This document shows positions 1-31,629 of a stretch of DNA of 31,629 nt, piece after piece. A program made the translations under genes and the position numbers. Numbering within the stretch: position 1 is the first letter of the stretch; each line of letters starts with the position of its first letter. Source of the DNA: an uncultured Thermococci archaeon (GTDB lineage Archaea; Methanobacteriota_B; Thermococci; Thermococcales; Thermococcaceae); the NCBI GenBank assembly GCA_964615185.1, contig CAZTOS010000020.1, forward strand, positions 1 through 31,629, written 5' to 3'. Under the pieces are notes generated by a model. That model had not been told where the DNA came from. It saw nothing but the letters and a program-made list of their open reading frames with translations, and searched no databases.

Positions 1-175
1 CCTTAAAGATTAATATTCCGGTAAGTGTAACAAGCCATAAATGTATAACCTTTGACAATTCTTCTTGGAATGAGAGGGAGTGGTGCAACGCATATCTAAA
101 TACTACTCCAGTTAAAGTAAAAAAGATTAAAAATAAAGAAAACGCTGCAATCCCAACTTCAATGTATTTTTTCAT
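1..175 (-). CDS. dctQ: TRAP transporter small permease (DctQ), 5' part only; runs off the window
   Basis: Not in the ORF track. Manual translation from ATG at 175: MKKYIEVGIAAFSLFLIFFTLTGVVFRYALHHSLSFQEELSKVIHLWLVTLTGILIFK, i.e. a TM helix then the V-x-RY...S...EEL pattern of DctQ. GGAGG-like RBS upstream; directly downstream of dctP. Confidence 0.85.
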   Translation of the reverse strand, partial: MKKYIEVGIAAFSLFLIFFTLTGVVFRYALHHSLSFQEELSKVIHLWLVTLTGILIFK

Positions 176-200
176 TTCCTTCCCTCCTTCATTAGGGGAT

Positions 201-1283
201 TTAAGTAAGTTTGTGACCAAGTACTTTTTCTAATTCTTCAAATACATTAAATCCTAATTTTGGTTGTAGTTCTGTTCCGATTCTCTCCATCATATCTTTT
301 CTGGTATCGCTTAGTGCATTTTTGAACTCTTCTATATCTACACGGTAAAATTGACATCCTTTTTCTTTAAGTGTGCTTTCTAACTTTTGTTGTAACTCAA
401 GAGCATAATTTATCTGAGCTTCTGAAGCTTTTTGGGCGGCTTGTAACACAAGTTCACGATCCTCTGGGGAGAGACTATCCCATGTCTTTTTACTTACGAG
501 GTAAATGCTGAAGTGAGCTATGTGGTGGGTATATGAGTAATATGGAGCAAGTTCGTAGATTTTTGTTGAATAGTAAATTACAAGTGGATTTTCAACTGCA
601 TCTATTGTGCCAAGTTGGAGAGCAGTAAATACTTCTCCCCATGCCATTGGAGTTGGATTTGCTCCTAATGCACGCCAAAATTCTAGATGGCGGGGGTTTT
701 CCATTGTTCTAATCTTTAGTCCTTTAACGTCTTCGACTGATAAGATTGGTTTCTTTGCAGTAAACGTGTCTCTAAAGCCAGAAAATCCAAATGCAAGACC
801 TACGATGTCTATGTCAGTACTCAGTTTTGAAAGAACTTTTTGGGCCAAATCACTTTGTATAAACTTAATTGCTTCATTTTCATCCGTGAAAAGATAGGGG
901 ACATCTAAGAAAGCTAATAGGTCTGTGTATCCAGCAAGTGGAGCCACCTGAATTACGGCAAAGTCTAATTCTCCTGCAATCATAGCCTCTATATAATCCC
1001 TCTCAGAGCCAAGCTCTCCAGCAGGATGTATTATTACTTTCATTCTTCCATTACTACTCTTTTCTAGTTCGTCAGCAAATGTTTTTATTCCTACTCCATA
1101 TGGATCTTCCATTGGAACGGCTAAAGCAGCGTGGAATGTATATGTTTTTTGCTCTGTAGTTGTAGTTGTTTTTTGTTCTGCAGTTGTAGTGGATTGCTGC
1201 TCCTTTCCGACACATCCTGCTGCTATTACCACTAACATGACTAACAAAGCTCCAAACACTTTACCAACAGCCTTTCTTTCCAT
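201..1283 (-). CDS. dctP: TRAP transporter substrate-binding lipoprotein, DctP family
   Basis: Motifs S-x-G-R-M-K-V...GELGSERD, GFRD, DVKGLKIRTM (carboxylate-binding Arg), LGANPTPMAWGEVFTALQLGTIDAVENP. N-terminal lipobox IAAGC plus Thr-rich linker. Confidence 0.93.
   Translation of the reverse strand: MERKAVGKVFGALLVMLVVIAAGCVGKEQQSTTTAEQKTTTTTEQKTYTFHAALAVPMEDPYGVGIKTFADELEKSSNGRMKVIIHPAGELGSERDYIEAMIAGELDFAVIQVAPLAGYTDLLAFLDVPYLFTDENEAIKFIQSDLAQKVLSKLSTDIDIVGLAFGFSGFRDTFTAKKPILSVEDVKGLKIRTMENPRHLEFWRALGANPTPMAWGEVFTALQLGTIDAVENPLVIYYSTKIYELAPYYSYTHHIAHFSIYLVSKKTWDSLSPEDRELVLQAAQKASEAQINYALELQQKLESTLKEKGCQFYRVDIEEFKNALSDTRKDMMERIGTELQPKLGFNVFEELEKVLGHKLT
1143..1190. repeat. 24-bp tandem duplication (22/24 identical) in the dctP linker
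   Basis: tgttttttgctctgtagttgtagt followed by tgttttttgttctgcagttgtagt; encodes TTTAEQKT/TTTTEQKT. Confidence 0.9.
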
Positions 1284-1330
1284 GTTCCCCCCTCCAATTT
1301 ATATTTTGAAAATGTTAAAAACAAAAATGC

Positions 1331-2482
1331 TCACGAGCCCTCTAGACCTAATTCTTTAACTTTTCTCGCTATTTCATTCCCTACTTCGTATGTTTTGCTA
1401 TTACCTCCAAGGTCGTAAGTTCTAACTTTTCCCTCTTTTAGAACTTCTACAATTGCATTAAGGATGAGGTTGTACCCCATTTCTTCTCCCAGTTCTCTCA
1501 GCATAAGAGCCCCCGCCCATATTGCTGCTATTGGATTAACGATAAACTTTCCTTTGTATTTTGGAGCAGAGCCATGGATTGGTTCAAACATACTAACTCC
1601 TTTAGGATTTATGTTCCCTCCTGGAACAAGACCTAAACTTCCCATCAATGCTCCTCCTAAGTCAGAAAGTATATCTCCAAATAAGTTTGGGGCAGTTATT
1701 ATCTGGTATCTTTCTGGGGCTCTTACAAGATGCATTGCCATGGCATCCGCAAATTCGAATTCGTAGCTTATACTAGGGTATTCTACGGCTACTTCTTCAA
1801 TGCTTTTCCTCCAGAGTGAGTATATGTGTGTGAGGACATTGGCTTTATCAACAAACGTGACTTTTGATCTATTGTCCCGAAGAGCGTACTCAAAAGAGTA
1901 TTTTGCTGTCCGTTTAGCACCTTCTTTGCTTATAATCCCAATTTGATATGCAAGTTCTGTAGTATCGGAAGAAATATTGATATCCAAGTCAAATTTTACT
2001 TTATAAAGCCACCGTACTACTTCTAATTCTTCTTTTGTTTTTCTGTGTTTAACTTGTCCTCCAATCCCAATATAAAAGTCTTCTGTGTTTTCTCTTATAA
2101 TTACAAAGTCTATATCTTTAGAAGTTTTATTTTTTAATATTCCTCTTACGCCGGGTAATAGCTTTATTGGTCTTAAATTTATATATTGATCAAAGTAAAA
2201 CCTAATGGCTAATACGATGCCCTTCTCGAGGACTCCAGGTTTTACTCGTGGATCGCCAACAGCTCCTAAATATATGGCATCAAAGCTTTCTAAAGTTTTT
2301 AAGTCTTCCTCTGATAACAATTTTCTAGTGGTTAGATAATACTCGGCTCCAAATGGGAAATATTCCCATTCAAGAGTTATCCCAATTACTTCAGAGACAG
2401 TATCAAGCACCTTAACGCCTTCTTGAATGACCTCGGGCCCTATTCCATCTCCAGGAATAACTGCAATTTTATATTTTTTCAC
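1331..2482 (-). CDS. Isocitrate/isopropylmalate/tartrate-family beta-decarboxylating dehydrogenase (IPMDH-like)
   Basis: IAVIPGDGIGPEV, INLRPIK, IIRENTEDFY, DKANV, NLFGDILSD, FEPIHGSAP; GTG start. No leuA/leuCD nearby, so leuB is not assigned. Confidence 0.92.
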   Translation of the reverse strand: MKKYKIAVIPGDGIGPEVIQEGVKVLDTVSEVIGITLEWEYFPFGAEYYLTTRKLLSEEDLKTLESFDAIYLGAVGDPRVKPGVLEKGIVLAIRFYFDQYINLRPIKLLPGVRGILKNKTSKDIDFVIIRENTEDFYIGIGGQVKHRKTKEELEVVRWLYKVKFDLDINISSDTTELAYQIGIISKEGAKRTAKYSFEYALRDNRSKVTFVDKANVLTHIYSLWRKSIEEVAVEYPSISYEFEFADAMAMHLVRAPERYQIITAPNLFGDILSDLGGALMGSLGLVPGGNINPKGVSMFEPIHGSAPKYKGKFIVNPIAAIWAGALMLRELGEEMGYNLILNAIVEVLKEGKVRTYDLGGNSKTYEVGNEIARKVKELGLEGS

Positions 2483-2497
2483 CTCGTTTAACCTCCT

Positions 2498-4327
2498 TTA
2501 TTCAATTTCCAGCTCTCGTAATTTTTCGTTAGAAACAGTTCCATCTTCATTCCATCCTCTTAGCCTGTAGTACTCTTGGAGATTATAGTTAAGTTCTGGA
2601 ACGTGTCCATAACTTCCTCCGGGGGGATCGAGGGGTTTAAAGATTCGAGGAGGCAGATTGTCATGTTCTCTTCGTATTCCTTGAAGGTTGTTAATAACTC
2701 TCTTTATGTTGAAAATTCTCTCTCCAATTTTCATAGCTTCTTCTATAGTAATTTCTTCTCCTGTTACTGCATTTAGTGCCTTTATTACAGTGGGTAGTTT
2801 AGTTCCACCATATAAGCAGAATCTACACATCACTTGTGCATCTAAAAATTCGCACATATCTTGAATAAGTTTTACTGCCCTTGGCTTTGATTTGGTCTCA
2901 AACCTGTCCAAAGGCTTTGGCAGTCCAATTTCTGGGAAGGTTAATCCTTTTTCAATGTAGTATGTAGACGCATAAGTATGACACGCACCTCTATTTGAAG
3001 TTGCATAAGCAAGAGCCCAAGATTCAAAAGCTCGTGGGTCATGCATGGGAAGTTCTAATCCCTTCACGTGCATTGCAAATTCGTCGGATTCTTTATTTAG
3101 CTGTTGTGCCATGTTTTTTACTCCTTCTGCCAATAAATCACCAATTCCTTCTCTCTTGGTTATCTTTTCAATAAGCTGTAAAATTGCTTTGCCATTCCCC
3201 CATGAGATTTCCAGTCCACCAGTTTCACTTAAAATACCTCTCTCTATGCATTCTATAGTAAAGGCAATTGTAACGCCTGTTGATATTGTATCTAGTCCAT
3301 AGGCATTACACATATAGTTGGCTTTTAATATCGTTAATAGGTCATCATTTAAAACTAATGTTCCAAATGCTGCAACTGTTTCATATTCGGGCCCATCTAC
3401 AATCTTTTTCTCTTTATCTGGTAATTCTACTATTCTTCCGCATCCTACTGGGCATGCTTCACAGTGGTACTGCTTTCTAAGCACAGTCTTTGCCATTGTT
3501 TGCCCCGAAATTTTTTGTACTTTTTCTTTATCCCACTCTCCCATTGTAAAGTTTTTAATTGGAGTATCTCCAAGCTCTACTAGTGCCTCGAGCATACCAC
3601 TTGTGCCATATTTATGAAGAATCTCTCTTGCCGAAGAATTCATGGCAGCGATAATGCTCTCTTTAACAGTCTTTCGGAATTTCTCTACGTTCTCTATTGG
3701 TGGCTTTTTACTTCCTTTTACCGCTATAGCTTTTAGTTTTTTAAAACCCATAACTGCCCCTAGTCCTGTTCTTCCAGCAGCACGCCCTCCATCATTTATT
3801 ATTGCAGCATATTTAACCAAATTTTCTCCAGCGGGGCCTATACATGCAATCTTAGCATTGGGAATTTCTTTTTTTAGAATTTCTTGTGTTTCATAGGTTG
3901 TTTTGCCCCAGAGATAGGAAGCGTCTTTAATTTCTACATTCTCATCTTCTATGGTTATGTAAACTGGATGTTCTGCCTTTCCTTCAATAACTACTCCGTA
4001 ATATCCAGTTCTTCTTAATTCTGGACCAAAAAAACCACCAGAACTTGCCTGCCCCCAGATGTTGGTCAGTGGAGAGATTGCACTTACAAAGTATCTACTG
4101 GAAAAGGGAAATCTTGTACCAGTGAGTGGACCAACGGTAAATATTAGTGCGTTTTCTTCACTAAAGGGCTCTATTTTTCCTTTCTTTTTTATTCTGTCGT
4201 ACATAAGTTTTGCCGCTAGCCCAGATCCTCCAATGTATTTTTTCAGGATTTCTGAGGGTAGTGCTGCTTCTTTAATAGTGTCATTTGACAAGTCTATTTT
4301 CAGAAGTTTTGCTTCATATTCGTCCAT
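2498..4327 (-). CDS. Aldehyde:ferredoxin oxidoreductase family tungstoenzyme (609 aa)
   Basis: SPLT...SSGGFFG, GRAAGRTGLGAVMG-x-KKLKAI, CEACPVGC 4Fe-4S motif, GPEYET, GLDTISTG, RGACH. Start moved to ATG 4327 (MDEYEAK) after RBS GGAGGG; the ORF-track extension overlaps the SDR. Confidence 0.95.
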   Translation of the reverse strand: MDEYEAKLLKIDLSNDTIKEAALPSEILKKYIGGSGLAAKLMYDRIKKKGKIEPFSEENALIFTVGPLTGTRFPFSSRYFVSAISPLTNIWGQASSGGFFGPELRRTGYYGVVIEGKAEHPVYITIEDENVEIKDASYLWGKTTYETQEILKKEIPNAKIACIGPAGENLVKYAAIINDGGRAAGRTGLGAVMGFKKLKAIAVKGSKKPPIENVEKFRKTVKESIIAAMNSSAREILHKYGTSGMLEALVELGDTPIKNFTMGEWDKEKVQKISGQTMAKTVLRKQYHCEACPVGCGRIVELPDKEKKIVDGPEYETVAAFGTLVLNDDLLTILKANYMCNAYGLDTISTGVTIAFTIECIERGILSETGGLEISWGNGKAILQLIEKITKREGIGDLLAEGVKNMAQQLNKESDEFAMHVKGLELPMHDPRAFESWALAYATSNRGACHTYASTYYIEKGLTFPEIGLPKPLDRFETKSKPRAVKLIQDMCEFLDAQVMCRFCLYGGTKLPTVIKALNAVTGEEITIEEAMKIGERIFNIKRVINNLQGIRREHDNLPPRIFKPLDPPGGSYGHVPELNYNLQEYYRLRGWNEDGTVSNEKLRELEIE

Positions 4328-4392
4328 TTTTGTCCCTCCTTCAATGTTAGTGAGAAAAAGATAAAAAAGTCCGATACTAACGAACTTTGTTA

Positions 4393-5157
4393 TCAATAAG
4401 GGCATCTCCCCCCAGTAACGTTCCAAGCTGCTCCGGTAACAAAACTTGCTTTTTCTGAGGCTAAGAATAGTATTACCTCAGCTATTTCTTCAGGTTTTGC
4501 AAGTCTTCCGAGAGGTACTTTACTTGCAAGTCTCTTCTTTTCTTCTTCACTCATCTGTCCTAAGAATGGTGTTTCAGTTATTCCGGGGACTACACAGTTG
4601 ACATTTATATTATAAAGGGCTACTTCCAAAGCTAAGGCTCTAGTAAATGCTATAACTCCAGCTTTTGAAGCATCGTATGCAGCCATATTTGGATTTGGGT
4701 CTTTACCTGCGACAGATGAAATGTTTATGATTTTTCCCTCTTTTCTCTGTATCATATGTGGGATAACCTCTTTACATACCAAGAACATACCTTTGAGATT
4801 TACACTCATTACTTTATCCCAGTTTTCTTCGGATGTCTCCCATACTGGCGCTACTTGGCCTAAGATGCCAACACAATTCACCAAAATGTCAATTTTTCCA
4901 TATTTATTTAAAACCTGTTCAACCATCTTTTTTACGTCCATTGCATTACTAACATCACACTTAATTGCTATAGCTTCCCCTCCTTCTGTCTCAATTTCCT
5001 CTTTTGTTTTTTCTGCCCTTTTTATATCTATATCCACTACGACAACTTTTGCACCTTCTTCAGCGAATTTTTTGCACGCTGCTCTTCCCATTCCGCTTCC
5101 ACCGCCAGTTACTACAACTACTTTACTTTCAAATCTTTTGTTACACATTTCTCTCAC
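4393..5157 (-). CDS. Classical short-chain dehydrogenase/reductase, predicted NAD(H)-preferring
   Basis: TGGGSGMG Rossmann motif, acidic residue after beta-2 (VVVVDID), catalytic S...YDASK; 4-bp overlap with the panF stop. Confidence 0.95.
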   Translation of the reverse strand: MREMCNKRFESKVVVVTGGGSGMGRAACKKFAEEGAKVVVVDIDIKRAEKTKEEIETEGGEAIAIKCDVSNAMDVKKMVEQVLNKYGKIDILVNCVGILGQVAPVWETSEENWDKVMSVNLKGMFLVCKEVIPHMIQRKEGKIINISSVAGKDPNPNMAAYDASKAGVIAFTRALALEVALYNINVNCVVPGITETPFLGQMSEEEKKRLASKVPLGRLAKPEEIAEVILFLASEKASFVTGAAWNVTGGRCPY

Positions 5158-6617
5158 CCATAGAACTTTTCTGTGATCTCTTTAGGGGGGGCTGGAGTAG
5201 CTAATGCTACAATTACAAATACTACTGCTCCTATTAAGAGGGCTGGCACAATGGGATGAAGATTGTAAAAGTTTGAGCCATATTTATAGTATAGGATAAC
5301 ATAAGTTAACGTTCCTGTAATCATACTGCTTATAGCTCCATATTTATTTGCTCGTTTCCAGTATAGGCCAAACACATAGGGCCATAGGAATGTAGCTTCT
5401 AACCCTCCAAGTCCAAATAGATTTAGCCATATAAGTAAATCTGGTGGGTGAAGTGTAGAGAAAGCAACTATTGCAACTAACACTGTAGTGACCAAGTATG
5501 TCAATTTCCTTAGTGCTCCCTCTTCAAGATTTGGTCTTAGATAAGTAGCATAAAGATCCTTTACAATGGCTCCAGTTGTTATTACTAACTGAGAATCTAT
5601 TGTGCCTAGGGCTGCTGCTAATATTGACATCAAAATAATTCCTGCTAACCATTCAGGGAATATCTTCAATGTTAGCAAGGGGATGGCTAAATCTGATCTA
5701 GGAATTTCGGGCAAAAAGTATCTAGCAAACACTCCAGCAAGATGCAATGATACTACAAGCCATCCCATTACTATAGTTCCAATTACTATTCCTCGATGAA
5801 GAGCTTTTGAATCTCTATAGACAAGACCTTGAACAGAAACATGTGGTAGACCAACCGTAGCAAAACACACTAGCACCCAGAAGCTTGCTACCCATAGGGG
5901 ATTTAGAGTACTCATGTTGGGTCCATATGGGGTTACTAATCCAGGATCTATAGAACGTAGATGAGAGATTATTGGTGTTACTCCTCCGGCTTTTATGATT
6001 GAGCCGCCTATTAAGCCTATTGACCCGACTGTCATTATGACTCCGAAGATAGTATCAACTAATGCTACTCCTCTCATACCTCCCAAGATTATGTATACAA
6101 GAATCGCTATGGCGAAAAGTGCTAGTCCATAAGTATATGGGAGTCCTGTAATAGTTTGAAAAATGGTTGCTCCTCCTATAAATTGTGCCATCATAGATGC
6201 AATAAAAAACAGTACTATGCTTACTGAACCAATAATAGTGATTATGTCACTTTGATATCTTGCTTTTAAAATATCTACTACAGTTATAGCATTTACTTTC
6301 CTAGCTACTATTGCAAATTTTTTGCCTAGTACGGATAGACTTACTAAGGTCACAGGTATTTGAACTGCAGCTAGTAAGACCCATCCCAGTCCAAATTTAT
6401 ATGCAGCACCAGGACCTCCAACAAAGCTACTAGCACTAAGATACGTTGCAGTTAACATCATCGCTAATGCAAATCCTCCAATTTCTCTCGATGAAACTAA
6501 CCAGTCCTCTTTAAACGCTTTTCCTTTTGAACCTCTGTATGCCCAATATCCAATTAGATAAATTAATGCTAAAAATACAAGTGCTGAAATAGTGGGTATA
6601 ATTCTAAGTTCGCTCAT
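5154..6617 (-). CDS. panF: Sodium/pantothenate symporter (SSS family)
   Basis: Near-identical to recalled bacterial PanF segments: LAMMLTATYLSASSFVGGPGAAYKFGLGWVLLA, LGKKFAI, SFWVLVCF, DSKALHRGI, IWLNL..GGLEATFLWP, HPIVP. Preceded by yhdT as in bacteria. Confidence 0.9.
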   Translation of the reverse strand: MSELRIIPTISALVFLALIYLIGYWAYRGSKGKAFKEDWLVSSREIGGFALAMMLTATYLSASSFVGGPGAAYKFGLGWVLLAAVQIPVTLVSLSVLGKKFAIVARKVNAITVVDILKARYQSDIITIIGSVSIVLFFIASMMAQFIGGATIFQTITGLPYTYGLALFAIAILVYIILGGMRGVALVDTIFGVIMTVGSIGLIGGSIIKAGGVTPIISHLRSIDPGLVTPYGPNMSTLNPLWVASFWVLVCFATVGLPHVSVQGLVYRDSKALHRGIVIGTIVMGWLVVSLHLAGVFARYFLPEIPRSDLAIPLLTLKIFPEWLAGIILMSILAAALGTIDSQLVITTGAIVKDLYATYLRPNLEEGALRKLTYLVTTVLVAIVAFSTLHPPDLLIWLNLFGLGGLEATFLWPYVFGLYWKRANKYGAISSMITGTLTYVILYYKYGSNFYNLHPIVPALLIGAVVFVIVALATPAPPKEITEKFYG

Positions 6618-6888
6618 CTAGCTTCCCCTCCCTATACTCTGTGTCAAATGGAACTTCCTTGAAGTATTTAGTAACGACGATATATACAATTATACTAAAC
6701 AAAATCCACCCTAAGAGCACACTATAAAAGAACCAATCTGGAAAGCCTAGTATGTAGTTGTAGTTAGTGGGCCCACGTTTTCCCATTCCAAAGCCAAATA
6801 ATGCCCACCATACTACATAAAACAGGGAGAGGCCAATGCCAATTTTTGCTTCTTTTGTGGCAATTTTATATCTGGGGTCTCCTTCCAT
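6604..6888 (-). CDS. yhdT: YhdT (DUF997) small membrane protein, PanF partner
   Basis: DPRYKIATKEA, two TM helices, GFPDWFFYS, FKEVPFD; overlaps the panF start. Confidence 0.88.
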   Translation of the reverse strand: MEGDPRYKIATKEAKIGIGLSLFYVVWWALFGFGMGKRGPTNYNYILGFPDWFFYSVLLGWILFSIIVYIVVTKYFKEVPFDTEYREGKLDERT

Positions 6889-7071
6889 ATTTCTTGCACC
6901 TCAATTTTTAATAATTTAATAGCTAAAATTAAATTTTGTTTTAATTATGTTAAAATCTTTAATGAATAAAATCATCATTATAGATGGTATGGTTTAATCT
7001 TTTGAAAAATTTTAGTATAAAGTAAAGAAAAAATATTATGTCAATATCGCAATGATTTCTATGGTGGTTTT
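6889..7071. promoter_or_regulatory. AT-rich divergent promoter region between the two island operons
   Basis: 183-bp very AT-rich gap between divergent starts with several TATA-like boxes; RBS GAGGTG on the minus strand and GGTGG on the plus strand. Exact TATA boxes cannot be fixed. Confidence 0.6.
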
Positions 7072-8729
7072 ATGGCAATTGAAGAAAGAGTAGCTGTTAA
7101 AGAAGGGTTTGCTACTCCTGAGGAAGTACAAAAAATGTCATATGCTAAGTCAGAAAAAGAAATTTTGAGAGTGAGAGCATTGATAATTGCTGCTATAGGC
7201 TCCGCTATTCTAACAGCAAGTTCCATATATGTGGCCTTAAGAATGGGAGCACTACCTTGGCCTACTATTTTTGTCGTCCTCCTCTCTATGAGTATCCTAA
7301 AAGCCTTAGGGAATACCAATCTAAATGAAATTAACGTAGCCCATACAGGAATGTCAGCAGGTGCATTATTAGCTGGGGGTTTGGCATTCACTATACCTGC
7401 TTTATGGATGTTAGGATATACTGAAGTGCCTATGGTTCAAATATTCCTTATATCCATAGGTGCAGCCATACTGGGAACTTTGATCACAGCGTTGATAAGA
7501 GATGCCATGATAATCAGATTGAAATTGCCCTATCCCATAGGAACAGCTGCATTCTTAACTCTAAAAGCAGGAGATGTAGGAGGAAAGAAAAGAAATACTT
7601 TGTTTGCATCTTTGTCGATTTCAGCCATATTTGTGGCTATTAGAGATTGGTTTGGAAAGATTCCTGCACTTATACAGTCTTCCACTCTAGCAGCTAAAAA
7701 CATATTTGTGGGTATAGGTCTATATCCGATGGCTGCTGGAATTGGATATATAATTGGTCCCTTGTACATAGGAACATGGACATTGGGGTCAATTTTATCA
7801 TACTTGATAATTATCCCTATAGCCACCAACATCCTGGGATACTCTGTAGATGCCTCTTTAGCATTTACAAGAAGTTTGGGCATTGGGATGATAATAGGGG
7901 GGGAATTGGCATAATAGTGAAAGAGTTAGTACGAAGCAGAATTAGAGATACCATTAGAAGTATAAAAGACCAAATGGGAGGATTATTAAGATATTTCCTA
8001 GTCTTGGCTATAGTATCAGTTATACTCTTAATAGTTGCAGGCATTCCTTGGTACGCTGCATTAATTGGAGTTATTGGAACAATGATAGCTGGAATTATGG
8101 CAGCTACACTAACAGGTCAAACGGGGATAGATCCCATGGAGATATTTGGAATATTGGTGTTACTAGTTGTGATGGCCTTATTTAATATAAATATTGTAGC
8201 TGGAGTGCTTCTTACGGCATTCGTAGCTGCTGCTGTAGGTGTTGCTGGAGATGCTTTAAATGACTATAAGGCGGGATATTTGTTAGAAACTCCTCCAAGG
8301 TATCAAATTCTAAGTGAATTGGTAGGAGCTATTGTAGGAGCATTAACAGCAGGATTCGTTCTTAAAATGCTTCTAGATGTGTATGGCCCAACAGCTTTTG
8401 GTCCAGATAAGTTCTTTGTGGCTCCCCAAGCGTATGCAGTTTCATTAATGATTCAAGGAATTCCGAATTTGGCAGCATTCTTGTCAGGTATTATAGTCGG
8501 ATTTGTCTTGAGTGTGTTTAACATTCCTGCAATGACAATTGGGATTGGAATATACTTACCAATGGTAATGACACTACCAGCGGCTCTTGGAGGACTTGTG
8601 AGAGTAATTATTGACAAGAAGTATCCGCAATACTCAGAACTTGGCACAATTACTGGAGCAGGTTTGCTAGGGGGAGAGGGAATAGCAGGAGTTGTTATAG
8701 CTCTTGTCTTGTTTTTAATGAGGGGGTGA
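7072..8729 (+). pseudogene. OPT-family oligopeptide transporter split by a one-base frameshift (about 552 aa if repaired)
   Basis: 5' ORF has YVALRMGALPWP, NEINVAHTGMSAG, GLAFTIPA, LPYPIGTA. 3' ORF has LNDYKAGYLL, APQA, GIGIYLP, GLLGGEGI. Adding one G to the G7 run at 7897-7903 gives continuous ...GMIIGGGIGIIVKE.... Could be an assembly error. Confidence 0.85.
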
Positions 8730-8771
8730 TTATTTCTTTTATTTTTCCATTAACATCACAGAGGTGATACA

Positions 8772-9560
8772 ATGTATATAACAACACTTAGCAAACCAAT
8801 CGTTTCAGGCAACATAGTAATTTTGCCAATGAAAAAGCCAGAGGGAGGAAAAATTATTATAAATGGGATAGAAGCAAAGCCCGAAAATGTCGTTAAATAC
8901 GATGCTAGGGTTGATATAATGGATCCTACAACTAAAAAGCGTTGTTTTATTATAGAACATGTTCTTGGTCCTCTTCGGATGTTAGGAATAACGGATGCAA
9001 TAGTACTAGGACTGGATAAAACATGGAACTTTCTACGACCAGAGCATAGATTTGCGTACTCATTAGGACTAACACCTGAGGTTGTTGTTGGTAGAGAAGA
9101 CGGTAAGCAGCGCCCAAAATTAGAGGAAATAATAAACTCTGCAAGATTGAAAACAGATAAGCAATTTTACGTAAGTGTTGCTCAAGAAGTTTATTTTAAA
9201 ACAGTTGATATTTTTGGACATAAAGGGGAGATAACAATAACTCCTTTGCCACCTGAAAGTGGTATTGTACTGAACATTGAACTCTTTAAGAATTCTATTG
9301 AGGACATAAGGCTAGGAGAAAATGGACTAGAGGATAAGCACTTAGCAAAAAAGATATTAGATGCAAGAACTCCTTTTTTGATTGGGATTGAGAAGGAAGA
9401 AGCGTTATTTCACGCCATAGGGGATGTAATTGCAGATACAGTAGGATTAGGTAGACTTACCGATGCGAAAATTGATGTTAAATTAAACTTCTTTTATCAT
9501 TCATTAACGGTAGGAGCAATTAAAAGAGCAAAAACAATAAGAAGGGGGGCATTTCAATGA
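8772..9560 (+). CDS. LpxC-fold putative Zn-dependent amidohydrolase
   Basis: IEHVLGPLRMLGITDA ~ LpxC VEHLxAALxGLGIDN; ILDART ~ ISRART; FHAIGDVIAD ~ RHKxLDxIGD; YHSLT ~ GHALN. RBS GAGGTGA. Confidence 0.7.
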   Translation: MYITTLSKPIVSGNIVILPMKKPEGGKIIINGIEAKPENVVKYDARVDIMDPTTKKRCFIIEHVLGPLRMLGITDAIVLGLDKTWNFLRPEHRFAYSLGLTPEVVVGREDGKQRPKLEEIINSARLKTDKQFYVSVAQEVYFKTVDIFGHKGEITITPLPPESGIVLNIELFKNSIEDIRLGENGLEDKHLAKKILDARTPFLIGIEKEEALFHAIGDVIADTVGLGRLTDAKIDVKLNFFYHSLTVGAIKRAKTIRRGAFQ

Positions 9561-10579
9561 ATTTTATCTTTGAAAAGAGTATAGGGAGTTTGTTGCAATA
9601 TTTCAATAGGCCTTCATTAACAATGCATCGTGAAAAAAATGGATGGCATAACTTTAGATATGGGGAGCAAACTAAAGTAGCTATATATATAGAACGATTC
9701 GTTTCAACTCCAACCATAACAAACTTTGATATCGAATATCTTCAGAGGTTGTTTTCAGTAATATATTTAGTGGAAACTCTTGAGAGCACTTCTGACTCAA
9801 CATTGGGAGGCATTGATATCTACGTGTCGACTACTCCCTCTGAACTCCCAAAGGAATTTTACTCAAAAGTCCCAACATTAGTGTTAGAGCCGACAGAACT
9901 TTACTTCTCCACAGTTCACAATGGAGAAGCCGAGATCAAGGTATTACTTAAAAATGATATACCAAATATTGTGTCTAATATTTGGATTCAGGAGGATATT
10001 ATAGAGGATGTTTTCCTTGTTTTGAAAAAGATAATGTCTCTGAAACACAAGTACTATCCCATAGAACGGGGGAGTGAATTGTTCTTTCGAAAAGTATTTT
10101 TGCCAGGGACCATACTATTTGTGCCCCGTTCAGTTACAATAGATGATAAAAGCAATGTTGCTTTAATACTTAGAGCAAGTATCCCCCCAGAAACTAGTTC
10201 AAAGAATATCATAGAAAGCTTAGTAGAAAAAATAGGAAATAAAGATAAGATAAAAGAGGTTAAAATCCTTAAACAACCTGTGCGTGTCTTACCTCAACAA
10301 GAAATCCATAAAATAGCAGAGGAAACTTTCGTAAAAATATACAAGAGATTTCCTGAGTATGAGTGGTTCCCATTTTCAACAGTTTTCAATGATTTGGCTA
10401 AAGTAAATGAGTCTATACTCTCAATAGGGCCGAAGTCATATAGTGATATAACGTCCAGTAATGTTGAATTCGATGTGGATGTTAGTAAAGAATTTTCGAA
10501 TTTTATCTCAAACGTTATACAAAGAATTATACAAAGGGAGGGGATGAAGAATGAAAAAATGGATGGAAGATGTTATTAA
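9557..10579 (+). CDS. Hypothetical protein, probable catalytically degenerate M20 peptidase-fold paralog
   Basis: VLEPTELYFSTVHNGEAEIKV, LRASIPPET and C-terminal SIGP resemble M20 segments, but the HxDVV, EE and C-terminal His motifs are absent. ATGA overlap with the upstream gene. Confidence 0.55.
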   Translation: MNFIFEKSIGSLLQYFNRPSLTMHREKNGWHNFRYGEQTKVAIYIERFVSTPTITNFDIEYLQRLFSVIYLVETLESTSDSTLGGIDIYVSTTPSELPKEFYSKVPTLVLEPTELYFSTVHNGEAEIKVLLKNDIPNIVSNIWIQEDIIEDVFLVLKKIMSLKHKYYPIERGSELFFRKVFLPGTILFVPRSVTIDDKSNVALILRASIPPETSSKNIIESLVEKIGNKDKIKEVKILKQPVRVLPQQEIHKIAEETFVKIYKRFPEYEWFPFSTVFNDLAKVNESILSIGPKSYSDITSSNVEFDVDVSKEFSNFISNVIQRIIQREGMKNEKMDGRCY

Positions 10580-11834
10580 TTCTGTGGAAGAGATGGAAGA
10601 TGAAATAGTAGACTTCCTAAGAGACTTAATAAAGATACCAACAGAAAACCCTCCAGGAACTAATTACAAGAAGTTTGCTGAATTCTTCGGAAAAAGACTT
10701 GAAGAGTTTGGTTATAATGTGCATTATATTGAAGTTCCACCAGAGAGATTTGAAGAGTTAGTACCTTTTGCAACTCCCGAGTATCCTAGGGTAAATGTAT
10801 ATGCAGAGTCAAACAATGGAAAACCCAAGCCAGTACTTCATTTTAATGGCCATTTTGATGTAGTGCCGGCAGGCCCGGGATGGAGTGTGGATCCTTTTGG
10901 AGGAGTTATTAAAGATGGAAAAATTTATGGTAGAGGATCCAGTGATCAAAAATCAGGGTTAGTTGCCCAAGTATACGCGATAGAAGCCTTTAAAAGAGCA
11001 GGATACAAATTAAACGGAAAAATAGAGCACAGTGCAGTAGTCGATGAAGAAACTGTTGGAAACAGGAATGCTGGAACATACTATCTTGTTGAAAAAGGAA
11101 TAATTTCCAAAAACAAAGTTGATTATGTGGTTATAACTGAGTGCTTAGATCCAGATAGAATTTGTTTGGGTCATAGGGGAGCACTTAGATTTGAAATTAC
11201 TGTTTATGGAAAACAGGCTCATGGGTGCATGCCTTACTTGGGTATAAATGCTGGCATGAAAATGGCAAAACTCTTAAATATAATAGAATATGAGCTAGTC
11301 CCTCGACTCAAAGAAAGAATTACACCATTGCCTGTAGTTCCAGAAGAAGCGAGAAAAGCCTCAATTTCATTAGGGACACTTCACGCAGGAGAAGCCACAA
11401 ATTTAGTTCCATCTAGAGCCATAGCAACTTTTGATAGAAGGCTTAATCCAGAAGAAAACTTAGACATTGCAAGAAGGGAAATCTATGAAATATGTAAAGC
11501 TCTATCTCTTATAGACCCCGAATTTAAATATTCAATAAGAGAATTATACGCCACAGATCCTGTGCTTGTTCCAAAGGATCAGAAACTTGTAAAGATTTTC
11601 CAAGAGGCTATTAAATATGTGTATAATAAAGAACCAGACTTTGTATTAAGTCCGGGCACAGATGATCAAAGGTTTATAGTTCGTGATGCAGGTATAGACA
11701 GTTGCATTGTATACGGTCCAGGAAGATTAACTCAAGCTCATGTAGTTGATGAACATATATCAATTGAAGACTTATTGAATGGTGTCAAAGTCATGGCAAT
11801 AGCTGCAGGAATGCTCCTAGGAGTTTCAAGATAA
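10551..11834 (+). CDS. M20 family ArgE/DapE-like metallo-amidohydrolase
   Basis: NGHFDVVP, YGRGSSDQKSG, VDEET, ITECLDPDRICLGHRG, YGPG...AHVVDE; all metal ligands present. Confidence 0.93.
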   Translation: MKKWMEDVINSVEEMEDEIVDFLRDLIKIPTENPPGTNYKKFAEFFGKRLEEFGYNVHYIEVPPERFEELVPFATPEYPRVNVYAESNNGKPKPVLHFNGHFDVVPAGPGWSVDPFGGVIKDGKIYGRGSSDQKSGLVAQVYAIEAFKRAGYKLNGKIEHSAVVDEETVGNRNAGTYYLVEKGIISKNKVDYVVITECLDPDRICLGHRGALRFEITVYGKQAHGCMPYLGINAGMKMAKLLNIIEYELVPRLKERITPLPVVPEEARKASISLGTLHAGEATNLVPSRAIATFDRRLNPEENLDIARREIYEICKALSLIDPEFKYSIRELYATDPVLVPKDQKLVKIFQEAIKYVYNKEPDFVLSPGTDDQRFIVRDAGIDSCIVYGPGRLTQAHVVDEHISIEDLLNGVKVMAIAAGMLLGVSR

Positions 11835-11920
11835 TCTTTGTAAGTACTAATACTATTCCCTACTCATGCAAAAATAATAGAAAATGGCAAGGAAACAATT
11901 CCTTGTATAAAACTTTTGTG

Positions 11921-12439
11921 TTATTCTTTACTTCTTATTTTATTCAGATCTCGGGATTTTAAAAACCATGGTCTTTTTGAATCCTCATACTTATGTAGAA
12001 CCACTCTTGTTATTATATCCGTTATCTCTGGGAATCGTTTAATTAACAAGGAAATGAACCTATCTAGATCATCATTATCTACAAAGAACACATGAACTAA
12101 TAGATCGGAATCTCCAGTAATTTCCCAAACTTTTTTGACTCCTTCAATTTTTGAGATTTCTTGGGCAATTCTTTTTCGTACTGCTCGTGGGCATTTTATT
12201 TCCATAAAAACTTCAAGATTGTATCCCAAAGCTTTTGGATCTATCCCTATTGTAAACCGTTCAATGATCCCTCTTTCTTTCAGGCTTTTGACTTTGTTAT
12301 AGCACGAGACAATGCTCATACCGCATGCTTTACTTAATTGTCTATATGTTATTCTCGAATTTTCATATAATCTCCATAATATAATTAATTCATCTCGTGC
12401 TATTTTTTTGTTATTCAAACATAATCCCTCCATTTCCAC
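11921..12439 (-). CDS. Lrp/AsnC family transcriptional regulator
   Basis: HTH LYENSRITYRQLSKACGMS...KSLKERGIIERFT and RAM domain VWEITGDSDLLV. Start uncertain (GTG 12439, ATG 12433 or TTG 12418). Confidence 0.92.
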   Translation of the reverse strand: MEMEGLCLNNKKIARDELIILWRLYENSRITYRQLSKACGMSIVSCYNKVKSLKERGIIERFTIGIDPKALGYNLEVFMEIKCPRAVRKRIAQEISKIEGVKKVWEITGDSDLLVHVFFVDNDDLDRFISLLIKRFPEITDIITRVVLHKYEDSKRPWFLKSRDLNKIRSKE

Positions 12440-12590
12440 AATGCCAGGATAAGCAATAGGAGGAGTTTAAACCTTGGATAATACTTCAGGAGTAATAACT
12501 GGAAAGCTGAAATTTTGTTAGAGTTAGTCCTCCTTTTTGTAATTAATGAGTAATTTCCAGACTGTGATACTATAGTTATCTGACAGTATG
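12437..12590 (+). mobile_element. Highly decayed miniature IS6 derivative
   Basis: Left end cacaatgccaggataagcaatagg and right end gtgatactatagttatctgacagtatg resemble the two ends of the adjacent IS6 copy. Confidence 0.55.
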
Positions 12591-12649
12591 CTATACTTTA
12601 TATTATACAGTTAGACGTTAGACTTTAAAGACCTTACTATCCATTCATA

Positions 12650-13280
12650 GGTACTCTCAGGATAAGCAGTAGGGTGTCAGAGATGAGTTGCTGACATACT
12701 TCAGAAGAGAAAAGGGGAAGCCATGAAGACTGAAACCATCATATACTGCTTGTTTTTGGTCTTAAAATCTTTTCGCCGGAATAAAATTCCAGAAGAAGGA
12801 AATCAGACCTGAGAAACAGTTCGAAAATTCGCAAAAACAATTTACCAGCCTTCACAGTCAAAAGATGCCTTTGGGCTGCTATTGTCATTGAGAGCAGCTT
12901 GCAGTCTGGATTACAGCAGGAATTATTGGATTGCCGGAGATTTCCTTCTGGTTGTTTTAAAATCCCGTGGGGAGGTCAGATAGTTTTCTGGTTGATGGGC
13001 AAAGTGATACAAGCCTGGTTTTAAGTCTCTTGGGTTGGATTTTGTTCACGTGACTTTCGAATCGAGGAACAGTATTGAACGCTGGTTTAGGGCTGTTAAA
13101 GAACGGACAAAGCATTTCTGGAATAATTTCAGAGCTAAAGACTGGCGTAGGGTTCAAAAGTTTGTTTTCCTGTTTGCCTTCTGGAATAATTTTGTTAGGT
13201 TTCACTCTTGGTTTAATGCTCCCCTGGCGATGTTACTGAATGATTCCAAGAGGTGATATCACAGTTATCCTGACAGTATC
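12650..13280 (+). mobile_element. IS6-family (ISPfu-like) insertion sequence remnant with fragmented transposase
   Basis: Inverted repeats ggtactctcaggataa (12650-12665) and ttatcctgacagtatc (13265-13280), 14/16 match. Transposase pieces MKTETIIY..LKSFRRNKIP (from 12723), LWAAI, DFLLVVLKS and RNSIERWFRAVKERTKHFWNNFRAKDWRRV, broken by frameshifts and deletions. Confidence 0.92.
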
Positions 13281-13415
13281 CTCATGTATAAGTGAAAATT
13301 TTTAAGTAAAACTCCTTATCTTGAGTTTTTGGCTCTATTTGATTAAATAATTTTTTCAAAAAATATAGAAAAATTTTGTAAATTTGTAGGGCTTAAGACA
13401 TAAAGGGGAAACATC

Positions 13416-14630
13416 ATGAAAGACATCCTCCCTTTAAAAGGAATAAGGGTAGTGGCATTGGAACATGTCCTGACAGCTCCTTACTGTAGTATGATACTCG
13501 CAGATTTGGGTGCAGAAGTCATCAAGATAGAACGACCTGACGTTGGAGATGACAGCAGAAGCTTTGGACCTTTTGTAGATGACCAGAGTGGTTATTTTAT
13601 CAGCATAAACAGAAACAAAAAAAGTATTGCAGTTAATTTAAAAACTCCTGAAGGTCCAGAAATTATAAAAGAACTCATTAAGAAGAGTGATGTAGTTCTG
13701 GAGAATTTTAGGCCAGGAACTCTCAAAAAGTTTGGACTGGACTATGAAAGCGTGAAGCAAATTAAGCCCGACATAATATATGTTTCAATAAGTGGCTTTG
13801 GAAATGATACTGCTCCGGGATATAAAGGGCTCCCTGGATATGATATCATTGCTCAAGCTTATGGAGGGCTTATGGACATAACAGGACAACCGGATGGCCC
13901 ACCAACTAGAGTGGGAGCCTCTGTGGCAGATATATTTGCAGGAATGTATGCGGCAATAGGAATCTTAGCAGCAATTTACAAGAGGGAAAAAACTGGGGAG
14001 GGGAGTAGAATAGATGTCTCGATGGTAGACTCCATTGTTTCCGTCTTGGAAAATGCAGTAGTTAGGTATACACTCACAGGAGAGATCCCAAAAAGAATTG
14101 GAAGTAGACATCCGTCCATTGCTCCGTTTGATGTATTTGAGGCAAAAGATGGATGGGTGGTAATAGGAGTAGGTAATGATTCCTTGTGGCAGAGGTTCTG
14201 TAAAGCTATTGGAAAAGAGGAGCTAATGGATCACCCCAAGTATAAGACAAACAAGAAGAGAGTAGAGAATTATGATGAACTTAAGAAAATTTTAACAGAA
14301 TGGACTAAGACTCTTTCTGTGGCAGAAATAGTCAGAATACTAAGGGAAGCAGGCGTTCCTTGTGGGCCTGTAAACACAGTGAAAGACGTTGTGGAGGATC
14401 CAAATATTAATTACAGGGGTATGATAGTTGAGGTGGAACAGCCAAAAATTGGAAAAGTTAGAATTGCAGGCAATCCTTTAATGTTCTCCTTCTTGAAAAA
14501 AAGAAAGTATGCTCCAGCCCCAGCACCCCTACTTGGAGAGCACACAGAAGAAGTTTTAAGAAGTCTCTTGGGTTATAATGAGGAAAAAATAAAAAAACTA
14601 GCTGAAAAAGGAGTAATAAAAGTTGGCTGA
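13416..14630 (+). CDS. Family III CoA-transferase (CaiB/BaiF)
   Basis: PLKGIRVV, LADLGAEVIKIERP..GDDSR, NRNKKSIAVNLK, DVVLENFRPG, catalytic Asp in SVADIFAG, APLLGEHT. Confidence 0.95.
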   Translation: MKDILPLKGIRVVALEHVLTAPYCSMILADLGAEVIKIERPDVGDDSRSFGPFVDDQSGYFISINRNKKSIAVNLKTPEGPEIIKELIKKSDVVLENFRPGTLKKFGLDYESVKQIKPDIIYVSISGFGNDTAPGYKGLPGYDIIAQAYGGLMDITGQPDGPPTRVGASVADIFAGMYAAIGILAAIYKREKTGEGSRIDVSMVDSIVSVLENAVVRYTLTGEIPKRIGSRHPSIAPFDVFEAKDGWVVIGVGNDSLWQRFCKAIGKEELMDHPKYKTNKKRVENYDELKKILTEWTKTLSVAEIVRILREAGVPCGPVNTVKDVVEDPNINYRGMIVEVEQPKIGKVRIAGNPLMFSFLKKRKYAPAPAPLLGEHTEEVLRSLLGYNEEKIKKLAEKGVIKVG

Positions 14631-14679
14631 TTCTTGTTTTTGTTTTAATTTTTAGTCTAATCAGGGAGGTAGTTTATTT

Positions 14680-14808
14680 ATGAGCATTGAGAAAAAAGTG
14701 AAGGGGCTTTATGAAAAGAAGGAGAAAATTCTCAAAATAGGTGGGGAGGAAAAGATAGCAAAGCAGTATGAGAAAGGTAAGCTTACAGCAAGAGAAAGAA
14801 TCGAAAAA
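14680..14808 (+). pseudogene. mmdA: N-terminal stub (43 aa) of methylmalonyl-CoA decarboxylase alpha / acyl-CoA carboxyltransferase subunit
   Basis: GGEEKIAKQYEKGKLTARERIE is the carboxyltransferase N-terminal signature. Similarity then stops and the ORF runs through AT-rich sequence to 14949. Good RBS GGAGGT. Confidence 0.8.
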
Positions 14809-14935
14809 ACAGGAAATTATAACATCAAGATTGATTTTGAGATATTAGATGCAATTATTAATTTTGAAATAATAATGATTTTCTTTAAAACTTATTTAAC
14901 TGAAAATGACCAAAAAACAAAGGAAGTGAAAAACC

Positions 14936-15700
14936 TTATGGAATACTAAATCCAAGTCCTTTTAGGATCATTCTAATGGCTAGAAACGCTAGCACTACAG
15001 CGAAAGATCTTTTCAAATTGTGGGCTTTTATTCTTTTTGCGGTTCTTGCTCCTATTTGTGCCCCTATGATTAAGCCAGGAACTAAAACTAACAACCACTG
15101 AATTTCAATGTTTCCAAGTGCATAATGCTTTATTGCCCCACTTATACCTGTAAAAAAGATTGCAAAAATTGAAGTAGCTACAGCATAATGTATAGGAAAG
15201 CCCAAATACACTAAAAAAGGAACATTAATTGCTCCTCCCCCAAATCCTAAAAGTCCTGAGAGAATGCCGACTATAAATCCCCAAATGGAGAGCAATACAT
15301 AATTTGGTTTGAGCTCTTCAAGAGCAATTTGATGCGCTTCAATACTCTTTCCTCTAAACATTTTGATAGAGACAAAAAATAATGCCATTCCAAAAAATAC
15401 TTTTAGAATATTAGGACTGAGGTAGGAGGTTAACCAAGCACCAATATATGCTCCTAGGATAGAAGGAAATGCCAGTGATATTCCAGATTTATAATGGATC
15501 CTTTTTTGCCTAAAATATACAATAACTGCCGAAAGAGATGTAAATGGAATTGCCGCTAAGCTTGTTCCAACTGCGTGGTGTATTTCAACTCCTAAAAGAT
15601 TTAGAGTGGGGACTATCAAAAAACCTCCGCCCAATCCAAAAAGGGCGGCCAAGATTCCTATGAAGACGCCAACTGCGAAATAGCTGATATATTTGAGCAA
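14936..15700 (-). CDS. TSUP / TauE-SafE family membrane transporter
   Basis: Duplicated GLGGGFLIVP / GFGGGAINVP motifs, AVGTSL / AVATS, about 8 TM helices; TTG start. Confidence 0.92.
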   Translation of the reverse strand: MLKYISYFAVGVFIGILAALFGLGGGFLIVPTLNLLGVEIHHAVGTSLAAIPFTSLSAVIVYFRQKRIHYKSGISLAFPSILGAYIGAWLTSYLSPNILKVFFGMALFFVSIKMFRGKSIEAHQIALEELKPNYVLLSIWGFIVGILSGLLGFGGGAINVPFLVYLGFPIHYAVATSIFAIFFTGISGAIKHYALGNIEIQWLLVLVPGLIIGAQIGARTAKRIKAHNLKRSFAVVLAFLAIRMILKGLGFSIP

Positions 15701-15704
15701 TTAA

Positions 15705-16706
15705 TCACCTCCACAGGACTATTGCCTCAATCAGCTTTATCAGGGCATCTAAATCATTCAAGTGAAGCATCTCCACCTCGCTGTGCAGATATTTAATCGG
15801 CACGCTTAAGGCAAGAACTTCGCTTTTGTGCTGGAACACAGAGGCATCAGTCCCTCCGCCGGTGACACCCATCTGAAGAGGTATTCTGTTCCTCTCAGCT
15901 ATCTCAGCAACTCTCTTTGCGAGTTTTCTTGTATAAACTGCTGAGTTATCCACAGCCCTAATCACAGCACCTCTGCCTAATTTAACATCTCCCGTTAAGA
16001 AGGAGCAGCACGCAAAGGAGTCGATGGCAAAAGCAAACTCTGGGCTATAATGTTCTGCCAAAAACTTAGCGCCTTTAAGCCCTATCTCCCCCTGCACGGT
16101 GAAGGCGAAGATGAATTTTCCATTCAAGTCGTGATCAACTAAATCTTTGATAGCCTCAAACAGTGCAACAACGCCAAAGCGGTCATCAAGAGAGCGAGTT
16201 GCAACATAGCGATTGTTTAGAACAGCAAAGTGCTTTTTGAATACAGCATAATCCAGAGGCTTGACTCCCAGTGATAGGGCTTCCTCTTTTGATTCTGCAC
16301 CAATATCGATCTCCAATGCATGCCAAGGAATCGTGTCAAACTTCCTCTCAAGGTTGAGGTGAACTGGTGTAACTCCTATAACTCCGTCGAGCTTTCTACT
16401 CTCTGTTATTACATCAACATGTCTACCAATCAATAGTCTGTCATCAATGCCGCCGATTTTCCTGAACTTCAGCTTTCCGTCGTTTGTTATCCCTGTAATC
16501 AAAAGTCCGATCTCGTCCATATGTGCCATGAAAATTGCTTTCTCCTCTCCTTCTCCAAGCTCGACTATTAGGTTCCCTATTCTGTCAACTTTATAATCAG
16601 CGAAAGGTTCAATCCATTCAATAAGCTTCTCTCTAACTTTCTCCTCATATCCAGAAATTCCCGGGATTTGGGTTATCTCCCTAAGTTCCTCAATTAGATG
16701 CTCCAT
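15705..16706 (-). CDS. M42 TET aminopeptidase (TET1-like); catalytic Glu reads Gly
   Basis: PGISGYEE, AHMDEIG, LDDRFG, GGGTDA, YLHSEVE; the TVQEE motif reads TVQGE. Confidence 0.93.
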   Translation of the reverse strand: MEHLIEELREITQIPGISGYEEKVREKLIEWIEPFADYKVDRIGNLIVELGEGEEKAIFMAHMDEIGLLITGITNDGKLKFRKIGGIDDRLLIGRHVDVITESRKLDGVIGVTPVHLNLERKFDTIPWHALEIDIGAESKEEALSLGVKPLDYAVFKKHFAVLNNRYVATRSLDDRFGVVALFEAIKDLVDHDLNGKFIFAFTVQGEIGLKGAKFLAEHYSPEFAFAIDSFACCSFLTGDVKLGRGAVIRAVDNSAVYTRKLAKRVAEIAERNRIPLQMGVTGGGTDASVFQHKSEVLALSVPIKYLHSEVEMLHLNDLDALIKLIEAIVLWR

Positions 16707-16715
16707 ACTATCACC

Positions 16716-17717
16716 TCACAGCATTTTTATGCTTTCAATTGGCCTGACTCTTAGCACGTCCTTGTTTACTAAATCCTCTGGAACCTCTCCTCTTAGAAGT
16801 TTAAGCAGATTTTTAACCGCTTGAAATCCCATATCTTCCATTGATTCTTTAGAGAGGCCAGCGTAATGAGGTGTTAAAACTGTCTCCCATTCCATCTCAA
16901 ACAGCTCGCTCTCCCGCGTGGGCTCCTTTTCAAAGACATCTGTCGCATAACCTTTCAGTTTTCCTTCTTTAAGAGCTTTAATCACAGCTTTTTCATCAAC
17001 TAAGACACCACGCCCGATATTTACAAGGTATTTGCCTTCCATGAGCTTGAGTGTTCTCTCGTTGATTATATGGTACGTCTCTTTTGTCGCTGGAAGTGCC
17101 AAAACAATGATGTCGCTCTGTTTAAGAACCTCCTCAAAGGGCAGATATTTTGCATTAACTTCCTTTTCTATGTCTTCTTTTCTGCTCCTCGACCAGTATA
17201 GAATTTCAGTTCCTAAGGCTTTGGCTCTCCTTGCTATCGCTTTTCCAATTGCTCCCATGCCTAAGATTCCAACTTTTTTGCCATAAACACTTTCAATATT
17301 CTTAAAGCTACTCCACACAAGCTTTGGAGATTCCCATTTCCCCTGTCTGATAAATTTATCCGAATAGGCTATCTTCTTAAGCAAAGCAATCATTAAGCCA
17401 ATGGCAAACTCCGCAACAACCTCACTCAAGACTCCGCTCACTTTAGTGACATAGATACCTTTTTTTGTTGCCATATCAATATCAACGTAGTCATAACCCG
17501 CTGAATGACAGCTTATAACCTTAAGCTTTTCAGCTTTTTCAAGGATTTCGGCGTCAATTCTATTGAGGGGTGAGACTATGAGAGCATCATATTGATGAAT
17601 CACCTCAATCAGCTCTTCTTTATGAGGATAAAGTAGAGTATCAACCTCACAGTATCTCCTGAGTTCCTCCAGTGGTTTGCTTTTCATCTTAAACAATACG
17701 GCAACTTTTGGTTTCAT
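16716..17717 (-). CDS. D-isomer-specific 2-hydroxyacid dehydrogenase (glyoxylate reductase-like)
   Basis: SAGYDYVD, GILGMGAIG, LVNIGRG, DVFEKEP, LTPHYAG. Confidence 0.95.
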   Translation of the reverse strand: MKPKVAVLFKMKSKPLEELRRYCEVDTLLYPHKEELIEVIHQYDALIVSPLNRIDAEILEKAEKLKVISCHSAGYDYVDIDMATKKGIYVTKVSGVLSEVVAEFAIGLMIALLKKIAYSDKFIRQGKWESPKLVWSSFKNIESVYGKKVGILGMGAIGKAIARRAKALGTEILYWSRSRKEDIEKEVNAKYLPFEEVLKQSDIIVLALPATKETYHIINERTLKLMEGKYLVNIGRGVLVDEKAVIKALKEGKLKGYATDVFEKEPTRESELFEMEWETVLTPHYAGLSKESMEDMGFQAVKNLLKLLRGEVPEDLVNKDVLRVRPIESIKML

Positions 17718-17819
17718 ACTATCACCTTTAGATGTTTATCGAAACGAGCTAATAAATCTTTTTGATTCAAAGCGAAAAATTAAAAACTTCTTCTGAAGTC
17801 TTAAGGGGTAGGTGGTGTT

Positions 17820-19262
17820 ATGAAGGTAGAGCGAAACAAATGGCAGAACAACTTCAGTGAGTGGTACAATGAGCTTATTGAAACGGCCGGAATACAAGAT
17901 AAAAGGTATCCGGTAAAGGGAATGAACATCTGGTTACCTTATGGCCTTAAGATAATGAGAAACATCGAAAAGTTCATCCATGAAGAGATGGAGAGAACAG
18001 GACATCAAGAAGTCTTATTCCCAGCTTTAATTCCAGAGACAGAGTTCCAAAAGGAAGCCGAACATATAGCTGGATTTGAAGGAGAGGTGCTGTGGGTCAC
18101 CCATGCAGGTCTTAATCCTCTTGATGTCAGGTTAATTCTAAGACCAACAAGTGAAACCGCAATGTATCCAATGTTCGCGCTTTGGATTCGCTCTCACGCA
18201 GATTTACCATTCAAAATATACCAGATTGTCAATGTTTACAGATACGAGACAAAGCATACGAGGCCACTGATCAGAGTTAGAGAAATCAGCAGATTCTTCG
18301 AAGCTCACACAGCCCACGACAGCTTTGAGGATGCAGAGAGGCAGATAAAAGAGGATTTAGAGATATTTGACAACTTGGCTAAGAAGCTTGCATTACCCTA
18401 TATAGTCTCAAAAAGACCAGAATGGGACAAGTTCCCAGGAGCTTATTACTCCCTCGGTGCAGAGGTCATAATGCCCGATGGGAGGACTCTGCAGATAGGA
18501 ACGATGCACCACTATAAGCAGAACTTCGCAAAAGCATACAACATAATGTACGAGAAAGAAGATGGAACCCATGAATACGTTCACCAGACAACCTATGGAA
18601 TGAGTGAGAGGCTTCTCGCGGCGGTCATTGGTGTTCACGGCGACGATAGGGGAATGGTTCTCCCACCAACAATTGCACCAATTCAAGTGGTCATAGTTCC
18701 AATTCCAAAGAAGGACTCACCATATGATGTTTTCGCCTATGCAAGAGAGATTGCTGAGGAGCTTAAGACCGCTGGCATAAGGGTTCACGTGGATGAGAGA
18801 GACATAAGGCCAGGAAGGAAGTTCTATGACTGGGAGCTTAAGGGCATTCCAGTGAGGATTGAAGTGGGGCCAAGGGATGTTGAAGGACAAAAGGCTGTGC
18901 TCGCAAGAAGAGACACCCTTGAGAAGTTCACAGTTGAGAGAGCTGAGCTTGTTGAAAAGGTCAGAGAAACACTTGATGCAATAATGGAGAACCTCTATGC
19001 AAGAGCTAAGGAGTTCCTTGACAGCCACATTAAGAGAGTTGACACACTTGAAGAGGCAAAAGAAATCTTTGAGGACAGAAGGGGAGTCGTTGAAATTCCG
19101 TGGTGTGGTGAGGAAAGCTGTGGGCTTGAGATGGAAGAAATCCTTGATGCAAAGATGCTTGGAATCCCATATCCAGAGGAAGAGGCAAAAATTAAAGGCA
19201 AAAAGTGTGCTCACTGTGGAAAAGAGGCAAGGTTTATTGCAAGGTTTGCAAGGACTTATTGA
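17820..19262 (+). CDS. proS: Proline--tRNA ligase, archaeal type
   Basis: [39 protein letters not shown]-terminal Zn site and FARTY. Confidence 0.98.
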
Positions 19263-19295
19263 ACTCGTCTTTTTCTTTTCTCTTGGTGATTTATC

Positions 19296-20894
19296 ATGAT
19301 ACTTGGAATTCACGACGGCCATGATGCTGGAGCAGTTCTAATTAAAGATGAGAAAATTTATGCAGTTAATGAGGAGAGGCTTAATCGAATTAAGCACTAT
19401 CGCGGCTTTCCAGAGCTGAGCATAACCAAAGTGCTTGAAATGGCAAAAGCAAGTCCGGAAGAAGTTGAAATCATTGCAGTTGCTGGTATCTTTAGAAAGC
19501 GCTCCCGTCTTTTGGAGCTTGAAAAGAACTTAGCGAAGATTTTTGGAAAAGATTTCAAGAGAAAAGTTCTCTATGTTGAGCATCACCTTGCTCACGCAGC
19601 CTCAGCTTACCTCACTTCCGGCTGGAGAGAGGCTTTAGCTTTAAGCATAGACGCCGCTGGAGATGGCTTAAGCTCATCAATTTACATCTGCAGAGATGGT
19701 GAGATGATTAGGATTGCTCAAAGCACGTATCTTGACTCTTTGGGAGACTTCTACGCATCGGTTACAGAGCTTTTGGGATTTAAGCCTATGAGACATGAGG
19801 GCAAGGTGATGAGCCTGGCAGCTTATGGAAAGCCGAGCTATGATTTATCCGCAATAATTGAGCTTAACGGATTGACATTTGAGAATCATATTAAAGTCGT
19901 TGGAATTAAAGCAACCAAAAAGCTTGCTGAATTTTTTAGGTTCCCATTTGAGAAAGCTAAGGAAGTTTCTGCCAACTTAAAGAGGGGGAAACTCAGCGGA
20001 GAATTAGAGCAGAAAGCCATTGAAATAGCAGCATCAGCTCAGAAGCATCTGGAAAAGATTGTAGATGAACTTGGGCTTAAGCTTACAAAGTATGGACTGC
20101 CCTTGGCTTATGCTGGAGGAGTTGCACAGAATGTCAAGGCGAACATGATCCTCAGAAGGCACTTTCCAGATTTGTGGGTGTTCCCAGCAATGCATGATGG
20201 TGGTTTAGCCTTTGGAGCTGCTATCTTTGTCAAATCCCAGCTTGAAAGATTGGATAGTAAGTGGAAGCCATTTAAGCTGAATCATGTTTATTTGGGGCCT
20301 TTCTATTCTGAGGGCAAAATTGAGGAGCTTTTGAGGAAAGAGGGAGTTGCGTATGAGGAAATCAACGATGTTCCCAGCTTTGTGGCTGATTCCCTAATTG
20401 ATGGAAAAATCGTTGCATTCTTCCAAGGAAAAATGGAGTTTGGACCAAGGGCTTTGGGTAACCGCTCTATTTTAGCTGACCCAAGAGACGAGAGCATTAA
20501 AGAAAAACTCAACTTGGCTTTGAAGAGGGATGTATTTCAACCATTTGCACCCACGATTTTAGAAAAGAGGATTAGCGAGTATTTGGTTGACCCATATCCA
20601 AACAAGTTCATGACGATGGGCTACTATGCCACAGAAGAATTTGCAAGGGAAGCCCCAGCCGTTCTTCATGTTGACGGCACGACGAGACCTCAGACTCTTG
20701 AAAGGGAAGATAACCCAAAGTACTATGACATAATTAGGCTCTTTGAAAAGCAGAGTGGAGTTGGTGCTGTGCTAAATACTTCATTTAATATGCACGGTGA
20801 GCCGATAGTTTGCTCACCCAGAGATGCCCTTAACAGTTTCAGAAAGGCAAGACTTAATGGATTAGTTTTGGAGAAGTTTGCTGTTTATTTGTAA
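19296..20894 (+). CDS. NodU/CmcH-family carbamoyltransferase
   Basis: GHDAGA, EERLNRIKH, EHHLAHAAS, EGKVMSLAAYG, AGGVAQNV, EFGPRALGNRSILADP, LNTSFNMHGEPIV. Confidence 0.95.
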   Translation: MILGIHDGHDAGAVLIKDEKIYAVNEERLNRIKHYRGFPELSITKVLEMAKASPEEVEIIAVAGIFRKRSRLLELEKNLAKIFGKDFKRKVLYVEHHLAHAASAYLTSGWREALALSIDAAGDGLSSSIYICRDGEMIRIAQSTYLDSLGDFYASVTELLGFKPMRHEGKVMSLAAYGKPSYDLSAIIELNGLTFENHIKVVGIKATKKLAEFFRFPFEKAKEVSANLKRGKLSGELEQKAIEIAASAQKHLEKIVDELGLKLTKYGLPLAYAGGVAQNVKANMILRRHFPDLWVFPAMHDGGLAFGAAIFVKSQLERLDSKWKPFKLNHVYLGPFYSEGKIEELLRKEGVAYEEINDVPSFVADSLIDGKIVAFFQGKMEFGPRALGNRSILADPRDESIKEKLNLALKRDVFQPFAPTILEKRISEYLVDPYPNKFMTMGYYATEEFAREAPAVLHVDGTTRPQTLEREDNPKYYDIIRLFEKQSGVGAVLNTSFNMHGEPIVCSPRDALNSFRKARLNGLVLEKFAVYL

Positions 20895-20933
20895 TTTTTC
20901 GGTGTCATTTTTTCCAAATCGAATATTTTACAG

Positions 20934-20950
20934 CGGCAAAATTATAAGCC
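20934..20950 (+). promoter_or_regulatory. Putative BRE-TATA promoter of the aminotransferase
   Basis: cggcaaaa-TTATAA about 35 bp upstream of ATG 20980, followed by GGTGA RBS. Confidence 0.55.
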
Positions 20951-20979
20951 TCAAAGCTGAGTTCATTTTGGTGATTCTC

Positions 20980-22149
20980 ATGGCATTAAGTGACAAATTG
21001 GAGTTAGTTAGAGTTTCTGAAATTAGGAGGCTTTTTGATTTGGCTCAAGGCATTAAGGGAATAATCTCATTAGGAATTGGAGAACCGGACTTTGACACAC
21101 CAGAGCATATCAAAGAGTATGCAAAAGAAGCTTTGGACAAGGGACTAACGCATTATAGCCCTAATGCTGGAATCTTAGAGCTTAGAGAAGCGGTTGCTGA
21201 AAAGCTGAAGAGGGATAATGGCATTGATGCAGACCCTAAAACGCAAATTATGATAACCATCGGCGCTAATCAAGCCCTACTGATGGGCTTTGCAACGTTT
21301 CTTAAGGATGAAGACGAAGTTCTAATTCCCTCACCAATGTTTGTCAGCTATGCTCCCGCTGTGATTTTAGCCGGAGGAAAGCCCGTTGAAGTCCCAACTT
21401 ATGAGGAAAATGAGTTCCGCCTGAGTGTTGATGAGCTTAAGAAATATGTAACTCCAAAAACGAGAGCTCTGATACTCAACAGCCCAAACAACCCAACTGG
21501 GTCAGTTCTAACTAAAAAAGACCTTGAAGAGATTGCAGATTTTGCAGTCGAGCATGATTTGATTATTTTGAGCGACGAAGTTTACGAGTATTTTGTCTAT
21601 GATGGCGTTAAGAACTACAGTATTGCCTCCCTTGATGGAATGTTTGAGAGGACTATCACAATAAACGGCTTCTCAAAGACTTTTGCAATGACTGGCTGGC
21701 GTTTGGGCTTCGTCGCGGCTCCAGAGTGGGTTATTGAGAAGATGGTTAGATTTCAGATGTACAATGCGACTTGTCCCGTGACGTTTGTTCAGTATGCGGT
21801 TGCCAAGGCTTTGAGGGACGAGAGGAGCTGGAAGGCCGTTGAGGAGATGCGCAAGGAATACGACAGAAGGAGGCAGATGGTCTGGAAGCGCTTAAATGAG
21901 ATGGGACTGCCGACAGTCAAGCCTAAAGGGGCGTTCTACATCTTCCCACGCATAAAAGACACTGGACTAACGAGCAAAGAGTTCAGCGAGCTTATGATTA
22001 AGGAAGCAAAAGTTGTAGTAGTTCCGGGAAGTGCTTTTGGACAAGCTGGAGAAGGTTACATAAGGATAAGCTATGCAACAGCCTATGAGAAGCTTGAGGA
22101 AGCTATGGACAGAATGGAAAAAGTGCTGAAGGAGAAGAAGTTAGTATAA
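20980..22149 (+). CDS. Class I/II PLP aminotransferase (aromatic amino-acid aminotransferase-like, 389 aa)
   Basis: SLGIGEPDF, NSPNNPTG, SDEVY, GFSKTFAMTGWRLG. Start reassigned to MALSDKL after GGTGA. Confidence 0.95.
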   Translation: MALSDKLELVRVSEIRRLFDLAQGIKGIISLGIGEPDFDTPEHIKEYAKEALDKGLTHYSPNAGILELREAVAEKLKRDNGIDADPKTQIMITIGANQALLMGFATFLKDEDEVLIPSPMFVSYAPAVILAGGKPVEVPTYEENEFRLSVDELKKYVTPKTRALILNSPNNPTGSVLTKKDLEEIADFAVEHDLIILSDEVYEYFVYDGVKNYSIASLDGMFERTITINGFSKTFAMTGWRLGFVAAPEWVIEKMVRFQMYNATCPVTFVQYAVAKALRDERSWKAVEEMRKEYDRRRQMVWKRLNEMGLPTVKPKGAFYIFPRIKDTGLTSKEFSELMIKEAKVVVVPGSAFGQAGEGYIRISYATAYEKLEEAMDRMEKVLKEKKLV

Positions 22150-22785
22150 TGTTATGCTCACTTTCCTTTCTTCATTTATGTCAATTACAGCATAATGTCC
22201 TCTGAAAAGAGGACCCGGGTTTACTATAAGCGTTTTTCCAATTTCATCAACTCCCCTCGCTTCGTGAATATGGCCGCAGATAACTAAAGGTGGCTGCTTT
22301 TCTTCTATGAATTTTCTTAAAGCTTTGCTCCCCACGTGAAGCCCAGTAAATGTCCTATCAACTTTTGTTTTGTATGGAGGAACATGCATAAGTAAAATGT
22401 CCCCCTCGCGGTAGTTTCTGTTTAGACTCTCCCAGATTTCATCGTCATGGAACTCCCAAATTGTTGAGAAGGGCGTTATGTTTGAGCCACCAAATCCCAC
22501 AATCCCAATTCCATTAATTTCAATTCTCTTGTTGTGAATACTGATTCCAAGTTCTTCAAGCAAATCCAAAACATCTTTGCCGTCACAGTTACCCATTACG
22601 GCATAAATGGGTCTATCAAGTTCCAAAAAGTAACTTAAAATCTTTCCTGCACTTTTCCTTCCTTTGAAATGTGTTATATCCCCGGCCATAAGGAGAGCAT
22701 CAAATTTTTCATCCTTTATTTTTTCTATGAGCCATTTCACTTTGTTTTCATTACCATGGATGTCTGTTGTCGCTATAATCCTCAT
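22141..22785 (-). CDS. Calcineurin-like metallophosphoesterase
   Basis: DIHG, GDIT, GNCD, HVPP, CGHIHE, VNPG. Confidence 0.93.
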   Translation of the reverse strand: MRIIATTDIHGNENKVKWLIEKIKDEKFDALLMAGDITHFKGRKSAGKILSYFLELDRPIYAVMGNCDGKDVLDLLEELGISIHNKRIEINGIGIVGFGGSNITPFSTIWEFHDDEIWESLNRNYREGDILLMHVPPYKTKVDRTFTGLHVGSKALRKFIEEKQPPLVICGHIHEARGVDEIGKTLIVNPGPLFRGHYAVIDINEERKVSITLY

Positions 22786-22951
22786 CTCTTCACCCCCGTA
22801 CTAATTTAGCAATCAATCCTTTAAGCGTTAGCCTTTAAATCTGTGAAGGACTGAGGCTTTGAAAAATTTGAAAGAATAAAAATGAACGATTGCATCTTTT
22901 CTTCTGAAGGAGCAGAGGAATAATTGGGAATGTCGGGAAAAAGACAAAGGA

Positions 22952-24142
22952 CTAATAGAGCACTACCTCAACTTCTTCTCCTTCTAAGTAGCCTTCGCTA
23001 TCCTCTGGAATCGTTATGTATCCATTGCTCTCCACTAAAGAGCTTATCAGTCCACTTCCACTTTTCCTTATTGGCTTTGCTTTTCCATCCTCATACCAAA
23101 CCTTAACGAACTCATACCTCCCCAAAGTTGATGAAACCTTTGCTGTCAGCTTTGCTTTAACTTTAGCTGGCTTGAAGTTTGCCCCAACAAGCTTTGCAAG
23201 AGCGTATTTGACGAAAAGATGGAACTGGGCAAAAACTGCAACCGGATAGCCGCTCATTACAAAAACCCTTTCTCCATATCCAACAGGTCTACCTGGCTTT
23301 ATTGTGGTTCCATGGAAGAGCAGATTAACAAAGCGGTGAGCGTAATCCTTGTCTCCAAATGCGCTACCTCCTGTGATTAAAACCAAATCACACTCGCTCT
23401 TAGCTTTCTCAAGACTTTCTTTGGTAATGCTTTCATCATCGGGTAAAACTCCGTAAAACATTGGCTCTCCGAAGTACTGCTTAACTAAGCCCTTCAGCAT
23501 TATTGAGTTGCTTTCTAAGATTTTACCGCTTTCAAGGGCTTTTTCGTCGAATTCCTCAATTAGCTCATCTCCCGTGATAATTATTCCAACTCTTGGCTTT
23601 CTCTTAACCTTCACCCTCTTTATTCCAACGCTTTTTAAAAGTGATAAATCCTGAGGTCTGAGGATTTGTCCTTTCTTGAGTATAATTTGACCCTTCTTTA
23701 TGTCTTCACCTTTGAAGGCAACGTTCTGTCCCGGAGCAACAGGTCTCAATACGTAGATTCTGTTTCCTTCTCTCTTCACGTGTTCCTGCATGATGACGGC
23801 ATTAGCACCTTTCGGCACTTTATTTCCCGTCGTGAGTTTTACAGCCTTTCCGTGTGTGACCTCTGCTTTACTCTCCATCCCTGCAGTTATCTCGTCTATT
23901 ACCTCTAATTCAACAGGGGCATATTCTCTCGCTTGGAAAGTGTCTTCAGCTCTTACAGCGTAGCCATCAACTGCTGAACGGTCGAAGGGCGGCGAATTTA
24001 TTGAACTTTTCACGTCCTCAGCGAGAACCCTTCCAAGAGCTTCATCCAAGCTTACTTCTTCAACATCTGGAATTTCAGTGATATCATTAATCATGAGCTG
24101 GAATGCCTCTTTATATGGCATGAGTTTTTTGAATTCGCGCAT
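22952..24142 (-). CDS. moeA: Molybdopterin molybdenum/tungsten transferase MoeA
   Basis: PPFDRSAVDGYAVRAED, TGDEL, ITGGSAFG, IKPGRP; ATG 24142 after GGTGA. Confidence 0.95.
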   Translation of the reverse strand: MREFKKLMPYKEAFQLMINDITEIPDVEEVSLDEALGRVLAEDVKSSINSPPFDRSAVDGYAVRAEDTFQAREYAPVELEVIDEITAGMESKAEVTHGKAVKLTTGNKVPKGANAVIMQEHVKREGNRIYVLRPVAPGQNVAFKGEDIKKGQIILKKGQILRPQDLSLLKSVGIKRVKVKRKPRVGIIITGDELIEEFDEKALESGKILESNSIMLKGLVKQYFGEPMFYGVLPDDESITKESLEKAKSECDLVLITGGSAFGDKDYAHRFVNLLFHGTTIKPGRPVGYGERVFVMSGYPVAVFAQFHLFVKYALAKLVGANFKPAKVKAKLTAKVSSTLGRYEFVKVWYEDGKAKPIRKSGSGLISSLVESNGYITIPEDSEGYLEGEEVEVVLY

Positions 24143-24189
24143 TTGAATCACCGAATTGCTTAGTTAAAACAACAGATTATGTAACTATC

Positions 24190-24699
24190 TCACTCTCTTG
24201 CGTGCTTTAGGATATGGTATGCTTCCTTCTTGATTATCTCAACCCCAGTTTTCACTGCATTCAAGCTGCCTGGCAAGCAAAAGACCACCTTGCTTTCTCT
24301 GTCCCTTACAATCCCAGCTGTTGCCCTTGTCAGCACAGCGGCTGTTCCTATTTCCTCAAAGCTTTTCAACCTAAAGATTTCACCAAAACCTGGGAGCTCC
24401 TTGTCAAAGAGGGGTCTTATCGCTTCAATTGTGACATCCCTTCTCGTTACTCCTGTTCCACCTGTTGTTATTATCACATCGGCCTTTTCAAGGGCTTCAA
24501 GCAGTGCTTTTAGGATTGCAAGTTTTTCATCTGGAACAATCTTGTAGTAAACGTTTTCATTCCCTACTTTCTTCAGTTCTTCAATTATGTAATAACCGCT
24601 TAGGTCTTCCCTTTTACCGGCACTTGCAGTGTCGCTGACCGTTATAACTGCAAATTTAAACTTCTTAGGGGCTTTTGCTTTGTGCTCCTCATGGGACAT
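24190..24699 (-). CDS. moaB: Molybdopterin adenylyltransferase MoaB/MogA family
   Basis: VITVSD, TTGGTGVTRRDVTIEA, PGFGEIFR, CLPGS; ATG 24699 after GGTGGTG. Confidence 0.93.
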   Translation of the reverse strand: MSHEEHKAKAPKKFKFAVITVSDTASAGKREDLSGYYIIEELKKVGNENVYYKIVPDEKLAILKALLEALEKADVIITTGGTGVTRRDVTIEAIRPLFDKELPGFGEIFRLKSFEEIGTAAVLTRATAGIVRDRESKVVFCLPGSLNAVKTGVEIIKKEAYHILKHARE

Positions 24700-24824
24700 T
24701 TTTACACCACCGTTTAACACTATGCAGATAGGTTAATAACTTTTAGGTTGGTTATCTGGAGTGGTTTCTTCAATCAGACCAAGAGCCGTTTGCACATCTT
24801 CTTGATTTCATGATGCCTTATTAT

Positions 24825-24872
24825 CGAAACCTTTAAAATGTATAATCTTGATTATATAATCATGATTACACA
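24825..24872 (+). promoter_or_regulatory. BRE-TATA followed by a 34-bp near-perfect palindrome covering the ATPase start
   Basis: cgaaac-ctttaaaa then tgtataatcttgattatataatcatgattacaca (24839-24872), self-complementary except for two base pairs. Confidence 0.7.
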
Positions 24873-26244
24873 AAAATTCGTGGACAGACAGGAGGAGCTC
24901 AAGATACTTAGGGATGCCTTTAGAAAGGGAGCCCTCGTAATAGTCTATGGGCGGAGAAGAGTCGGGAAAACGAGACTCCTTATCGAGGCATCCAAAGAGT
25001 TTAGAACCCTTTATCATCTCTGTAAAGAAGAGGAAGTTTCTGAAACCTTGAAATCTTTAAACTCAAAGCTTTTTTCGCTTACAAAGGATGAGACCCTACT
25101 CAAACACCCAATAACATCCTTCGAGGAGTTCTTCGAGAGACTGCCGGAGGATACTGTGATAATATTTGACGAGTTCCAGATACTCGCTAAGAATTACCCC
25201 CGAATACTCGGCGTCCTCCAAGAATACTGGGACTTCAGGAGAAAGGGAAGCCTTGTTCTCTGTGGCTCAAGCGTCTCCATGATGGAGGAGCTGACCTCTT
25301 ATGGAAGCCCCATCTACGGGAGGAGGACATTATCGCTTAAGGTTTCACCTCTGAAGTTTATTCATGTGAGGGAGTTCTTTCCCAGTTACAGCATGGAGGA
25401 TGTTGTTAAAGTTTACGGTGCCGTTGGTGGAATTCCCGAGTACCTCCTCCGCTTTGATATCCCACTACCACCGGAGGAGAACATAAGGGAGGGCTTTTTC
25501 AACAGAGGCTTCCTCTACGATGAAGCTGAATATCTCCTCCGATACGAGCTGAGGGATTTAAGCACCTACAACACGATACTTGAAGCTATCAGTTATGGAT
25601 ACAGGTCTTTCAACGAACTCAAAACTATAACTGGAATAGATGGCTCCAAGCTGACGCGGTACATCAGCATACTGATGAACCTCGACATCGTTGGTAAAGA
25701 GTTCCCGGTAACGGTTAAGCCCAAGAAAAGAAGGAAGAACTCCCGATACTTCATCAGGGACAACTACTTTGCATTCTACTATACTTTCGTCTATCCATTT
25801 AAAGAAGAGATTGAGCTTGGCATTCCAGAAGTTGCTGTGGAGAACTTTGAGCGGAATTTCAACCACTATCTTGGCTGGGTCTTTGAGGGAATAGCGAAGG
25901 AGTTCTTAGTTGAGCTTAACAAGGCCGGTAAATTGCCTTTCCGCTTTACGAAGATTGGGAAGTGGTGGCATAAGGGTGAAGAGATTGATTTGGTGGCTTT
26001 GAATGAGCGGGAGAGGAAAGCCTTGTTTGTTGAGGTTAAATGGAAAGACTTGAAAAATAGGGAAGCTAAGGGAATTTTGAAGGATTTGGAGAAGAAAAGC
26101 GAACTTGTAGGATTAGAGGGGTGGGAAAAGTTTTATGGATTAATTATAAAGAGCATAGAAAGGAAGGAAGAGCTTATAAGAGAGGGTTATTTAGTCTGGA
26201 GCTTAGAGGACTTCAAAAGGCTAAAGGAGGTGGAAAAGCTCTGA
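24862..26244 (+). CDS. Archaeal AAA+ ATPase (COG1672) with wHTH, DUF234 and C-terminal PD-(D/E)XK-like domain
   Basis: KFVDRQEEL, Walker A YGRRRVGKT, Walker B IFDEFQ, LCGSS, GGIPEYL, DNYFAFY, GKWW...EEIDLV...FVEVKW. Confidence 0.93.
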   Translation: MITQKFVDRQEELKILRDAFRKGALVIVYGRRRVGKTRLLIEASKEFRTLYHLCKEEEVSETLKSLNSKLFSLTKDETLLKHPITSFEEFFERLPEDTVIIFDEFQILAKNYPRILGVLQEYWDFRRKGSLVLCGSSVSMMEELTSYGSPIYGRRTLSLKVSPLKFIHVREFFPSYSMEDVVKVYGAVGGIPEYLLRFDIPLPPEENIREGFFNRGFLYDEAEYLLRYELRDLSTYNTILEAISYGYRSFNELKTITGIDGSKLTRYISILMNLDIVGKEFPVTVKPKKRRKNSRYFIRDNYFAFYYTFVYPFKEEIELGIPEVAVENFERNFNHYLGWVFEGIAKEFLVELNKAGKLPFRFTKIGKWWHKGEEIDLVALNERERKALFVEVKWKDLKNREAKGILKDLEKKSELVGLEGWEKFYGLIIKSIERKEELIREGYLVWSLEDFKRLKEVEKL

Positions 26245-26350
26245 GTGTTTTCTATCGAATGAGCAGCATTAAAGGTTATGAAAGCAGGAGGTCAATATAA
26301 CTCTCAGAGAACTTTTTAACATAAAACCGAATTCAATCATGGTGATCCTA

Positions 26351-27103
26351 TTGTATGAGCTTTACACCGTTTTAGCTGAGTATTACGATGCAATTTACCG
26401 ACGCAGGGTAGAGCGGGTTAGGGAGGAGATAGACTTTGTTGAGGAAATCTTTAGGAAAGATGCAAAAAGAGAAATCAAGAAGGTTCTTGACTTAGCTTGT
26501 GGAACTGGAATTCCAACGGTTGAGCTGGCAAGGAGGGGTTATGAAGTTACAGGTCTCGACCTTCATGAGGAGATGCTGACCATTGCTAAGAAGAAAGCGG
26601 AGAGAGAAGGTCTTAACATTGAGTTCATCCACGGCGATGCTCTTGATATAGACTTTGAAAATGAATTCGATGCAGTGACGATGTTCTTTTCAAGTATCAT
26701 GTATTTCGATGAAAATGCAATTAAACAATTATTTAATTCTACAATTAAAGCATTAAAGCCAGGAGGAGTATTTGTTGCGGATTTTCCGTGCTGGTATTAT
26801 GGAGGGAGTGATAAGCCAATAGTGTGGGATGCAGAAAAAGGCGAAGAAAAGCTAATAATAACAGACTGGCGTGAAGTTGAACCAGCGACCCAAAAACTAT
26901 ATTTTAAAAGGCTTGTTCAAATTATCAAACCGAATGGAGAGGTTAAAGCCTTCTTTGTCCATGATATACTCAACATCTACACAGTCAGAGAGATGAAGCT
27001 TTTAGCCAAAGAGTACTTTGAAGACGTGAAAATATATGGCAATCTCAAGAGGTCGCTAAGCCCTAACGACCGAAGATACTGGCTTGTTGGAGTTGCACCT
27101 TAA
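26351..27103 (+). CDS. Class I SAM-dependent methyltransferase
   Basis: VLDLACGTG, GLDL, FDAVTMF, LKPGGVF. TTG 26351 after GGTGAT preferred over ATG 26339. Confidence 0.93.
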   Translation: MYELYTVLAEYYDAIYRRRVERVREEIDFVEEIFRKDAKREIKKVLDLACGTGIPTVELARRGYEVTGLDLHEEMLTIAKKKAEREGLNIEFIHGDALDIDFENEFDAVTMFFSSIMYFDENAIKQLFNSTIKALKPGGVFVADFPCWYYGGSDKPIVWDAEKGEEKLIITDWREVEPATQKLYFKRLVQIIKPNGEVKAFFVHDILNIYTVREMKLLAKEYFEDVKIYGNLKRSLSPNDRRYWLVGVAP

Positions 27104-27146
27104 ACTTTTTAAACTCCGAGTTCATTTTTATTCTTTGGTGGTGCCT

Positions 27147-28365
27147 ATCGTCAATCGAAAGACAGGAGAGTGGTCTGAAATGGTCCCAGTTAGGAAAGCG
27201 CTACATAGCGACTGGATTACTTGGGTCTCTGGCTTCGTCGGTTCTTGGTCCATATCTGAGTCTATGGCTTAAAGGCATTGGTCTGAGCTTTTCTGAGATA
27301 GGTTTAGCCCAGAGCGTTTCTGAGATTGCACAGCTCCTCACTGACTTTCCGACTGGAGGAGTTGCCGACAGGCACGGTAGAGTCAAGACCTATGCCGCTG
27401 GAAGTTCCCTCTTTGGTGTTGGTCTGCTTATCATAGGACTCACACAGAGTCTTTCGGCAGTTCTGGTGGGGGCTGCACTTTCGGGTTTTGGTATGGCCCT
27501 CGTAAGTGGAACACTGGTTCCGTGGCTCTACGATGCGTTAAACGATAGAAAGTCAGTACAGCAGACTCTTGGAAAGTTAAAGGCAATCTCGGGACCAGTG
27601 AGATTCACTGGAGGATTCGTTGGTGGTTGTCTTGCCTCAGTTGCTCCAAATTCACCCGTGCTGGTAGCGGGGATGCTCTCGATAGCCTCTGCGATAACCG
27701 CTCTGTTTCTGCTGCCCGACAATTATGGCGACAAAAAAGCGAAATATGTGAAGCTACTCAGAAGAGGGTTGGAGGAAATCAGAAAGAACAGGGCACTTCA
27801 CTTACTGTTGGCTTCTTCATTCTTCCTAAGCTTCACTGCTAGGGCATTCTTCACATTTTGGATGCTCTTGCTGGTTCAGCGTGGTCTCCCCAGAGAATAT
27901 CTTGGAGTGTTTTTCGCTTTACTGCTTTTTTCAACATCTGCGGGAGGTCTGATTGCTCAAAAGCTTGAACCAACATCAAAAACTGCAGCAATACTAACTG
28001 CTCTGCTTGGTACAGAGATTGCCATGCTTGGCATTATTGAAAACTTAACCATAAGCATAGCCCTGCTCTTTGCGCTTGAGGTAACACTTGGTGCAAGGTT
28101 TCCAGTAATGGCAGTGCTTAGGAACAGCTTTATTCCGCAAGAAGTCCGCTCAACAGTGACTTCAGCAATGAGCACTGTCGGAAGTGGATTTACGGCCATA
28201 GCCAACGTGACAGTTGGAGCGTTCGCAGAAAAGCTGGGCCTCGGAAAAGCGTATTTTATCGCTGGCTCTTTGGGAGTGCTTGCAACACTTCCCATATTGG
28301 GATTAACCTTTTTAAGGATTCCAGATGAGAGGAAAAACATCCTTGAAAAACCTGGTGGAGGTTGA
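27147..28365 (+). CDS. MFS transporter (about 405 codons) lacking an in-frame canonical start; possible pseudogene
   Basis: The frame is open about 100 codons upstream of the ORF-track start and includes TM1-3 and motif A (DFPTGGVADRHGRVK), but has no in-frame ATG/GTG/TTG before 27466. Confidence 0.8.
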
Positions 28366-28369
28366 TAAC

Positions 28370-31030
28370 ATGCTGCCGAAGAATTATAAGCCCGAAGAAG
28401 TTGAAACCAAGTGGCAGAAGTTCTGGTTGGATGAAAAGATTTACAAGTATGAGCTTGATGAGAAAAAGCCCCCATATGCAATTGATACACCACCCCCATT
28501 CACAAGCGGAACCCTTCACTTAGGTCACGTGTTAAGCCACACATGGATTGATATCGTAGCGAGATATAAGAGAATGAGGGGCTACAACGTTCTTTTCCCA
28601 CAGGGTTTTGATAACCATGGTCTTCCAACGGAGCTTAAGGTGGAGAAGGAGTTCGGCATAAGCAAGGATGAGCCAGAGAAGTTTCTGCAGAAGTGTATCG
28701 AGTGGACATGGCAAGCAATTGAGGCAATGAGAAACCAGTTTATCAGAATTGGTTATTCTGCTGACTGGGATTTGGAGTATCACACGATGGATGACGAATA
28801 CAAGGCTTTAGTGCAGAAATCTCTGCTTGAGTTCTATAAGAAAGGTCTGCTTTACCAAGCAGAGCACCCTGTATTCTGGTGTCCAAACTGTAGAACTTCC
28901 CTGGCAAAAGCGGAAGTAGGTTATGTAGAAGAGGACGGCTTCCTTTACTACATAAAGCTCCCGCTTGCCGATGGAAGCGGTTACGTGCCGATAGCGACAA
29001 CGAGACCAGAACTTATGCCCGCGTGTGTAGCTGTATTCATACACCCAGAAGATGAAAGGTATAAAGATTTAGTGGGCAAAAAGGTAAAGCTTCCAATTTT
29101 TGAGAGGGAAGTTCCAATTTTAGTCGATGAGGATGTTGACCCAAGCTTTGGAACTGGAGCTGTTTATAACTGTACTTACGGTGATGAACAGGACATAGTG
29201 TGGCAGAAGCGCTACAACTTGCCAGTGATTATTGCGATTGACGAATATGGAAGGATGACAGAAGTTGCCGGTAAATACAAGGGCATGAAGACAGAGGAAG
29301 CAAGGGAAGCAATTGCAAAGGACTTGGAAGAAATGGGCTTGTTATATAAAAAGGAGAAGATAAGGCACCGCGTTTTGAGACACACAGAGAGAAGCAGCTG
29401 TATGGCTCCAATTGAGTTATTACCCAAGAAGCAGTGGTTCATCAAGGTGAAGGAGTTCACAGAGGAACTTGTGGAAGTTGCGAGACAGATAAGATGGTTC
29501 CCAGAGGATATGTTCCTAAGGCTTAAGGACTGGGCAGAGAGCATGGACTGGGACTGGGTTATCAGCAGACAGAGAGTATTTGGAACTCCAATTCCATTCT
29601 GGGTGTGTAAGGACTGTGGACATATAATCCCGGCAAGAGAAGAGGACTTGCCAGTTGACCCAAGATTTGACAAGCCACCGGTGGATAAGTGTCCAAAGTG
29701 TGGTTCAACGAATATAGAAGGAGTTAAAGACGTCCTCGACTGCTGGATTGATTCCTCTATAACCCCACTCGTCATAACAAAATGGACTAAAGATGAGAAG
29801 TGGTTCAAGCACAACTTCCCTACAGCTTTGAGACCTCAGGGGACAGACATCATCAGAACATGGGCGTTCTACACAATCTTCAGAACTTACATTCTCACTG
29901 GACAAAAGCCGTGGCATGACATCCTAATCAACGGAATGGTAGCTGGACCAGATGGTAGAAAGATGAGCAAGAGCTATGGAAACGTCGTTTCACCAGAGGA
30001 AGTGATTCCAAAATACGGTGCCGATGCTTTAAGATTGTGGACAGCATTAGCCCCACCAGGAGAAGACCACCCGTTCAAGTGGGAAACAGTTGATTACAAC
30101 TTCCGCTTCCTCCAAAAGCTCTGGAACATCTTCCGCTTTGCGGAGAGGCACATCAAGGATTTGGACTACAACGCAAACAAGGATATCAAGCTCGAGCCTA
30201 TTGACAGATGGATACTCTCAAGGCTTCACCGCCTAATCAAGTTCGCAACAAATGAGATGGAAATTTACCGCTTCAATCTGCTCACAAGAGAGCTTATGAC
30301 ATTTGTATGGCACGAGGTTGCAGATGACTACATCGAAATGATCAAGCACAGACTTTATGGAAACGACAAAGAGAGTAAGCTTAGGGCAAGAGTGGCATTA
30401 TATGAGCTACTATACAACATTTTGCTATTGCTTGCACCTTTTGTTCCTCACATAACTGAGGAGCTCTATCAAGAGGTCTTTAAGGACAAGGTTGGAGCAA
30501 AGAGCATTCACCTCTTGGAGTGGCCCACTTACAATGAGGCAAGAATTGACGAGGAAGCTGAAAAGCTCGGAGAGCTTGCAAGAGAGATTATCGGGGCAAT
30601 GAGGAGATACAAGAATTCACATGGCTTAGCCTTAAATGCAAAGCTCAAACACGTGGCAATTTATGCAACTGACAGCTATGAGATGTTCAAAGCAATAGAG
30701 AAAGACATTGCAGGAACGATGAACATTGAGAAGCTTGAAATCATAAAGGGTGAGCCTGAGCTTGAGGAAAGAATCGTCGAGATTAAGCCCAACTTTAAGA
30801 CAGTGGGACCGAGATATGGAAAGCTCGTTCCAAAGATTGTTGCATACCTCAAGCAGAACGCTGAGGAAGTCGCAAAGGCACTCAAAGAGAGCGGAAAAGT
30901 AGAATTTGAAATCGAAGGGCAGAAGGTTAAGCTCAGCAAAGATGACATAGTGCTCAGGAAGGCAGTGTTCAGTGAAGGAGAAGAAGTAGAGACGGCAGTT
31001 GTGAGAGATGCTGTGATTGTGTTCTTCTGA
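28370..31030 (+). CDS. valS: Valine--tRNA ligase, archaeal type
   Basis: IDTPPP..SGTLHLGH, ATTRPE, WDWVISRQR, KMSKS; start MLPKNY after GGAGGT. Confidence 0.98.
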   Translation: MLPKNYKPEEVETKWQKFWLDEKIYKYELDEKKPPYAIDTPPPFTSGTLHLGHVLSHTWIDIVARYKRMRGYNVLFPQGFDNHGLPTELKVEKEFGISKDEPEKFLQKCIEWTWQAIEAMRNQFIRIGYSADWDLEYHTMDDEYKALVQKSLLEFYKKGLLYQAEHPVFWCPNCRTSLAKAEVGYVEEDGFLYYIKLPLADGSGYVPIATTRPELMPACVAVFIHPEDERYKDLVGKKVKLPIFEREVPILVDEDVDPSFGTGAVYNCTYGDEQDIVWQKRYNLPVIIAIDEYGRMTEVAGKYKGMKTEEAREAIAKDLEEMGLLYKKEKIRHRVLRHTERSSCMAPIELLPKKQWFIKVKEFTEELVEVARQIRWFPEDMFLRLKDWAESMDWDWVISRQRVFGTPIPFWVCKDCGHIIPAREEDLPVDPRFDKPPVDKCPKCGSTNIEGVKDVLDCWIDSSITPLVITKWTKDEKWFKHNFPTALRPQGTDIIRTWAFYTIFRTYILTGQKPWHDILINGMVAGPDGRKMSKSYGNVVSPEEVIPKYGADALRLWTALAPPGEDHPFKWETVDYNFRFLQKLWNIFRFAERHIKDLDYNANKDIKLEPIDRWILSRLHRLIKFATNEMEIYRFNLLTRELMTFVWHEVADDYIEMIKHRLYGNDKESKLRARVALYELLYNILLLLAPFVPHITEELYQEVFKDKVGAKSIHLLEWPTYNEARIDEEAEKLGELAREIIGAMRRYKNSHGLALNAKLKHVAIYATDSYEMFKAIEKDIAGTMNIEKLEIIKGEPELEERIVEIKPNFKTVGPRYGKLVPKIVAYLKQNAEEVAKALKESGKVEFEIEGQKVKLSKDDIVLRKAVFSEGEEVETAVVRDAVIVFF

Positions 31031-31034
31031 AGAC

Positions 31035-31061
31035 GGAGGGGAAAGAATTCCCCTCCTCTTT
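31035..31061 (+). terminator. Hairpin after valS, possible terminator
   Basis: ggaggggaa-agaa-ttcccctcc perfect 9-bp stem followed by tcttt and T-rich sequence. Confidence 0.6.
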
Positions 31062-31270
31062 GCGACTTTGATATTCTTCTTTTTCATTACTGGAGGAGCT
31101 ACACCGTTCTGATTGGCCGTAGTTTTTGTAAGGTGTGTGGAGGTTGCTACGGCTGACCTTCCCTGCTCTCCGGAGACCATTAATCACCTACGAACTCATG
31201 CTGAGGTCTTTCAAGATTGCAAAACAAAAATATTATATCTTTCCTAACCCAACTAACATTAGGTGAGACT

Positions 31271-31438
31271 ATGGAAAAGCTGTCTGCAAAGAGGGTTCAG
31301 CTGATGATAGATTATCCTCACATAAGAAGATTCCTGAAGAAAGCACCAAGTCTAAACGAGGTTAGGGAGGCGTTAAAGAGCATTAAGGGGGAGTTGAGCA
31401 AAGAGGTAACGGCGGAGAGGGAAGAAGAATGGAGGTAG
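31271..31438 (+). CDS. Small protein, probable VapB-like antitoxin (55 aa)
   Basis: AGGTGA RBS, acidic tail LSKEVTAEREEEWR, stop overlaps a PIN-like start. Confidence 0.6.
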   Translation: MEKLSAKRVQLMIDYPHIRRFLKKAPSLNEVREALKSIKGELSKEVTAEREEEWR

Positions 31439-31461
31439 CTTTCTTTGATACAAGTGCCCTT
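31429..31461 (+). pseudogene. vapC: 5' fragment of a PIN-domain VapC toxin, interrupted by an IS end
   Basis: ATG 31429 gives MEVAFFDTSAL (PIN D-T-S-A-L motif), then IS sequence with a stop at 31480-31482. Confidence 0.7.
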
Positions 31462-31629
31462 CTGACCTCCTCCCCGTCCTGAAGGGCGAGGGTTCCAACG
31501 AGTTAACCCCTCGCCAGTGACAGGGAGGTTTGCGGGCTCATCCCCTACTCGCGTTACCACTTTCGGTTCAGCCCGCAGGCCCGGTCTAAGGCCCATTACC
31601 CCTACCGCAGGACGGCTCAGGGTTATCGC
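31462..31629 (-). mobile_element. Right end of an IS200/IS605 (IS1341/TnpB-type) element, probable omega-RNA scaffold; continues beyond the window
   Basis: Abrupt GC-rich segment. Minus strand ends ...GGAACCCTCGCCCTTCAGGACGGGGAGGAGGTCAG (subterminal hairpin plus TCAG), with upstream GGTAGGGGTAATGGG and a GCGGGCT/AGCCCGC stem, as seen at archaeal tnpB 3' ends. Confidence 0.8.

Follow-up and report, generated by a model that had tools for sequence, protein, structure and literature searches.

The window, the whole stretch of 31,629 nucleotides of a contig from an uncultured Thermococci archaeon, carries a low-GC3 island with two oppositely directed sets of genes (Table 1). On one strand the genes of an OPT-family transporter, an LpxC-like protein, a 340-aa protein and an M20 amidohydrolase follow each other; the divergent operon holds yhdT, panF and the genes of an SDR, an aldehyde:ferredoxin oxidoreductase (AOR) and a decarboxylating dehydrogenase. 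The LpxC-like gene is found in 2 of the 133 genomes of the host's phylum, and its GC3 of 0.247 lies in the lowest 0.3% among 1220 long ORFs. The identity of the island to L001, a locus of another genus, and the low GC3 of the gene point to acquisition of the island by transfer. The OPT gene is broken by a 1-bp deletion near position 7898; both L001 and run X3 have it unbroken. As the near-identical run X2 does not cover the stretch near 7898, either a pseudogene or an assembly error is possible.

Table 1. Genes and features of the island, in order of position in the window.
Feature	Position	Strand	Basis
Low-GC3 island	1299..12392	.	92.8% DNA identity to L001; 2/133 phylum genomes, two different genera
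Tartrate/isopropylmalate-type decarboxylating dehydrogenase, candidate 3,3-dimethylmalate dehydrogenase (inferred)	1331..2482	-	annotation, context
AOR, candidate for 4-dehydropantoate oxidation (inferred)	2498..4426	-	annotation, context
SDR, candidate pantoate 4-dehydrogenase (inferred)	4393..5157	-	annotation, context
PanF sodium/pantothenate symporter	5154..6617	-	TIGR02119 533.9 bits, cut-off 328
YhdT/DUF997 small membrane protein, first of divergent operon	6604..6888	-	annotation
OPT-family peptide transporter, candidate pantetheine importer	7072..8729	+	split here; whole, 551 aa, in L001
LpxC-fold putative Zn amidase, 262 aa	8772..9560	+	residue conservation, profile alignments, AlphaFold model, Foldseek
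M20-fold partner, no metal-ligand motifs; proposed second subunit	9557..10579	+	fold, motif scan, gene linkage
ArgE/DapE-type M20 amidohydrolase, candidate pantothenase	10551..11834	+	all four metal motifs intact
Lrp/AsnC regulator, island edge	11921..12439	-	annotation

The first-pass annotation had described the central protein as an LpxC-fold metalloamidase. The residues it named (E62, H63, A198-R199-T200, H214, D218, D222 and H243) are all present in the translated ORF, and profile alignment with E. coli LpxC (probability 56.7, E 1e-4) pairs E62/H63 with E78/H79, T200 with T191, H214/D218/D222 with H238/D242/D246 and H243 with H265. For a natural LpxC-FabZ fusion the alignment reaches a probability of 91.7 and an E value of 7.6e-7. 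The supposed ART motif stands in part: Thr or Ser at position 200 is constant (32 T and 12 S in 44 family rows), while the Arg occurs in 23 of 44 rows only. In a 38-row family alignment spanning 25-62% identity, just E62, H63, G107, H214, D218, D222 and H243 are invariant. With these invariant columns and a motif spacing that was reproduced by 1 of 20,000 shuffles, the residue match goes beyond chance. Over the 44 rows the predicted Zn ligands H63, H214 and D218 are kept in 43, 44 and 44, the predicted base E62 in 43, and the predicted acid H243 and oxyanion residue (T or S at 200) in all. The roles of the LpxC base E78, acid H265 and oxyanion residue T191 are described in PMC13342928.

The fold could be confirmed with an AlphaFold model. 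In a Foldseek search all 42 matches listed among the top 50 ranks were LpxC chains (best E 8e-12, TM 0.60-0.68 among the matches listed), and the model has the two-domain LpxC fold over its whole length. All 28 matches of the family profile in the PDB below E 0.03 were likewise LpxC chains, the best at 7e-11. In Pfam the sole match of the window protein is LpxC (PF03331) at E 0.006, with 16.6 bits below the cut-off of 27, and NCBIfam gave no match at 1e-5. PF03331 is matched at E <= 0.01 by 22 of 44 family members, with 8.8e-9 as the best value. An absence of lipid A from the host had been assumed, and in the whole genome, which is 95.6% complete, LpxA stays below its cut-off and LpxB and LpxK are unmatched. 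A Thermococci record holds the locus closest to that of the window, and kinship tables likewise place the host in Thermococci. The protein would have LpxC-type chemistry, yet by substrate binding, score and pathway it stands outside LpxC (EC 3.5.1.108).

LpxC, a major antibiotic target, has a fold that has been tied to one reaction; the family described here keeps the catalytic core and rebuilds the pocket. LpxC Insert II, the acyl tunnel, spans F192-A215 according to PMC13492277. It is lost here, as the short spacer had suggested: T200 and H214 are separated by 11-14 residues in 44/44 rows, compared with 46 in E. coli LpxC, and the model has merely one 4-residue helix in this region. The extra insertion seen in the first reading is also real, since the G72-D110 stretch has 35-38 residues in the family and 16 in E. 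coli LpxC. The new insert (21 residues, about 83-105) carries W85, F87, R89, P90 and R93, while R46 sits near the Insert I loop; Arg is conserved at 46, 89 and 93 in 42, 43 and 38 of the 44 rows. The Lys of the HK motif is absent, A215 standing after H214 in the window protein. None of the 44 rows has Lys at this K239-equivalent position (A, S, V, C or T in 43, W in one). Position 201, the equivalent of F192, is Pro in most rows, and the N-terminal GxGLH motif of LpxC occurs in 1 of 44. According to PMC13342928, K239 (pyrophosphate, 6-OH) and the F192/F194 patch serve binding of UDP-glucosamine and its sugar. The new Arg/Trp insert may, together with the M20-fold partner, take the place of Insert II as substrate pocket.

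An exhaustive search yielded at least 45 family representatives at 50% identity clustering. The 38-row alignment combines 32 of these 45 with the query and five relatives closer to it; 12 fragments and a single copy with 95% identity were left out. Among 30 clusters looked up, members are named, where the sources do so, as Odinarchaeia, Njordarchaeum, Promethearchaeota, Hydrothermarchaeota, a Saccharolobus MAG, a Euryarchaeota archaeon and one Desulfocucumaceae bacterium. By these names the family is mostly archaeal, with Asgard lineages among its hosts. In a tree of the 44 family rows and two true LpxCs, the branch that separates the family has a length of 3.3 changes per column, the midpoint root implying no direction. 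The top feature match in the ESM Atlas is an automatic cluster named 'hypothetical protein' (score 0.94, 210/256 features) with 101 members, 74% of them from Archaea and 26% with PF03331, and without assigned function; this cluster is probably the same family. In the literature searched we found no published description of the family apart from this automatic cluster. The family is relevant to the question of how LpxC arose and cautions against reading archaeal 'LpxC' matches as lipid A synthesis. Separately, divergent LpxC copies, 30-50% identical to the E. coli protein, were seen on true plasmids of several Gram-negative genera.

The neighbourhoods of homologs were compared over 29 loci (L001 and 28 metagenome loci), which were all picked by one motif and fall into about 6 related groups, hence they are not 29 independent cases. 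This comparison brought out a near-constant M20-fold neighbour and pantothenate/CoA genes, neither of which the first-pass annotation had mentioned. In the window the partner gene overlaps the stop codon of the LpxC-like gene. Across the loci the partner adjoins the LpxC-like gene on the same strand in 26/29, the spacing being between -3 and 146 bp. Depending on the lineage it lies upstream or downstream of the LpxC-like gene, and each of the three loci without an adjacent partner is truncated by a contig end on one or both sides. Within the phylum its strong matches lie in the two genomes that carry the LpxC-like gene; a third match is weak and M20-like. Halorussus litoreus and Salinigranum salinum also have the partner. 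The top Foldseek matches of the partner are LysK, DapE and ArgE (E 3e-14, TM about 0.6), in agreement with the ESM Atlas. None of the four metal motifs searched is present in the window partner, and neither the GxxDxK nor the final His motif was found in any of 17 partners. We propose that the partner binds the LpxC-like chain as a second subunit. The partner of a Njordarchaeum-like locus (L023, 6707-7984) is longer, with 425 aa, is still M20 in Pfam, and is perhaps less eroded.

Over the 29 loci we counted M20 in 19, SDR in 15, OPT in 11, the dehydrogenase in 10 and AOR in 9. PanF-like genes occur in 9 (8 at 40% identity or more) and a Dpp binding protein in 5, and 16 loci have an OPT or Dpp-binding-protein gene. 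PanF scores above cut-off in the window, L017 and L018, and in 3/133 phylum genomes, two of which carry the LpxC-like gene. The divergent operon fits the Pseudomonas route, in which pantoate is converted to 4-dehydropantoate, 3,3-dimethylmalate and 2-oxoisovalerate. Further clues to CoA fall on separate branches of the family tree. In L034 a type III pantothenate kinase gene (PanK-III, CoaX) lies directly 3' of the partner, and VorB-type genes are also present. The haloarchaeal L036 has LpxC-like, HAD and Nudix genes in consecutive order; the only NCBIfam match of the Nudix protein at E 1e-15 is CoA pyrophosphatase, with 82.9 below the cut-off of 134, and such a CoA-Nudix-like gene occurs in 1/11 haloarchaeal-type loci. 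L019 has PPS above cut-off, and L017 an omega-aminotransferase and an MMSDH-like gene, the latter just below cut-off. The neighbours in L023 (9 kb), L030 and L037 hold no CoA clue, the L037 symporter being far below the PanF cut-off. According to PMC12570885, PanK-III is unable to use pantetheine, and pantethine uptake is independent of PanF and unexplained; both points fit a step from pantetheine to pantothenate beside CoaX in L034.

The active M20 enzyme also has a context of its own. A protein 69% identical to it is encoded in G038 in the order yhdT-panF-M20 with an aminotransferase, on a contig with neither the LpxC-like pair nor an OPT gene. Among 29 matches to plasmids, six regions were viewed. 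Three from cultured haloarchaea have ALDH-SDR-M20 with an aminotransferase and MMSDH, where other amidases stand instead of the LpxC-like pair, and an alphaproteobacterial plasmid (Qingshengfaniella) has M20-Dpp-ALDH-SDR with a P1-family peptidase; the remaining two, from Azospirillum and Ideonella, have no such cluster. The LpxC-like gene is absent from all four plasmids with the cluster. Judging by G038 and these plasmid clusters, the M20 tracks pantothenate, and the LpxC-like pair resembles a second, exchangeable amidase tracking peptide importers. The M20s of L013/L014/L016 and L034 are just 30-33% identical to that of the window. In archaea and one alphaproteobacterium, the genes of ArgE/DapE-type M20s (window, L058 8706-10163, L042, L043, L046 and L047) have as neighbours either PanF or SDR, ALDH and beta-alanine genes. 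This M20 is a candidate orphan pantothenase in its own right.

Fold, catalytic residues, the lost Insert II and Lys and the extra insert support the first reading, in which the protein belongs to a Zn amidase subfamily repurposed for a new substrate. This best-supported general reading is very likely, with amidase activity itself as a prediction. By analogy to LpxC, H63, H214 and D218 would hold the Zn, E62 would activate water, T200 would steady the tetrahedral intermediate and H243 would protonate the leaving amine. More specifically, we tentatively favor a mononuclear Zn amidase on an LpxC scaffold that, with its dead M20-fold partner, hydrolyses imported pantetheine, or a close CoA fragment, at the beta-alanyl-cysteamine amide. 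The gene context suggests the following order of events. Pantetheine would be imported via OPT or Dpp and cleaved by the LpxC-like enzyme and partner to pantothenate and cysteamine, and pantothenate may also enter via PanF. The active M20 would then split pantothenate into pantoate and beta-alanine. SDR, then AOR or ALDH, and then the decarboxylating dehydrogenase could convert pantoate to 2-oxoisovalerate, and the beta-alanine could feed an omega-aminotransferase and MMSDH. It is possible, if still somewhat doubtful, that the two chains form a prokaryotic pantetheinase and, with the M20 pantothenase, OPT/Dpp and the pantoate-oxidising genes, a scavenging route for CoA fragments.

The substrate of the pair might instead be a different small amide or peptide with no relation to CoA, which we consider rather unlikely. 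One model would be the yeast DUG route for glutathione, which combines an OPT importer, an inactive-M20 subunit with a separate amidase, and an active M20 dipeptidase; gamma-glutamyl peptides would be an example of such substrates. Both systems consist of a peptide importer, a dead M20, an amidase and an active M20, and L023, L030 and L037 with their lack of CoA clues would be accommodated. However, this reading would not account for PanF above cut-off in so few genomes of the phylum, two of them carriers, nor for CoaX, PPS, the Nudix/HAD pair and the SDR that shares the operon in haloarchaeal loci. There are also differences from Dug2p-Dug3p/Dug1p in that the putative amidase has the LpxC fold and not that of a glutamine amidotransferase, no WD40 domain is present, and the context points to CoA. 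A cut at the pantoyl-beta-alanine amide (as a pantothenase, or from pantetheine to pantoate and beta-alanyl-cysteamine), with the M20 performing a remaining or redundant step, is unlikely. L015 and L017 hold PanF, SDR, AOR and dehydrogenase, and L017 beta-alanine genes, without M20 within 11-17 kb, and the conserved R46, R89 and R93 could bind a carboxylate. Against this, PanF in G038 and SDR/ALDH in the three cultured haloarchaea occur with the M20 alone, and two enzymes would be redundant in the 15/29 loci that have M20 at 40% identity or more. Retained deacetylation of an amino sugar without acyl chain (GlcNAc or UDP-GlcNAc) would preserve the ancestral chemistry and agree with the complete catalytic set, but is very improbable given the loss of K239 and the F192/F194 sugar patch (roles as in PMC13342928); no sugar-nucleotide genes were seen among the annotated neighbours. 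A role without catalysis, as a Zn-binding or scaffold subunit within an M20 complex, would explain the tight linkage to M20-fold genes, but is hardly credible when base, acid, oxyanion residues and ligands are kept at 25-60% identity and little else is.

Returning to the proposed pantetheine cleavage, the reaction would be that of pantetheinase (vanin, EC 3.5.1.92). Vanins are nitrilase-fold enzymes with a catalytic Cys, whereas the LpxC-like protein is a putative metal enzyme whose modelled LpxC fold is unrelated. The gene set of the island matches the steps of pantothenate degradation in Pseudomonas. The pantothenase (EC 3.5.1.22) is a protein that has not been identified, according to PMC10393543; in the island the neighbouring M20 is the first candidate and the LpxC-like pair the second. 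The context also gives testable candidates for the gene-less pantothenase and for pantetheine uptake, whose mechanism is unknown according to a 2025 review. If true, archaea and some bacteria would have a gene-level route to scavenge and burn CoA fragments, and the LpxC fold a second chemistry.

Some further genes were observed around the island. Phosphopantothenate synthetase has no match in the host genome, compared with one in each of 7/7 genus mates, probably because of the incomplete assembly. A TRAP solute-binding protein at 201-1283 adjoins the island and is missing from L001; some PDB relatives are pantoate binders. A carbamoyltransferase gene with NodU/CmcH-like domains (19296-22149) lies between ProRS and an aminotransferase. 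The stretch 13416-14949 holds a family III CoA-transferase, common to the window and L001 with 88.6% DNA identity, and after it an 89-aa ORF that clusters with a 522-aa carboxyltransferase-like protein of L001 and looks like a remnant.
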